This document shows positions 1 to 37,720 of a stretch of 37,720 nt of DNA, piece by piece. The notes beneath the pieces were generated by a model. It did not search any database, was not told where the DNA came from, and saw only the letters and a program-made list of their open reading frames with translations. The stretch is from positions 1-37,720 of the forward strand of contig JAZDNQ010000010.1 of NCBI GenBank assembly GCA_043799575.1, in the 5' to 3' direction. Each line of letters begins with the position of its first letter. Within the stretch, counting starts at the first letter, position 1. This DNA is from Patescibacteria group bacterium (GTDB lineage Bacteria; Patescibacteriota; Gracilibacteria; JAHISY01). Both the position numbers and the translations under genes were made by a program.

Positions 1-143
1 TCCCCGATTTCCTCCAGCGCCTCGACGCATTCCGGTTCGTCGGCGAGAATTTCTTCGCAAACTAAAATCGCGTCGTGGTATTTTTCGTTCAATTTCAAAT
101 CATCGGCGCGATCGAGCAGTTCGTCAATTTTGTCATCATCCAT
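1..143 (-). CDS. Tetratricopeptide-repeat protein, N-terminal part (runs off window)
   Basis: Hand translation from ATG 143: MDDDKIDELLDRADDLKLNEKYHDAILVCEEILADEPECVEALEEIG, a TPR-like helix pair with P after helix B; 11 nt downstream of the galU stop. Confidence 0.6.
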   Translation of the reverse strand, partial: MDDDKIDELLDRADDLKLNEKYHDAILVCEEILADEPECVEALEEIG

Positions 144-154
144 TTCGCGCGAGT

Positions 155-982
155 TTAATTGGCCTCAAAAATTTTCGCAATTTCGGGATCTTGCCGAGCC
201 AGGAAAAAATTGGCAGCGAGCCAGCCCGCTTTTTGACCGCAGTCGAATCTTTGACCTGCGAGAATTTCACCAAAAATCGGCTCAGATTTTTGCAAGAGCG
301 CGAGCGCATCGATCAGCCGGATTTCGCCGGATGAATTTGGATGTGTCGCGAGAATGTCGAAAATTTTCTGTGGCACGATGTATTTCCCGACGATCGCGAG
401 ATCACTCGGCGCATTTTCAATCGACGGTTTTTCGACGAATTTTTGAATCGCGGAATTTTCGTCGAGCGCGACAATCCCGAAATGCGAGACTTCATCGCGC
501 GGTACTTTTTGCAGCCCGACGATCGCCGAATTTTTGGATTCGAACGCCGCGACGAGTTGCCGCGTCGGCTCGCCCAAAATCAGCTCGTCACCAAAAACGA
601 CGAGAAAATTTTCGTCCGAAATCTTCTCCCGCGCCTGCAAAATCGCGTGCCCGTCACCGTGCATTTCGCGCTGCTCGACGAATTCGAACTCGGCGAGTCG
701 GGAAATTTTTTGCACTTCGGCGAGCAATTTTTGATCGCCTTTTTCCGCCAATTTTTTTTCGAGTGCGACGCTCAGAGAAAAGTGATTTTGAATCGCTTCC
801 TTGCCGGCACTAATAACAAAGACGATTTTTTCGATCCCAGCCGAAACGATTTCCTCGACGAGAATTTGCAAAAGCGGACGATCGCCGATCGGAAAAAGTT
901 CCTTTGGGACCGCTTTCGACGCGGGCAGGAAGCGCGTGCCGAAGCCAGCGACCGGAATGACTGCAGTGCGAATTTTTGACAT
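155..982 (-). CDS. galU: UTP-glucose-1-phosphate uridylyltransferase
   Basis: AVIPVAGFGTRFLPASKAVPKEL N-terminal signature; FVEKP, AIVGKY and RFDCG motifs. Confidence 0.92.
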   Translation of the reverse strand: MSKIRTAVIPVAGFGTRFLPASKAVPKELFPIGDRPLLQILVEEIVSAGIEKIVFVISAGKEAIQNHFSLSVALEKKLAEKGDQKLLAEVQKISRLAEFEFVEQREMHGDGHAILQAREKISDENFLVVFGDELILGEPTRQLVAAFESKNSAIVGLQKVPRDEVSHFGIVALDENSAIQKFVEKPSIENAPSDLAIVGKYIVPQKIFDILATHPNSSGEIRLIDALALLQKSEPIFGEILAGQRFDCGQKAGWLAANFFLARQDPEIAKIFEAN

Positions 983-989
983 CTCGGGA

Positions 990-998
990 ATTTTAGCA
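990..998 (-). promoter_or_regulatory. Extended -10 promoter, probably leaderless galU mRNA
   Basis: TGCTAAAAT followed by 7 nt then ATG. Confidence 0.6.
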
Positions 999-1091
999 GA
1001 GCAAAAAACGAGTAAAAAAATGTTTCAAGACTTATTTGACAAAAACACTTTTTTTGTTGAAAATAAACAAGATTTAGCTTTCAAAAGTCAT

Positions 1092-1120
1092 TTGACGATT
1101 CTTGCAAGCAACTCTAATAT
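1092..1120 (+). promoter_or_regulatory. Sigma70-type promoter
   Basis: TTGACG-17 nt-TAATAT, 30 nt before ATG 1151. Confidence 0.55.
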
Positions 1121-1150
1121 CTCTTTCGTTCGAAATTTAATTTATCAAAC

Positions 1151-2254
1151 ATGAATGCTGCCAGTCCTTCCCTCGACCTTTCTGAGGTTCTAGAAGAGTT
1201 TTTTATGGTCCTGTCGAAAAAGGAACAGGAGGTCGTCAAAAGAAGGTTCGCGCTGATCGGCAGCGAGCGCCAAACACTCGAGAAAATCGGCCAGCATTTC
1301 GATGTCACGCGCGAGCGCATTCGCCAAATCGAGTCAATCGCACTGCAAAAACTGCGCCGTACGATTGGCAACACGAAACTCCAACAAATTAATGAAATCG
1401 CGAAAAGTGTTTTGGAAAAGAGTGGGGGAGTCTGCCTCGAGAAAAAATTGATCTCCGAAGTTTTGAATTTGATTCACTCGGTCAGCGAGATTGATGGCAA
1501 TATCATTCGTCTGTCGCTCGCGGTCGACGAATCGGTCGAAAACGAGCGCACAAGTAATCTCAAACCGTTTTGGCATTTCAAAAAAATCGCACTAAATGAT
1601 GTTATCTCGATCGCAGATAAATCCGTCAGCGTCCTGACTAAACAAAAAGATTTGGTCGACGAGGAACGTTTCGTAAACATGGTACGCGCTGCGCTCGCAA
1701 ATACTGGTAAAAACTTCAAGGCAGAAATGATCGCTTCGGTTTTCGCGCTTGAGCCGAGACTAAAGAAAACGGAAAACGGCTGGGGCTTGATGAGCTGGAG
1801 ACATATCAATCCGAGAAGCTTGAGAGACAAAGCGCTCATCGTGATGCGCGAAATTGAAAAACCGATCCATTTCGTCGAGATCGCGAACAAAATCGCCGAG
1901 CACGGATTCGACAAAAAAGTCGTCACTGTGCAGGCTGTGCACAACGAGTTGATTCGCGACGACAACTTCGTTTTGATTGGTCGTGGCCTTTATGCACTCC
2001 GTGAATGGGGTTATTCTGAGGGTACCGTCGCGGACATTATCGAGGATTTGCTGGCGAAAAAGTCCCCGCTTTCGAAGGAAGAAATCATCCGCGGAGTTTT
2101 GAAACAGAGACAAGTGAAAAAAGGCACGATTTCTTTGAATCTCCAGAAAACGCCGTGGTTCGCTCGTGTCGGTCGCGCACTTTACAAGCTCGACCTCACA
2201 AAAAAGAAAGGCGCGGACGCAAATCGCAAACGCCGCGGCGGTCGCAAAGTCTGA
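1151..2254 (+). CDS. Sigma70 region-4 HTH plus C-terminal winged-helix (HARE-HTH/RNAP-delta-like) protein typical of CPR
   Basis: TLEKIGQHFDVTRERIRQIE region-4 HTH with no sigma region 2; C-terminal VHNELIRDDNFVLIGRGLYALREWG and a second wHTH. Confidence 0.8.
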   Translation: MNAASPSLDLSEVLEEFFMVLSKKEQEVVKRRFALIGSERQTLEKIGQHFDVTRERIRQIESIALQKLRRTIGNTKLQQINEIAKSVLEKSGGVCLEKKLISEVLNLIHSVSEIDGNIIRLSLAVDESVENERTSNLKPFWHFKKIALNDVISIADKSVSVLTKQKDLVDEERFVNMVRAALANTGKNFKAEMIASVFALEPRLKKTENGWGLMSWRHINPRSLRDKALIVMREIEKPIHFVEIANKIAEHGFDKKVVTVQAVHNELIRDDNFVLIGRGLYALREWGYSEGTVADIIEDLLAKKSPLSKEEIIRGVLKQRQVKKGTISLNLQKTPWFARVGRALYKLDLTKKKGADANRKRRGGRKV

Positions 2255-2274
2255 TTTTTACTGAAATTTAGGAG

Positions 2275-2303
2275 GCCGAAAATTGCTTTTTCGGCTTTTT
2301 TTT
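2275..2303 (+). terminator. Intrinsic terminator
   Basis: GCCGAAAA-ttgct-TTTTCGGC followed by T8, just after the stop at 2254. Confidence 0.75.
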
Positions 2304-2311
2304 GGTAAAAT
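2283..2311 (+). promoter_or_regulatory. Sigma70 promoter of the pilin locus, overlapping the terminator
   Basis: TTGCTT-17 nt-TAAAAT with extended TG. Confidence 0.6.
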
Positions 2312-2334
2312 TACGAGATTTAAAAACTAAAAAT

Positions 2335-3717
2335 TTGGGGAAAATTAAAACCAAAATCAGCGAATTTTTCGGACGACATCTGCACAGTTTCCAGGAGATG
2401 CTTTTTGCCCTGACCTTGGTTTTTGTGATCGGTGGTTTTGTTTTTGCGAATCTCGGACAAGGCGGGGAGCAGCTGAAAGCTTTTTTGCGTTTCGACAATC
2501 AGCCGAGCGCAGAGCTGCTCGCGGCCGACGCGACTTTGACTTTGCCGACCAGCAACAACGCACCGACAAGCGTAGTTAAATTTTCGCCCGGCGACATTTC
2601 GCAGTGGGGATCGAACGACGCACTGGTCCAAAATCTTTTCAAAAAAACTCTGATTTTCAAACTTTTGACAGTCGCGAAATATATTTTGGGCGGGATTTTC
2701 ATGCTATTTCTCGGACTTTATGTGATTAATTTTTTGATGTCCGGCGACAAACCCGAAGCGCTGAAAAAATTCAGCGATCAAATGCTGTGGTCATTTGTCG
2801 GCTTTTTGATTCTCGCGCTCGCCGAACCGTTTTCGCAGGCATTCAGTTTGCTGCGCACCGGGCAGGTCAATCTTTTGACTAATCCAGCTGCAGCACTCGC
2901 CTCGGCGCAAATCGTCGGCTTCACTTATCGCTCGGCCGCGCATTTGATTGAATACATCGTCGGCGGTGTCGCGCTGCTCACGATGGCCGGTTCGATTTTC
3001 GAAATGGTGACTTCGGTCGGCGACGAGGAAGGCGTGAAAAATGCGCGTAAGTCGATGACCTGGAGCGCGGTTGCCTTGATTGTGGTTGGCGGCGCAGCTC
3101 TTTTCATTGATAATGTTTTTGCGCCAAGCGATGCGATCAGCAAAGAGCTTCAGGGTGGACTTGACCCAGCGATTCAATTAATGGATATTTTGCAGACCGG
3201 GCAATCGCGCGCACGGATTTTGATTTTGGATTATGTTAAATATTTTCAAACTTTTATTGGCGCAGCTTCTGTCCTGATGCTTTTTTTGGCTGGCTTCAAA
3301 ATGGTCTCGGCTGGAGGCGAGGAGGAGGTCATCAAAAAACAAAAGAAAATGATTACCTGGATTTTTATGGGTCTTTCTGTGATTTTAATTTCGGAAGCTT
3401 TTGTGAATATTTTTATGCCGGATGTCGGCGGCCAAATTAAATTCAGCGCAGCGACTGCGATCCGCAGTTTCTCGGCGCAGGTCGGTGGCTTCACAAATTT
3501 CCTTTTAACCTTTTCGGCAGCAATCGCCGTGCTCGCTTTGATCGTCGGCGCACTTTATATTTCGACCGCTTTCACGAATGCTGAACAAGCACAAAAAGGT
3601 AAAAAGATCTTGTTGGCTGCAGGTCTAGGCTTAGTCGTAATTATTTCGGCTTATGCCTTAGTCAATACTGTCCTCTCAAGCGGCGCGAGCGGCGCGAGTA
3701 TTTCTATTTCAAATTAA
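2335..3717 (+). CDS. Membrane protein with four tandem VirB2/TrbC-like (T4SS pilin-like) domains
   Basis: N-terminal TM then four hydrophobic hairpins joined by acidic-basic loops (SGDKPEALKKFSDQMLW, VGDEEGVKNARKSMTW, AGGEEEVIKKQKKMITW, TNAEQAQKGKKILL); start moved to TTG 2335 because 2302 lies inside the promoter (ATG 2398 is an alternative). Confidence 0.75.
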   Translation: MGKIKTKISEFFGRHLHSFQEMLFALTLVFVIGGFVFANLGQGGEQLKAFLRFDNQPSAELLAADATLTLPTSNNAPTSVVKFSPGDISQWGSNDALVQNLFKKTLIFKLLTVAKYILGGIFMLFLGLYVINFLMSGDKPEALKKFSDQMLWSFVGFLILALAEPFSQAFSLLRTGQVNLLTNPAAALASAQIVGFTYRSAAHLIEYIVGGVALLTMAGSIFEMVTSVGDEEGVKNARKSMTWSAVALIVVGGAALFIDNVFAPSDAISKELQGGLDPAIQLMDILQTGQSRARILILDYVKYFQTFIGAASVLMLFLAGFKMVSAGGEEEVIKKQKKMITWIFMGLSVILISEAFVNIFMPDVGGQIKFSAATAIRSFSAQVGGFTNFLLTFSAAIAVLALIVGALYISTAFTNAEQAQKGKKILLAAGLGLVVIISAYALVNTVLSSGASGASISISN

Positions 3718-3718
3718 A

Positions 3719-5191
3719 ATGCCAAAAAAACAAAACAAAACGCTTTTCACAATTCGCAAAATTCGCAATGCTAATCCGCGTTTCCCGCGAATTTATCGTT
3801 CGGTTCGCGAAAGAATTTGGCGCTTTGCGGTCATCCTTTTGCTGATTTCGGCTGGAGTCGCGAGTCTTTTCTTTTTCGAAAATAGTCTCGTTGTGAAAAA
3901 ATTTGAGTCAAATTTAATCGCGGCGGACACGAGCCAGATTCTCGGCAGCGGGTTTCAAACGATCGGCGGATTTACTGGAATTGCCACCAATCCCGGCTCG
4001 GACAAAAAAACTGGTGGCTTCACAGCCAGCGGGATTAAGACAATCAACGCACTGATCTACAACGTCAAAGATTATTTCAAATACATCGCAGGCGGAGTAG
4101 CCGTGCTTTACCTGATTATCGCCGCATTTCAAATCATCATGGCGCGCGACAACGAAGGTATCACCAAAGGCAAAAAGAACTTATTTTGGAGCGTCTTCGC
4201 ACTGGTTTTAGTTTTTGTGGTCGACATCATGGTAATTGCCTTTTACGAAGGCGGCGGAAGCGCGCCCGGCCAAAGTATTTTCGTGGTCAATCCGAACGGG
4301 ACGACTGTCGAAAATCTGACTTTGCTACAGAATATTTCGCTGTATTTCAAAATCAACGCCAAAACAATTTTTAGCTACATCAAAACTTTGGTCGGCGCAT
4401 TTTCAATTTTATTTATCGTTTTCGCTGGCGTACAAATGGTGACGGCAGGCGGGTCGGACGAGAAAATCGAAAAAGAGAAAAAATATTTGATGCACCTCGT
4501 GACTGCTTTTGTCACGATTTTGCTGCTTGATGTAATAATTTTCGGCGTGATTTATCCCGAGGCGATCGATGGCAGCAGCAATCCGGAATGCGCGGAATTT
4601 ATGACTGCGGTCGCAAAAGGCGGTAGTCTCATGGCCGCGCCAGCAGGTTGTCGCTCGGCAGCCGAACTCGGTTTGATCGCCTCAAATCAAATCTTTGGCG
4701 TTGTCCGCTTTTTCGAAACTTTGATCGGCGGCATCGCCATCTTTTTTATGGTTTATTCGGCAGTCGCGATCATCGCGTCGATGGGCGAGGACGACATCGT
4801 GAAGAAGCATCGCACAACTCTGATGTGGAGTCTTGCCGGACTCGTTTTAGTCCTGGTCGCGAATACTCTTATTACGCGATTTTTCTTCATCGTCGACCCG
4901 ACTACCGGAACATCCAGCGTCTCTACAATGACCGGCATTCAGATAATTGCGGGTGTGACAAACTTCATTGCGACTTTTGTCGGTATTTTGTCAGTCATTG
5001 CGATCATCGTAGCTGGCTTCATGTGGGTCGCAAATTTCGGCAGCGACGACGTAGCAGGCAAAGCTAAAAAGGTGATTTTGAGTGCGGTCATCGGCGTGAT
5101 TCTCTCGGTTTCGGCATATGCAATCGTAAACACCATCACAAATGCGAACTCGCATGGTGGAACAGGAACCAATATCGGAGTATCACTTTAA
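3719..5191 (+). CDS. Membrane protein with four tandem VirB2/TrbC-like pilin domains
   Basis: Loops RDNEGITKGKKNLFW, AGGSDEKIEKEKKYL, MGEDDIVKKHRTTLMW, FGSDDVAGKAKKVIL, each between two hydrophobic helices; basic N-terminal leader. Confidence 0.78.
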   Translation: MPKKQNKTLFTIRKIRNANPRFPRIYRSVRERIWRFAVILLLISAGVASLFFFENSLVVKKFESNLIAADTSQILGSGFQTIGGFTGIATNPGSDKKTGGFTASGIKTINALIYNVKDYFKYIAGGVAVLYLIIAAFQIIMARDNEGITKGKKNLFWSVFALVLVFVVDIMVIAFYEGGGSAPGQSIFVVNPNGTTVENLTLLQNISLYFKINAKTIFSYIKTLVGAFSILFIVFAGVQMVTAGGSDEKIEKEKKYLMHLVTAFVTILLLDVIIFGVIYPEAIDGSSNPECAEFMTAVAKGGSLMAAPAGCRSAAELGLIASNQIFGVVRFFETLIGGIAIFFMVYSAVAIIASMGEDDIVKKHRTTLMWSLAGLVLVLVANTLITRFFFIVDPTTGTSSVSTMTGIQIIAGVTNFIATFVGILSVIAIIVAGFMWVANFGSDDVAGKAKKVILSAVIGVILSVSAYAIVNTITNANSHGGTGTNIGVSL

Positions 5192-5212
5192 TATTTCGTC
5201 AAGGTAGCTTGT

Positions 5213-5241
5213 TTGATTGGTAAGCACAGAAATGCTAAAAT
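5213..5241 (+). promoter_or_regulatory. Near-consensus sigma70 promoter
   Basis: TTGATT-17 nt-TAAAAT with extended TG (TGCTAAAAT). Confidence 0.7.
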
Positions 5242-5289
5242 GGCCGGATTTAAAAACAAAAATTTAAATCAAAAATTAACCCCCATAAA

Positions 5290-5424
5290 ATGGCCAAAAC
5301 CAAAACGGTTCGCGCGACTGCAAAACGCGCACACTTCTCGGTTCGCGCGATCCGCAACGCGAATCCGCGCCAATTCCGCGCACACCGCGCGGGCAGCGTG
5401 CTCGCTCGCATCTTCTCGTTTTAA
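5290..5424 (+). CDS. 44-aa basic microprotein (not in ORF track)
   Basis: MAKTKTVRATAKRAHFSVRAIRNANPRQFRAHRAGSVLARIFSF*; A-rich leader before ATG, own promoter, shares a 12-aa motif with the neighbouring genes. Confidence 0.7.
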   Translation: MAKTKTVRATAKRAHFSVRAIRNANPRQFRAHRAGSVLARIFSF

Positions 5425-5457
5425 TTTTTAAAACGGGAGGACGGCTAATCAAGTCGT

Positions 5458-6795
5458 ATGCCTCCAAAAATCAAAAATAAAACTCGACGCTCGCGTCCGG
5501 CGGTGCGGTTCACCGTCCGCCGGATTGCCAATCGAAATCCGCGCAACGCCCGGAATTTTCGGCAGTTTCGCCAAAAATTGACCCGGCTGACGATGGGTTT
5601 GATCGCACTCGGCCTGATCGCGGGCAGTCTTTTTTTGCACGGCGGGCAGCTAAAAAGTGATGTCGTCGCTACGACTCAGCCTGACCAAGCTGAAACAACT
5701 GTGGTCGCTGCAGACACGACAGCTTCGACAGCTACGGCTGTCGCAAACACCAGCGCAACAACCGCACAAAATTCGGCTAGCATGAACGACAAAGTTTGCG
5801 CGGCCGATGATTTGATTAAAAATTTCGAAGATTTGACCACCCAGCTCGCGAATTTGTCGCGCGAGTTTCCAGATGTCATCGCAAATCTAGACTTTTGCGG
5901 GACAGGCAAATGCGCCGCGCAAGATTTGGTTTACAAAAATGAAAACAAAATTTGGCAAATCGAAAAAGATTTGACCAAGCTCGAGACGGACACCACTCGC
6001 GCTCAGACTGATTTCGCGACCAGTTTGGCGGAAAAAGAAAATGGAGTGTTCCTTTGCGAAAACGAGTCGCGCTGCACCGCAGCTGAGGCTGCGCTCGGCA
6101 AAGCTCGTGAATGCGAAAAAACATTTCAAAAGCTGAACCAACTTTTCACTATTCGTACGGACGTACAGGACAAATATTCGCTCGTGACCGCGAAAGGCAC
6201 GCGCGAATCGGCTGCAGTTTATGTGAAAAAATTGATGGAAGATATTTTCAAAAATCGCGATCGCGTCACCGAAAACACGAAATTTTACGAGCAATGCGTT
6301 GCCGCAAGCGATGCGAGCGTTTGCCAGAAATACGTGCAAAAAGTGAAAGAGGCGAACACGAATATCGCAAAATCAATTGAAGAGCTCGGCGGTCTGCAAG
6401 TCGACCTACAGGACAATCTAGACAAGGTCGAGGCTGACATAGTCGCGCTCGAAATCGGTCGTGGCGATGCACAAAATACGAAAGAAAACGAAGGTCTCGG
6501 CTGGTGCGACCAAAATTTGAAAAATACGAAAGCGGATCTTTTTACCAAGCTGACTGCCGCAGCGGGCGCGAAAACGACTTACGACAACGCGCTACAGCAC
6601 TTGGTCGACCTCAAAATTACTCTGAAGGCAAGCCTCCAATCCGAAACGGAAGAGGCGGCAATGCACGCGGCAGCGGAAAAACAAGCTGCCGAGGAAGCGG
6701 AGGCAATCGCGGCAGCGGAGAAAGCAGCCGCGGCAAAACGCGCACAAGCCGAAATGGTTTTCGGATTTTGGACAATAATCCGCAATGGATTTTAA
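5458..6795 (+). CDS. Membrane-anchored or exported helical/coiled-coil protein with paired cysteines, function unknown
   Basis: Basic leader plus TM, Thr/Ala linker, heptad-rich body with CGTGKC, CENESRC, CVAASDASVC, Ala/Glu/Lys helix, aromatic C-terminus. Confidence 0.75.
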   Translation: MPPKIKNKTRRSRPAVRFTVRRIANRNPRNARNFRQFRQKLTRLTMGLIALGLIAGSLFLHGGQLKSDVVATTQPDQAETTVVAADTTASTATAVANTSATTAQNSASMNDKVCAADDLIKNFEDLTTQLANLSREFPDVIANLDFCGTGKCAAQDLVYKNENKIWQIEKDLTKLETDTTRAQTDFATSLAEKENGVFLCENESRCTAAEAALGKARECEKTFQKLNQLFTIRTDVQDKYSLVTAKGTRESAAVYVKKLMEDIFKNRDRVTENTKFYEQCVAASDASVCQKYVQKVKEANTNIAKSIEELGGLQVDLQDNLDKVEADIVALEIGRGDAQNTKENEGLGWCDQNLKNTKADLFTKLTAAAGAKTTYDNALQHLVDLKITLKASLQSETEEAAMHAAAEKQAAEEAEAIAAAEKAAAAKRAQAEMVFGFWTIIRNGF

Positions 6796-6798
6796 AAA

Positions 6799-8775
6799 AT
6801 GAAATTTCTCCAAGAACTTCACGCCAACAAAAAATTGCAATTCGCACTTGTGATCGCGGTCGCAGTTGCGCTGATTTTCGGTGGCTCCCAAGTGCGCGGT
6901 CACGAATTGGGGAGCGACGTCACGCTTTCGACAGGTGCGCTCGTCGCGGTGCAAGCCGAGGCGGACAAAGTCAAAGCCGCGCGTGATGAATATTTCGCCG
7001 CAATCGGGAAAGGCGACGGTGGCATATACGATCAATATATCGAAGCCGCGAACTGCCCAGTGAATTTGAACACGCGACTGACCGCGCTCAAAAATTTGCG
7101 TAACGATTTGCAGCGTCTTTCCGGCGAAATCGTGATGCGCGAACGCGAAAACGGCTCGGAATTGCCGCGCGGGACAATCGAGCGTGAATTGAATGTGATT
7201 GAGTCGACGATCCGTCCGAATTTACTTTTGAATCAACTCGAGACATTCCAAAGTGAGCTCGACAAAATCGAGACCGCGGCCGCGGGCGATCCGAGCAGTT
7301 CGGCGCAGGCAGTCACCGCCAGCGTCGCGACGGTTCGCGACAATTTGGAAAAAATCGGTACGGCTGATTCGCTCGTCGAGCCACTGAAAACAATTGAAAG
7401 TAAATTACCGTATTTGTCGGAAGTAACGAAAGAAATCACTTCGACAAGCTTGAGCAACTTGAATTCAATTATTGCGAATAGCAATGCCAGTGCGGCAATT
7501 CGCCCGACTTTGGCAACGATTCGCCAATTGGCCAATAATAATGATCAGAGTGATTTGATTGAACCCGAGCTGCAAAAAATTGAAAATACCCTGCCTAACT
7601 TTGCGGCTGACCAACAGACTACTATTCAAAGTAGTATCGATACAATCCGCAAATTATTGAGTCGCAAAACTGCGGTCGAGGTACGACAAGCCGAGATTTC
7701 GAGTGTCAAAAATGAAATGCAGCAAATCGCCGACGCGGTTTTCAGTCAAACGGAAATCACTCAGTTTGAAAATCAAGAGGTTGGTTTGCGCAACGAATTT
7801 CAAACAACGACCGCAGCCTTGCAAAATTGTACAGCAAACAATGATGAACTCGAGCGCTGCGCGGTTGAATTGCAGGATTGGGTGCTTGCGAAAGAAAATT
7901 ACGAGCAATTTATCACCAACCTCGAAAACACCGCTTCGGCTCGCACGATTCAGGCGCAAAATAAACTCAAACCTCTGCAGGAAAAATTGAATGACCTGCA
8001 GTCTGAGGAAAATGATCAAAATTTCAGTCCGGAATTGGGCAGTGCGTCATTGCTCGGCATCGAAGCACGATATTTGAAAGCAGATGAGGTTGATTTGAGT
8101 GGTATGGATATGAGCGCTTTTGACAACTGGGATGAGGGTGTACGTACAGCCGGAGGAGGATCGGTCGATGCCAGCTCCGTCAGTAGCGGCGACTCTAGTT
8201 GGTCGTTTTCCGGAGCGATGAGCTCGCTCGCGAGTGGCGCTGCTAGTGTCGGCTCAGCAGTCGGCTCGGTACTTGGCGGAGTCGTCTCTGCTCCGCTCGC
8301 TGCAGTCAGCGGACTGATTGGCGGAGCAAGTAATGTTTTGTCGAGCGGAATCAGTGCAGTCGCGCGCGCGACCGGAATTGCCGGTATCGGCAGTCTGACT
8401 TCATCCGCAGTCGTCTTCGACGGACCTGGTGCACTCACCGGACTACAAACATTCAAACAAAGCTACAAAGGCAATTCTTATGGCAGCGCGATCGGCGTCA
8501 TCACTGGCTGGACGAATTTCGCTTTACCTTTCGTAGGCGTCATCGCGATCGCCGTACTCGTTTACGCTGGCTTCCTGTATCTCACCGCCGCAGGCAGCGA
8601 AGACCAAACCAAAAAAGCCAAAAATATTCTTATCTGGGTTGCGATCGGTATCATTATTATTTTCTCGGCCTACGCGATCGTCAATACTTTGCTCTCAACC
8701 AATAGCAGCAGCGGTGGCAGCGGCACAAGCGTCGGTGTGAATATTGGAGGAATTGGTTTTAATTACAGCAACTAA
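6799..8775 (+). CDS. Large helical protein with Gly/Ser/Ala-rich segment and C-terminal VirB2/TrbC-like pilin domain
   Basis: C-terminal WTNFALPFVGVIAIAVLVYAGFLYLTAAGSEDQTKKAKNILIWVAIG is a typical CPR pilin-like hairpin. Confidence 0.78.
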   Translation: MKFLQELHANKKLQFALVIAVAVALIFGGSQVRGHELGSDVTLSTGALVAVQAEADKVKAARDEYFAAIGKGDGGIYDQYIEAANCPVNLNTRLTALKNLRNDLQRLSGEIVMRERENGSELPRGTIERELNVIESTIRPNLLLNQLETFQSELDKIETAAAGDPSSSAQAVTASVATVRDNLEKIGTADSLVEPLKTIESKLPYLSEVTKEITSTSLSNLNSIIANSNASAAIRPTLATIRQLANNNDQSDLIEPELQKIENTLPNFAADQQTTIQSSIDTIRKLLSRKTAVEVRQAEISSVKNEMQQIADAVFSQTEITQFENQEVGLRNEFQTTTAALQNCTANNDELERCAVELQDWVLAKENYEQFITNLENTASARTIQAQNKLKPLQEKLNDLQSEENDQNFSPELGSASLLGIEARYLKADEVDLSGMDMSAFDNWDEGVRTAGGGSVDASSVSSGDSSWSFSGAMSSLASGAASVGSAVGSVLGGVVSAPLAAVSGLIGGASNVLSSGISAVARATGIAGIGSLTSSAVVFDGPGALTGLQTFKQSYKGNSYGSAIGVITGWTNFALPFVGVIAIAVLVYAGFLYLTAAGSEDQTKKAKNILIWVAIGIIIIFSAYAIVNTLLSTNSSSGGSGTSVGVNIGGIGFNYSN

Positions 8776-9299
8776 TGCTCACAAAAAAACTTCTTCGCGA
8801 CAAGAGAATGGTTCTCGGCATCATGCTCGGAGCGATCATTTTTTCGATCGCACTTTTTGGTCGAATGACTGGCAATTATTTAACCGCGGCAGTCGATTTG
8901 AATTTGGGCGGAGTGCTCGGCGGACTCGGAGTCGATGTCTCGACCGGTGGTTTCAATTTCAGCACAGGCGGCGGATCAGCCGTCCAACCGGGCTGCGGCG
9001 GCGGCAATTGCCTCGTCGTGCCCAACGCCGGAGTTTATTCTGGCATCGTAGGCGCAACCTCGATCCGTGACGCGATTATCAAATGGACGAATTTTTTTCT
9101 CGGATTTCTGACTCTAATCGCGATGATTATTCTGATTTACGCCGGCTTCATGTACATCACCGCAGCTGGAAGCGACGACCAAGCCAAAAAAGCCAAAAAT
9201 ACAATTATCTGGGTCGTGATTGGAATTATTATTATCATGCTCGCTTACGCCTTTGTGAATACTTTTATCACGACTGGCCCGACAGGCCGGGATTACTAA
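8775..9299 (+). CDS. Single-domain VirB2/TrbC-like pilin
   Basis: IYAGFMYITAAGSDDQAKKAKNTIIWVVIG; TAATG stop/start overlap with the upstream gene. Confidence 0.82.
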   Translation: MLTKKLLRDKRMVLGIMLGAIIFSIALFGRMTGNYLTAAVDLNLGGVLGGLGVDVSTGGFNFSTGGGSAVQPGCGGGNCLVVPNAGVYSGIVGATSIRDAIIKWTNFFLGFLTLIAMIILIYAGFMYITAAGSDDQAKKAKNTIIWVVIGIIIIMLAYAFVNTFITTGPTGRDY

Positions 9300-9309
9300 T
9301 CAAACCAAA

Positions 9310-11493
9310 ATGGAAAACCAAGATCTCTCCGATTTCGATGAAATTGCCGCTCCGGCTCATCCAGAGGAAACTCTCGCTGATCGTGTCGCCGCCGAAAAAC
9401 CGCAGCCAATGAATAAAAAACCGATCAACGGGAAAAAAATGGCGTGGGGCTGTCTCTTTCTGTTTTTGGCTGTTTTCTTCATTTTGCTGATCGCGATGGC
9501 GCTCGGATTGAACGCCAATGAAGATACAATATTGAGCCTCGGTCTCAATCCGGTCAGTCTCAAAAACTGGTCGATCGGAATGGTCAATTTCTTTTTCGGC
9601 GCGATCGCTCTGACCAGTTTAATCGTGATGATTTCGAGCCTGACGCGACGTCTGCTCGGCAAAAGAGAAGATGTTTTCGGTATGAACCGCGCGATGAAAA
9701 GAGTTTTTGTCAGTTTTGGAGTTTTCATCACAACAGTTTCAGTGTGGTTCTTGGTTTACGATTATTTCAGCCAGTTCGAAATGAAAGAACCCGAGCTGCC
9801 GATCGAGATCGTGACAAATCCAACGGAAACTTTGAATCTCACGTCTCCAGTACGAGTCGAATTTTCCGCGGAACGTATCACTCAAAAATTTCAGTCGGAT
9901 TACAAAATAATTAGCTATGAATGGGACAAAGAAAATGACGGAAGCATCGACGAAACCGGTCCAAAAACGACGATTTATTTTGTCGATGGCGGCAAAGACA
10001 ACGGTTTTTTTAACGTCAACCTGACAGTAAAAATTCAGCCAAAAACCGGCGGGCCGGTCGAGACGCGGAAATACGAAAAACAAGTTTCGATTTCGAATCA
10101 AAAAATCTACGGCGAAATCACGACTGATAAAGAATCGGGTGAAGCGCCTTTGATGGTGCGTTTCAACGCGAACGGAATCAAAGATCCGAGCGGCGCGAAA
10201 ATTACGAATTTCAGCTGGGATCTCGACGGCGACGGGCGCCCGGATCGCGACGGCGCGAGCTACGGCACGACCGAGTGGACTTTCGAAAAAATCGGCGAAC
10301 ACACTGTGACTTTGGTCGTGACTTCCGCGGATTACAATGACGACGGCACACACGAAACACAATCTTTCGAAAAAACGATCACTGTCCGTGAACCGGCCGG
10401 TGCAGTGAAATCGAATATTTGGATTGAAGCAACTCCGCAGCGCGGTTTTTCACCGCTCGCGGTCACGCTCATCGCGAAAAATGAATCACTCGACAAAGAT
10501 GCTCCACGCATCGACAAATACGAATGGCGCATCGGCGATGGAATGGCGACACTTTTTGGCCAGCGCACCAAATACACTTTCGACAAACCGGGCAATTATC
10601 CGGTTTCGTTGATTGTTACTTTCGCGAATGGACAAATGAGCAGTGCAACAGAAGAGATCGTGGTCAATGACCAAAGTTTTTCACCAACCGCAAAAATCAC
10701 CAGCGATCCGGCGATGAATAGTTCGAAAAAGGCGATCACTGGTCCAGCGCCTTTGACAGTCAAATTCGACGGAACAAAGTCAACCGACCCGGATGATAAT
10801 ATCGTGAAATACGATTGGGATTTCGACGGCGACGGATTTTGGGACGAAGAAGGCAGTACGATTTTGCACGAATTCCGGACAGCTGGTGAATACGAAACAG
10901 TTTTGCGCATCACTGATGCCGACGGCAATGAATCACGCGCGACGATCAAAGTCATCGCGGGAGAGGAAAACGCTATTATCAGCTTCGGCGCAGACAAACT
11001 TTCCGGTGCGGCGCCACTCACAGTCGATTTCGACGCTTCTGGCTCGCGTGTCCCGACTGGCAAAAAAATTATTTCGTACGAGTGGAATTTCGCAGCTGAC
11101 AAAGATCAAAACAAAACTTTCATTTACGATCGCGCGCAAACTTCGCATGTTTTCGAAACCGTCGGCGAGCATCTCGTGAAGCTAACTTTGCACGCGGACG
11201 ACGGCAGCGAATATTACGACACCCTAAAAATCGTGGCTTCGTACGCTTCGCTGCAGGCGAATTTCAATATGTCACGTAGTACTGGTCCGACTCCGCTCGC
11301 GATTTCTTTCGATGCGACTGCTTCAAGCGGCGAATTCACACGCGTCGCGTGGAATTTCGGCGACGGCACGACGAGTACCGAACAAAAACCGAGCCACATC
11401 TTCGAAAAATCCGGCAAGTATGAAGTCGTACTCAAGATTTACGACGCGTTTGGCAATATCTCGCAAACGAGTAAAACTGTAACTGCCAATTAA
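9310..11493 (+). CDS. PKD-domain surface protein (three N-terminal TM helices, six PKD/Ig repeats)
   Basis: Six GxxPLxVxF-like starts and W[DN]xxDG motifs (SWDLDGDG, DWDFDGDG, AWNFGDG). Confidence 0.88.
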   Translation: MENQDLSDFDEIAAPAHPEETLADRVAAEKPQPMNKKPINGKKMAWGCLFLFLAVFFILLIAMALGLNANEDTILSLGLNPVSLKNWSIGMVNFFFGAIALTSLIVMISSLTRRLLGKREDVFGMNRAMKRVFVSFGVFITTVSVWFLVYDYFSQFEMKEPELPIEIVTNPTETLNLTSPVRVEFSAERITQKFQSDYKIISYEWDKENDGSIDETGPKTTIYFVDGGKDNGFFNVNLTVKIQPKTGGPVETRKYEKQVSISNQKIYGEITTDKESGEAPLMVRFNANGIKDPSGAKITNFSWDLDGDGRPDRDGASYGTTEWTFEKIGEHTVTLVVTSADYNDDGTHETQSFEKTITVREPAGAVKSNIWIEATPQRGFSPLAVTLIAKNESLDKDAPRIDKYEWRIGDGMATLFGQRTKYTFDKPGNYPVSLIVTFANGQMSSATEEIVVNDQSFSPTAKITSDPAMNSSKKAITGPAPLTVKFDGTKSTDPDDNIVKYDWDFDGDGFWDEEGSTILHEFRTAGEYETVLRITDADGNESRATIKVIAGEENAIISFGADKLSGAAPLTVDFDASGSRVPTGKKIISYEWNFAADKDQNKTFIYDRAQTSHVFETVGEHLVKLTLHADDGSEYYDTLKIVASYASLQANFNMSRSTGPTPLAISFDATASSGEFTRVAWNFGDGTTSTEQKPSHIFEKSGKYEVVLKIYDAFGNISQTSKTVTAN

Positions 11494-11496
11494 TTT

Positions 11497-12450
11497 ATGC
11501 AAGCCAAAATTTATTTCTTCGAGGTCGAGCCAACCGACCGCAAAGCTATTTTGCAAAAATATCCCAAAGCGCAGATTTTTGCTGCGCCATTTTCCACGAA
11601 ACTTTTGCCAAAATGTAAATCAGCGGAAATTATTTGTGGAATGGTGCATTCGGATTTTTCGCGCAAAAATTTGGTGCAACTGCCAAATCTAAAATTGGTC
11701 GTGACACGCACGGCGGGCTACGACCACATCGATTTGAAATATCTCGCTGAGCGCAAAATCCCAGCGGGTTTCGTCCCAGAATACGGCTCGTACGCGATCG
11801 CGGAGCATGTTTTCGCGCTGCTGCTCACGAGCTGCCGCAATGTTTTGGAAGGGGAGGAGCGCACCAGTCATGACAATTTTTCGTGGTGCGGTCTGCGCGG
11901 CAAAGCACTCAATGGCCACACCATCGGCGTGATCGGCACGGGCCGCATCGGCGCGCAAGTTTGCCGCATCGCGAGCGACGGATTTTTGATGAATGTCCTC
12001 GGCTACGACGTGCTGAAAAATCCCGAGCTGAAAAAATTGCGCAATTTCAAATATACGAGTCTCGCGAATTTGCTGAAAAAAGCCGATTTTATTTCGCTGC
12101 ATTTGCCGCTTTTGCCGACGACGCAACATCTCATCAATGCAAAAACGATCGCGCAAATGAAAACCGGTGTTGTTTTGATCAATACTGCGCGGGGCGGATT
12201 GATCGATACTCCCGCGCTCGTGAAGGCGATTAAAAAAGGCAAATTTGGTCGCGTCGCGCTGGATGTCGTCGAGCACGAAAATAATTTGCGCGAAGACCGC
12301 AAATTGCTGCATTTACCACATGTGGTGATCACACCGCACATCGCGTTTTACACTGAGGAAACGAATGAAAAAATGTATCTCGAGGCATTTCGCTCGATTG
12401 ATGAATTTCAAAAAGGTAAAAAGCTGACGCACCAAATTGTGGGTCAATAG
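11497..12450 (+). CDS. D-isomer-specific 2-hydroxyacid (D-lactate-like) dehydrogenase
   Basis: TRTAGYDHID, GVIGTGRIG, LINTARGGLID, ITPHIAFYT. Confidence 0.9.
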   Translation: MQAKIYFFEVEPTDRKAILQKYPKAQIFAAPFSTKLLPKCKSAEIICGMVHSDFSRKNLVQLPNLKLVVTRTAGYDHIDLKYLAERKIPAGFVPEYGSYAIAEHVFALLLTSCRNVLEGEERTSHDNFSWCGLRGKALNGHTIGVIGTGRIGAQVCRIASDGFLMNVLGYDVLKNPELKKLRNFKYTSLANLLKKADFISLHLPLLPTTQHLINAKTIAQMKTGVVLINTARGGLIDTPALVKAIKKGKFGRVALDVVEHENNLREDRKLLHLPHVVITPHIAFYTEETNEKMYLEAFRSIDEFQKGKKLTHQIVGQ

Positions 12451-12479
12451 AACATTAAATTAAATTTAATCAATTTAAT

Positions 12480-12508
12480 TTGACAACATAAAATACCAAA
12501 GTTAAATT
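12480..12508 (+). promoter_or_regulatory. hicBA promoter, probably leaderless
   Basis: TTGACA-17 nt-TAAATT-7 nt-ATG 12516. Confidence 0.6.
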
Positions 12509-12515
12509 GGCGGTG

Positions 12516-12836
12516 ATGCTCACTCTGAAACTCCTCAAATTTTTCCGACCGGCTGATTTTGCTTTTGAACGACAAAAGTTCGTTAACCGAATTCCACGTA
12601 AATATTCAGTCGAATGCAGCCAGGACAAAGATGGCGTTTTTTACGCACGCGTAAATGAATTTGAAAATGTGTTAGCTTTCGGAGATTCTCAGGAAGAAGC
12701 TCTGAATATGGTTTATGATGCTCTTTTGACCTACTTAGCAATTCCGCGAGAAGTCGCTGTGGATCTGAAACCGGAGTTTGATTATGCCAAAAAAGAAATT
12801 AAAACTCGAGATTGTTTTAAATTAGCCACAGCCTAA
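12516..12836 (+). CDS. hicB: HicB-like antitoxin without obvious DNA-binding domain
   Basis: DGVFYARVNEFENVLAFGDSQEEALNMVYDAL matches the HicB N-terminal fold pattern; directly upstream of hicA. Confidence 0.75.
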   Translation: MLTLKLLKFFRPADFAFERQKFVNRIPRKYSVECSQDKDGVFYARVNEFENVLAFGDSQEEALNMVYDALLTYLAIPREVAVDLKPEFDYAKKEIKTRDCFKLATA

Positions 12837-12837
12837 A

Positions 12838-13074
12838 ATGGGAAACGAGCCTTCGTTTGGCAGACGAAAGGCGGTGCGAGCTTTTAAAAAATTGGGATTT
12901 TTGGTTGTGAAAGACCGTGGCAAAGGCAGCCATTATTTGATCGTTCACCAAGCTGGTAATTTCCCTTTACCGAAAGAAAAACATGACGGTTATCCGCCCG
13001 GATTTTGTAAAGGAATCGAACGCTATTTAAACAGCTGCGGATTCACTTACGGAGATTTCCTGCGAAAAATTTAA
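12838..13074 (+). CDS. hicA: HicA-family mRNA interferase toxin
   Basis: 78 aa, AFKKLGF...RGKGSHY motif. Confidence 0.78.
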   Translation: MGNEPSFGRRKAVRAFKKLGFLVVKDRGKGSHYLIVHQAGNFPLPKEKHDGYPPGFCKGIERYLNSCGFTYGDFLRKI

Positions 13075-13084
13075 TAACGAAATT

Positions 13085-13160
13085 TGGCAGGCCCAGAAGG
13101 ATTCGAACCCTCCCTTGCGGTTTTGGAGACCGCCGTGCTAACCACTGACACTATGGGCCT
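13085..13160 (-). tRNA. tRNA-Trp(CCA)
   Basis: Cloverleaf AGGCCCA...TGGGCCT-G-CCA, anticodon loop ctCCAaa, GTTCGAATC T-loop. Confidence 0.95.
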
Positions 13161-13181
13161 ATTTTTGTGAGCGCGATTTTA

Positions 13182-14087
13182 TCAATTCACGAGAAAATAA
13201 GCGATTCCGAGAATCGCGAAACTGCCAAGCGAAGTCAGCACGACCAGATTCGCGACTTCGCCGACGAAAAATTTGTAGCGTTCGGCGAAAACCGCGAGCG
13301 AAATCGCCGCCGGAATGCCGGATTGCAAAAGCAAAAATTGGTGCAGCGACGCGTCCGGTTTCAGCCAAAACTGCAAAATTAAAAAAGTCGCGAGCGGCAG
13401 CGCGAGCAAACGAAAGAGCGCGAGCGGAATTGATTTCCGCAATTCAGCCAAAGAAAAATTTTCGAAAATAAAAATGCCGAGTGCAAAAATCGCGAGTGGC
13501 CCGGCGGTCTGGCCAATCAGTCCGGCCGCGTCGAGCAGCGGTTTCGCCGGAACTTTTAAAATTGAAAAAACGACGCCAGCGAGAATCGCGAGAATCAGCG
13601 GATTGCGAAAAATTTTCCCACAAAAACACCAGCCCGAACCGCGTGCCGTCGCATATTCAAAAAGATAAATCGTGAGCAAAATCCCGACCGGTCCGAGAAT
13701 CGAGGAAGAAATAATCGCGAAATTGAGACCCGCATCGCCCGCGAGCGCCTCGAAAAAAGTCACGCCAAAAAAGGCATTTGAACCGAAGACAATCGCGAGC
13801 GCGAGCAGCGCGAAAGTATTTTTCGAGAGAATCCGCATGACGCGCAAAATCAGCAAAAACGCGAGCAGCGCGAAAATCGGCGCGAGCGAACCGAGCACGA
13901 TTTTCGGATCGATCGAAGCGAGATCAGTCTCGGCAATTTTGGCGAAAAAGAGCGCGGGCAGCGCGAAATAGTAAATATAATTACTGAGTCCACGCGTGTG
14001 CTCGGCATTCAAAATCTGCAATCGGCGCGCGAGCCAGCCGAAAAAAATCACCAGCGCGAGCGTCCCGAGAGCGAAGAAAATTGCCAT
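13182..14087 (-). CDS. AEC (auxin efflux carrier) family transporter
   Basis: About ten TMs, YFALPALFF, FGSNAFFG, FRNPLILA. Confidence 0.88.
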   Translation of the reverse strand: MAIFFALGTLALVIFFGWLARRLQILNAEHTRGLSNYIYYFALPALFFAKIAETDLASIDPKIVLGSLAPIFALLAFLLILRVMRILSKNTFALLALAIVFGSNAFFGVTFFEALAGDAGLNFAIISSSILGPVGILLTIYLFEYATARGSGWCFCGKIFRNPLILAILAGVVFSILKVPAKPLLDAAGLIGQTAGPLAIFALGIFIFENFSLAELRKSIPLALFRLLALPLATFLILQFWLKPDASLHQFLLLQSGIPAAISLAVFAERYKFFVGEVANLVVLTSLGSFAILGIAYFLVN

Positions 14088-14140
14088 TTTTTTATTTGAA
14101 AGAAAGTTTTGTAAAATGATTTTAATTTAATTTCGCAAAA

Positions 14141-15070
14141 ATGCTGACAACTTCAACCGAACTCTTTCAAAAAGCGCTCGCGGGCAAATACGCGCTCGGC
14201 GCATTCAATGTGAATAATCTCGAAATAATCCAAGGAATCATGGAAGGCGCGCGCGCGAAGAAAGCGCCGCTAATTTTACAAGTTTCGGCGGGCGCGCGGG
14301 AATACGCCGGCGCGCCGTTTTTGCGGAAATTGGTCGAAGGCGCGGCGGAAATTTACGAGGAAATTCCGATCGTCTTCCACCTCGACCACGGCGTGGATTT
14401 CGAAATTTGCAAAGACTGTATCGATCACGGTTTCACGAGCGTGATGATTGACGGCTCGAAATTTTCCTTCGAAGAAAATATCGCGCTCACGAAAAAAGTC
14501 GTCGAATACGCGCACACGAAAGGCGTCGTCGTCGAGGGCGAGCTGGGAAAATTGGAGGGCATCGAGGACGACGTGAAAGTCGCGGCGGGCGAGGGAAGCT
14601 ACACCGATCCAGAACAAGCCGCAGAATTCGTCGCGAAAACGGGTGTCGATTCGCTCGCGGTCGCGATCGGGACGTCGCACGGCGCGTACAAATTTCCGCC
14701 GAATGTCGATCCGAAACTCGACTTCGAGCGCGCGAAAAAGATTTTCGAACTCGTGAAAATACCACTCGTGCTCCATGGTGCGAGCTCGGTGCTGCAGTAT
14801 CTTGTCGCGACGATCAATAAATTCGGCGGGAAAGTCGAAAACTCAAAAGGCGTACCGGAAGAGGCGATCACCGAAGCGACGAAATGCGGCGTCGCAAAAG
14901 TGAATATCGACACGGATATTCGGCTCGCGATGACCGCCGCAGTGCGCCAAAATCTCGTCGAAATGCCGGAAAATTTTGATGTCCGAAAATTCCTCGGCGC
15001 AGCGCGAACAGCTGTCCAAAAAATGGTCGAGCACAAAATCGATATTCTCGGTTGCGCGGGGAAAATTTAA
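14141..15070 (+). CDS. fba: Class II fructose-1,6-bisphosphate aldolase
   Basis: FHLDHG, FTSVMIDGS, VEGELG, AIGTSHGAYKF, LVLHGAS, KVNIDTD. Confidence 0.95.
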   Translation: MLTTSTELFQKALAGKYALGAFNVNNLEIIQGIMEGARAKKAPLILQVSAGAREYAGAPFLRKLVEGAAEIYEEIPIVFHLDHGVDFEICKDCIDHGFTSVMIDGSKFSFEENIALTKKVVEYAHTKGVVVEGELGKLEGIEDDVKVAAGEGSYTDPEQAAEFVAKTGVDSLAVAIGTSHGAYKFPPNVDPKLDFERAKKIFELVKIPLVLHGASSVLQYLVATINKFGGKVENSKGVPEEAITEATKCGVAKVNIDTDIRLAMTAAVRQNLVEMPENFDVRKFLGAARTAVQKMVEHKIDILGCAGKI

Positions 15071-16344
15071 CGACAGCTTGCCGGAATCCCGGTTTCGCCC
15101 AAAATTTTGTAAGTTTCAGAATAATCGTTTTGGATATCCCAAACCGTGAAACCGCAAATTCCGGCGTCAAAAACGGCCGCGATTTGGTCACGCATTTGTT
15201 TCGTCGTCGTGTAAAAACCCTGAATCCACGGCCGCAGTTTTTTCGCATTGTCACCCAAAAGTCTTTGGTATTTCTGCAAAGTCAGATAAACCGTCGAGTA
15301 TTCGAAACTCGTGCCTTTCAAATAATATTTTTGGTTGTCGCGTGAAAAAGTCGACGGGTAAAGCATCGGCGAGATGATATCCGCGAGATCGGCAAGTTTG
15401 CGAATGTCTTGTCCGAGCGCGTTCGCGGTTTGATTGGCATCTTCCCACGGAATCACTGCAAAAGTATCGACTGAAAGAATCGCGTCGCGTTTTTGGGAAT
15501 CAATCGCTTCGCGCGCCATCGCGACGAAATTCGTGATATTTTGAATTTTTTGCTGACCAGTCAGCCCGAGAAAAGCGCTTGTGAATTTGTCGGGATAGCG
15601 AATGAAATCGAGATTAATTTCGTCAACGCCCGCCGCGACGATCTCGGAAATAATTTGGCGATTGTACTCGATGACCTCGGAATCGGTAGGATCGACCCAC
15701 TCGGGCACTGGCTCGCGAGAATATTTGCCGGTCAGCCAAACTTCTGGATTGCCGAAAGCGAACTGCGGATCTTTGACTGCGATGACGCGCGCAATCGTGT
15801 AAATCCCAGCTGAATTGAGTTGTTCAACAATCTTCGGCAAATCGTAAAGTGGTTTGATCAAACCGTTTTCTTTCGCGATTGCGGAACTTGAATTGAAATA
15901 AACATAACTACCCTTAACATCGAAAAGAATCGACGGATGGTCGAGCTGCTTCAGCTTTTCAATTTCTTTCGCAAGAAAAGTTTTGTTCGCGACATTATTC
16001 ATATGCACATACACGCCGATCTTTTTCTCGGCTTGGCGGCGCGCACTCGCACTCGGCAAAAGTTCGGTCTCAGGCAAAGCGTCGAAAACCATTTTTTGCA
16101 CTGCAGCGTCTGCTGAACCGGAAAAGCTAGCATAAATTTCGTCATAAAGTTTCGGCGGGGGAGTGTAAAAAACATCTTCGGCCGAACCATTTTCGACCGC
16201 GAAAGTGTAATTGAGGAAAAGATTGCCGCCAGCCAAGATGCTCGCGAGCAGGCAGAAAAATAAGGCAAAACTAAAAATTTTGAGCGAGCGCCGTGTACGG
16301 CTGACGAAATCGGATTCGAGCAGAATCTCCCGGGAGCTGTGCAT
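15067..16344 (-). CDS. Putative glycoside hydrolase (DUF4015-like TIM barrel), membrane-anchored
   Basis: IYTIARVIAVKD, WVDP, GVDEINLDFIRYP, ISPMLYPS, LRPWIQGF. Confidence 0.8.
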   Translation of the reverse strand: MHSSREILLESDFVSRTRRSLKIFSFALFFCLLASILAGGNLFLNYTFAVENGSAEDVFYTPPPKLYDEIYASFSGSADAAVQKMVFDALPETELLPSASARRQAEKKIGVYVHMNNVANKTFLAKEIEKLKQLDHPSILFDVKGSYVYFNSSSAIAKENGLIKPLYDLPKIVEQLNSAGIYTIARVIAVKDPQFAFGNPEVWLTGKYSREPVPEWVDPTDSEVIEYNRQIISEIVAAGVDEINLDFIRYPDKFTSAFLGLTGQQKIQNITNFVAMAREAIDSQKRDAILSVDTFAVIPWEDANQTANALGQDIRKLADLADIISPMLYPSTFSRDNQKYYLKGTSFEYSTVYLTLQKYQRLLGDNAKKLRPWIQGFYTTTKQMRDQIAAVFDAGICGFTVWDIQNDYSETYKILGETGIPASCR

Positions 16345-16350
16345 TCTTGG

Positions 16351-16379
16351 AATTTAAACTTAACTTGCTAAAAAGTCAA
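16351..16379 (-). promoter_or_regulatory. Sigma70 promoter, probably leaderless
   Basis: TTGACT-17 nt-TAAATT-6 nt-ATG 16344. Confidence 0.55.
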
Positions 16380-16441
16380 GTTTATGGCGCTTAATTTTTG
16401 TATACAATTTGTTAAAATTCCTGCGCACTCTAAAAATCCAA

Positions 16442-17527
16442 ATGGCAACAATTCTAAAATTTATCCAGCCGTATCTGACGAAGCTGCATTATACTATTTT
16501 TTGGGGTATAAGGGCGGACAAATATTTGACCGCCTTCGGCGTTTTGGTTGGGATTTTGCTGATTTCCTGGATTTGGAAAAGATACATTTTGCGCAATTTC
16601 AAAAAACTGGCTAGTAAAACTGCGACCGATTTGGACGACACTTTGGTCGCGGTTTTGGACGAAGTCCCGACTTATTTTTATCTTTTTATCGGCCTTTTCG
16701 TCGCGTTTTATTTTTTGGGGATTACGGACAAAAACATTATCAAAATCGTCAATGAGGTTTTTCTAATTGTGGTTTCTTTTAGGGTAATCGCAATTTTGCA
16801 AAAATTTATCAGCTACACTTTGCGCCGAGTTTGGTCGCGCGACGGCAAGGTGATCGAAGAAAAAGAAACTGCTCTACATGGTGTCAAAATCGTGACCAAC
16901 ATTGTGCTGTGGAGCGTGGGCTTTTTGATTATTTTGAATAGTCTCGGCTTCAATATCAGCACGCTCGCGGCGAGTTTGGGGATCGGCGGCGTCGCGATCG
17001 CTTTCGCGCTGCAGAATATTTTGGGCGATCTGTTTTCGAGTTTCGCGATTTATTTCGACAAACCGTTTCAGATCGGCGATCAAATCATGATCGGGACTGA
17101 CACCGGGAGAGTCAAAAAAATTGGTTTGAAAACGACACGCATCACAACCATGCAAGGGGAGGAGCTGGTGATTGGCAATAAAGAGCTGACTTCGACTTCA
17201 ATCAAGAATTTCAAAAAAATGAAAAAACGCCGCGTCGCTTTCACGATCGGCGTGGTTTACTCGACACCTTTGAAAAAGCTCAAAAAGATTCCGGGAATTA
17301 TCAAAATAATCATTGAAAAAAACGAACTGGCCGAATTTGAGCGCGTGCATTTTTACCAGTTCGGTGATTCGAGTTTAAATTTCGAAGTTGTTTATTTCGT
17401 TAAAAGCAAGGAATATCTGGATTATATGAATCTGCAGCAAGAAATTAATTTTGCGATTCTGGCTGCTTTCGAAAAGGAAAAAGTCGAGATGGCTTTCCCG
17501 ACGCGGACGGTCCACCTCGTGAAATAA
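16442..17527 (+). CDS. Small-conductance mechanosensitive channel (MscS family)
   Basis: LAASLGIGGVAIAFALQNILGDLF, DKPFQIGD, IGLKTTRI, MAFPTRTV; first ATG chosen as start. Confidence 0.92.
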   Translation: MATILKFIQPYLTKLHYTIFWGIRADKYLTAFGVLVGILLISWIWKRYILRNFKKLASKTATDLDDTLVAVLDEVPTYFYLFIGLFVAFYFLGITDKNIIKIVNEVFLIVVSFRVIAILQKFISYTLRRVWSRDGKVIEEKETALHGVKIVTNIVLWSVGFLIILNSLGFNISTLAASLGIGGVAIAFALQNILGDLFSSFAIYFDKPFQIGDQIMIGTDTGRVKKIGLKTTRITTMQGEELVIGNKELTSTSIKNFKKMKKRRVAFTIGVVYSTPLKKLKKIPGIIKIIIEKNELAEFERVHFYQFGDSSLNFEVVYFVKSKEYLDYMNLQQEINFAILAAFEKEKVEMAFPTRTVHLVK

Positions 17528-18433
17528 TTATTGCTCGATCTTCAGATTGAATGATCCGCTCGGCAAATTCGAACCGACAATCCACGGATTCAGTTCTTTG
17601 AGCGCGCGCAAAGTCGTCCCGTTTGCAAGTGCGAAATCGTTCAGGTCGAGCGGCCCGCCGACTGTTTTGATTTGATAATTTGGCCAGGCAAAATAATCGC
17701 CATCTTTCAAATCGTAGCCGTATTTCTCGGGGTCGGACATGATTTCTTTGATCGCGAGAATGCGAAAAAGATATTGGCTCGTCTCGTCATTCAAATACAA
17801 ATCGTAATAATTCGCGACATTTTGGTCGTCGATGCGCCGCGCCAAACCGTTTTCGCCAGAGTTGTAAGCCGCGACTGCGAGAGTCCAGCTGCCAAATTTG
17901 TCGTGTAAAAACTGCAAATAATCGAGTGCCGCCGGTGTCGCTTTTTCAAAATTATTGCGCTCGTCAACCGAATCATCAACGCGCAAACCGTAATGCTGCG
18001 CCGTCGAGGCAACGAATTGCCACAAACCAACTGCGCCCGCACGACTCGCGATATCCTCGCGGAGCGCCGATTCTGCGACCGCGACGTATTTCAAATCATC
18101 GGGCAGATTGCGCTTTTGTAGCTCCGACTCAATCGTCGGGAAATATTTGGGCGCGCGCTTGAGATACAAAATATTTTGGTAATCGCTCGCGAGCAAAACA
18201 AGGAATTCTTTTTCCCAACTTTCCCGGACATAAAAATCGTCGAGCGGCACCGACTCACCGCAAAATTCCAATTCTTTTGGCCAGTCGACCGTGAGCAAAT
18301 TCGTTTTCGACAATAGAATTTTTTCACCCCCGCCAAGTACGATTTTGAAAAAAAGGAAAACAAGTAAGGCCAAACTTCCCCAAAAAACCAAAGGGAAGCG
18401 TGAACGATTGACTAGTGTCGAATGAAATTTCAC
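17528..18433 (-). CDS. Lytic transglycosylase (SLT/MltD-like)
   Basis: VAVAES catalytic Glu, GAVGLWQF, AAYNSGE, LKELNPW. Confidence 0.9.
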   Translation of the reverse strand: MKFHSTLVNRSRFPLVFWGSLALLVFLFFKIVLGGGEKILLSKTNLLTVDWPKELEFCGESVPLDDFYVRESWEKEFLVLLASDYQNILYLKRAPKYFPTIESELQKRNLPDDLKYVAVAESALREDIASRAGAVGLWQFVASTAQHYGLRVDDSVDERNNFEKATPAALDYLQFLHDKFGSWTLAVAAYNSGENGLARRIDDQNVANYYDLYLNDETSQYLFRILAIKEIMSDPEKYGYDLKDGDYFAWPNYQIKTVGGPLDLNDFALANGTTLRALKELNPWIVGSNLPSGSFNLKIEQ

Positions 18434-21066
18434 TTGGCAAATTTTAATAATCGGACGAACATTTTACGAATTTCTTCGATAAAGAAAATAGTCGCACTAA
18501 CCGCAACGACCGTGAACCATTCGAAAAGCGAGAGACTCGCCGTATCGAAAATTTTATGTGACCAAGGAACTTGAACGACGAATAAAACCAGCGCCGCCGA
18601 AGACACGACCGAAAACCAGATGAACAGGTTTTTTTGAATCCGGCGCGAAAAAGCGGACAGAATTTCTGAGCGGAAATTGAAAATATTGAACAACTGAATC
18701 ACGACGAGCGCGGCGAAAGCGAACGAACTCGCGCGGATGTGAATCGAATCTTGCGCCGAAAGCGGCACGCCGAACTGCCAACCATCGCGCAGCAAAATTC
18801 CAAAATAGCTACCCAACACCAAAGCGCCAATCACGACCCCCATCCACAGAAAATGCCAAATAAATTTGCCCTGTAAAATGCGCGAATTCGGATTGCGCGG
18901 CGGAGCATTCATCGCGAGCGGATCGGCCGGATCGATGCCCAAAGCCAGAGTCGGCAGCAAATCCGTCCCGAGATCGACCAGCAAAATTAAAACCGCGGTG
19001 AGCGGCAGCGGGAGTCCGAGCAAAATCGAAACGACGACAACGACAAGTTCGCCGATATTGCAGGAAAAAATGTAACCGATAAATTTTTTCATATTGCCAT
19101 AAATCCGCCGACCTTCCGAAATCGCGTCGACGATCGTCGCGAACGAGTCGTCGGTGAGAATGAGACTCGCGGCTTCTTTCGCGACATCCGCGCCGCAGCG
19201 ACCCATAGCGACACCGATATCCGCGCGTTTCAGCGCGGGCGCGTCATTCACGCCGTCGCCAGTCACCGCGACGATTTCGCCAAGTTTTTTGTAATTTTCA
19301 ACAATGCGCAATTTGTCGTCCGGTTTCACGCGCGCGAAAATCAGATTTTCTTTTCTGCGCAGAATTTTTTGCAATTCGCGGTCGCTCATTTTGCGCAGCG
19401 CGTCGCCGACAATCACTTTCGTTTTCGCATCGGCAATCCCGAGCTCGCGCGCGATCGCGCGGGCAGTTTCGCCGAAATCGCCGGTCACGATCGTAATTCT
19501 AATCCCGGCGGCACGACAAGCCTCGACCGCCTCGGGCACTTCGCGGCGCGGGGAATCGTACATCCCGAGCAGTCCGACAAAAATCAATTTTGCTTCGGCT
19601 TTTTCGGGAGTCAATTTTTCGCCTTTTTTCACCGGACGAAATGCCGCGCCCAAAACCCGCAGCGCGTCATTCGCGAAAAACTCGGCGTGTTGCAGAATGC
19701 GTTTGCGCGTTTTCGCATCCAATTTTTTGATTTTGCCTTTCTCGAAAAAATGCGTGCAGCGGGCGAGCAATTGTTCGGGCGCGCCTTTCGCCCAAATCTC
19801 CGAACCGATGAGCGCGGACATCAATTTGCGATTCGAGTCGAAGGGAAAAGTTTTCGCGCGACGAAATTTTTGGGAAATGCCGAATTTTTTCGCAGCGACA
19901 CGCAGAGCCGCTTCGGTCGGATCGCCGAGGATTTTCCACGTGCGGCCGTTTTTTGCCAACTCGGCGTCATTAACCGCGTCCATGATCGCGAATAATTTTT
20001 GCGCGTCGAGATTTTTGCGCACGATGCTCACCGAACCGGAACGCGGATCGTAGCCACTGCCCGACACTTCGAATTCGCCGTGATCGGCGAGCCAGCCGCG
20101 GCGCACGACCATTTCGTTGCGCGTGAGCGTCCCGGTTTTGTCCGAGCAAATTACAGTCGTCGCACCGAGCGTCTCGACCGATTTCAATTCGCGAACCAAA
20201 GCTTTTTTGTCAGCAAGCCTCCTCATCCCGAGCGCCAAAGCCGTCGTGATCGTCACCGGCAAACCTTCCGGGACAGCCGCGACGGCGACAGCAACCGCGA
20301 AAAGCAGCGCCTCGACAAAAGTCGAACCTTGCAAAAATACGCCGATCAAAAACAGAATCGCGGAAATCACGAGCGAAATTTTGCCAACGAAAACGCCGAT
20401 ATTTTGCATCTCTTTCGTGAGCGGCGAAGCTGATTTTTCCGTCGTCGTCGCGAGTTTCGCGATTTTGCCGAACTCGGTCGACCGCCCGACCGCAGTCACG
20501 ATCGCGCGACCCGATCCTGCAACGACTGTCGTGCCGGAAAAAATTTGCGCTGCGCGCGAATCCTTTTTGTCGAGAAATTTGTGCACCGCGACGGACTCGC
20601 CGGTCAAAATCGCTTCGTCAATTTTGATTTCGTCGATCGCGAAAAGTCGCGCGTCCGCCGGAATTTTGACACCTTCCTCGAGCAGTAAAACATCACCGAC
20701 GACAACTTCACTCGCGGGAATCATTTGAATTTTTCCGCCGCGGAGAACTTTCGAATTGAGCGCGACGAGTTTTTGCAGCGCTTCCAGCATTTTTTCCGTT
20801 TTGAATTCTTGGAAAAAACCAATCGCGGCATTCACAATCACGATGATGAAAATCACGAGTCCATCTGTGAATTCGCCGAACGCGAAAGAAAGCCCAGCGG
20901 CGACGAGTAAAACGATTACGAGCAAATCGGCGAACTGTCGCGCGAATTTGCGCCAGGCCGATTCGGGCTTTTTGACTTCGAGCACATTCGCGCCGTGTTC
21001 AGCGCGACTCGCGGAAATTTGCGCGGGAGAAAGTCCCGTCGTGGAAAAATTATTTGTCGCTTTCAT
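18430..21066 (-). CDS. Cation-transporting P-type ATPase (Ca2+-type, P2A-like)
   Basis: TGES, PEGL, DKTGT, KGAPE, TGD and GDGVND motifs. Confidence 0.95.
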   Translation of the reverse strand: MKATNNFSTTGLSPAQISASRAEHGANVLEVKKPESAWRKFARQFADLLVIVLLVAAGLSFAFGEFTDGLVIFIIVIVNAAIGFFQEFKTEKMLEALQKLVALNSKVLRGGKIQMIPASEVVVGDVLLLEEGVKIPADARLFAIDEIKIDEAILTGESVAVHKFLDKKDSRAAQIFSGTTVVAGSGRAIVTAVGRSTEFGKIAKLATTTEKSASPLTKEMQNIGVFVGKISLVISAILFLIGVFLQGSTFVEALLFAVAVAVAAVPEGLPVTITTALALGMRRLADKKALVRELKSVETLGATTVICSDKTGTLTRNEMVVRRGWLADHGEFEVSGSGYDPRSGSVSIVRKNLDAQKLFAIMDAVNDAELAKNGRTWKILGDPTEAALRVAAKKFGISQKFRRAKTFPFDSNRKLMSALIGSEIWAKGAPEQLLARCTHFFEKGKIKKLDAKTRKRILQHAEFFANDALRVLGAAFRPVKKGEKLTPEKAEAKLIFVGLLGMYDSPRREVPEAVEACRAAGIRITIVTGDFGETARAIARELGIADAKTKVIVGDALRKMSDRELQKILRRKENLIFARVKPDDKLRIVENYKKLGEIVAVTGDGVNDAPALKRADIGVAMGRCGADVAKEAASLILTDDSFATIVDAISEGRRIYGNMKKFIGYIFSCNIGELVVVVVSILLGLPLPLTAVLILLVDLGTDLLPTLALGIDPADPLAMNAPPRNPNSRILQGKFIWHFLWMGVVIGALVLGSYFGILLRDGWQFGVPLSAQDSIHIRASSFAFAALVVIQLFNIFNFRSEILSAFSRRIQKNLFIWFSVVSSAALVLFVVQVPWSHKIFDTASLSLFEWFTVVAVSATIFFIEEIRKMFVRLLKFAK

Positions 21067-22270
21067 TCAAAGTTTCGAGATAATCGACGAGCTCACCGCG
21101 CTCGTATTTGAGTCCGCGCATCACCAGTTCGGCCATTTGTCCGCGCGTCAGATTTTGACTCGGCGCAGCGAAACTCGTCGGCAAAATTTCCAATTTTTGC
21201 GCTTTATCGACGAACGGTGCGAACCACTCCGCCGCGGAATCTTGATTGACGGAAAAATCAAAAGTCTTCACCAAAATCGTGATTGCTTCGGCAAGATTGA
21301 CTAAATTACTCGGACGGAAAGTCCCATCCGCATAACCCGAAATGATTCCGTTTTCTTTCGCGAAACAAACGAAAGGCGCGAACCACGCGTCGAGCGGAAC
21401 GTCAGAAAAACAAGCCGTTTCTGGCAAATTGTATTCGGCGAGCTGATCGGCGAATTTTGTTTGCACGAGAATCTTCGTGAATTCGGCGCGATTGATCGTG
21501 CTGTCCGGCCGGAACGCGCCGTCGTCGTAGCCTTTTGCGATTTGTTCTTTCGCGACGAAATTAATCGCGAAGAAAAACTTTTTGTCCGCCGGCACGTCGC
21601 TAAATTTTTGTTCTCCGAGCTCGGACTGCAATTTCTCTAGTTTCGCAGCGCGCGCTGCCTCGGCTTCGGCAATAAAAGGCGCGAGCGCTTCTTCGTCGAG
21701 CAGTGAAATATATGCGCCGAAAGTCTCGGTAAAAATCTTTTTCACGTTCGTATTCACGACGCCGTGGACGTGGACGACATCGCCCGCGCGTGGCGAGTAG
21801 CCGAATAAAATTTTGGAATTTTCGTCGCGGAACTGCGTCGTCGCCCCAAACGCGACTTCGTATTTCGCGCCGCCGACCGTCTCGAAAGTGAAATCCGTTT
21901 TGGTCGGATTACGCACCCAACCGTAAAAATTTTGATCGCACAAAAGCAAATTGGCGTCCTGCGCAGCTTCGATCACGCCGTCGGCGTCTACCAAAACACG
22001 CACCGAATCGCCGACGAAAAATTCATTCGCGGCAGCCGGACCGGCACCGTCACGGTATTTGTAAATCGCCTCCATCCGCCCGGAAAAACTCACTCCCGTC
22101 GAATTCACGACGGACAAAACTTCGTCGCTCGCTTCGGTGACCGTCGCGGTCAAAACTTTTTCGCCATCGAGCAAATCGTCGAAAGGGTTGGGAACGGGAT
22201 CGGTGAGCGCGAGTGCGCTCGTCGTCGCGAGTATTCCGAGAAAAATCGCGAGGAAAGTTTTGCGAATCAT
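21050..22270 (-). CDS. Secreted protein with C-terminal S-layer homology (SLH) domains
   Basis: Signal peptide from ATG 22270; FSDVP, GYDDGAFRPDSTINRAE, GYADGTFRPSNLVNLAE, LTRGQMA; beta-rich N-terminal half. Confidence 0.88.
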   Translation of the reverse strand: MIRKTFLAIFLGILATTSALALTDPVPNPFDDLLDGEKVLTATVTEASDEVLSVVNSTGVSFSGRMEAIYKYRDGAGPAAANEFFVGDSVRVLVDADGVIEAAQDANLLLCDQNFYGWVRNPTKTDFTFETVGGAKYEVAFGATTQFRDENSKILFGYSPRAGDVVHVHGVVNTNVKKIFTETFGAYISLLDEEALAPFIAEAEAARAAKLEKLQSELGEQKFSDVPADKKFFFAINFVAKEQIAKGYDDGAFRPDSTINRAEFTKILVQTKFADQLAEYNLPETACFSDVPLDAWFAPFVCFAKENGIISGYADGTFRPSNLVNLAEAITILVKTFDFSVNQDSAAEWFAPFVDKAQKLEILPTSFAAPSQNLTRGQMAELVMRGLKYERGELVDYLETLNESDK

Positions 22271-22302
22271 CGCTTTTATTTTACCAAATTCGAACAAAAA
22301 TT

Positions 22303-23364
22303 TTATTCGGATTTCAACTTTTCGGCGATCTCAGCCTCGGCTAATTTTTTGATAATTTCGCCGAAGTTACCATCCATGATTTTGGGCAGATTGGAAAAAT
22401 TTTGGCCGAGCCGATGGTCGGTGACGCGATCTTGAGGAAAATTGTACGTCCGAATTTTTTCGGATCGGTCGCCCGAGCCGATCATCCCAGAACGCAATTC
22501 GCCGCGCTCTTTCGCTGCTTCTTCTTCGTATCTTGCGAGCAAACGCGAACGCAGCACTTGCATCGCTTTTGCTTTATTTTTAACTTGTGATTTTTCGTCC
22601 TGCTGCGAAACAATCAATCCGGTCGGCAAATGCGTTATCCGGATCGCGGAATAAGTCGTATTGACTGATTGACCGCCTGGCCCGCTCGAGCAAAAAGTAT
22701 CAATTCGTAATTCTTCCGGTTTGATTTCGACTTCCACTTCTTCCGCTTCTGGCAGAATCGCGACTGTGACCGCAGAAGTGTGAATCCGACCTTTCGCTTC
22801 GGTCTCGGGAACACGCTGCACTCGGTGCGTCCCGGCTTCGAATTTGAAGCGCGAATACGCGCACGAACCTTCGACGCGGAAAACAATTTCTTTTACTCCG
22901 CCCGCGTCCGCCTCGGATTTCGAAATCATTTCGGTTTTCAGATTTTCGGACTCGGCAAAACGCAAATACGCGCGAGTCAGCTCGGCTGCAAAAAGCGCGG
23001 CTTCTTCTCCGCCTGTCCCGGCGCGTACCTCGACGATCACGCTTTTCCCTTCGTTTTTGTCTTTCGGGAGCAAAGCAATTTTCAATTTTTCTTCCAAATC
23101 GGCCAACTTTTTTTCAGCGAGATTTTTTTGTTCTTCGGCAACTTCTTTCAAATCCGGATCGTCGGATTTGAGAATTTCGTCAGCCTCAGTGCGATTTTTC
23201 CAAGCTGATTCGAACTCGCGCAAAAGCTCGACATCGTCGCGCAGCTGCGCGTAGCGAATCGAAAGTTCGCGGAATTTTTTTTGATCCGCGACATTTTCTG
23301 GCGAAGCGAGTTGATCTTCGATCCCACGAAATTCTTCGAGCAGTTTTTGGACTTTTTCAATCAT
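22303..23364 (-). CDS. prfA: Peptide chain release factor 1
   Basis: GPGGQSVN, RF1-type PxT (VPET), RSEKIRTYNFPQDRVTDHR. Confidence 0.96.
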   Translation of the reverse strand: MIEKVQKLLEEFRGIEDQLASPENVADQKKFRELSIRYAQLRDDVELLREFESAWKNRTEADEILKSDDPDLKEVAEEQKNLAEKKLADLEEKLKIALLPKDKNEGKSVIVEVRAGTGGEEAALFAAELTRAYLRFAESENLKTEMISKSEADAGGVKEIVFRVEGSCAYSRFKFEAGTHRVQRVPETEAKGRIHTSAVTVAILPEAEEVEVEIKPEELRIDTFCSSGPGGQSVNTTYSAIRITHLPTGLIVSQQDEKSQVKNKAKAMQVLRSRLLARYEEEAAKERGELRSGMIGSGDRSEKIRTYNFPQDRVTDHRLGQNFSNLPKIMDGNFGEIIKKLAEAEIAEKLKSE

Positions 23365-23372
23365 GAAGAAAG

Positions 23373-23450
23373 ATAATAACGCTAATAAAGAGCTTTGAGG
23401 ATTATAAGGATTTTGGTTATTTTAATCCTTATTGCTCTTTATTGCTCTTT
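23373..23450. repeat. Degenerate 9-nt tandem repeats in the prmC-prfA spacer
   Basis: ataataacg/ctaataaag, gattataag/gattttg, cttattgct x2. Confidence 0.45.
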
Positions 23451-23457
23451 AAAACGC

Positions 23458-24288
23458 TTACAATCCTTCCATTCGCAGCACGCGCGGAATCCCGGCAAGA
23501 TCGGAGATAAATTCGATTTTCCAGTCGGGGAATTTTTCCCGCGCGAATTTTTCAAGCGAAATTCTTTGTGCTTCGCCGCCGAATTCGAGCAAAATATTTT
23601 TCGGTTTTTCGGCGAGCTGTGAAATTTCGTCGAGCAATTTGCGAATCGTGTCGAGTCCGTCCGCACCGGAAAAGAGCGCCTCACTCGGTTCAAATTTTTT
23701 CACACCAAATTCGATTTCGGTCGAATTTTCTGGAATATACGGCAAATTCGCGACGATCATTTCGAATCCTTTTTCTTCCCTCTTTTGAAAAGGGGGACTG
23801 AGGGGAATTCTTGCGAGTAAATCAGACTCGATAAATTCGACTTTCGCGCCGAAACCAGCGGCATTTTTCCGCGCAATCTCGAGCGCGACGGGGGAGATGT
23901 CGCTGCCGACGACGCGACAGTTTGGCAAATTTTTCGCAACTGCAATCGCAATCGCGCCTGACCCAGTACCAACGTCGAGCAAGTTTTTCGGGGAGATTTT
24001 GAGAATTTCTTCGACGAGAATCTCGGTCTCGGGTCGCGGAATCAAAACATTTTCATCGACGCTGAACTCGAGTCCGAAAAATTCTTTTCGGCCGAGAATC
24101 GCGGCGACTGATTTTCCCGCTAGACGCATTTTTTCGAATGCGCGAAATTGCGCGAGTGAACTTTCCGGAACTTCAAAATCGGAATGGGTGAATAGCCATT
24201 CTTTGGGTTTATCCAAAACATTCGCCAACAGAACTTCTACATCGAGCCTAGATAGACATGTCTGCGAGATAATTTCAGAAATTTTCAT
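23458..24288 (-). CDS. prmC: Release factor glutamine methyltransferase (HemK)
   Basis: VLIPRPETE, LDVGTGSGAIA, NLPY, ALFSGADGLD; adjacent to prfA. Confidence 0.93.
   Translation of the reverse strand: MKISEIISQTCLSRLDVEVLLANVLDKPKEWLFTHSDFEVPESSLAQFRAFEKMRLAGKSVAAILGRKEFFGLEFSVDENVLIPRPETEILVEEILKISPKNLLDVGTGSGAIAIAVAKNLPNCRVVGSDISPVALEIARKNAAGFGAKVEFIESDLLARIPLSPPFQKREEKGFEMIVANLPYIPENSTEIEFGVKKFEPSEALFSGADGLDTIRKLLDEISQLAEKPKNILLEFGGEAQRISLEKFAREKFPDWKIEFISDLAGIPRVLRMEGL
23763..23810. repeat. REP-like palindromic insert within prmC
   Basis: Hairpin tccctcttt-tga-aaaggggga plus ctgaggggaattc; read in frame as RIPLSPPFQKREEKG. Confidence 0.65.
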
Positions 24289-24300
24289 TTGCGCCAAAAA

Positions 24301-24332
24301 ACCCTAGAGCCTAAACCCTAGAACCTAAAACC
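24301..24332. repeat. Heptamer tandem repeat
   Basis: accctag agcctaa accctag aacctaa. Confidence 0.7.
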
Positions 24333-24334
24333 GA

Positions 24335-24541
24335 TTATTCGTAATTTTTGCGCTTCGCCGCAGCCGCGCGATGACCCTCACGAATCACAGCTTTTGTGCG
24401 TTTTTTGAGCGGGCTGAGACGATCAGGACGATAGCGCGAGGTACGCAAATCTTTGACAAATCGGGTCGAGCGGCGATTGAAACGCGTCAAAAGCTGATCG
24501 GAACTTTCATTTTTTTTGCGGGCAACTTTTATCGAGGCCAT
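24335..24541 (-). CDS. rpsU: 30S ribosomal protein S21 (divergent)
   Basis: 68 aa, basic; IKVARKKNESSDQLLTRFNR matches the bS21 N-terminal pattern. Confidence 0.75.
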   Translation of the reverse strand: MASIKVARKKNESSDQLLTRFNRRSTRFVKDLRTSRYRPDRLSPLKKRTKAVIREGHRAAAAKRKNYE

Positions 24542-24584
24542 TGGAAAACAAATTTAAAGTGGGCGAATTTTAGCGAATAAAAGT

Positions 24585-24928
24585 GGCTCGAGCAAACAAT
24601 AAGCCGAGTTTTGTCGTGGACAATCATTTTTCTAAGCGGCGGGAAGCACGGAGTTTGTGTCAAACTTTTTCCGAACTTCCAATCCCGCCTTGCAGCCGAG
24701 AGGGTTTACCACGCTCCCATCTCGCGATGGGGCGAAGGACCTGAGGTCCAACTTTTCACCTTTGGTCCGCTTTTGAACCTTTCGGTTCGCGAGCAGATTA
24801 GTATTGTCTCTGTGGTACTTTCCCTATCCTCACGGACGGTCGCCGTTAGCGACTCTCGTCGACACGTGCTGCTCGGACTTTCCTCCCAATGAAAAATTCA
24901 AAGAGCGATTGTCTCGTTTACTCGAGCC
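24585..24928 (-). ncRNA. rnpB: RNase P RNA
   Basis: Minus strand has GAGGAAAGTCCGAGC near the 5' end and ACAAAACTCGGCTTA near the 3' end (P4); terminal P1 helix GGCTCGAGTAAAC/GTTTGCTCGAGCC. Confidence 0.95.
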
Positions 24929-24934
24929 GCTGTT

Positions 24935-24963
24935 ATTTTAGGTAAAAAGTACGGGAAAGTCAA
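24935..24963 (-). promoter_or_regulatory. rnpB promoter
   Basis: TTGACT-17 nt-TAAAAT, 6 nt before P1. Confidence 0.75.
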
Positions 24964-24970
24964 TTCAGAA

Positions 24971-27256
24971 CTACCAATTTGGATGTAAGAACCCACCTGC
25001 AGGAGTAATACTTCCGCCACCCAATCCGTTTGGTACAAAAGGATCTTTTGGTTGCTTGCTTGGATCGGGCTGCTTTGATGCTTCGCTCAACTTTTGATAT
25101 AAATTAATCAATTGCGTCTGATCCTGATTGGCAATATTTCCCCCAAACTTTTGTTTCAAATTATTGATTATTTTCAATAACTCTTTTGCGGCTTGAGTTA
25201 ATTGTTGTCGATCAGCCGAAGTACGCTGTGTATCCATTTCATTGATGTAAGGCACTTTTATTTTTTCACCTTTGGTATTGTAGTTTTCGGCAAACTGCTT
25301 GACGGATTCTTTGATGAGGTTGCCCGCGCTCAAAGCATCATTAACTTTTCCGGCTTTAATTTTGGTCTGCTTGAGAAAATCGGTCGTCCAACGACTAGAT
25401 TCAGTCAAAGTATTTGGGCCGGGTTCATTGAGATCCAGACCATACTGCTGTGGAGGAGCGCCTCGAGCAGCTTCTGGCTGTCCGGGTTGTCCGACTGGCA
25501 CGGTTCTGGTGCTGTCTGGTTGTTTTCCTAATCCTGCCGGGAAATCAGGCAGCGTTGTTTTATCTTCAGGTTGATTTTTTCGAGCGTCTTGTAGCTGCTG
25601 CTCTAAATCCTGAACTTTTTTAATAAAGTCAGGCTGAATCGGCTTTTTTTGTTTGAAGTTTTCCCAAAGTTCTCCTAATAGCTTCTGCGCTGCATCATTC
25701 AAAGGTTTATCCTTAGGGTCTAGTGTCTTCTGGGTGATCTTGGCAAGCCGATTATGCATGGGCCAGAAATCTCCGTTTTCTTGAGACTCAGGTTGTTTGA
25801 GTTGATTAGCCCGCTTTTCGAGATCACCAACTCGCTTATCAAATTCATCAAAGTCTTCCATACTCAATGGTTTTTGCCCTGCTTTTTTGGCTATCTCGCC
25901 CATCAAATTGGTAATGTCATCTTCTAATTTTTGATCCTTGCCAAAAGATTCATGTAGAGCCGCATTAAGGCGATCTCTCAAATTACCATGCAGTTTATCT
26001 AAAGCAACAGTGTCTTTTTCCTTTTGAAAATTCAATTTCGGCGGTATCGCACCAGGTCCTTGATTAGGGCCGCGATAACCCTCCCTTGGTCCAGCTTTCG
26101 GTTGTTCAGCTGTGCCTGCTCCACCTTGCATCGGCTGATCAGGATAGAGATTCTCCTGTTTGGGTTGACCAGCACCACCTTGCATCGGCTGATCAGGATA
26201 GAGATTTTCAACTTTTAGCGGATTTACCGATGCCTGAGGTTTAACAGCTTGACCATCCAGCGGTTTGTAATTTTGAGGGAATAATTGCTCCTGCGGTTTT
26301 TGCGGTTGCTCGGCTTTTTGAAATTTTGGTTCGCCCGGCTCGAGAATCATAAAATTACTGCGGCAACCATTTTCCATGCGCGCGACCGCCCGACCGTCTG
26401 GTAAAAGCGCGACATCTTTTATTTCAAAAGTCAGCATATTTTTCGGGTCGAGATTGACCATCTGCCCGCCGATCAAAACTTTCGCATTTTTGACAATAAA
26501 TTCTTTACCACCAATCTTGAGCGGTTGAGAAAAAGGCATTGTTTCACCTTTCGTCATCAAATCTTCAATTTTTTGACGATCGGCCGGAGTACCGAGCGGC
26601 AAATCTTTTTCCGCCGCACGCATCGATTTCCATAAAGAGCTTTTTATCGAATCGTGCGGGCAGGGCTGTTCGGCCATTGTATTGACCAAAATATCTGATT
26701 TTTGTTCACGCGCAAGGTTTGGCGAATCAGCCAGCATTCTATTCAGCTCTTCACAAAACTGGCCGCGATAAATTTTGGCAGCCTCGCCGTGCAGACCGTT
26801 TTTTTCGCCGACCGTCGCATCAATAATTTGGCGCGCTTCTTCTGGGGTCAATTCGGTCTTGCCAGCCAAAATACCTTTAGCTTTCTCGAGATTGGCCTGC
26901 AATTTTTGCTGAATTTCTGGTAATTGCTCTTGCAATTTTGGATCGAGCCGACCGCGCTCGCGCAAAGATTGAACTCGCGCATTATCAGTCAAACTATCGA
27001 GTTTACCTTTGTTTCCACCCTGCTCAACCCTATTTGCTTGTTCCAAATTTTGTAAACCGCGACCCGCTTCTTGATCAGCATTTTGAGCCAGCGTAAAAAA
27101 TCTATCTTTATCTTCCGGTTTTGTAACTTGGGGCAATAATTTATCCAATTCGCGTTGGAGCTCAGCCACTTTCATAAAATTCGGCTTTTTATCTTTATCA
27201 GCCTGTTCAGCCTTTCGCTCGGTCGCTCGCTGTGCTTCTAGATTTGGATTGGACAT
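24971..27256 (-). CDS. 761-aa hydrophilic Gln/Pro/Lys-rich protein with internal repeats, function unknown
   Basis: Long uninterrupted ORF, no signal peptide or TM, A-rich leader. Confidence 0.8.
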   Translation of the reverse strand: MSNPNLEAQRATERKAEQADKDKKPNFMKVAELQRELDKLLPQVTKPEDKDRFFTLAQNADQEAGRGLQNLEQANRVEQGGNKGKLDSLTDNARVQSLRERGRLDPKLQEQLPEIQQKLQANLEKAKGILAGKTELTPEEARQIIDATVGEKNGLHGEAAKIYRGQFCEELNRMLADSPNLAREQKSDILVNTMAEQPCPHDSIKSSLWKSMRAAEKDLPLGTPADRQKIEDLMTKGETMPFSQPLKIGGKEFIVKNAKVLIGGQMVNLDPKNMLTFEIKDVALLPDGRAVARMENGCRSNFMILEPGEPKFQKAEQPQKPQEQLFPQNYKPLDGQAVKPQASVNPLKVENLYPDQPMQGGAGQPKQENLYPDQPMQGGAGTAEQPKAGPREGYRGPNQGPGAIPPKLNFQKEKDTVALDKLHGNLRDRLNAALHESFGKDQKLEDDITNLMGEIAKKAGQKPLSMEDFDEFDKRVGDLEKRANQLKQPESQENGDFWPMHNRLAKITQKTLDPKDKPLNDAAQKLLGELWENFKQKKPIQPDFIKKVQDLEQQLQDARKNQPEDKTTLPDFPAGLGKQPDSTRTVPVGQPGQPEAARGAPPQQYGLDLNEPGPNTLTESSRWTTDFLKQTKIKAGKVNDALSAGNLIKESVKQFAENYNTKGEKIKVPYINEMDTQRTSADRQQLTQAAKELLKIINNLKQKFGGNIANQDQTQLINLYQKLSEASKQPDPSKQPKDPFVPNGLGGGSITPAGGFLHPNW
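26121..26206. repeat. 32-nt perfect direct repeat with 54-nt period (ENLYPDQPMQGGAG x2)
   Basis: ccaccttgcatcggctgatcaggatagagatt at 26121 and 26175. Confidence 0.9.
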
Positions 27257-27287
27257 TTTGTTTAATTTTTAATTTTAATTTTTGATT

Positions 27288-27611
27288 TTAAAGTTTAGCA
27301 ATCTCGGCCTCGATTTTGTCCAATTCGGCTGCTTCGTTTTGGCGCGAATCGTCTTCAATTGCCTGGCTTTGCGCCATATGTGCCGAGCGCAAAATATCTT
27401 TCAATTTTTCGTATTTGGTCTGTAAAATTTTCAATTTTTCTTGCTCGAAATTCTGCTCAGCTGCTTCCGCTTTAAGCAAGATTTCTTTCGCAGTTGCCAA
27501 TTCCGAATCATTCAAAGCTGGCAAAACATAGGCAATCCAATCTTCCCGCTCCTCGGTCGAAGGCATGAGCGGGGAGCGATTGACCAAAGCGGTGATTTCA
27601 GAAAGATCCAT
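27288..27611 (-). CDS. Small acidic coiled-coil hypothetical protein
   Basis: 107 aa, ATG start, 31 nt upstream of the 761-aa gene on the same strand. Confidence 0.75.
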   Translation of the reverse strand: MDLSEITALVNRSPLMPSTEEREDWIAYVLPALNDSELATAKEILLKAEAAEQNFEQEKLKILQTKYEKLKDILRSAHMAQSQAIEDDSRQNEAAELDKIEAEIAKL

Positions 27612-27702
27612 TTTGTTTGTTTTTAAATTTTATCTTCTCGCCATTTTATCACAAAAATTTGACTTTTTCAAGCACTAAGAAACAACCGAGAATTGAGTAT
27701 TT

Positions 27703-27731
27703 TTGCTTTTATAGCAATTTTATGCTACAAT
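27703..27731 (+). promoter_or_regulatory. Sigma70 promoter
   Basis: TTGCTT-17 nt-TACAAT with extended TG. Confidence 0.65.
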
Positions 27732-27755
27732 AATCGAGCATCGACTAATACAAAT

Positions 27756-28139
27756 ATGCAAATCCAAAATGTGCAAGCGTCCTTGTTTACTTCCCAAGAA
27801 GTAACAGTGCCGAGTCGACTGATATTTGGTATAGAAGACATGCCAGCTGCGAAAACAACCAAAAAATCTTTAGAGTCAGGAGCCTCAGATCAAGATTTCA
27901 AACAAATTAGCAAAGAGATTTCAGAAAATGAGACTGAAGCTAAAAATGCAAAATTACTGGAATTACAAGCTACGCAGGAGCAATTCAGCTCTATAAATGA
28001 AGAAATCTCAGGACAAAAATCACCGCAGGAAGACTTCGAAGCTATCAACAACGAAATTCAGACAAATGAAGCTAAAGACAAAAAACAAGATAAAAGTGAT
28101 TGGGAAGCAATTATCGATGAAATCGAGGGAAACAAGTAG
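27756..28139 (+). CDS. Acidic 127-aa protein with four [FW]xxIxxEI repeats
   Basis: Start at ATG 27756 downstream of the promoter; repeats visible in translation. Confidence 0.7.
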   Translation: MQIQNVQASLFTSQEVTVPSRLIFGIEDMPAAKTTKKSLESGASDQDFKQISKEISENETEAKNAKLLELQATQEQFSSINEEISGQKSPQEDFEAINNEIQTNEAKDKKQDKSDWEAIIDEIEGNK

Positions 28140-28227
28140 TCCGGTGTTAAATTCGACGGCGAGACAAACAACCCGCCTCCAAAAGGAACAATTTTGGAAT
28201 AATCCAAAATATTTTTCGAAAAGTGGT

Positions 28228-29595
28228 TCAAGCGCCTTCCTCGAGAAAACTGTGCCTAAGCCACTTTTTTTGAAAGTAAAAAATGAAAGCGAAGACCAGC
28301 GCGACTGTATTGCCAATCGGATAAGAAACCCAAATTCCCAGTTCACCGAGATGACAATTCGTCGAGAGAAAATAAGCAAACACGAAAGTCGCGAGCACTT
28401 GCGTCATCGCGAGAAACATCGAAGTTGTCGTTTGTCCGGCGGCTTTCAGCGTCCCGAGGATCACCATTTGAATGCCGATAAAACCGAAAGTCGGCGCGAT
28501 GAGACGAATGAAAAGCGCGGAAGTTGCGACTAATTCGGTCTCACCCGGGACGAGAAAATTCGCGATTTGCGGAGCAAAAATAAAAACTAAAACTCCTAAA
28601 ACCGTGAGCGAGCCGAACGCAATTTTCATACCCGCTTTCACGATTTTGAGCGTGCGATCGTGCTGCCGCGCGCCAAGATTGTTGCCAACCAAAGTATTCG
28701 ACGCCATCGCAAAACCGAGCGCCGGAATAATCACGAACATCAAAATGCGCGTCCCGATACCGAAAGCCGCAACGGCGAGCGTGCCGAAAGTCGCGACAAC
28801 CAAAGTCATCAAGACCATGCCGATCGAACGCGAAGACATCTCAAGCGAAGAGGGGACACCGAGCCGAAAAATCTTTTTCACCCAACTTTTTTGCAAAATA
28901 AAATCACGCAAACTCAAACCATAATTAAATTTGCGGGTGAAAAGTAGCGCGAGACCGATCACCGCCGAAAGCATCTCGGTAATGAAAGTCGCCCACGCGA
29001 CACCAGCGACACCGAGCGGCGGGATGAATTTCCAGCCGAAAAGGAACAGCGGATCGAGAAAAAAATTGAGAATCACTGTCCCGGTCACGATGTAAAACGG
29101 CAGCCGCACTTCGCCGATCCCGCGCAGCGAGGACTGAAAAATCATGAAAATAAACATCGCGGGCATCGTGAGAAAAGAAATTTGCAAATAATCCGTCGCC
29201 CACGGCAGAACATTCGGATCGTCGGTGAGAAAACCGAGCGACCAATGCGCAAGCAAATAACCGAGCGCGCCAATCAAAATTGAAACCAAAACAACAAAAG
29301 AAATCGTTTGCCCGGTCGCGCGCGCGACTTGTTGTTTTTCACCGCGACCGTTGAATTGGGCGACGAGAATCGATCCGGCGAGCGTGAGTCCCATCGCAAG
29401 CGATTGGAGGAAAAAAATAATCGGCATCGAGAGCGAGACTGCCGCGACTGCGTCCGTCCCGATTCGACCCACCCAAAAAGTATCGATTAATTGATAAACC
29501 GTTTGAATCGTATTGACGAGAATGACCGGAATTGCGATCGAGAGAATCGAGCGGACGATCGGACCTTCAAGCAGTTTTTTTTGGCGAGCTTCCAT
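28228..29595 (-). CDS. MATE family efflux transporter
   Basis: YQLIDTFWVGRIG, LNFFLDPLFLFG, LGVAGVAWAT; about 12 TMs. Confidence 0.93.
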   Translation of the reverse strand: MEARQKKLLEGPIVRSILSIAIPVILVNTIQTVYQLIDTFWVGRIGTDAVAAVSLSMPIIFFLQSLAMGLTLAGSILVAQFNGRGEKQQVARATGQTISFVVLVSILIGALGYLLAHWSLGFLTDDPNVLPWATDYLQISFLTMPAMFIFMIFQSSLRGIGEVRLPFYIVTGTVILNFFLDPLFLFGWKFIPPLGVAGVAWATFITEMLSAVIGLALLFTRKFNYGLSLRDFILQKSWVKKIFRLGVPSSLEMSSRSIGMVLMTLVVATFGTLAVAAFGIGTRILMFVIIPALGFAMASNTLVGNNLGARQHDRTLKIVKAGMKIAFGSLTVLGVLVFIFAPQIANFLVPGETELVATSALFIRLIAPTFGFIGIQMVILGTLKAAGQTTTSMFLAMTQVLATFVFAYFLSTNCHLGELGIWVSYPIGNTVALVFAFIFYFQKKWLRHSFLEEGA

Positions 29596-29620
29596 ACTGA
29601 TGTATTAAAATTAGCTGTTT

Positions 29621-30088
29621 TCAAATCCTAAAATCCTCTCCATTAAAAATGGACTGTTGAAGTTTTTCAATCTCATCTATAAGGTTTATTAAATTTTTAG
29701 AAAAGCTGTCTATATCAGACTCAGCTTTTTCTTCTTTCTTATACAAGAGTCCTCGCTTTCTCTTAGCTACTATTTTTATTCTTTCAATCTCTCCCTCCAT
29801 TTCAGGATGACGATAAAGATGCACTGAATGAAATATCTGATTTCTTTTCTCTTCAGCCTGGCTTAGTTTAACAATCAAACTATCAACTTCTTCTCTCTCG
29901 GGAAATTTATATCGCATAATACAAGAAAGTGCATCTAAAAGATTTTTAAAAGACATTTGTGCAACTGCAATAGCTCCGATTTTATTGTCTTCAGAAATCA
30001 ATCTGGCTAACAAAGCTCCCAGCATGAACTCCACGATAGAAAAATTATGCGCAGCACTACCGATCTTTTCGAAAAATTTTTTTTGCAT
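29621..30088 (-). CDS. Helical protein with HEPN-like Rx4H motif
   Basis: KRNQIFHS motif, N-terminal IG...F..VE helix; AT-rich gene 16 nt past the tRNA-Pro 3' end. Confidence 0.55.
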   Translation of the reverse strand: MQKKFFEKIGSAAHNFSIVEFMLGALLARLISEDNKIGAIAVAQMSFKNLLDALSCIMRYKFPEREEVDSLIVKLSQAEEKRNQIFHSVHLYRHPEMEGEIERIKIVAKRKRGLLYKKEEKAESDIDSFSKNLINLIDEIEKLQQSIFNGEDFRI

Positions 30089-30104
30089 AAAAAATTTTAA
30101 TTTT

Positions 30105-30181
30105 TGGTCGGGGTGAGAGGACTTGAACCTCCGACCTCACGCACCCCATGCGTGCGCGCTAGCCAACTGCGCCACACCCCG
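30105..30181 (-). tRNA. tRNA-Pro(GGG)
   Basis: CGGGGTG acceptor, anticodon arm CACGC-atGGGgt-GCGTG, encoded CCA. Confidence 0.95.
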
Positions 30182-30206
30182 ATAATATTTCTTGAAGAGA
30201 TTTTAA

Positions 30207-30344
30207 AGGACTTGCCCAGCCAGAGGCGGGTCCGCCTCCGGCGGAAACCTCCGACCTTCCCGATGCCCATCGGGACGCGCTAGCCAACCCTGCCTGCCGG
30301 CAGCCAACTGCGGGACAAAATCCAGCCTTCGGCTCCACACCCCG
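30207..30344 (-). pseudogene. tRNA-Pro-derived copy interrupted by palindromic inserts (copy 1)
   Basis: Collinear tRNA-Pro blocks separated by hairpin inserts; no 3' acceptor strand. Confidence 0.8.
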
Positions 30345-30355
30345 ATTCGCGGATT

Positions 30356-31384
30356 TTATTTCTTTTTGAGAAAAAATGCACCGAGTGCACTCGCGAGCGG
30401 CGCAGCCAAAACAAGTGCAAGTGAGCCGACCAAAGTGCGGACAATTTCCTCCGCGGCGAACTCGGAATTCACAAGCGCCCAGAGCGGCTGATTGCCGTCG
30501 ACCGCGAAAAGCAAAATCAGTGGCAACGCAACGCCGGCGTACGCGAGCGCGAGCGTATTCACCATCGACGCGATGTGCTCCCGACCGACGCGCAAACTGC
30601 GTTTGAAAATTTCGCGGCGCGATAAATTTGGATTGGCCAAAATTAATTCGTCGGCAGTCGTCACCTCAGCGACAGTAATGTCGTCCAAAACTCCGAGCGC
30701 GCCGAGCAAAATTCCCGCGAGCAACAAACCTTTCAAGTCGAGATTTTGGAAAACACCGCTCGTAAGATAAAAACTTTCTTCCGTGCCTGTACCAAAAAGT
30801 GATGCGAAATTGGTGAAAAAAATCGCGAGTCCGGTCGAGACGGCGAGCGTCGCAAGCGTCGCGAGAAAAGCTAGCCACGAGCGAAAATTGAAACCATGCG
30901 CGAGAAAAATCGTGACTCCGGCGATCAAAACACAGCCCGCAAGTCCGACCCAAAGCGGGGGATAGCTCGCTGCCAAAGCCGGAATTATTCCGAATAAAAT
31001 CAGTCCGATCGACGCGGCGAGACCGAGCAGCGCGGTGAATCCACGCCAGCCGCCGACCGCGATCAGGATCGCGACGAAGATCGCGACGATCCCGAGCAGG
31101 GCAGCGAGTCGATAATGATCGTAAATTTGCCAAACCATTTTGCCCTCGACATCGAAACGCCCCAAAACAAATTTTTCACCCAAGACCGGTTTTTGATTCG
31201 CCGTCGTGATGAATTCCGGATCAACCTCGACCTCGACCGACCGACCGTCGAGCATTTCGAAAGTCGATTTGTCCTTTTGAATATCGGTGACTTTGCCGAC
31301 TGCGAAATCAAATTCATTATTTTCGGCCAAAGCGAAATTACTCAAGAAAATGAAAAGCGAGATTGCGAGTAATATTTTTTTCAA
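30356..31384 (-). CDS. YibE/F family membrane protein
   Basis: LLLAGILLGALGVLDDITV, VGREHIASMVNTLALAYAG, EEIVRTLVGSLAL. Confidence 0.9.
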   Translation of the reverse strand: MKKILLAISLFIFLSNFALAENNEFDFAVGKVTDIQKDKSTFEMLDGRSVEVEVDPEFITTANQKPVLGEKFVLGRFDVEGKMVWQIYDHYRLAALLGIVAIFVAILIAVGGWRGFTALLGLAASIGLILFGIIPALAASYPPLWVGLAGCVLIAGVTIFLAHGFNFRSWLAFLATLATLAVSTGLAIFFTNFASLFGTGTEESFYLTSGVFQNLDLKGLLLAGILLGALGVLDDITVAEVTTADELILANPNLSRREIFKRSLRVGREHIASMVNTLALAYAGVALPLILLFAVDGNQPLWALVNSEFAAEEIVRTLVGSLALVLAAPLASALGAFFLKKK

Positions 31385-31403
31385 GATTCCAAAACTGACG
31401 AAT

Positions 31404-31431
31404 CCAGCCGAAGCCCGAAGGCGAAGGCTGG
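31404..31431. repeat. Nested palindrome at the tRNA-Pro(CGG) 3' end
   Basis: ccagcc-gaa-gcc-cgaa-ggc-gaa-ggctgg, overlapping the encoded CCA. Confidence 0.7.
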
Positions 31432-31505
31432 TCGGGGTGAGAGGACTTGAACCTCCGACCTCGTCGACCCGAACGACGCGCGCTAGCCAACTGCGCTACA
31501 CCCCG
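31429..31505 (-). tRNA. tRNA-Pro(CGG)
   Basis: Anticodon arm CGTCG-ttCGGgt-CGACG, encoded CCA. Confidence 0.95.
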
Positions 31506-31530
31506 ATGTTATTTCTTGAAGAGATTTTAA

Positions 31531-31648
31531 AGGACTTGCCCAGCCATAGGCGGGTCCGCCTCCGGCGGAAACCGACGACCTTCCCGATGTCCATCGGGAC
31601 GCGCTAGCCAACTGCGGGACGAAGTCCAGCCTTCGGCTCTACACCTCG
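31531..31648 (-). pseudogene. tRNA-Pro-derived copy interrupted by palindromic inserts (copy 2)
   Basis: Near-identical to 30207-30344 but lacking one 20-nt insert. Confidence 0.8.
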
Positions 31649-31667
31649 AAAGTTCGCGAATTTTAGT

Positions 31668-32111
31668 CTAGCGGCGCAAACGCTGCAATTCTTTTTGGAA
31701 ACTCGCGACATCTTTAAATTCGCGATAAACCGAAGCGTAGCGAATGTACGCGACATCGTCGAGCTGTTTCAAGGCTTTCATGACGAGATTGCCAATTTTG
31801 CGCGAATCAACTTCTTTCTCGCCGCGCAGCTCCTCTTCGATCGCGTTGAGAATCAATTCGATTTGATCTTGGCGCACTGGCCTTTTTTGGCAAGCCACCC
31901 AAAGACTTTTTTCCAATTTCTCGCGAGTGAATGGCTCGCGGTTGCCATCTTTTTTGACCACAATGCAATTCGGTGAATCGACGCGCTCGTAAGTCGTAAA
32001 ACGAAAACCGCATTTGAGACATTCGCGACGACGGCGAATCGAATTGCCACCATCTGCCGCACGCGAATCAATCACGCTGGTATCCTCGGCACCACATTTT
32101 TGGCAAATCAT
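31668..32111 (-). CDS. nrdR: Transcriptional repressor NrdR
   Basis: CxxC...VIDSR...IRRRREC..CGFRFTTYE zinc ribbon, ATP cone, VAYIRYASVYREF. Confidence 0.96.
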   Translation of the reverse strand: MICQKCGAEDTSVIDSRAADGGNSIRRRRECLKCGFRFTTYERVDSPNCIVVKKDGNREPFTREKLEKSLWVACQKRPVRQDQIELILNAIEEELRGEKEVDSRKIGNLVMKALKQLDDVAYIRYASVYREFKDVASFQKELQRLRR

Positions 32112-32116
32112 CAGAG

Positions 32117-32171
32117 AATTTTCGAATTTTCAATTTTCGAATTTTCAAACAATTCTCAAAATTCAAAAATT
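32117..32171. repeat. 7-8-nt tandem repeat array
   Basis: aattttcg aattttc aattttcg aattttc aaac aattctc aaaattc aaaaatt. Confidence 0.7.
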
Positions 32172-32234
32172 GACTAAAAATACTTTACTCAAAATTATAC
32201 GAATTGGAAAGCTCCTTTCGCAACCTTAGCGACT

Positions 32235-33275
32235 TTATCTGCCTTCTAAACCTTTACTATCGATCCCGAGAAATTCAAAAGCGGCTGGTGTCGCGACCCG
32301 TCCGCGGGGAGTGCGCGCGATCAACCCGAGTTGCAGCAAATATGGCTCGACGACAGTCTCGATCGTATCCATTTCTTCCGAAGCGGCTGCGGCGAGTGTC
32401 GACAATCCGACCGGACCGCCCGCGAATTTTTTGACGAGAATCTCGAGAATCCGGCGGTCGTGTGCGTCAAGTCCGAACGAATCGACGCCGAGATTTTTCA
32501 AACCAGACTCGACGACACCACAGTGAATTACTCCGGAATGTTCGATTTCCGCGAAATCGCGCATCCGTCGGAGCAGTCGATTCGCGATCCGCGGCGTCGC
32601 ACGCGCGGATTTCGCCAATTTTTCGCACGCGGCGGGTTCAATTTCGACTCCCAAAATTTGCGCCGAGCGCGCGAGAATTTTTTCGATTTCGGAATTTTGG
32701 TAAAAATCCAAGCGGAAAATTGAACCGAAGCGGTCGCGCAGCGGCGCGGACAGTCCTGAGAATTTCGTAGTCGCACCGACGAGCGTGAATCGCGGCACAT
32801 CGAGCCGCATCGTTTTCGCGCTCGGACCTTTTCCCAAAACCAAATCGATCGCGAAATCTTCCATCGCGGAGTACAAAACTTCCTCGACGACGGTGCGCAG
32901 TCGGTGAATTTCGTCGATGAAAAGGAGATCGCCGGGCTGCAAATTCGTCAAAATCGCGGCGAGATCGCCGGCTTTTTCGAGCGCGGGACCGGAAGTGATC
33001 CGCAAATTCACGCCGAGTTCGTTCGCGAGAACTGTTGCCAAAGTCGTTTTCCCGAGTCCCGGCGGTCCGTAGAATAAAGTGTGTTCGAGCGGCTCGCCGC
33101 GTTTTTTCGCCGCCGCGAGGAAGACTTTTAAATTTTTTTTCAAATCGGACTGCCCGATGTATTCGTCGAAACTGCCGGGGCGCAGCGTCGCGTCGAATTT
33201 CGAAAATTCGTCCGACTCGGCGGTCGGCGCGACCGGACTTTTTTTCTTCGCGGAATTTTTTTCGCGTTCGATCAT
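32235..33275 (-). CDS. ruvB: Holliday junction branch migration helicase RuvB
   Basis: [45 protein letters not shown]; start set at ATG 33275. Confidence 0.96.
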
Positions 33276-33276
33276 T

Positions 33277-33372
33277 TCATAAAACATGAAGCATGGAACA
33301 TGAAACAAAAAATTTCTTCTTAGTTCTTAGTTCTTATTCCTTATTCCTTACTTCTTACTCCTTAATTCTTTG
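33277..33372. repeat. Two abutting heptamer arrays
   Basis: (acatgaa)-like x4-5 then eight t[tc]cttaN-like units ending flush at the tRNA-Arg CCA. Confidence 0.8.
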
Positions 33373-33449
33373 TGGCGTCCCCGGGATGATTCGAACATCC
33401 GACCTTTGCCTTAGAAGGGCACTGCTCTATCCAGCTGAGCTACGGGGAC
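33373..33449 (-). tRNA. tRNA-Arg(TCT)
   Basis: GTCCCCG acceptor, loop ctTCTaa, GTTCGAATC, encoded CCA. Confidence 0.93.
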
Positions 33450-33461
33450 ATAAGTTAAGTT

Positions 33462-33566
33462 TGGCGACGCAGTCCGCCGAAGCCTGGGCGAAGGCGGAAG
33501 CTACGAGCGCAAATTGGGAACATTTTAGCGGACTTGTCCGCCGTAGTCTCGAGAGACGAAGGCAGA
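33462..33566. repeat. Two nested palindromes flanking a tRNA 5'-end-like fragment
   Basis: tccgccgaagcctgggcgaaggcgga (33473-33498), tccgccgtagtctcgagagacgaaggcaga (33537-33566), and GCGCTCGTAGCT on the minus strand (33499-33510). Confidence 0.65.
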
Positions 33567-33567
33567 T

Positions 33568-33596
33568 TTGCAGGTGGGGGAGAAAAAAGTTAAAAT
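33568..33596 (+). promoter_or_regulatory. Sigma70 promoter for the structured RNA and rny
   Basis: TTGCAG-17 nt-TAAAAT. Confidence 0.65.
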
Positions 33597-33602
33597 CGGG
33601 AC

Positions 33603-33746
33603 ACAAAACCTCAAACAGTTTTCTATTTTGAATTCGGAAAAATGCTGACACGAGCAGTTTGGAAATATTCCAAAGAGCCGCTTACAGAAGCCAAAAAACC
33701 TCTCGAACGAATCGCGAGTTTTTCGAGTTAAAACTGTTTGGGGGTT
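33603..33746 (+). ncRNA. Candidate compact 6S RNA (or structured rny leader)
   Basis: Closing stem caaacagtttt/aaaactgtttg extended by aacct/ggggtt, A-rich central bubble, apical tttggaa-ata-ttccaaa hairpin; directly upstream of rny. Confidence 0.55.
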
Positions 33747-33764
33747 ATTTTTAATCCCCACAAA

Positions 33765-35351
33765 ATGGATTCCTCAATTTTATTGCTCATTGCTGGGCTG
33801 ATCGCTGGCGCGGCCGGCGGTTTCTTTTTCGCCGCTGGAAAATTCAAAAAGCAGACCGAGGACTCAGCCAAAAAAGCGGCCAAGATTATTTCCGACGCTG
33901 AGGCGCACGCTCGGGAAATCGAGAAACACGCTCACGAAAGCGAAAAACGCGCCCACGCCACAGTCGAAGATTCGCGGAAAGAGGCTGAAAAAAATCGTGA
34001 AAAAGCCGAAAAAATTCTCGCCGAGGCGAAGACCGAAGAGAAAGAAATTAAGTCAAAAATCGCCGCGAGTGAGCAGCGACTTGTCGAAAAAGAGAAAAAT
34101 CTCGATACGAAAATCGACAATCTCGAAAAACAGAAAATTACTCTCGAAAGCCGAGAAAAAGAAATTGAAGACATAAAAGTCGAGGCCGAGAAAATCCGCG
34201 ATCAGGAAAAAACCAAACTCGAACAAGTCGCGAAATTGTCGAAAGACGAGGCCAAAAAACAATTACTCGAAAAAGTCGAAAAAGAAAACGAGGCCGAACT
34301 GCTCAAAAAAATTCAGGAAGGTGAGGCGAAAGCGAAGCTTGAAGCCGACAAAAAAGCGGGGAATATCATCGCCGCGGCTATTCAAAGAATGGCGCAGGAA
34401 GCGACGAGCGAGTCGACCGTGACCCTCGTCCCGCTCGCGGACGACGGATTGAAAGGGCGCATCATCGGCCGCGAAGGTCGGAATATCACCGCTTTCGAAA
34501 TGGCGACCGGGGTCGATGTGATCGTCGACGATACGCCCGGTGCGGTTTTAATTTCGGGATTCGATCTTTTGCGAAGATATGTCGCGAAAACCGCCCTCGA
34601 AAAATTGATTTCGGACGGTCGCATCCATCCGGCGCGCATCGAGGAGACTGTGAAAAAAGCGGAAGAAGACGCGCAAAAATTGATGCAAGAATGGGGCGAA
34701 CAACTCGCGGTCGAGACCGGCGTCGTCGGACTCCCGCCGAATTTATTGAAATTGATCGGGCGATTGAGATTTCGAACGAGTTACGGTCAAAATGTTTTAA
34801 AACACTCCGCGGAGGCGGCATGGCTCGGCGCGGCGATCGCGAGCGAGCTCGGCGCGGATGTGAAAACCGTGAAAACCGCGTGTCTCCTCCACGACATCGG
34901 AAAAGCGGTCGACCACGAAGTCGAAGGTCCGCACGCCGTCATCGGCGCGAACATTTTGCGCAAATTTAAAATCCCAGAAGAAATCGTCCACGCGGTCGAG
35001 GCGCACCACGAAGATGTGCCGATCGAATCTATGACCGATATCATCGTCCAAGTCGCGGACGCGATTTCGGCGAGTCGGCCGGGCGCGCGTCGCGAAAGTC
35101 TCGATGCATACATCAAGCGTCTTGAAGAACTCGAAAATATTTCGAAAAGTTTCGGCGGCGTCGCGAATGCTTTCGCGATTCAAGCTGGTCGGGAAGTGCG
35201 CGTGATCGTGAAACCGGACGAAATCGACGATCTCGCCGCGCACAAATTGGCGAAAGAAATCTCAGCGCGCATCGAATCGGAAATGACTTACCCGGGGCAA
35301 ATCAAAGTGAATGTCATCCGCGAAACTCGGGCTGAGGAGCTAGCGAAGTAA
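33765..35351 (+). CDS. rny: Ribonuclease Y
   Basis: N-terminal TM, coiled coil, KH (KGRIIGREGRNI), HD (LLHDIGKA), ADAISASRPGAR. Confidence 0.96.
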   Translation: MDSSILLLIAGLIAGAAGGFFFAAGKFKKQTEDSAKKAAKIISDAEAHAREIEKHAHESEKRAHATVEDSRKEAEKNREKAEKILAEAKTEEKEIKSKIAASEQRLVEKEKNLDTKIDNLEKQKITLESREKEIEDIKVEAEKIRDQEKTKLEQVAKLSKDEAKKQLLEKVEKENEAELLKKIQEGEAKAKLEADKKAGNIIAAAIQRMAQEATSESTVTLVPLADDGLKGRIIGREGRNITAFEMATGVDVIVDDTPGAVLISGFDLLRRYVAKTALEKLISDGRIHPARIEETVKKAEEDAQKLMQEWGEQLAVETGVVGLPPNLLKLIGRLRFRTSYGQNVLKHSAEAAWLGAAIASELGADVKTVKTACLLHDIGKAVDHEVEGPHAVIGANILRKFKIPEEIVHAVEAHHEDVPIESMTDIIVQVADAISASRPGARRESLDAYIKRLEELENISKSFGGVANAFAIQAGREVRVIVKPDEIDDLAAHKLAKEISARIESEMTYPGQIKVNVIRETRAEELAK

Positions 35352-35366
35352 TTTTTAATTTAAAAA

Positions 35367-36101
35367 ATGGGAACGATTTTCCTCGCGACCGGACTCGCAT
35401 TTCTCGCTTTTCTCGGCGGAGGAGTCTTGTCGCATCGCTTTTCCCATTTTCTCGCGCGGAATGCCGGGCCGGTGATCGCATTCGGGAGCGGCGCGATGCT
35501 CGCGATTACTTTTTTGCATGTTTTGCCAGAGGCGATTGCGACAGCGGGCGAACCAGCTTGGTGGCTCGTCTTGGCTGGAATTTTGTTTTTCTTTACGCTG
35601 GAACATTTTTTCTATTTGCATGGTTGCCCCGATCACGATCATCCCGGCGAATGCGAAAATCACGCGCTCGGTCCGCTCGCTGCGATCGGCATCGGGACGC
35701 ACTCTTTTTTCGATGGCGTCCTGATCGTCTTCGCTTTTCTCGTCAATCCAGTGCTGGGCTGGATGACCGCGCTTGGCATCGTCCTGCACAAATTCCCGGC
35801 CGGAGCGATTTTGCATTCGCTGATTTGCCACAAAAAGGATCACTCCAAAAAGCAGTTGTGGTGGATTTTCGCCGTCGCCGCGACGACTCCGCTCGCCGCG
35901 ATTTTCACGCCTTGGCTGCGGAAATTTTCCGAGCAAGAGATCGGCTTCGGTCTGGCTTTCTCGGCAGGAACTTTGCTCTATATCACGCTTTCCGATTTGC
36001 TGCCCGAGACACATCACGCGAAAAACAGACTGAACCTCGTTTTTTTACTAATCGGCATTGCTCTGATTTTTAGTTTTGGTTATTTCTTCCCGGTCGAATA
36101 G
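35367..36101 (+). CDS. ZIP family metal transporter
   Basis: FLHVLPEA, His/Cys loop, HSFFDG, LHKFPAG, LSDLLPETH. Confidence 0.9.
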   Translation: MGTIFLATGLAFLAFLGGGVLSHRFSHFLARNAGPVIAFGSGAMLAITFLHVLPEAIATAGEPAWWLVLAGILFFFTLEHFFYLHGCPDHDHPGECENHALGPLAAIGIGTHSFFDGVLIVFAFLVNPVLGWMTALGIVLHKFPAGAILHSLICHKKDHSKKQLWWIFAVAATTPLAAIFTPWLRKFSEQEIGFGLAFSAGTLLYITLSDLLPETHHAKNRLNLVFLLIGIALIFSFGYFFPVE

Positions 36102-36148
36102 ACCAAAAGCTCGCGCAATTCGAGATTTATCTGTAAAATCTCGCGGCT

Positions 36149-37282
36149 ATGAAAATCGGGATTGATGCTCGAATGTATTCCAGCGGTTTCACAGGGATCG
36201 GCCGTTATACTTTTGAATTGATTCGCGGTCTAGCTCGACTCGATACTGAAAATGAGTTTGTCGTCTTTTTGAATCCTGAGGAATTCGAACATTTTTCCGT
36301 CCCAGCCGGAAATTTCCGCGGCGTGAAAGTCGCCGCGCCGCATTACTCGCTGGCCGAGCAGACTACTTTTTTGAAACAGCTCAATGCGGAGAAGCTGGAT
36401 TTGATGCACTTTTCGCATTTCAATGCTCCGCTTTTTTATCTGGGCAAGTCGGTCGTGACGATTCATGACCTCACCCTTTCCAAATTCCCAGGGAAGAAGA
36501 TGAATAAACTGGTTCATCGCCTGGCTTACAATCTCGTCCTGCGACGCGCGGTCAGCCACGCCCGGAAAATCATTGCCGTTTCACAGAATACAAAAAAGGA
36601 TTTGATGGAGCTGTTGAAAGTCAATTCCGAAAAAATCGAGGTGATCTGGAATGGAGTCGGCCGCGAATTCGTGCCCTCGGTCCCAACCGAGCTTTCGAAA
36701 AAACAGCTCGCCAAGAAATTTGGCATCCGGCAAAACTATCTGCTCTACACTGGAGTCTGGCGCGACCACAAAAATATTTTGGGAATGCTGGAAGCAATCG
36801 CGCAAATCGTCGAGCAACAAAAAGATTTCGAAGGTGAAATCGTGATTACCGGTCGGCCGAATAGGGTTTACGCGCCTGAAATTTTTGCCAAAGTGCGTGA
36901 ACTCGGCTTGCAAGATCGTTTCGTCTTTACTGATCTCGTCTCCGATCAGGATCTTCTGCAGCTTTATCAAAATGCGCGCGTGTTCGTTTTTCCGAGCTTT
37001 TATGAAGGTTTTGGCTTGCCGCCACTTGAGGCAATGGCTTGCGGCGTGCCAGTCGTAGCTAGCAATTCCAGCTCAATTCCTGAAATTTGCGGCGAGAAAA
37101 ACGCGCTTTTTTTCAATCCGAAAAATACTGAAAATATGTCCGCGAAAATCTGGGAAGCTTGGTCGAATGAAGCGACGCGCAAAAAATTGCGCGAACGCGG
37201 CCTCACTAGAGTGCTTGATTTCTCTTGGCGCAAGATGAGCGAAGCGACTTACGCCATCTATCGCGAAGCGCTCGGAATTTAA
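36149..37282 (+). CDS. GT4 family glycosyltransferase
   Basis: MKIGIDAR..GIGRY, VVTIHDL, FVFPSFYEGFGLPPLEAMACGVPV. Confidence 0.93.
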   Translation: MKIGIDARMYSSGFTGIGRYTFELIRGLARLDTENEFVVFLNPEEFEHFSVPAGNFRGVKVAAPHYSLAEQTTFLKQLNAEKLDLMHFSHFNAPLFYLGKSVVTIHDLTLSKFPGKKMNKLVHRLAYNLVLRRAVSHARKIIAVSQNTKKDLMELLKVNSEKIEVIWNGVGREFVPSVPTELSKKQLAKKFGIRQNYLLYTGVWRDHKNILGMLEAIAQIVEQQKDFEGEIVITGRPNRVYAPEIFAKVRELGLQDRFVFTDLVSDQDLLQLYQNARVFVFPSFYEGFGLPPLEAMACGVPVVASNSSSIPEICGEKNALFFNPKNTENMSAKIWEAWSNEATRKKLRERGLTRVLDFSWRKMSEATYAIYREALGI

Positions 37283-37309
37283 TTTCCGAATTTGCTAAAA
37301 TCCCCGCCG

Positions 37310-37720
37310 GTGCAAAAAACCGCGCTGATTTCCGTTTCCGACAAAACTGGCCTCGCCGAGTTCGCGGTCGGGCTGAAAAAACTCAAATTCGAGATTTTGT
37401 CGACGGGCGGGACTTTCGATTTTTTGCAAAAAAATAAGATACCGGCGACCCGCGTCGAGGACGTGACGGAATTTCCCGAGATTCTCGGCGGACGGGTCAA
37501 AACGCTCCATCCGAAAATTTTCGGTGGGATTCTCGCGCGGGATTCGAAAAAAGATTCGGCGGAACTCGCAAAATTCAAAATTCCGAAAATCGACCTCGTC
37601 GTCGTGAATCTTTATCCATTCGAAAAAACGATCGCGCAAAAAAATGTGAAATTTGCGGACGCGATCGAAAATATCGATATCGGCGGAGTTTCGCTGATTC
37701 GCGCCGCAGCGAAAAATTTC
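37310..37720 (+). CDS. purH: Bifunctional IMP cyclohydrolase/AICAR transformylase, N-terminal part (runs off window; not in ORF track)
   Basis: GTG start; KTALISVSDKTGL, ILSTGGT, FPEILGGRVKTLHPKIFGGILAR, VVNLYPF, IENIDIGGVSLIRAAAKNF; TGCTAAAAT 8 nt upstream. Confidence 0.95.
   Translation, partial: MQKTALISVSDKTGLAEFAVGLKKLKFEILSTGGTFDFLQKNKIPATRVEDVTEFPEILGGRVKTLHPKIFGGILARDSKKDSAELAKFKIPKIDLVVVNLYPFEKTIAQKNVKFADAIENIDIGGVSLIRAAAKNF

Follow-up and report, generated by a model that had tools for sequence, protein, structure and literature searches.

The closest described counterparts of the locus reported here are the VirB2-like pilin arrays of Patescibacteria. The main text of a recent survey counts 441 arrays of 2-11 pilin genes in these bacteria, places pilin genes near virB4 in 1135 of 1948 assemblies, and, for Gracilibacteria, describes T4SS components that are not clustered with virB4 and reports VirB6 homologs as absent (Quinonero-Coronel et al. 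2025, PMC12102498). The same text suggests antigenic or host-range variation as the main purpose of paralog arrays. Few surface machines have been shown to be indispensable to a cultivated patescibacterium in its epibiotic life, and the T4SS-like apparatus is one of them; in the account of S. epibionticum ML1 by Wang et al. (2023, PMC10633639), the pilins of the T4SS cluster SEML1_0006-0019 are essential and belong to the domain family studied here. The apparatus of Patescibacteria is related to monoderm conjugation systems, and how a pilus is built on a machine of this type is a question raised by recent reviews (PMC12857230).

More distant systems share single traits with the locus. In canonical VirB2/TrbC/TraA pilins (PF04956), as here, an N-terminal leader precedes two helices that are connected by a basic loop, and both ends face outward. 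Unlike the locus proteins, these pilins consist of one domain, measure about 70-120 aa, and are encoded in the T4SS operon of a diderm. The ends of canonical VirB2/TrbC pilins are proteolytically processed. Proteins of the VirB6/TrbL/CedA group are polytopic inner-membrane T4SS components, and the N-terminal part of VirB6/CedA resembles a pilin (PMC9905601). The Mbov_0395 family of pilin-like conjugal transfer proteins (NF045849), known from Mycoplasma ICEs, likewise belongs to a monoderm-type system, but its model describes one domain, about 80 residues long, of a mobile element, whereas the proteins described below are multi-domain, chromosomal, and core. The Pam pilus of CPR, as described in PMC13278184, follows a different principle, with Ig-like pilins joined by donor-strand exchange.

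We analyzed a 37,720-nt stretch (the window) of the genome of an ultra-small uncultured bacterium (Peregrinibacteria, CPR), in which a pilin hairpin occurs ten or eleven times across one conserved operon. The earlier guess of a Gracilibacteria-class/CPR host agrees with the nearest named record, a Candidatus Peribacteraceae MAG. As in the surveyed arrays, the hairpins belong to PF18895, divergent paralogs stand side by side on the chromosome of a monoderm CPR host, and the VirB4 of the genome is of the Firmicutes/Tenericutes type (conju_CD1110 family). The gene pairs G1-G2 and G5-G6, separated by G3 and G4, agree with the survey's definition of an array (at least two pilin genes in tandem or one gene apart, with VirB4 in the genome; PMC12102498). 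In contrast to those arrays, eight of the ten hairpins are welded into two large polypeptides and others are fused to large, adhesin-like ectodomains; the array lies away from virB4, and it has conserved PKD, Cys-rich, and microprotein partners. The locus is further set apart by its 4+4 pair with class-wide 3+3 counterparts, its linked PKD protein, and its leader-like microprotein. Pilin arrays of Patescibacteria are published, but we found no description of fused poly-pilins (3-17 hairpins in public data) in the literature searched; a search of the survey's text turned up no mention of fused pilins, and its Table S3 and Fig. S9 may list multi-hit proteins.

The genes that the first-pass annotation had described as co-oriented and tightly packed are all present on the + strand, with spacing of -1 to 26 nt. 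An intrinsic terminator-like hairpin (2275..2303, + strand; 8-9 bp stem, 4-nt loop, run of 8 T) lies between an upstream sigma-like gene and G1 and is the 5' border of the unit; it was read directly from the sequence and was not listed by the consensus scan. G1 (poly-pilin A, 2335..3717) encodes an anchor/signal helix followed by four VirB2-like hairpins at about nt 2629-2847, 2914-3117, 3211-3423, and 3469-3681. Its orthologs, found at 8/8 loci with 47-70% identity, align from residue 12 of the longer ORF that opens at 2302, which backs the TTG start at 2335 chosen earlier. G2 (poly-pilin B, 3719..5191) begins with a basic, predicted cytoplasmic leader carrying the motif R-x-I-x-N-x-N-P-R, followed by an anchor helix and, as in G1, four hairpins (about nt 4031-4246, 4340-4549, 4670-4882, and 4922-5140). 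A Cys pair in the linker between its second and third hairpins (C291 and C311) is invariant in 20 sequences. The database holds 30 other G2 homologs of 277-702 aa; the ESM Atlas model of G2 is of low confidence (pTM 0.34). The surroundings of the locus are housekeeping genes.

The hairpins were identified by profile searches, which returned exactly the 4+4+1+1 pattern of pilin domains that had been predicted. Pfam PF18895 (T4SS_pilin; gathering score 26.6 bits) matches G1 (four stretches, 78.8 bits, E 3.2e-22), G2 (four stretches, 86.5 bits, E 1.3e-24), G5 (37.8 bits), and G6 (42.3 bits). When the single hairpins were scored alone in a genome scan, 7/10 exceeded this cut-off and three scored 20.8-24.7 bits. 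The 930-kb genome contains 18 PF18895 matches, ten of them at the locus. G1, G2, and G6 also exceed the 40-bit cut-off of NCBIfam NF045849 (55.5, 49.2, and 45.5 bits). For PF04956 (TrbC/VirB2; gathering score 27.9 bits), G6 lies just above the threshold (28.1 bits) and G5 below it (20.7 bits); neither G1 nor G2 is matched at E <= 0.1. Searches of the locus proteins found no sequence match to solved structures.

Several features bear on the topology of the hairpin. A hydropathy scan finds nine hydrophobic segments in G1 and likewise 1+8 in G2, three each in G6 and G7, one in G4, and four in G5, of which three are the signal anchor and the hairpin. Lys and Arg make up 22/106 residues of the predicted cytoplasmic segments of G1 and 26/106 of those of G2, against 15/194 and 13/213 of the outside segments. 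All Cys of G2, G5, and G6 fall within predicted outside segments. These signals suggest that each hairpin consists of two hydrophobic helices with a short charged loop between them and that its two ends are on the outer side. Poly-pilins of other families carry ordinary signal peptides at the N-terminus.

Each hairpin position has its own identity. In a tree, the 10 positions form 10 separate clades with support of 96-100, which indicates a fixed set of parts rather than a library of variants. This stability of the parts list over deep time argues against antigenic or host-range variation as the main role of the paralogs, at least in this lineage. We propose that G1 and G2 are ancient paralogs in which four non-equivalent hairpins are joined in a fixed chain. 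The last hairpins of both chains group with the free pilins in a single clade (38 rows, support 100/94), and they share with G5 and G6 the helix-2 end motif A-Y-A-[LIF]-V-N-T, which occurs in 4/18 pilin domains of the genome (G1d4, G2d4, G5, and G6). The earlier idea of "pre-linked" subunits gains from this grouping, which fits docking of the chains onto a pilin polymer.

Gene order is kept at 8/8 related loci, and the G2 gene is present in 12/12 genomes of the order. In 5/5 other families of the class that were examined, two 3-hairpin proteins are encoded side by side; in 3/5 this pair is followed by a giant pilin+PKD protein and a G7 ortholog. The "cargo-bearing" pilins postulated before are real and recur in the class as these giants. 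G7 orthologs occur in 96/151 genomes of the class (E <= 1e-40), and in at least 17 further genomes the coordinates put such an ortholog no more than about 12 kb from the pair; in some families (e.g., G027, G082, G042, and G100) it lies far from the pair.

The spacer between G2 and G4 contains two small elements. A promoter-like element (5213..5241, + strand), detected by a promoter scan, consists of TTGATT, 17 nt, and a TG-extended TAAAAT; both hexamers are nearly invariant in an alignment of 7 loci from 3 genera. The microprotein annotated here is real, but it had been assigned to the wrong frame: the 72-aa ORF at 5213-5431 is ruled out, and the conserved ORF is G3 (5290..5424, + strand; 44 aa). 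This ORF is intact with the same motif in 9/9 loci, and the differences from locus L036 noted in the alignment sit at third codon positions of the G3 frame. G3 is basic, lacks a membrane helix, and is similar to the G2 and G4 cytoplasmic leaders. Its database matches form 12 clusters (43-60 aa); one of these clusters may be the window's own protein. The N-terminal leader motif common to G2, G3, and G4 occurs three times in the six-frame translation of the genome, each time at this locus. Together, leader motif and microprotein are a possible assembly signal.

G4 (5458..6795, + strand) combines the leader motif and a single TM helix with a helical, Cys-rich ectodomain that is predicted to face outward. 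It matches no Pfam or NCBIfam family and has no pilin hairpin; its ESM Atlas model is of low confidence. In eight orthologs, 7 Cys and an RRIANxNP stretch are invariant; the gene is missing at 1/8 loci (L041). G5 (6799..8775, + strand) starts with a signal anchor, continues with an ectodomain, and ends in a pilin hairpin (nt 8476-8700), which PF18895 covers as one stretch at residues 567-631; no Pfam family matches outside this stretch. The ectodomain, about 530 aa long, is fast-evolving, helical, and Gly/Ser-rich. Across genera the G5 tail is 57-71% identical, and the N-terminal part ranges from absent (in a 187-aa ortholog) to about 530 aa.

G6 (8775..9299, + strand) encodes a pilin with one hairpin (nt 9051-9275). 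A Cys pair immediately before helix 1 is invariant, and the orthologs show 47-73% identity (alignment, n=7). In two other families, G6 is matched best by the N-terminus of a pilin+PKD giant. G7 (9310..11493, + strand) was previously described as three TM helices with six PKD domains; the TM helices and the PKD array stand, and five PKD stretches pass on their own, with room in the length for a sixth. PKD_4 (PF18911) matches with 190.1 bits (E 6.1e-57) and PKD (PF00801) with 141.7 bits, each in 5 stretches, and the 5-6 domains, downstream of the TM helices, are predicted to face outward. The last two TM helices of G7 are possibly a degenerate pilin hairpin: hhalign pairs the G7 N-terminus with G6 over 46 columns (probability 79%, E 1.6e-5), and the pilin HMM matches 10 G7-type N-termini weakly (domain i-E 3e-4 to 0.3). 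G7 was also considered as PamR of the Pam pilus and rejected, the NF058578 score being 20.2 bits over a short Ig-like stretch against a cut-off of 300 bits.

The window contains no VirB4, VirD4, or T2SSE gene, as the first-pass annotation had noted; this holds for the window only: matches to these families lie on other contigs, and the VirB4-like ATPase that it proposed to look for is encoded on another contig (C25) among housekeeping neighbors. This protein scores 369.5 bits with NCBIfam conju_CD1110 (cut-off 325). Other contigs encode a PrgI/VirB3-like protein (PrgI, 48 bits) and two T4CP-like (coupling-protein-like) ATPases. VirB4 is present in 290/301 genomes of the class and lies at least 200 kb from the locus in 5 closed or near-closed relatives. 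Given these separate contigs and distances, it is family membership that connects the locus with VirB4. Co-occurrence lends this link no support, since family f12 has VirB4 in 40/40 genomes and G2 matches in 0/40.

We consider it about an even proposition that the locus is the chromosomal pilin/adhesin module of the Patescibacteria T4SS-like apparatus, in the dispersed form that the Gracilibacteria/Peregrinibacteria lineage typically has. The unit is a VirB2-type hairpin, of which helix 1 is predicted to enter the membrane from the outer side, the short basic loop to lie in the cytoplasm, and helix 2 to return to the outside. Because both ends would face outward, hairpins could be chained by outside linkers and could carry outside domains at either end. 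Since their last hairpins keep the G5/G6-type helix-2 signature, G1 and G2 may serve as pre-linked adaptor or nucleus subunits, onto which the plain pilin G6 and G5, with its variable coiled ectodomain, would stack. G7 and G4 would contribute surface-contact domains through the PKD array and the Cys-rich ectodomain, and the distant VirB4-like ATPase would drive assembly. We infer co-assembly, extrusion of a filament, VirB4 dependence, and a role in host contact. G6, suggested earlier as the major subunit, is one candidate for the main filament subunit, and any of the eight PF18895 matches elsewhere in the genome could also fill this place. Extraction from the membrane may be difficult for a protein with 8 TM helices (up to 34 in the longest public proteins), which speaks for a membrane-resident role. 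On this reading, G1 and G2 are candidates for a pilus nucleus or platform and G4, G5, and G7 for a contact surface. Throughout the class the pilin hairpin is a modular brick, used in fixed chains of three or four and as an anchor for PKD or adhesin-like domains.

An alternative that we regard as unlikely is that the hairpin is a generic two-helix membrane anchor, and that the locus encodes an envelope or surface complex inserted by Sec/YidC independently of a T4SS ATPase. The position of the locus amid housekeeping genes and far from VirB4 would suit such a complex, as would the pair adjoining secE-nusG-rplK in another family; no plasmid or phage relatives were found in searches. The passengers are diverse (PKD arrays, coiled ectodomains, and giants of 1587-2079 aa), and the domain is very widespread (53,314 representative proteins at E <= 0.001). 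The hairpins themselves argue otherwise: conservation of the eight hairpins of G1 and G2 is 0.71-0.85, (nearly) gap-free and well above the needs of a greasy anchor, against 0.51-0.67 in the linkers. All ten hairpins align over 75 columns with zero internal gaps and keep an acidic-then-basic loop. Moreover, G6 exceeds the TrbC/VirB2 cut-off, and the reported essential S. epibionticum cluster encodes this domain family (PMC10633639).

It is quite unlikely, in our estimate, that G1 and G2 form a VirB6/CedA-like pore or platform that resides in the membrane and on which the free pilins polymerize, an arrangement that would explain why VirB6 is undetectable. Both are polytopic (8 TM plus anchor) with a fixed set of non-equivalent hairpins, and the pair is ancient and conserved. 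The TrbL/VirB6 profile (PF04610) matches nothing in this genome or in the 11 other genomes of the family (0/11), a VirB6-like protein of a sister family used as query finds no match in this genome either, and absence is reported in Gracilibacteria (PMC12102498); the genome is 92% complete, so a divergent VirB6 was possibly missed. Against a pore, family f11 has both TrbL/VirB6-like genes (13/14) and poly-pilin-type matches (31/31), and such coexistence in a sister family means that poly-pilins are no simple VirB6 replacement. The f11 VirB6-like proteins show no similarity to the pilin HMM or the locus proteins. In addition, G1 and G2 have no PF04610 match at E <= 0.1, and they are regular strings of hairpins that lack the large hydrophilic domains found in extended VirB6 proteins.

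It is very improbable that G1 and G2 are polyproteins, each yielding four single pilins on cleavage by a dedicated protease or by signal peptidase. In favor of this, signal peptidase acts on the outer side, where every linker is predicted to be, and canonical pilin ends are processed. Against it, the linkers carry position-specific conserved residues including the invariant Cys pair and no repeated cleavage-site motif was seen, each position's identity predates family divergence, the internal hairpins lack the helix-2 end motif of free pilins, and separate single-pilin genes stand alongside.

Returning to the pilin/adhesin module, a bolder form of it, which we would put forward only as an unlikely extension, is that poly-pilins are covalently pre-assembled parts of a lipid-protein pilus, with hairpins at fixed, non-equivalent sites of the nucleus or platform that a VirB4-driven filament grows from. 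They would then be living evolutionary intermediates between a VirB2 pilin and a polytopic pore of the VirB6/CedA type, and during assembly the microprotein would compete for, or chaperone, recognition of the cytoplasmic leader that G2 and G4 share with it.

Fused forms were also sought in public data, where 192 representative clusters match at E <= 1e-30, and the best 150 of these all hold 3-17 hairpins. The number of hairpins per poly-pilin varies from 4+4 here and 3+3 elsewhere to 17 in one chain. Two many-hairpin clusters include members labeled Altiarchaeales archaeon by NCBI, so the fusion principle extends beyond one clade.

The ten pilin domains that the first-pass annotation had predicted in a 4+4+1+1 pattern were returned in exactly that pattern by a Pfam scan. 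The locus comprises seven genes (G1 to G7), arranged head to tail on the + strand from 2302/2335 to 11493 with gaps of -1 to 26 nt. PF18895 (T4SS_pilin) matched four times in each of the two poly-pilins, G1 (78.8 bits) and G2 (86.5 bits), once at the C-terminal end of G5 (37.8 bits), and once in the single-hairpin pilin G6 (42.3 bits), which also matched TrbC/VirB2 at 28.1 bits against a cut-off of 27.9. The NCBIfam model NF045849, "Mbov_0395 family pilin-like conjugal transfer protein," was above cut-off for G1, G2 and G6. The ten hairpins align over 75 columns with no internal gaps, and they make up 10 of the 18 PF18895 matches in the genome, a 930,587-bp MAG of 72 contigs (92% complete, 4.65% contaminated) in which the window is contig C14 and whose closest named relative is a Candidatus Peribacteraceae MAG (NCBI lineage Candidatus Peregrinibacteriota). 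Two near-duplicate stretches of this genome (C23:1914-2354 and C54:2201-2635) each carry a single pilin gene with the same neighbors; they probably represent strain redundancy, given the contamination, so the count of 18 includes one duplicate.

G7 matched PKD_4 in five stretches (190 bits), and its match to PamR was rejected as a mere Ig-like resemblance. The Cys-rich protein G4 matched no Pfam family and showed no significant similarity to G5 (best E 0.19); its ESM Atlas model (pLDDT 0.44, low) gave only generic helical look-alikes, and that of G2 (pTM 0.34) gave no usable structural neighbor. PDB sequence searches with the G6 and G2 family profiles found nothing below E 0.5, tblastn of G2 found no match in plasmid and phage collections, and Rfam had no match inside the locus. 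The nearest feature clusters to G2 were T4SS_pilin proteins of 311-362 aa from Peregrinibacteriota and Altimarinota. At the 5' end of the locus, the TTG at 2335, the start taken by the first-pass annotation, is preferred for G1, since ortholog alignments begin at residue 12 of the ORF that opens at 2302. A terminator-like stem-loop followed by eight T (2275-2303), read from the sequence but not listed by the consensus scan, separates G1 from the upstream gene. The latter (1151-2254, + strand) encodes a 367-aa protein that combines an N-terminal sigma-70 region 4 with a HARE-HTH (RNA polymerase delta-like) domain. In the seven related loci that reach this gene, it always lies directly 5' of G1 and its product is 69-89% identical; in none of the five other families studied does it adjoin the pilin pair.

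A hydropathy scan found one N-terminal helix plus eight more in both G1 and G2, three helices each in G6 and G7, and four in G5, three of which correspond to a signal anchor and a hairpin. Assuming that the basic N-terminus lies inside, the hairpin loops are predicted to be inside and the linkers and tails outside. Consistently, the predicted inside loops are rich in K/R (22 of 106 residues in G1 and 26 of 106 in G2), whereas the predicted outside linkers and tails are poor (15 of 194 and 13 of 213, respectively). All cysteines of G2, G5 and G6 are located in predicted outside segments; the pairs C291/C311 of G2 and C74/C79 of G6 are invariant in 20 and 7 sequences, respectively, as are seven cysteines of G4 in 8 sequences. 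A topology with the loop inside and both ends out is that known for VirB2/TraA pilins. The predicted hairpin topology would allow hairpins to be chained and outward domains to be carried at either end. In G5 the ectodomain precedes the hairpin, and in G7 the PKD repeats come after a hairpin-like helix pair. That this helix pair is itself a pilin hairpin is only suggested by hhalign (probability 79%, E 1.6e-5, 46 columns) and by the weak matches of the pilin HMM to ten G7 N-termini (domain i-E 3e-4 to 0.3). Short Gly/Ser/Thr-rich tails with alternating G-x-S/N-I/V-x-I/V close G1, G2 and G5 after the last hairpin (3705-3717, 5170-5191 and 8700-8775), and the G6 C-terminus differs from these.

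A tree was built from 99 hairpins drawn from five other families and from seven genomes within the family, leaving out one spurious weak hit and one hairpin of less than 55 residues. The ten positions (hairpins 1-4 of G1, hairpins 1-4 of G2, G5 and G6) form ten separate clades with support of 96-100, and there is no sign of concerted evolution among these 99 hairpins. The last hairpins of the poly-pilins group with the free pilins in one clade (38 rows, support 100/94), and the first hairpin of G2 clusters with the first hairpins of two "B" proteins from other families (support 97/84). The position-specific clades and the grouping across families thus indicate, on phylogenetic grounds, that the fusions and the A/B duplication (A being G1 and B being G2) are older than the family, and probably older than much of the class. 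A BLAST-based suggestion that the extra hairpin of the four-hairpin proteins is the first one is contradicted by the tree, in which the first hairpins cluster together and the last hairpins do likewise. All eight G1/G2 hairpins are gap-free or nearly so, with a commonest-residue share of 0.71-0.85 compared to 0.51-0.67 in the linkers, where the insertions fall. The motif A-Y-A-[LIF]-V-N-T at the end of helix 2 occurs in 4 of the 18 pilin domains of the genome, namely the last hairpins of G1 and G2 and the hairpins of G5 and G6.

From the domain identity, topology signals and conservation, we infer, with about even confidence, that the locus is a pilin/adhesin module of a patescibacterial T4SS-like apparatus, in which the subunits could take the following roles. 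G1 and G2 would be pre-linked, position-specific sets of hairpins, with the last hairpin mimicking a free pilin; G6 and G5 would stack onto them; and G7 and G4 would supply the contact surfaces. One alternative, although unlikely, is that the pilin hairpins serve as anchors independently of any T4SS. Second, and likewise improbable, G1 and G2 could be a membrane-resident VirB6/CedA-like pore or assembly platform. Such a role would be in line with the lack of PF04610 matches in this genome and in all 11 other genomes of the family, and pilin-like N-termini in CedA/VirB6 are reported by Beltran et al. (PMC9905601). However, the sister family f11 has both VirB6-like genes (13 of 14) and poly-pilin matches (31 of 31), and the VirB6-like proteins of f11 resemble neither the pilin HMM nor the proteins of the locus. 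Processing of G1 and G2 into single pilins, as from a polyprotein, is highly improbable, fitting poorly with position-specific linkers and hairpins. In one f11 genome (G071, L051:6580-10860), two single-hairpin pilin genes (117 and 228 aa) come after an 828-aa TrbL/VirB6-like gene (39.5 bits), which is adjoined by a YidC-like gene on the opposite strand.

Gene order, on which the first-pass annotation had made its reading depend, holds in relatives. G2 is present in all 12 genomes of the order (one family, four genera), and eight related loci were fetched for a gene-by-gene comparison. G1 and G2 were found in all eight; so was G5, once cut by a contig end and once split into two ORFs. G4 was found in seven (absent in locus L041), G6 in seven and G7 in six, the remaining loci stopping short of G6 and G7, respectively. 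The flanks (galU, the sigma-like gene and a 2-hydroxyacid dehydrogenase gene) are also syntenic, and synteny at this depth therefore partly reflects general genome conservation. Ortholog identity is 47-70% for G1, 45-67% for G2, 54-72% for G6, 46-72% for G7 and 23-58% for G4. The G5 ectodomain ranges from absent (in a 187-aa ortholog) to about 530 aa, and the pilin tail holds at 57-71% identity.

The 266-nt spacer between G2 and G4 is strongly conserved across seven loci of three genera. It contains a promoter-like element on the + strand (5213-5241, TTGATT-17 nt-TG-TAAAAT), detected by the promoter scan and the conserved spacer alignment, and, 3' of this element, the microprotein ORF G3 (5290-5424, + strand, 44 aa). 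The first-pass annotation was right to place a microprotein gene here but took the wrong frame; the 72-aa ORF (5213-5431) is an alternative frame over the same DNA, and conservation favors the 44-aa frame. When the 44-aa frame is used, the differences from the related locus L036 that were read off the alignment fall at third codon positions. All 9 of 9 loci retain an uninterrupted ORF (43-60 aa) carrying this peptide's motif, and ORFs of this type are called as genes in 12 database clusters. The G3 peptide, which is basic and lacks a membrane helix, is a repeat of the leader that G2 and G4 carry on the cytoplasmic side. When the entire genome was translated in six frames, the leader motif R-x-[IVL]-x-N-x-N-P-[RK] appeared three times, in G2, G3 and G4; by our rough estimate, a pattern this specific would occur about 0.1 times by chance. 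In five loci of other families, whose poly-pilins begin with ordinary signal peptides, the motif was not detected.

Across the class, G2 matches at E <= 1e-8 were found in 233 of 301 sampled genomes, and outside the order at least 34 genomes, among the matches listed, have two G2 matches on the same contig no more than 2 kb apart. Each of five genomes, taken from five different families outside the order, carries two neighboring ORFs in the same orientation, both with three hairpins; nine of these ten ORFs are 301-346 aa long, and the tenth was called at 234 aa with its first hairpin cut at the start. In three of the five families, the pair is followed by a giant protein (1587-2079 aa) with an N-terminal PF18895 hairpin and many PKD stretches, and then by a six-PKD protein (742-835 aa) whose alignment with G7 spans 674-694 residues with about 31% identity. 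In two of these loci, G6 finds its best match at the N-terminus of the giant protein, and secE-nusG-rplK adjoin the pair in one family. Of 151 sampled genomes, 96 have a G7 ortholog at E <= 1e-40, as a single match in an ORF of about 700-870 aa. When G2 and G7 match coordinates were compared, the ortholog was no more than about 12 kb away from the pair in at least 17 further genomes, and was distant or on another contig in others, such as G027, G082, G042, G100 and several f11 genomes. The G7 ortholog of genome G052 (C30:13814-15856) reads through 45 in-frame TGA codons, thus the class includes TGA-recoded lineages; the window, in contrast, has its own genes in long open frames under translation table 11.

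As the first-pass annotation had noted, there is no T4SS or pilus ATPase gene in the window, and the VirB4-like ATPase it proposed to seek elsewhere was located, a 766-aa protein encoded alone among housekeeping genes (88.8 bits with P-loop_TraG; 369.5 bits with NCBIfam conju_CD1110, above the cut-off of 325). VirB4 was detected via AAA_10, P-loop_TraG and NCBIfam, with no match to PF03135 (CagE_TrbE_VirB) in the genome. Two coupling-protein-like ATPases (947 and 871 aa) and four T2SSE-type ATPases, for type IV pili or T2SS, are also encoded. VirB4 was found in 290 of 301 class genomes, mostly as a single match (54-86% identity among the matches listed), and with VirB4 nearly universal its co-occurrence with poly-pilins is uninformative. 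In five closed or near-closed genomes, it lies at least 200 kb from the pilin pair. One survey describes T4SS parts in Gracilibacteria as unclustered and VirB6 as undetectable (PMC12102498), and the dispersal of T4SS parts in this genome agrees with that remark. A second T4SS fragment, coupled to a PKD protein, lies on contig C62 (L049:5962-9551), where a PrgI/VirB3-like gene (48 bits) comes directly after the gene for an 805-aa PKD+SLH surface protein and precedes a 234-aa gene containing a TraC_F_IV-like region (27.6 bits, below the cut-off of 28.1). The window itself also carries, on the - strand, a bacterial RNase P RNA (24585-24924, 182 bits) directly downstream of a 761-aa, Gln/Pro/Lys-rich ORF with an internal repeat (24971-27256), as well as four tRNA genes.

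Arrays of divergent VirB2-like pilin genes in Patescibacteria have already been published (PMC12102498, PMC10633639); the survey counted 441 arrays of 2-11 pilin genes (PMC12102498) and such pilins are essential in S. epibionticum (PMC10633639). No mention in print of several pilin hairpins fused in one polypeptide was found: the accessible text of the PF18895, Patescibacteria/Peribacteria pilin and VirB2/VirB6/Ced literature yielded no description of fused or multi-domain VirB2-like pilins, including PMC12102498, PMC10633639, PMC12857230, PMC9905601, PMC8080830, PMC11452946, PMC6744442, PMC4736985 and 10.1101/2025.04.23.650224. Fused forms are present in public data. With a profile of the ten locus hairpins, the number of matching representative proteins was 53,314 at an E-value limit of 0.001, falling to 5,201 at 1e-10 and to 192 at 1e-30. 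The best 150 of these 192 all have three or more stretches: 100 have three, 30 four, 3 five, 8 six, 3 seven, 1 eight, 2 ten, 2 eleven, and 1 seventeen, the longest chain being 1775 aa with 17 hairpins. Members named by source include Candidatus Andersenbacteria, in a cluster whose representative has 6 hairpins, and Candidatus Altiarchaeales archaeon, in clusters whose representatives have 10-11. Five of the proteins (P0074, P0134, P0151, P0177 and P0067; 966-1775 aa, 20-34 TM helices) consist almost only of back-to-back hairpins, numbering 10, 11 or 17, and two of these many-hairpin clusters hold the members that NCBI labels Candidatus Altiarchaeales archaeon.

Follow-up and report, generated by a model that had tools for sequence, protein, structure and literature searches.

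Short conserved motifs in the N-region of the leader, such as YSIRK-G/S and ESPR, are a known feature of some envelope proteins. T4SS propilins, in turn, carry leader peptides that undergo processing (PMC3297438). VirB2-like pilin arrays are described as widespread in Patescibacteria, where they comprise 2-11 genes and number 441 in 383 assemblies, and in one member that has been cultivated, T4SS genes are reported to be essential for growth as an epibiont (PMC12102498). The locus described here is a pilin gene array in which two membrane proteins and a free-standing small protein share an N-terminal module; its genes, within the window (the whole stretch of 37,720 nucleotides that was analysed), are the following.

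2302..3717, forward strand: 471-aa protein with repeated T4SS_pilin domains (PF18895, 3.2e-22, in 4 stretches), first gene of the array, without the module
3719..5191, forward strand: P1, 490 aa, consisting of module, first TM and repeated T4SS_pilin domains (PF18895, 1.3e-24)
5213..5241, forward strand: promoter-like site TTGATT-17-TAAAAT with TG extension, upstream of the small ORF (consensus match only)
5290..5424, forward strand: small ORF encoding a 44-aa free-standing copy of the module, with a codon-3 variation pattern
5458..6795, forward strand: P3, 445 aa, consisting of module, TM, low-complexity linker and a Cys-containing all-helical domain, without a pilin domain
6799..8775, forward strand: 658-aa protein with a C-terminal T4SS_pilin domain, without the module
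8775..9299, forward strand: 174-aa single T4SS_pilin/TrbC-like pilin, without the module
9310..11493, forward strand: membrane protein of 727 aa containing five PKD domains, where the syntenic array ends

The promoter-like block is conserved in five of the six aligned loci. A T4SS machine was looked for beside the array and none was found, and PF03135 and PF04610 have no match anywhere in the genome. On another contig, a 947-aa TrwB/VirD4-like ATPase is encoded.

A 38-residue module in three adjacent genes

A first-pass annotation of this DNA had drawn attention to a motif, F[TS][IV]RxIxNxNPR, shared by three consecutive genes, placed 10-18 residues from the start in a very basic leader and ahead of the first TM where there is one. 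These observations hold: the motif is in frame in all three ORFs (3746-3781, 5335-5370 and 5509-5544), with its F at residue 10 of P1, 16 of the 44-aa protein and 18 of P3, and the ratios of K+R to D+E in the respective leaders are 10/1, 11/0 and 15/0. The first hydrophobic 19-residue window stands at residue 32 in P1 and at residue 41 in P3, the 44-aa protein having none, so that about 10-20 residues lie between NPR and the hydrophobic segment in the membrane-bound copies. By the positive-inside rule, a motif placed like this one, at the basic flank of the first TM, would face the cytoplasm, as had been proposed.

The motif is the core of a longer, ungapped N-terminal module, which starts with a basic tail, continues with the motif itself and ends with an Arg-rich amphipathic helix, the whole being acid-free and arginine-rich. 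Seventeen copies from six loci align over 38 residues with no gaps, and F10, R13, I15, N17, N19, P20, R21 and R24 are invariant among them. The copies in the window are these.

3719..3832, forward strand: module copy 1, 38 aa, in P1 (module profile score 60.4 bits)
5308..5421, forward strand: module copy 2, 38 aa, in the 44-aa protein (64.4 bits)
5482..5595, forward strand: module copy 3, 38 aa, in P3 (56.7 bits)

The three proteins had been called otherwise unrelated, which is correct insofar as BLASTP similarity among them is limited to the N-termini; it nevertheless spans 38 residues rather than 12, and between P1 (residues 2-53) and P3 (residues 3-61; E 2e-7) it extends through the first TM.

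The module was also regarded at first pass as undescribed, and no database looked up contains it. In hmmscan against Pfam, the three N-termini match no family at E up to 10; neither NCBIfam nor PHROGs matches the module or the small protein, the ESM Atlas returned no usable match for either, searching the PDB with a profile of 16 small proteins, at E up to 10, finds no sequence, and no listed paper from a literature search for the motif peptide bears a relevant title. The earlier view that the motif is neither a Tat nor a prepilin signal is borne out as well. A Tat signal (S/T-R-R-x-F-L-K before the hydrophobic region) is rejected, as the position of the twin arginine is occupied by RK in P1, RA in the 44-aa protein and RR only in P3, and as NPR stands 10-19 residues ahead of the first hydrophobic window; TatC (PF00902) has no match in the genome, which is 91.96% complete, the control being positive in 11 of 14 reference genomes. 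A type IV prepilin leader is rejected for lack of any N_methyl-type match at E up to 10 and of a visible G-F/M site, and YSIRK-G/S and ESPR are rejected because, even with E allowed up to 10, neither Pfam model matches any of these N-termini. The arrangement of T4SS propilin leaders, with a basic and a hydrophobic region before a VirB2-like pilin domain, is found in P1 and in 6 of 9 further module-bearing proteins, and is absent from P3 and the 44-aa protein.

P3 itself matches no Pfam or NCBIfam family. Seven of its Cys residues are invariant and two nearly invariant. Its AF2 model (pLDDT 67.9, with residues 1-27 below 50) was compared with the PDB in a fold search that gave no matches at E up to 0.001 and only generic helical bundles, and no clear small-x-small cleavage site was seen by eye after the TM.

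Distribution of the module and selection on the peptide

When the whole genome (930,587 bases in 72 contigs) was scanned in all six frames, that is at 1,860,886 codon positions, the slightly relaxed pattern F[TS][IVL]R.I.N.NPR matched exactly three times, namely at the three copies in the window, against a chance expectation of 0.0002 derived from six-frame residue frequencies. The module profile likewise matches three of 17,867 six-frame segments. Only one of the 11 ORFs with a T4SS_pilin match in this genome carries the module; three of the others (471, 658 and 174 aa) belong to the very same array, whose other pilin proteins have short ordinary leaders. Pilin biogenesis as such thus does not need the module. 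The module is present in all 11 other genomes of the same taxonomic family, always in adjacent genes, with three copies in seven of the eight others of the same genus, two in the eighth (71% complete), and 2, 2 and 4 copies in the family's three other genera. The pair formed by the small ORF and a module-bearing membrane protein following it recurs in the family loci inspected.

Profile searches of other genomes and of 1,835,955,588 representative proteins found no credible copy outside the family. The 11 credible matches among these proteins are all N-terminal, beginning at residues 1-25; what comes next is a hydrophobic stretch in every case except the small proteins, where the chain ends. 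One further protein match (P0017), an internal repeat protein, was judged spurious by eye, and an out-of-family match in genome G537 reaches 19.3 bits with 17 of 38 positions in an open frame of 32 aa. Among the nine further module-bearing membrane proteins tested, the six with a T4SS_pilin domain can be set beside P3 and two of its relatives, which have none; single-pilin proteins of 187 and 194 aa are also found among the bearers. The first-pass annotation had taken the motif for a tag of components of the apparatus and expected tagged proteins, in this proteome and in other Patescibacteria, to be enriched for surface or pilin proteins; with three products, one of 11 pilin-domain ORFs and a single family, it does not tag these components in general. 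Having been found in one family only, the module is a solution peculiar to that lineage and no signal of general use, and its reach is limited accordingly.

Selection on the peptide, suggested earlier from synonymous differences (ATT/ATC, AAT/AAC, GCT/GCG, CGT/CGC) that are indeed present among the window copies, is evident from the orthologues, because their variation falls almost entirely at third codon positions. Over the 12 motif codons, the variable sites at codon positions 1/2/3 number 4/6/10 in the P1 family (9 DNA variants), 1/2/11 in the P3 family (11 variants) and 4/1/12 in the small-protein family (12 variants), so that in each family 10-12 of the 12 codons vary at the third position, with much less variation at the first two; the same periodicity is visible in the DNA alignment of the loci. 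Orthologues keep the motif, which is always preceded by the start. One might imagine instead a DNA or RNA element read in frame by chance, as the word AATCCGCG is present in all three window copies, and as such words can mimic the peptide: an out-of-family profile match in genome G284 (21.4 bits) proved spurious, overlapping a tRNA-Ser gene on the opposite strand. Among orthologues, however, this word varies synonymously (AAT/AAC, CCG/CCA/CCC, CGC/CGT/CGA/CGG), its frame, its distance to the start and the flanking residues are all conserved, and Rfam has no match over 3000-7000 at E up to 1. For practical purposes the synonymous variation refutes such an element, which we regard as extremely improbable. 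In this pilin gene array, the module is a real feature under selection, restricted to a very narrow lineage.

The 44-aa protein and two predicted hairpins

The small ORF encodes little beyond the module: 11 of its 44 residues are K or R, none is D or E, and the chain terminates where P1 and P3 begin their TM helix, its C-terminus being mildly amphipathic where the TM would be. It is the most conserved protein of the array, with 80-93% identity across four syntenic loci, compared with 42-58% for P3 and 50-67% for P1, and the flanking ORFs (155-982, reverse strand, and 11497-12450, forward strand), at 67-80%, also remain below it. In the AF2 model (pLDDT 62.3, pTM 0.23) helices are weakly predicted at residues 3-23 and 26-42.

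One could see in these basic stretches only passive topogenic, lipid-binding juxtamembrane segments derived from a duplicated leader cassette, with the 44-aa protein as an unrelated small peripheral membrane peptide. A duplicated cassette predicts precisely that the similarity of P1 and P3 includes the TM; the extremely basic composition agrees with it, as does the helix that follows NPR in both AF2 models. Yet a cluster of charges needs no F, I, N, N and P invariant across genera, conservation of the free copy exceeds that of the ORFs flanking the array, and the other pilin proteins of the array do without such leaders, which leaves this a doubtful explanation.

Two predicted RNA structures lie between the end of the small ORF and P3.

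5412..5440, forward strand: predicted hairpin between the end of the small ORF (last codons and stop) and the purine-rich box AAAACGGGAGG
5441..5457, forward strand: second predicted hairpin, a small one, situated after the purine-rich box and before the P3 ATG

In the first, the arms are formed by 5412-5422 and by the box at 5430-5440, and the 11 pairs are kept in all six close loci; a double-sided compensatory change is seen in none of 16 pairs. In the single folds of loci L017 and L018, CUUCUC pairs in a comparable way with a G-rich box further downstream, and in locus L003 a similar pairing is recognised by eye from the sequence, not from its fold. A hairpin at the position of the second occurs in single-sequence folds of six close loci, each time formed by a different sequence. 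The 235-nt leader region has a folding z of -5.5, the final ATC TTC TCG codons of the small ORF are unusually constant at their third positions among the aligned loci, and the peptide is conserved to its last residues, RIFS[FL]. The 44-aa ORF appears to be translationally coupled to P3.

The same data could be read as a translation device, in which the small ORF is a regulatory uORF whose translation, or the pausing of its nascent chain, would open a hairpin masking the ribosome-binding box of P3, with the module at the start of P1 and P3 modulating their own early elongation or targeting. The pairing in all the close loci, its counterparts in the three further loci, the folding z of the leader region, the constant final codons and the conserved peptide end all favour it, and a chain of 44 aa is short enough for the ribosome tunnel. 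Plain translational coupling, however, accounts for the hairpin without arrest, and covariation is missing. Known monitoring substrates sense the translocon through a signal or TM, and the 44-aa protein has neither; P1, moreover, has the motif without such an upstream ORF, and conservation covers the whole module and not just its stop-codon end. We consider this device unlikely.

An arginine-rich peptide could alternatively bind RNA, such as the hairpins of its own operon, or DNA at the membrane, the array being suspected to belong to a nucleic-acid-moving system. The high K+R content without any acidic residue and the predicted hairpins conserved in the same transcript speak for such binding, and the F-x-V-R start may resemble the strand of ribbon-helix-helix proteins. 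Against it, searches at E up to 10 find no DNA- or RNA-binding family, two of the three copies are tethered to the membrane, which is unusual for such peptides, and AF2 gives, at low confidence, a helix and not a strand for the F-x-V-R stretch. The ribbon-helix-helix fold was rejected on the grounds of this helix, itself weak evidence, and of the absence of any family or PDB sequence at E up to 10. Nucleic-acid binding is, on the whole, quite improbable.

A possible assembly handle and its relation to known systems

The explanation to which we give the most weight, with a probability of roughly 45%, is that the module heads a leader cassette of propilin type, next to the membrane on its cytoplasmic side, and that several products use it in common as a handle for docking or assembly, with the free 44-aa copy acting at the same site. 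That the module runs straight into the first TM in two membrane proteins suggests that module and TM together make up one long leader cassette, whose head, by the positive-inside rule, would lie on the cytoplasmic face of the membrane. There it may be recognised as a shared handle, either by other copies of the module or by one putative insertion, extraction or processing factor common to the array proteins, and the products of the array would in this way be brought to the same place. The free copy, whose ORF immediately precedes P3, might act there as cofactor or competitor.

The helix predicted by AF2 to run unbroken from P28 of NPR through the TM of P3 to residue 60 is consistent with this handle, and so is the frequent occurrence of a T4SS_pilin domain among the module bearers (P1 and six of the nine further proteins). 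On the other side stand the weakly predicted fold of the 44-aa protein, the lack of a pilin domain in P3 and two relatives, and the fact that three acid-free copies would repel each other unless lipid or nucleic acid intervenes. A pure sorting signal, for its part, does not explain a free-standing copy without a TM. The handle could be taken further by supposing the 44-aa protein to be a leader mimic, which, produced from a strongly promoted ORF coupled to P3 in translation, would occupy the cytoplasmic receptor site of the leaders and gate or meter the insertion or assembly of array proteins. This is a speculative extension and on balance an unlikely one; if true, it would constitute a previously unseen layer of control for a T4SS-like surface apparatus, of the kind thought to be needed for the epibiotic life of candidate-phyla bacteria. 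In any case, a leader module common to two array proteins and a free small protein offers a testable handle on the insertion, sorting or assembly of pilin-like proteins, with a peptide for pulling partners and a small gene open to deletion or overexpression.

Compared with YSIRK-G/S and ESPR leaders, the start F[TS][IV]R[KR] resembles YSIRK on paper, but here the TM comes only after some 10-20 more residues, one copy lacks any hydrophobic region, and the occurrence is limited to three adjacent genes in one family. Like the SecM, MifM and VemP uORFs, the small ORF is highly conserved and directly precedes a gene for a membrane protein, whose ribosome-binding box lies in a predicted hairpin; the structure at the end of the small ORF would hide the downstream site in the same manner, whereas the N-terminal signal or TM that would address the translocon is not part of the 44-aa protein. 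Such uORFs are not known to be homologous to the N-terminus of the downstream product, unlike the 44-aa protein and P3. With the T4SS propilin leaders of VirB2, TrbC and TraA the module shares a long basic stretch and a hydrophobic segment before a VirB2-like pilin domain; it differs in that no sequence relation to them was detected, in that it also heads the non-pilin P3 and exists as a free-standing copy, and in that most pilins of the genome lack it. Lastly, while the available text of the survey of VirB2-like arrays in Patescibacteria mentions no shared leader motif or small ORF, the arrays it describes resemble this one in being made up of divergent PF18895 genes in tandem, with a non-pilin gene breaking the row (PMC12102498).

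The motif and the module around it

The motif F[TS][IV]RxIxNxNPR occurs in frame, close to the beginning of each of three successive open reading frames (ORFs) on the plus strand, exactly where the first-pass annotation had placed it:

3719-5191, plus strand: P1, a multi-pilin protein of 490 aa; motif F is residue 10
5290-5424, plus strand: small protein of 44 aa; motif F is residue 16
5458-6795, plus strand: P3, a Cys-containing membrane protein of 445 aa; motif F is residue 18

When the 930,587-base genome was searched in six frames with the regex F[TS][IVL]R.I.N.NPR, exactly three sites were returned, all in these ORFs, against 0.0002 expected by chance in 1,860,886 positions (six-frame residue frequencies); the observation is thus confirmed, far above chance. 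The true starts do not lie downstream of the motif: they are upstream of it at all loci read, no start codon was found between motif and transmembrane helix (TM), and P3 has a conserved start, M-P-P-K or M-S-P-K (GTG in two loci), with in-frame stops immediately ahead of it.

The motif forms the core of a longer module: an alignment of 17 copies, drawn from the window and from five related loci, spans 38 residues with zero gaps, F10, R13, I15, N17, N19, P20, R21 and R24 being invariant. Past the NPR, the pattern x-x-R-x-[FYH]-[RH] ... [LI]-x-R runs directly into the first hydrophobic window, which begins at residue 32 in P1 and residue 41 in P3. As the small protein stops where P1 and P3 turn hydrophobic, it amounts to the module alone, a free-standing copy. 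The three proteins had been called otherwise unrelated, which holds insofar as BLASTP detects no significant similarity among them beyond the N-terminal region; the shared part is nevertheless longer than 12 residues and, between P1 and P3, extends through the first TM (residues 2-53 versus 3-61, E 2e-7). The centre of the motif is always I-R-N-A-N-P-R in the small protein and always I-A-N-R-N-P-R in P3, while P1 orthologues alternate between the two; judging from these sequences, an arginine seems to be required next to the first Asn, before or after it.

That the leaders ahead of the first TM are very basic is borne out by their K+R/D+E counts of 10/1 (P1), 11/0 (small protein) and 15/0 (P3). 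An arginine-rich nucleic-acid binder is a very unlikely reading of the module. A passive basic juxtamembrane segment, simply retained by descent, is also unlikely, because a charge cluster would not need F, I, N, N and P to be invariant.

Selection on the peptide, as originally proposed, is supported by the distribution of variable sites among codon positions, counted over the 12 motif codons in the rows picked by the regex (the divergent P3-like copy from locus L018 was left out for want of a regex match). At positions 1/2/3 the counts are 4/6/10 in the P1 family (9 distinct DNA copies), 1/2/11 in the P3 family (11 distinct DNA copies) and 4/1/12 in the small family (12 distinct DNA copies, 9 distinct peptides), so that third positions vary most in each family. 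Likewise, the DNA alignment of the small ORF from six loci has a three-base rhythm, two positions kept and the next variable, and the DNA word AATCCGCG itself changes synonymously among copies. A DNA or RNA element as the object of conservation is effectively refuted by these counts; no Rfam match (E up to 1) was found in window positions 3000-7000.

Distribution and genomic setting

In the window's genome, the module profile gives three matches of 56.7-64.4 bits, the next best among 17,867 six-frame segments of at least 30 aa reaching 14.6 bits. The genome encodes 11 T4SS_pilin ORFs (E up to 0.001), and P1 alone among them bears the module, which contradicts the idea of a tag for apparatus components generally. 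The motif is kept in orthologues: among 401 genomes of the class, all 11 others of the same family carry the module, with three copies in 7 of 8 same-genus genomes (two in the eighth, 71% complete) and 2, 2 and 4 copies in the family's three other genera. The copies invariably sit next to one another, and the core arrangement that recurs is the small ORF with a gene for a module-bearing membrane protein immediately after it.

Among the 389 genomes of other families, a single match of 21 bits was rejected as spurious, because a tRNA-Ser gene overlaps it on the other strand. There (L019 1501-1560; G284:C6:8378-8437), the antisense of the tRNA-Ser 3' end, FSIRKIRDSNPR, mimics the motif, a warning for pattern searches. 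A broader 33-row profile, run on a phylum-wide sample of 401 genomes, picked up only the window's genome, a congener and a single match of 19 bits on a frame of 32 aa. Against 1,835,955,588 representative proteins there were 12 matches at E up to 0.001, of which 11 look real, all N-terminal. The bearers include multi-pilin proteins, small proteins of 47-56 aa, one P3 orthologue, a 194-aa protein (module, TM and one pilin domain), a 404-aa protein (module, Cys-rich region and pilin) and a 377-aa protein without family; Pfam finds a pilin domain in six of nine further module-bearing proteins.

The locus is a pilin array of the VirB2-like type known from Patescibacteria, for which the main text of PMC12102498 reports 441 arrays of 2-11 genes each, some broken by a non-pilin gene; that main text has zero mentions of "leader" or "signal peptide". 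P1 contains repeated T4SS_pilin domains (PF18895), which Pfam also matches in the plus-strand genes at 2302-3717, 6799-8775 and 8775-9299; NCBIfam names these pilin-array genes Mbov_0395-type pilin-like conjugal transfer protein. No family in Pfam, NCBIfam or PHROGs was matched by P3 or by the small protein. The adjacent genes 2302-3717 and 3719-5191 are "poly-pilin" genes with about four T4SS_pilin domains per polypeptide, the second beginning one base past the first one's stop. Immediately ahead of the array, positions 1151-2254 encode a 367-aa protein that combines Sigma70 region 4 with a HARE-HTH domain; in the three loci that extend far enough to include it (L001, L002, L004), its identity is 83-89%, above that of its neighbours. 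Elsewhere in the genome, contig C26 carries two further pilin genes at its start and, at 13063-15906, the gene of a 947-aa protein that matches TrwB_AAD_bind and T4SS-DNA_transf, adjoining an FtsK gene; PF03135 (VirB4) and PF04610 (VirB6/TrbL) have no match in the genome.

The small protein and P3

Synteny covers the entire locus in L001, L002 and L004, and part of it in the short L003. The small protein is the best-conserved member of the array.

Identity to the window gene in four syntenic loci
Small protein: 80-93%
P1: 50-67%
P3: 42-58%
Flanking ORFs 155-982 (minus) and 11497-12450 (plus): 67-80%

Its 16 family members share invariant F16, I21-R27 (IRNANPR), R30, V37 and R40-S43 (RIFS), and AF2 structure prediction from their alignment gives, at low confidence, helices 3-23 and 26-42 with a break at N-P (pLDDT 62.3, pTM 0.23). 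For P3 (11 rows; pLDDT 67.9, residues 1-27 below 50), a single helix is predicted that starts at P28 of the NPR, crosses the TM and ends at residue 60; behind it comes an all-helical domain for which a fold search gave no informative PDB neighbour. Since this helix begins at the NPR and runs through the TM, the NPR has the look of an N-cap to a juxtamembrane helix; the motif's first half, on the same models, resembles a segment that would need a partner to fold. The outer domain of P3 has seven invariant and two nearly invariant Cys, suggesting disulfides, and past an Ala/Glu-rich helix its tail (6730-6795) conserves F-G-[IF]-W-x-x-[IV]-R-N-x-F, possibly a second short conserved end motif.

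Several candidate expression signals accompany the two genes:

5213-5241, plus strand: promoter-like site (TTGATT, 17 nt, TAAAAT with TG), kept in 5 of 6 aligned loci
5246-5289: A-rich leader of the small ORF, about 42 nt, with no Shine-Dalgarno box
5412-5422 with 5430-5440, plus strand: predicted hairpin pairing the last small-ORF codons with AAAACGGGAGG

Within the leader, all six aligned loci share the conserved DNA block TTAACCCC(C/A)A.AAAATG. Folding of the 235-nt region scores z = -5.5, and 6 of 6 close loci retain the 11 pairs of the hairpin, through wobble changes only and with no double compensatory change. The purine-rich GGGAGG box of this pairing lies 17-25 nt from the P3 ATG, beyond normal Shine-Dalgarno spacing unless a second small predicted hairpin, which adjoins the first (both within 5412-5457) and occupies this interval, closes the gap. 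The simplest reading of these predictions is translational coupling, in which a ribosome ending the small ORF would free the box for P3. In more distant loci the CUUCUC/G-rich pairing is kept, with longer, structured spacers. Between the small ORF and P3, the spacers of L003, L005 (a long perfect hairpin), L015 and L017 are strongly structured and measure 86-146 nt, versus 33-41 nt in the closest loci. That the module is itself a translation-level device based on the upstream ORF is distinctly unlikely.

Proposed role and known signals

Module and TM together would form a leader cassette common to pilin-array proteins, with its head on the cytoplasmic side. Tentatively (probability about 0.45), the module may serve these proteins as a common handle for docking or assembly on the membrane's inner face, and the 44-aa protein may act at that site too. 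This reading is favoured because a charge cluster would not require the invariant residues, and because a pure sorting signal needs no free, TM-less and better conserved copy.

The module has no entry in Pfam, NCBIfam, PHROGs or PDB sequences, a literature word search returned nothing relevant, and there is no prior description in the main text of PMC12102498 or passages of PMC3297438. It is real, selected and testable, but restricted to a single family and to three gene products in each genome, with a role that is proposed.

The view that it is neither a Tat nor a prepilin signal was upheld: RR is not consistent, the gap to the TM is long, TatC was not found in the genome, and the N-termini match no prepilin or YSIRK/ESPR family (Pfam, E up to 10). 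T4SS propilins are known for processed leaders, as passages of PMC3297438 describe, and in its working the module comes closest to the leader of a propilin or to a signal peptide that bears a motif, although by sequence it is a member of neither. It belongs with the known leader-borne motifs of envelope proteins, from which its free-standing copy sets it apart.

Follow-up and report, generated by a model that had tools for sequence, protein, structure and literature searches.

The small gene and its genomic setting

The window, by which we mean the whole 37,720-nucleotide stretch of DNA that was analysed, belongs to a Patescibacteria group assembly of 0.93 Mb in 72 contigs, and carries on its forward strand a pilin gene cluster in which a very short gene lies between two genes for membrane proteins:

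2302-3717, forward strand: pilin-repeat protein, four T4SS_pilin (PF18895) repeats
3719-5191, forward strand: upstream gene, 490 aa; homologous basic tail (3719-3829), transmembrane (TM) helix, four T4SS_pilin (PF18895) repeats
5290-5424, forward strand: small gene, 44 codons plus TAA, start ATG; very basic protein
5458-6795, forward strand: downstream gene, 445 aa; basic tail in codons 1-45 (5458-5592), one TM helix, long extracytoplasmic coiled-coil-like part; no known family
6799-8775 and 8775-9299, forward strand: proteins with a C-terminal pilin domain
9310-11493, forward strand: PKD-repeat protein

Ten of the genome's 18 PF18895 domain matches fall in this cluster, which is a VirB2-like pilin gene array such as those described in Patescibacteria (preprint 10.1101/2025.01.22.634366). 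In the available text of that preprint at least one VirB2-like pilin array is given as essential for epibiotic growth, and neither a tail-only small gene nor its motif is mentioned there, supplementary tables aside. A 367-aa protein with sigma-70 region 4 and HARE-HTH (1151-2254) is encoded directly upstream of the pilin cluster in all eight regions examined and is a candidate regulator of it. The window also holds four minus-strand tRNA genes, Trp-cca (13085-13160), Pro-ggg (30105-30181), Pro-cgg (31429-31505) and Arg-tct (33373-33449). Elsewhere in the assembly, well away from the pilin genes, lies an open frame of 774 aa with AAA_10 matches (contig C25:9258-10064) that is possibly a VirB4-like ATPase.

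A sequence-only reading of this DNA had proposed an unannotated 44-aa microprotein at the locus. The peptide that it gave is the exact translation of the ORF at 5290-5424 on the forward strand, MAKTKTVRATAKRAHFSVRAIRNANPRQFRAHRAGSVLARIFSF, which contains 3 K, 8 R, 2 H and no D or E (net charge about +11). No hydrophobic stretch of TM length was found in it, so that the claimed absence of acidic residues and of a TM helix was borne out by composition and hydrophobicity. The word "unannotated" was only partly right, as three of the 12 database homologues described below are named "hypothetical protein" in public MAG records.

The 44-aa protein had no Pfam or NCBIfam match at E <= 0.1, no PHROG or PDB match, no usable match in the Protein Atlas and no signal peptide, and a scan of 15 members of its group against families at E <= 10 returned one chance match only. 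The profiles of T4SS_pilin (PF18895) and TrbC-VirB2 pilin, which do match the flanking proteins, did not match it. An L34-like ribosomal protein, suggested by length and charge, was rejected as its identity because profile PF00468 did not match it and the genome's own L34 gene lies on contig C60.

Conservation and selection on the small ORF

A six-frame search of 61 genomes yielded full-length, stop-free matches in 12, namely the genome of the window and all 11 other family members searched (eight of the same genus and three from other genera), with E-values within the family of 5.8e-24 to 1.7e-8. No match better than E 0.03 was found in the 49 genomes outside the family; weak matches occurred in seven of these (E 0.03-0.32), and the three that were inspected (L013-L015) were chance similarities within other frames or genes. 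The small ORF has 43-56 codons in the 12 family loci and ends in ARIFS[FL]-stop. The same arrangement was present at 11 of 12 metagenome loci, the twelfth being a partial match on a 1.4-kb contig, and over these 23 loci (12 family, 11 metagenome) the ORF always lies between a pilin-repeat gene and a gene for a protein with the tail and a TM helix. The entire neighbourhood was syntenic in each of the eight regions examined. Public records that contain the gene are MAGs of Ca. Peribacteraceae, Ca. Peribacteria, Ca. Gracilibacteria or the Patescibacteria group.

In protein databases, a word-indexed search of 5.8 billion proteins returned 12 homologues of 43-60 aa, of which the two 60-aa proteins start further upstream, at an ATG that in the window is not in frame, and a profile scan of 1.84 billion representatives returned seven matches, six of them 47-74 aa long. 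The seventh, of 3237 aa, repeats a similar short string about 20 times and was taken as chance. The 78-2000-aa proteins of the 5.8-billion set gave no match to a longer homologue, and no fused or longer form of the gene was found in the relatives or the protein sets searched.

The substitutions are those of a protein-coding gene. A dS could be defined for 55 of 66 pairs, and in these dN/dS was 0.037-0.393 (the remaining 11 pairs were saturated); pN/pS over the gap-free block of 29 codons was 0.15 in frame relative to 1.85 and 3.39 in the shifted frames. Over 43 codon columns, 19, 17 and 41 were variable at positions 1, 2 and 3, respectively; invariant residues are each encoded by two to four different synonymous codons, and indels comprise whole codons only. 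In a larger set of 18 distinct sequences, pN/pS was below 0.5 in 151 of 153 pairs. An antisense ORF of 53 codons (5250-5411, minus strand) is open in the window, but stops interrupt it in nine of 12 relatives, and it was rejected as a coding frame; it shares third positions with the small gene, to whose Arg and Ala codon composition its openness is due.

These comparisons demonstrate, as far as sequences can, a genuine selected small gene at 5290-5424 that would have arisen before the sampled lineages split, and it is among the best-conserved genes of its cluster. The sequence-only reading had pointed to syntenic small ORFs and dN/dS in relatives as the check on its proposal, and to a longer gene or an absence of conservation in relatives as what would overturn it. 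All 12 family genomes carried the syntenic ORF under selection on the protein, 43-56 codons long everywhere, and the gene is therefore real, with (as described below) a conserved promoter of its own.

A tail module shared with the two neighbouring membrane proteins

About 35-40 residues of the small protein can be aligned with the N-terminus of each flanking membrane protein. The three modules have in common a Lys-rich start followed by the pattern F-[ST]-[IV]-R-x-I-x-N-x-N-P-R-x-x-R, and the suspected likeness of the small protein to both neighbours was upheld by hhalign, at 96.6% (E 6e-10) with the downstream tails and 94.4% (E 9e-8) with the upstream tails. The alignment also agrees with the earlier description of the peptide as essentially the motif alone, since it consists of the shared N-terminal module without any further domain. 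Its final residues, L-A-R-I-F-S-F, align with the juxtamembrane start of the paralogues' TM helix, and because they fall where that helix starts, the small protein is the tail alone, truncated at the membrane interface. These alignments show that the small protein is, by homology, a stand-alone paralogue of the basic cytoplasmic tail of about 40 residues that both neighbours carry.

In a tree of the three kinds of module, built on few columns, a branch with 99/97 support sets the 23 small proteins apart as one group, which fits a single duplication long ago. The residues I21-R22-N23-A24-N25-P26 are invariant in all 23 small proteins, whereas both sets of tails vary at these positions; a second invariant block, I41-S43, is at the very C-terminus. 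The motif residues held in common with the tails are the most conserved positions of the small protein; conservation among the three paralogues does not extend to the paired arginines. The downstream tail is found in every family genome and adjoins the small gene at each locus. The upstream tail had no match to the module profile in three of the 12 family genomes (G003, G010 and G011), and in G010 and G011 the upstream gene begins without the motif. The short hydrophobic C-terminus of the downstream protein (6751-6795) closes with I-R-N-x-F in the window and in loci L003 and L012, a faint echo of the I-R-N of the tail motif that is probably a coincidence.

The sequence-only reading had treated the motif as a leader read generally by some machinery, and this part of it was not supported, as the motif was confined, among 301 genomes of the class, to three adjacent genes in one family. 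In its own genome the core pattern occurs in context in three ORFs, all at the locus, and is absent from the remaining pilin-domain ORFs. A 45-position module profile, searched against 301 genomes of the class, matched all 12 family genomes (three matches in nine of them and two in the other three) and gave three weak matches (E 9e-5 to 3e-3) in the other 289. In the loci that were read, the matches were the same three adjacent genes; in G001 and G004 the third match was on another contig. When the downstream tail was used as the query, the set of 5.8 billion proteins contained only five orthologues, of 411-445 aa, and no Pfam signal-motif family matched the tails. A motif limited to three ORFs of a genome is unlike a general N-terminal sorting signal of the Tat or YSIRK type.

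Promoter, leader and initiation of translation

Upstream of the small ORF we distinguished the following elements:

5198-5203, forward strand: GTCAAG box, about 10 nt upstream of the -35 hexamer
5213-5241, forward strand: promoter; -35 TTGATT (5213-5218), 17-nt spacer, -10 TAAAAT (5236-5241), extended -10 TGCTAAAAT
5242-5289, forward strand: A-rich leader without a Shine-Dalgarno (SD) sequence; conserved TTAACCCCC (5276-5284), 5 nt before the ATG
5247-5257, forward strand: GATTTAAAAAC, likely transcript start, conserved in the alignment

The TTGATT-17-TAAAAT promoter with extended TG and the A-rich leader were thus present where the sequence-only reading had placed them. The promoter scores 9/12 relative to the consensus of E. 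coli, and the region contained 14 promoter-like sites relative to 8.4 +/- 3.2 in shuffled sequences; chance yields many such sites here, and little can be concluded from the window by itself. In the relatives, TTGATT-N14-TGCTAnnAT was found upstream of the orthologous ORF at all 12 loci, starting 56-166 nt before the ATG. Full promoters of the same architecture occur at 41 sites in the 0.93-Mb genome, one of them before the first pilin-repeat gene, and the strict version lies within 120 nt of only 3 of 489 long ORFs. In an alignment of 12 loci the upstream box reads GTCAAG in eight and GTCAAT in two, the other two being unalignable within the 130-nt stretch, and GTCAA[GT]-N6-14-TTGATT occurs only three times in the genome.

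The position of GATTTAAAAAC suggests that transcription would start near 5248. The same sequence follows the -10 box of several other promoters, including the 2317 site before the first pilin-repeat gene. There, the interval 2262-2340 contains a terminator-like hairpin and T-run 3' of the sigma-r4/HARE-HTH gene and then TGGTAAAAT and GATTTAAAAAC, a promoter layout like that before the small ORF. The listed start of the first pilin-repeat gene, TTG 2302, overlaps the -10 box, and the true start is therefore probably further downstream.

An SD-like motif at -16 to -4 precedes only eight of 490 long ORFs, and since the genome is nearly without SD sites, a missing SD before the small ORF is normal; the 3' end of the 16S rRNA nevertheless has CCTCC. 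In 69 of 489 long ORFs the ATG is preceded by a TA[AT]AAT box ending 6-10 nt ahead of it, a pattern which suggests that leaderless mRNAs are widespread in this genome. In the available text of PMC10783764, Ca. Peribacter riflensis is among the SD-scarce organisms.

A hairpin across the stop codon

The end of the small ORF and the spacer that follows it contain three further elements:

5411-5441, forward strand: hairpin 1, 14 bp, pairing 5411-5424 (codons 41-44 plus TAA) with 5428-5441; loop 5425-5427
5435-5440, forward strand: SD-like GGGAGG in the 3' arm of hairpin 1, 17 nt before ATG 5458
5442-5456, forward strand: hairpin 2, 5-6 bp, occupying the gap between GGGAGG and ATG 5458

The local MFE of hairpin 1 is -18.6 kcal/mol, which is equalled by one of the 492 long-ORF stop regions of the genome (median -5.8). 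Its duplex z-score relative to shuffled downstream sequence was -5.0 in the window and -1.8 or lower in nine of 18 loci, the other nine being at chance level. Compensating changes were seen in L011, L045 and L046, which form the pairing with different sequences on both arms. Pairing was assessed by folding each sequence separately, because MAFFT left the 3' arms out of register; such folds lean towards structure, and a threshold of at least 8 pairs was reached by 210 of the 492 control stop regions, so that energy alone discriminates hairpin 1 from these controls. GGGAGG is under-represented in the genome (146 occurrences, with about 454 expected from length), and the GGGAGG-like tract lies 12-24 nt from the ATG across loci. 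Hairpin 2 is weak (-5 to -7 kcal/mol), and a small hairpin of different sequence occupies its place in L002, L004, L005 and L006.

In the window, a spacer of 33 nt separates the small ORF from the next gene. Of 19 loci, 17 could be scored, start assignment having failed in the other two; spacers were 33-41 nt in nine and 73-196 nt in seven, and that of L003 is 17 nt to an upstream in-frame ATG and 38 nt to the start conserved in its orthologues. None of the 17 spacers contained a -10-like element, and we infer from this that the small ORF and the next gene are co-transcribed. In L007, L009, L044, L046, L051 and L053 the spacers of 85-196 nt fold into hairpins of great stability (-24 to -57 kcal/mol) that lack U-tracts, and several of these consist of SD-like and anti-SD-like arms; they may be insertions of palindromes or elements that stabilise RNA.

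The transcript is more stably folded than its shuffles (z -4.47). No Rfam match above chance was obtained, and RNAalifold gave no consensus structure over eight diverse loci (-9.0 kcal/mol, covariation term -0.28). A long-range pairing of TTAACCCCC with the post-stop GGGAGG..GGTTAA was also considered. It was rejected for the window, where its fold probability was about 0 and its duplex z-score -1.7; six other loci had duplex z-scores of -2.6 to -5.1, and the pairing had appreciable probability in only three of 12 full-transcript folds.

Hairpin 1 lends some concrete support to the suggestion, made in the sequence-only reading, that the small ORF could be a regulatory leader. The arrangement is one expected where unmasking couples translation of two genes, or where a leader peptide acts as a switch, although the distance to the ATG and the variable geometry make either role here uncertain.

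Predicted structure of the small protein

An AF2 prediction from 23 sequences has helices at residues 5-24 and 26-42 with a kink at N25-P26 (mean pLDDT 66.7, pTM 0.25; the other four models score about 57), and is suggestive of a helix-kink-helix fold. Hydrophobic moments of 0.68-0.71 were obtained for windows that begin at residues 30-33, residues 30-43 being the region of the highest moment (about 0.70), and the helix at 26-42 is predicted at low confidence (pLDDT about 70). A shuffle test of amphipathicity on the last 11 residues only gave p 0.054, which makes the argument from an amphipathic tail, and with it the MinD-type membrane-targeting helix suggested in the sequence-only reading, a weak one.

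Proposed role of the small protein

The reading that we prefer, to which we assign a probability of roughly 0.45, is that the small protein is a trans-acting, helix-kink-helix mimic of the tails, made together with the downstream protein. According to this model, the peptide of 44 residues and charge +11 would fold as two helices kinked at the invariant Asn-Pro, and would stay in the cytoplasm, probably against the membrane by way of its C-terminal hydrophobic face. There it would make the contacts that the tails make, either packing with the tail of the downstream protein or occupying the cytoplasmic partner of that tail. Ribosomes finishing the small ORF would melt hairpin 1 and bare the SD-like tract, and this melting would tie the output of the downstream protein to that of the small protein. 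This unmasking step is doubtful, given a tract 12-24 nt from the ATG, SD motifs at 8 of 490 ORFs and a hairpin that is insignificant in nine of 18 loci. A stoichiometric adaptor or subunit is favoured over a mere decoy, because the motif is stricter in the small protein than in the tails and the downstream gene is always present.

The first alternative is that the small ORF encodes a cis-acting leader peptide, whose nascent chain would pause the ribosome near the end of the ORF and so hold hairpin 1 open with the SD-like tract exposed. The downstream genes would then be translated only upon pausing, and a binder of the tail motif could modulate the pause and provide feedback. A first ORF followed by an SD-hiding hairpin is the classical layout of a cis-acting leader, so the constraint on the peptide could be exerted while it is still a nascent chain; this explanation is the strongest of the alternatives, though we consider it unlikely. 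The small ORF is the first of its transcript, with no -10-like element in any of the 17 spacers, and the spacer is of 33-41 nt in nine of 17 loci, to which L003 can be added when its 38 nt to the conserved start are counted. The stop-spanning hairpin with its GGGAGG 3' arm is of a stability equalled in one of 492 stop regions, and L011, L045 and L046 show compensating changes. Furthermore, the invariant blocks are at I41-S43 and 17-23 residues upstream of it (I21-P26), and blocks with such spacing in arrest peptides would lie near the peptidyl-transferase centre and the tunnel constriction. However, the geometry is not conserved, as seven of 17 loci have spacers of 73-196 nt, six of them with large unrelated hairpins, and the peptide is conserved in all 18 loci although the hairpin is insignificant in nine. 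The SD-like tract is too distant from the ATG in a genome where SD use is marginal, and RNAalifold found no consensus over the eight diverse loci. The last residue of the peptide is variable (F, L or D), with no terminal proline or glycine, and the conserved N-terminal K/R pattern, which would be outside the ribosome tunnel, is left unexplained by a leader of this kind.

A related and still less probable possibility is a monitoring leader, in which the nascent tail motif, engaged by its reader or by the ribosome tunnel, would set the dwell of the ribosome on the stop-spanning hairpin and thereby the output of the downstream pilin cluster. If this were true, it would be feedback of the SecM/MifM type in which a cytoplasmic tail is sensed in place of a signal sequence, and it would operate in a lineage where initiation is otherwise leaderless and SD-free.

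Roles other than a tail mimic or a leader peptide are, even when taken together, improbable. It is quite unlikely that the product is a general nucleic-acid- or ribosome-binding basic protein whose likeness to the tails reflects common descent and charge only. The net charge of about +11 without any acidic residue, and a full promoter from a class with few members in the genome, are what such a protein might have; but it matched nothing in Pfam, NCBIfam, PHROG or PDB, the genome's L34 is encoded elsewhere, the gene is fixed in the pilin cluster in 23 of 23 loci, and the residues held in common with the tails are the most conserved positions. More improbable again is a cationic peptide exported by the type IV-like apparatus or acting on a host cell, as might be imagined for a short, cationic and predicted amphipathic peptide encoded in a VirB2-like pilin cluster, in a genome with a 774-aa ORF that has AAA_10 matches. 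The peptide lacks a signal peptide, its homology to the cytoplasmic tails of membrane proteins argues for a role in the cytoplasm, and the AAA_10 ATPase, on a different contig, has no link to it. That the gene is a remnant of a 5' duplication in decay, or that it acts as RNA and not as protein, is close to excluded by the tests for protein-level selection, the frame intact at every locus and the lack of an Rfam match or consensus RNA structure, even though the gene is a truncated copy of the 5' end of a neighbouring gene and its transcript folds at z -4.47 relative to shuffles.

Significance and comparison with known systems

Small genes are routinely missed in the genomes of uncultivated bacteria, and this one sits inside a VirB2-like pilin array, a kind of cluster that is widespread in Patescibacteria. 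A free copy of the tail of two cluster proteins offers a concrete handle, as a search for what binds the 44-residue peptide should lead to the cluster's partner in the cytoplasm, and the stop-codon hairpin is a testable control point in an organism nearly without Shine-Dalgarno sites. The scope is narrow, being one family so far, known here from sequence analysis alone. A literature search found no paper on small proteins in CPR pilin arrays, and no printed peptide with the motif strings, the matches being "siRNANPR1" artefacts; the available text of the Peribacteria genome paper does not mention the gene.

In concept, the small protein would be nearest to eukaryotic microProteins and bacterial leader peptides, with which paralogy and position are the defining features that our analyses found in common. 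The microProteins (miPs) of plants and animals are small single-domain paralogues that act through a shared interaction domain. The gene described here likewise is a separate short gene that consists only of a module carried by larger proteins (hhalign 96.6% and 94.4%); unlike those, it is bacterial, its module is a cytoplasmic tail and not the dimerisation domain of a transcription factor, and it adjoins its "targets".

SecM, MifM and VemP are regulatory nascent peptides encoded upstream of secretion or insertion genes, and those of the ermC type are leader peptides. The locus resembles these in having a small ORF directly upstream on one inferred transcript, an SD-like tract in a hairpin that overlaps the end of the ORF, and a small ORF that shares a feature with the proteins handled downstream. 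It differs from them in that the small protein has no signal sequence, TM helix or known arrest motif, the downstream gene is no known translocase, relatives differ in geometry and SD sites are scarce in the lineage.

Two further groups of proteins offer partial likenesses. MinD and FtsA have C-terminal amphipathic membrane-targeting helices, and the C-terminal 10-14 residues of the small protein, with a hydrophobic moment of about 0.7, are likewise predicted to be helical, whereas there is no folded domain to tether, and in the paralogues the homologous residues form the beginning of the TM helix. KdpF, CydX and AcrZ are small single-TM accessory peptides encoded in the operons of membrane complexes. 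Like them, the small protein has fewer than 50 residues, is conserved and is encoded with the membrane proteins that it presumably serves; in contrast to them, it lacks a TM helix and is related by paralogy to the tails of its neighbours.

Follow-up and report, generated by a model that had tools for sequence, protein, structure and literature searches.

Hairpin-filled pseudo-tRNAs upstream of two tRNA-Pro genes in a Patescibacteria genome, probable relics of a tRNA-nested GIY-YIG cassette

In the genome of a Patescibacteria group bacterium, both tRNA-Pro genes of one contig are preceded by an incomplete, palindrome-filled copy of a tRNA-Pro, here termed a shadow. What are these copies, and how did they come to lie between a promoter and a working gene? 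The window, i.e., the whole 37,720-nt stretch of DNA that was analysed (contig JAZDNQ010000010.1), belongs to a genome of 0.93 Mb in 72 contigs (assembly 92% complete), and is compared here with the rest of that genome and with its relatives. The answer that we consider most likely is that a Pro shadow is the scar of a selfish element settling in tRNA genes.

Anatomy of the tRNA-Pro shadows

All features described for the window are on the minus strand. ARAGORN identifies the working genes tRNA-Pro(GGG) at 30105-30181 (Rfam, 59.6 bits) and tRNA-Pro(CGG) at 31429-31505 (Rfam, 61.8 bits). Sequence reading and alignment place shadow 1, a pseudo-tRNA-Pro of 163 nt, at 30182-30344, upstream of tRNA-Pro(GGG), and shadow 2, a pseudo-tRNA-Pro of 143 nt, at 31506-31648, upstream of tRNA-Pro(CGG).

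The order of parts is common to both loci. A TAAAAT box comes first. In the case of shadow 2, it is located at 31660-31665, 11 nt 5' of shadow nt 1, and is taken as the -10 element of the original tRNA promoter; in the case of shadow 1, it is located at 30353-30358, 8 nt 5' of shadow nt 1, and overlaps the YibE/F stop codon. The box is followed by tRNA nt 1-10, a 22-nt double hairpin (double hairpin A; 31617-31638 in shadow 2, between tRNA nt 10 and 11, and 30313-30334 in shadow 1), and D-arm sequence. Exactly at the position of the anticodon arm (nt 27-43), each shadow has a hairpin of the form TCCCGAT-N4-ATCGGGA, with the loop GGAC in shadow 2 (31582-31599) and the loop GGGC in shadow 1 (30258-30275). 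The 5' half of the T-arm sequence comes next, and the T loop contains a 31-nt double hairpin, double hairpin B (TCCGCC..GGCGGA plus CCCGCC..GGCTGGG), at 31539-31569 in shadow 2 and at 30215-30245 in shadow 1. Thereafter come CAAGTCCT, a 25-nt spacer with a second TAAAAT, and the real tRNA. The spacer of shadow 2 (31506-31530) has its TAAAAT at 31524-31529, 18 nt 5' of the real tRNA, and that of shadow 1 (30182-30206) has it at 30200-30205. In the alignment, the 3' acceptor strand is missing from both shadows. The initial annotation had described this layout, with its boxes, hairpins, missing acceptor strand, and spacer, and the minus-strand reading and the alignment bear it out. Beyond that description, the D loop of shadow 1, and of this shadow alone, is enlarged by 20 nt (30282-30301); the insert contains half a CCTGCCTGCCGGCAGGCAGG-type palindrome and a GTTGGCT repeat.

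The identity of the two shadows is 93.0% across 143 aligned columns (20 gap columns), in agreement with the near-identity noted initially. They differ at 10 positions and by one indel, and the gene contexts of the two loci differ; at tRNA-Pro(CGG) the gene order is NrdR, shadow, tRNA. The repeat units of the two loci are 91% identical over 184 nt and 91% identical over 44 nt, and a whole-genome search with shadow 2 as query retrieves shadow 1 with E = 1.5e-48. Residues 1-10 of each shadow are the same as nt 1-10 of the neighbouring tRNA. In particular, position 9 matches the adjoining tRNA (G at one locus, A at the other), as had been pointed out; the same is seen in the relative G001, and in the relative G008 position 7 of the Pro shadow tracks the adjoining tRNA.

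Neither shadow is recognised as a tRNA by Rfam even at E <= 10 (search of 29900-31900), and neither falls into an Rfam family; beyond the two real tRNAs, this search yields five matches, all far under the gathering scores. ARAGORN calls only the four real tRNAs of the window and neither Pro shadow. The att-site duplication of an integrase does not describe the loci, as the gap between shadow and tRNA is only 25 nt and the repeated part is the 5' end of the tRNA, not the 3' end.

The promoter position was judged from the upstream regions of the genome's own tRNAs. For 13 tRNAs, the distance from the end of TAAAAT to nt 1 is 8-12 nt; these tRNAs have no visible 5' shadow except tRNA-Thr(TGT), where a second box precedes the shadow. 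At shadowed tRNAs, TAAAAT keeps the 8-12-nt distance from nt 1 of the shadow, not from nt 1 of the real tRNA. At the Pro loci, the distances from TAAAAT to the real tRNA are 154 and 171 nt, equal to the shadow length plus 11 or 8. The Pro shadows are thus positioned between the original -10 box and the tRNA, indicating that they are probably transcribed. The TAAAAT boxes escape a sigma-70 consensus scan, since a -35 hexamer is obligatory in that scan. When compared with shuffled sequences, the RNA of shadow plus tRNA folds with z = -1.98 and the shadow DNA with z = -1.78. A z of about -2 is only modestly better than shuffles, too weak for a claim of a special fold.

Shadows at other tRNA genes and in related genomes

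The Pro loci are not isolated cases. A comparison of all tRNA genes with their flanks (blastn-short, E <= 0.01), a check proposed in the initial annotation, finds a same-strand partial copy within 800 nt at 20 of the 43 tRNA genes of this genome. Reading of the flanks adds 5' shadows at the tRNAs for Asp, His, Asn, and Phe, at Val-GAC, and, in the window, at Arg-TCT. The last of these, a third shadow that the initial annotation does not include, is located at 33450-33510, upstream of tRNA-Arg(TCT), and consists of the acceptor 5' strand of another allele followed by a nested TTCCGCC...GGCGGA hairpin. Eight elements downstream of tRNAs were also searched with Rfam, and nothing scores apart from the tRNAs. 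Most shadows of this genome carry hairpins but no nuclease gene, and a GIY-YIG nuclease gene is absent from both Pro loci of the window.

Pro shadows are present in five same-genus genomes, at both the GGG and the CGG loci in G001, G006, and G008, and at GGG in G007 and G004. No upstream Pro shadow is found at the orthologous loci of G002 and G005, and none at CGG in G007. The initial annotation had proposed a tRNA-derived, tRNA-targeting element, to be given up if other tRNAs and relatives had no counterparts; counterparts occur in both, and the proposal is supported. The hairpin content of the Pro shadows varies between genomes. The two Pro loci of one genome carry the same module set in G001, G006, and G008, and every genome differs from the others. 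The core round the anticodon-arm hairpin is nearly invariant in five genomes. The hairpin search in relatives kept only hairpins followed by GGTC, so that the tRNA-like 3' flank of its 13 instances is partly by construction.

The hairpins behave as modules. In all 12 of the 12 true instances of double hairpin A, which come from tRNAs for Pro, Val, Ala, Ile, and Thr, the insertion point is between nt 10 and 11. Five different Watson-Crick stems occur in the second hairpin of this module, so that pairing is kept, indicating compensatory change of the kind that the covariation check suggested in the initial annotation would look for. At orthologous loci, the Ala shadows of G007 and G008 are distinguished precisely by the presence or absence of double hairpin A, and entire modules have come or gone between closely related species. 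Modules are found in both orientations. Where tRNA arms are exchanged for hairpins, the hairpins are of similar length, and a cloverleaf-like outline is retained. Some palindromes have no tRNA nearby, namely 5 of the 13 TCCGCC hairpins and 2 of the 5 CCTGCC palindromes. Across the phylum, TCCCGAT-N4-ATCGGGA is over-represented, with occurrences in 37 of 401 genomes compared with 1 of 401 for the reversed control. The exact hairpin was dropped as a marker of tRNA shadows, as only 10 of 32 inspected instances are within 300 nt of a tRNA gene and it is therefore not specific.

At tRNA-Arg(TCT), the shadow retains the old resident allele and the working gene is a different allele, an observation additional to those of the initial annotation. 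In G008, tRNA-Arg(TCT) has no shadow, and the acceptor of the gene is GCGCCCG. In G007, a close relative of G008, a hairpin-riddled pseudo-copy of Arg(TCT) has the acceptor GCGCCCG and the anticodon-stem allele of G008, and the working gene downstream of it has the acceptor GTCCCCG. The same split of alleles between shadow and working gene is seen at Arg(TCT) of the window. The argument is not repeatable at the Pro loci, because nt 1-10 of the Pro shadows match the neighbouring tRNA.

Small GIY-YIG nuclease genes and their palindromes

A link of shadows to nucleases, which the initial annotation does not make, is provided by the orthologous locus of G006. There, the gene order is NrdR, shadow, an 88-aa GIY-YIG ORF (PF01541, E = 3.8e-17), shadow, tRNA-Pro(CGG). 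The nuclease gene is absent from this NrdR-Pro(CGG) site in G000, G001, and G008. Presence and absence at the same site among close relatives, as in homing cassettes, is seen for the nuclease gene, the Pro shadows, and the Arg shadow.

In the genome of the window, all four small GIY-YIG matches are within 263 nt of a tRNA; a fifth match is a 705-aa ORF. The nine genomes of the genus have 53 GIY-YIG matches, nine in ORFs of 674-718 aa and 44 small. Among the 28 of these 44 small loci that were inspected, a tRNA lies within 263 nt at 20, at 405 nt at one, and at 1142 nt at one, and six have none in the locus. In other phyla, a tRNA is no more than 155 nt away at 7 of 11 loci whose product is related to the G006 nuclease. 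The nearest solved structures to the nuclease are the UPF0213 proteins 1ywl and 1zg2, followed by Slx1.

Nuclease clades pair with particular palindromes, in clusters of 2-8 members from related genomes. The Pro-linked clade (cluster D) has TCCCGAT-N4-ATCGGGA upstream at three of three loci and downstream at two of three, and the Leu-linked clade has CCTGCCTGCCGGCAGGCAGG upstream in two of two. The UPF0213-like cluster, one cluster of 8, has almost no flanking palindromes. The same hairpin stands on both sides of the nuclease gene in G006, in G002, and on contig C61 of the window's own genome, where double hairpin B, in reversed order, flanks the GIY-YIG gene; no such arrangement is found within the window. 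A close relative of the Pro-linked clade was not found in the genome's own assembly (92% complete), in which the best tblastn matches have 34-40% identity.

The arrangement resembles that of the Ssn family, site-specific nucleases of single-stranded DNA that are associated with NTS/SRM hairpin repeats, as far as the main text of that work describes them (Chenal et al. 2025, PMC11893778). Common to both are a single-domain GIY-YIG protein of ~90 aa, a gene with a short GC-rich palindrome on either side, and variation of nuclease and palindrome together, and the palindrome core here, TCCCG...CGGGA, resembles the Ssn NTS core (PMC11893778). Unlike Ssn, the proposed cassettes here, with their putative nucleases, are nested in tRNA genes together with pseudo-tRNA copies and would supply a spare tRNA. 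The word tRNA does not occur in the main text of the Ssn paper (PMC11893778). The published degenerate SRM pattern has no match in the window and four in the genome. Among the 28 genus loci, it matches at one, in a cluster not linked to tRNAs, and at none of the 25 loci outside that cluster, whose three nuclease ORFs have NTS-like flanks and of which one locus has the true SRM match. As a positive control, the SRM regular expression recognised 24 of 24 variants of the NTS consensus. No account of GIY-YIG/hairpin cassettes nested in tRNA genes was found in the literature searched, which excludes supplementary tables; those of PMC11893778 list the flanks of Ssn homologues and might mention tRNA neighbours.

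Origin of the shadows

The Pro shadows are probably relics, now without a nuclease, of a tRNA-nested GIY-YIG/hairpin cassette. The shadow would be the older, promoter-proximal copy of tRNA-Pro, disabled once a small selfish cassette had settled in the gene, and the downstream copy would be the working tRNA. Such a cassette may comprise at least one GC-rich palindromic module, sitting at a fixed point of the cloverleaf or standing in for a whole arm, often a gene for a single-domain GIY-YIG nuclease of 78-126 aa, and a new functional copy of the tRNA, or of the 5' part of the tRNA, equipped with a TAAAAT box of its own. Both Pro loci of this genome now lack the nuclease gene, so the shadows there would be relics or non-autonomous copies. 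By analogy with Ssn nucleases acting on single-stranded DNA, the nucleases may bind or cut at their own palindromes, and the resulting break may be repaired from a cassette-bearing copy by homing or gene conversion. Gene conversion may maintain the likeness of the two Pro loci, or a common set of modules may have invaded both repeatedly. Transcription may include the shadow as a 5' leader, which RNase P would cleave off and which would then be discarded.

Could the hairpins be independent miniature palindromic elements, inserted at preferred tRNA-like sites and surviving only in redundant tRNA copies, with the GIY-YIG genes as unrelated neighbours or secondary settlers? Most shadows of the genome lack a nuclease gene, so the nuclease could be a later settler in existing shadows and not their cause. 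Modules in either orientation and palindromes away from tRNAs (the TCCGCC and CCTGCC fractions given above, and the TCCCGAT hairpin across the phylum) are also consistent with independent palindromes. However, nuclease clades go with particular palindromes, and the same module stands on both sides of nuclease genes. Moreover, the sole other candidate mobilisers found are two ORFs resembling Y1 transposases, and their flanks lack shadow hairpins. We regard this origin as possible but unlikely. The palindrome sink suggested in the initial annotation is retained in one respect, as hairpins do pile up in the redundant copy; the hairpins are not free-floating, however, but occupy fixed cloverleaf positions and go with nuclease clades. 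Short GC-rich palindromes that multiply in a genome, together with a small nuclease that reads hairpins, are known from REP/BIME elements with RAYT and from hairpin-dependent transposition of the IS200/IS605 type (as discussed in PMC11893778). The shadow modules are alike in both respects, but, unlike these elements, they are tied to tRNA positions. A derivative of REP/RAYT or IS200/IS605 was considered and rejected, as the ~550-720-nt flanks of the two Y1_Tnp-like ORFs hold other palindromes only.

The pairing that double hairpin A keeps through compensatory changes, the nearly invariant anticodon-arm core in five genomes, the cloverleaf-like outline kept by hairpins of similar length, and the location between -10 box and tRNA are the features that a structured 5' leader with a function, or a tRNA-like decoy RNA under host selection, would have. 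The initial annotation had raised this function, and it did not gain support. Close species differ by the gain or loss of entire modules, modules lie in both orientations, the 3' acceptor strand is missing, upstream shadows are absent in G002 and G005 and at CGG in G007, and there is neither an Rfam family nor a folding z beyond about -2; we consider such a function improbable. Still less probable is a plain local tandem duplication of tRNA-Pro that decayed neutrally and was later copied once to the second locus. Shadows are indeed partial copies adjoining their parent genes, with nt 1-10 following the neighbour, but the hairpins recur, at identical tRNA positions, in the pseudo-copies that accompany other tRNAs as well as in other genomes, 20 of 43 tRNAs are affected, a nuclease gene is present at the orthologous site of G006, and the arms are precisely replaced rather than randomly decayed. 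As for an assembly artefact, the metagenome-assembled genome is split into 72 contigs, and repeats pose difficulties for assembly. Nevertheless, shadows at one or both of Pro(GGG) and Pro(CGG) are present in five further genomes of the genus, each assembled independently, and the two copies in the window differ at 10 positions and by an indel, in different gene contexts; an artefact is therefore hardly credible.

A more speculative idea, which we hold as doubtful, is that the cloverleaf serves as an address. Mini GIY-YIG nucleases would recognise single-stranded tRNA genes via the arm hairpins, and the cassette would swap the D, anticodon, and T arms for size-matched cognate hairpins. The cassette could then land in any tRNA gene, and the pseudo-tRNA would be a functional component of the element (a handle or an immunity site) rather than a scar.

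If the shadows are relics of a tRNA-nested cassette, a large share of the tRNA genes in ultra-small bacteria (here, 20 of 43 with a partial copy nearby) would have been remodelled by a selfish nuclease-and-hairpin system. The spare tRNA would keep the host alive, and the old gene would be left as a hairpin-patched wreck between promoter and new gene. Nesting in tRNA genes would be a second lifestyle for the newly described hairpin-reading GIY-YIG nucleases, and a route for the exchange of tRNA alleles between related genomes. It would also account for a type of sequence overlooked by tRNA finders and annotators, and would provide a source of small, possibly structure-guided nucleases for testing.

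Two known systems share parts of this arrangement. SegB is a free-standing GIY-YIG homing endonuclease gene in the tRNA gene cluster of phage T4 (PMC2330249). As here, GIY-YIG genes lie between tRNA genes and vary in presence among relatives, and the incoming allele is inherited preferentially together with its flanks (PMC2330249). Unlike the proteins here, SegB is a larger phage protein, and it is not known to create hairpin-substituted pseudo-tRNAs; the elements here are chromosomal, bacterial, and at many different tRNAs. Fungal mitochondrial mORFs import a foreign copy of a gene end, and the native end is left as a remnant (PMC3630166). In both cases the element brings a replacement for the displaced part of an essential gene, and an unused native remnant alongside keeps the resident allele, for which tRNA-Arg here may be compared (PMC3630166). 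With mORFs, the targets are protein genes of organelles, 3' ends are displaced, and the sections of the paper used here do not report hairpin modules (PMC3630166), whereas here the targets are tRNA genes, the remnant is upstream, and arms are replaced by palindromes. The mORF-type combination of a remnant with the resident allele and a working copy with a foreign one is found at tRNA-Arg(TCT), both in G007 compared with G008 and in the window.

Structure and promoter position of the tRNA-Pro shadows

The source genome comprises 930,587 bases in 72 contigs (48% G+C); the window corresponds to contig C14. Read along the minus strand, it carries in turn RuvB, NrdR, tRNA-Pro(CGG), a YibE/F membrane protein, tRNA-Pro(GGG), a 155-aa ORF to which no family was assigned, and MatE. 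The window also contains a class A bacterial RNase P RNA (24585–24924, minus strand; 182 bits).

Each tRNA-Pro gene is preceded on the minus strand by a pseudo-tRNA copy, or shadow: shadow 1 (30182–30344) lies upstream of tRNA-Pro(GGG), and shadow 2 (31506–31648) upstream of tRNA-Pro(CGG). The layout runs from a TAAAAT box through tRNA nt 1–10, a 22-nt double hairpin (double hairpin A), the D arm, the hairpin TCCCGAT-N4-ATCGGGA (which substitutes for the anticodon arm), the 5′ T-arm half and a T-loop double hairpin of 31 nt (double hairpin B) to CAAGTCCT. The 3′ acceptor strand is missing, and a 25-nt spacer with a second TAAAAT leads to the real tRNA. Minus-strand reading and alignment confirm this layout, described in the initial annotation together with the near-identity of the two copies: they are 93.0% identical over 143 aligned columns, and over the entire repeat unit (promoter box through tRNA) the two loci share 91% identity. 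Shadow 1 has an additional 20-nt insert in the D loop, a feature beyond those of the initial annotation. The Pro shadows are real, and neither is recognised by tRNA models at E ≤ 10.

TAAAAT ends 8–12 nt upstream of nt 1 in 13 tRNAs, the chance of its occurrence in any 40-nt stretch being about 2%. A 5′ shadow is visible at just one of these 13, tRNA-Thr(TGT), where a further box precedes the shadow. At shadowed tRNAs the box lies at the same 8–12-nt distance, measured to nt 1 of the shadow; the Pro boxes are 154 and 171 nt upstream of the real tRNA, corresponding to the shadow length plus 11 and plus 8, respectively. Therefore, of the two copies the shadow is the one next to the promoter, and the working gene has been displaced downstream. 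The shadow would be transcribed as a leader.

Shadows at other tRNA genes and in relatives

Shadows are a general feature of the source genome. The comparison of tRNAs with their flanks proposed in the initial annotation (blastn-short, E ≤ 0.01 per search) finds a same-strand partial copy in the 800-nt flanks of 20 of the 43 ARAGORN tRNAs. Short 5′ shadows overlooked by blastn-short are seen on reading the regions upstream of Asp, Asn, Phe and Val-GAC, where nt 1–10 are followed by a hairpin, and of His, where a shortened acceptor start precedes a hairpin of the same kind. A third shadow in the window (33450–33510, minus strand) lies before tRNA-Arg(TCT), and thus three of the four tRNAs of the window are shadowed.

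The partial copies fall into two classes, the Pro-like 5′ shadows and downstream elements of roughly 120–175 nt (713 nt at Pro-TGG), each terminated by a 17–23-nt repeat of the tRNA 3′ end. Downstream elements on contigs C19, C20, C25, C31, C36, C57, C66 and C30 (loci L100–L107) lie immediately 3′ of the tRNA gene. At the head of most is a terminator-like hairpin; they share conserved blocks, e.g., GGCGCGTGCCGCC or GGGGCGACCCG, and most close with GAGCCAGC before the repeat. Elements of this type have no match in Rfam, and one also lies 3′ of tRNA-Pro(GGG) in a further compared genome, G009. Their appearance is that of miniature integrated elements or of a small RNA not yet described. In addition, a GC-rich nested hairpin (CCTTCG, inner hairpin, CTTCGGCTGG) lies immediately 3′ of tRNAs in the window (about 31396–31428 and 33532–33569, minus strand), recurs at many tRNA 3′ flanks genome-wide, and is also inserted in the D loop of the Pro shadows of G001.

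Of the eight congeneric genomes (G001–G008), five have shadows at Pro(GGG) and/or Pro(CGG): both genes are shadowed in G001, G006 and G008, GGG only in G007, and GGG in G004. G002 and G005 carry the two genes in tandem with no upstream shadow, and G003 contributes a TGG gene only. The Pro shadows are not a private duplication. Their core (D arm, anticodon-arm hairpin and AGGTC) is nearly invariant, while entire modules vary between genomes: G001 has two additional inserts, G006 has another D-loop hairpin and lacks double hairpin A, and G008 and G007 lack the T-loop module. Within a given genome both Pro loci have the same module set, and their shadows are 91.8% (G001), 99.2% (G006) and 96.0% (G008) identical, which points to gene conversion between the Pro loci or parallel invasion. 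In every Pro case nt 1–10 of the shadow agree with the adjacent tRNA, as the initial annotation had noted for position 9 of the window copies.

Since shadow and gene are identical in nt 1–10 at the Pro loci, allele comparison does not separate them there. At tRNA-Arg(TCT), orthologues occur with no shadow (G008, G001 and G009), a long shadow (G007) or a short shadow (G005). The unshadowed gene of G008 has the acceptor GCGCCCG. In its close relative G007, a pseudo-copy stands behind the same promoter region. It has GCGCCCG on both acceptor strands and, in the anticodon stem, the allele of the G008 type; nt 11 is followed by a palindrome, and a hairpin takes the place of the T arm. Ten bases past this pseudo-copy lies the working gene, which has the acceptor GTCCCCG and is identical to the window gene at 74 of 77 positions, as against 70 of 77 for the G008 gene. 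The window shows the same split (shadow GCGCTCG versus working gene GTCCCCG); its shadow has an acceptor 5′ strand allele unlike that of the working gene, followed by a nested TTCCGCC...GGCGGA hairpin. At tRNA-Arg(TCT), the working gene thus arrived as a different allele, and the shadow is what was left of the old resident gene.

Hairpin modules and GIY-YIG nuclease genes

The modules occupy constant positions. Double hairpin A gave 13 pattern matches in all sequences compared, of which 12 are true instances; these come from Pro, Val, Ala, Ile and Thr pseudo-copies and without exception separate tRNA nt 10 from nt 11. Five different Watson–Crick stems form the second hairpin. Between the orthologous Ala shadows in G007 and G008, this 22-nt module is the sole difference. 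The TCCCGAT hairpin replaces nt 27–43 in Pro, Val, Ala, Ile and Met pseudo-copies of seven relatives, a tRNA-like context that is partly by construction, because these instances were prefiltered on a GGTC flank. The D arm is exchanged for TCCGCC-N2-3-GGCGGA in Phe and Asn shadows, and TCCCGCC-N3-GGCGGGA stands in for the T arm of the G007 Arg shadow and of 3′ shadows in both G001 and G007. The TCCCGAT loop is GGAC or its reverse complement GTCC, and double hairpin B has opposite orders in Ser and Pro shadows. The use of modules in both orientations favours an element at the DNA level over a motif in RNA.

Between NrdR and tRNA-Pro(CGG), G006 has a shadow, an 88-aa ORF and a second shadow. This ORF consists of one GIY-YIG domain (PF01541, E = 3.8e-17); among solved structures, those of UPF0213 proteins are closest to it, with Slx1 a weaker match. 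In G002 and G004, a 5′ shadow and a similar ORF precede tRNA-Pro(TGG), which in G002 is followed by an additional 3′ shadow. The source genome has five PF01541 matches, one in a 705-aa ORF and four in small ORFs, all four within 263 nt of a tRNA. One lies between two Ser(CGA) shadows with double hairpin B on either side, and another separates a Ser(GGA) shadow from its tRNA. Genus-wide, nine genomes yield 53 matches, nine in ORFs of 674–718 aa and 44 small. Of the latter, 28 loci were inspected: a tRNA lies within 263 nt in 20, at 405 nt in one and at 1142 nt in one, with none in the locus in six, compared with about 3% expected for random sites (an estimate, at about 45 tRNAs per megabase). 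In other phyla, 7 of 11 loci of G006 nuclease relatives have a tRNA within 155 nt. Pseudo-tRNAs also form tandem arrays (L045/L046 on G006 contigs C39 and C7; L052 on contig C6 of a further genome, G010), with 93-nt 3′ units after tRNA-Val(GAC), and three 82-nt 5′ units with an interspersed GIY-YIG gene before tRNA-Met.

The 28 proteins were clustered at 50% identity. The Pro-linked cluster (n = 3) has the TCCCGAT hairpin upstream in 3/3 and downstream in 2/3, the Leu-linked pair has CCTGCCTGCCGGCAGGCAGG upstream in 2/2, and seven of the eight loci in another cluster have hairpins of the TCCCGAC, TCCCGAT or TCCCGCC type. In the UPF0213-like cluster (n = 8), a GC-rich palindrome flanks four, being of shadow-hairpin type in only one. 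In a cluster of three without tRNA neighbours, the flanking palindromes resemble Neisseria NTS. A pairing of nuclease clades with particular palindromes is suggestive only, because the clusters are small and the genomes related.

Origin of the shadows and related systems

The Pro shadows of the window bear marks of at least three nuclease/palindrome lineages (the TCCCGAT hairpin, double hairpin B and half a CCTGCC palindrome), and no nuclease cognate to the TCCCGAT hairpin was found in the source assembly. We consider it most likely, although with a good deal of room for other readings, that these shadows derive from a tRNA-nested GIY-YIG/hairpin cassette, either as relics that lack the nuclease or as non-autonomous copies. 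The main rival, distinctly less probable, is that the hairpins are independent palindromic elements merely accumulating in spare tRNA copies. A host function as leader or decoy RNA, with which the promoter-proximal position would agree and to which the modules in both orientations are less favourable, seems improbable.

The cassette reading has three close parallels. Ssn family genes are flanked by NTS/SRM hairpins, and Ssn cuts single-stranded DNA adjacent to them, according to the main text of that paper, where tRNA is absent (PMC11893778). The cassette would work likewise, and we liken it to this system without assigning it as a member: the published degenerate SRM pattern, in an implementation that matched 24/24 NTS consensus variants, has no match in the window and matches 1 of the 28 GIY-YIG loci, in the cluster without tRNA link. 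The others are homing endonucleases of the free-standing type, for example SegB, located in the tRNA cluster of T4 (PMC2330249), and fungal mitochondrial mORFs, which supply a replacement gene end while the native end stays as a remnant (PMC3630166). We found no description of a tRNA-nested GIY-YIG/hairpin cassette in the literature searched.

In the cluster with NTS-like flanks, two of the GIY-YIG ORFs, L128 (G002 contig C75) and L140 (G006 contig C15), have an extra stretch within the reading frame. That of L128 coincides with a full match to the SRM pattern, and thus a hairpin seems to be inserted in the nuclease gene itself. At L081 (contig C8 of a further genome, G325; position ~1501), TCCCGAT-N4-ATCGGGA adjoins sequence resembling the 23S rRNA 5′ region; shadow-type hairpins may also enter rRNA genes. 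In the source genome, CCTGCCTGCCGGCAGGCAGG and TCCGCC..GGCGGA palindromes also occur at sites away from tRNAs (C7:25215, C7:25453, C30:24818 and C16:22855). Two Y1-transposase-like ORFs of about 200 aa are present as well (C42:18912–19082 and C20:20028–20261), the former with a 29-nt palindrome within the reading frame.
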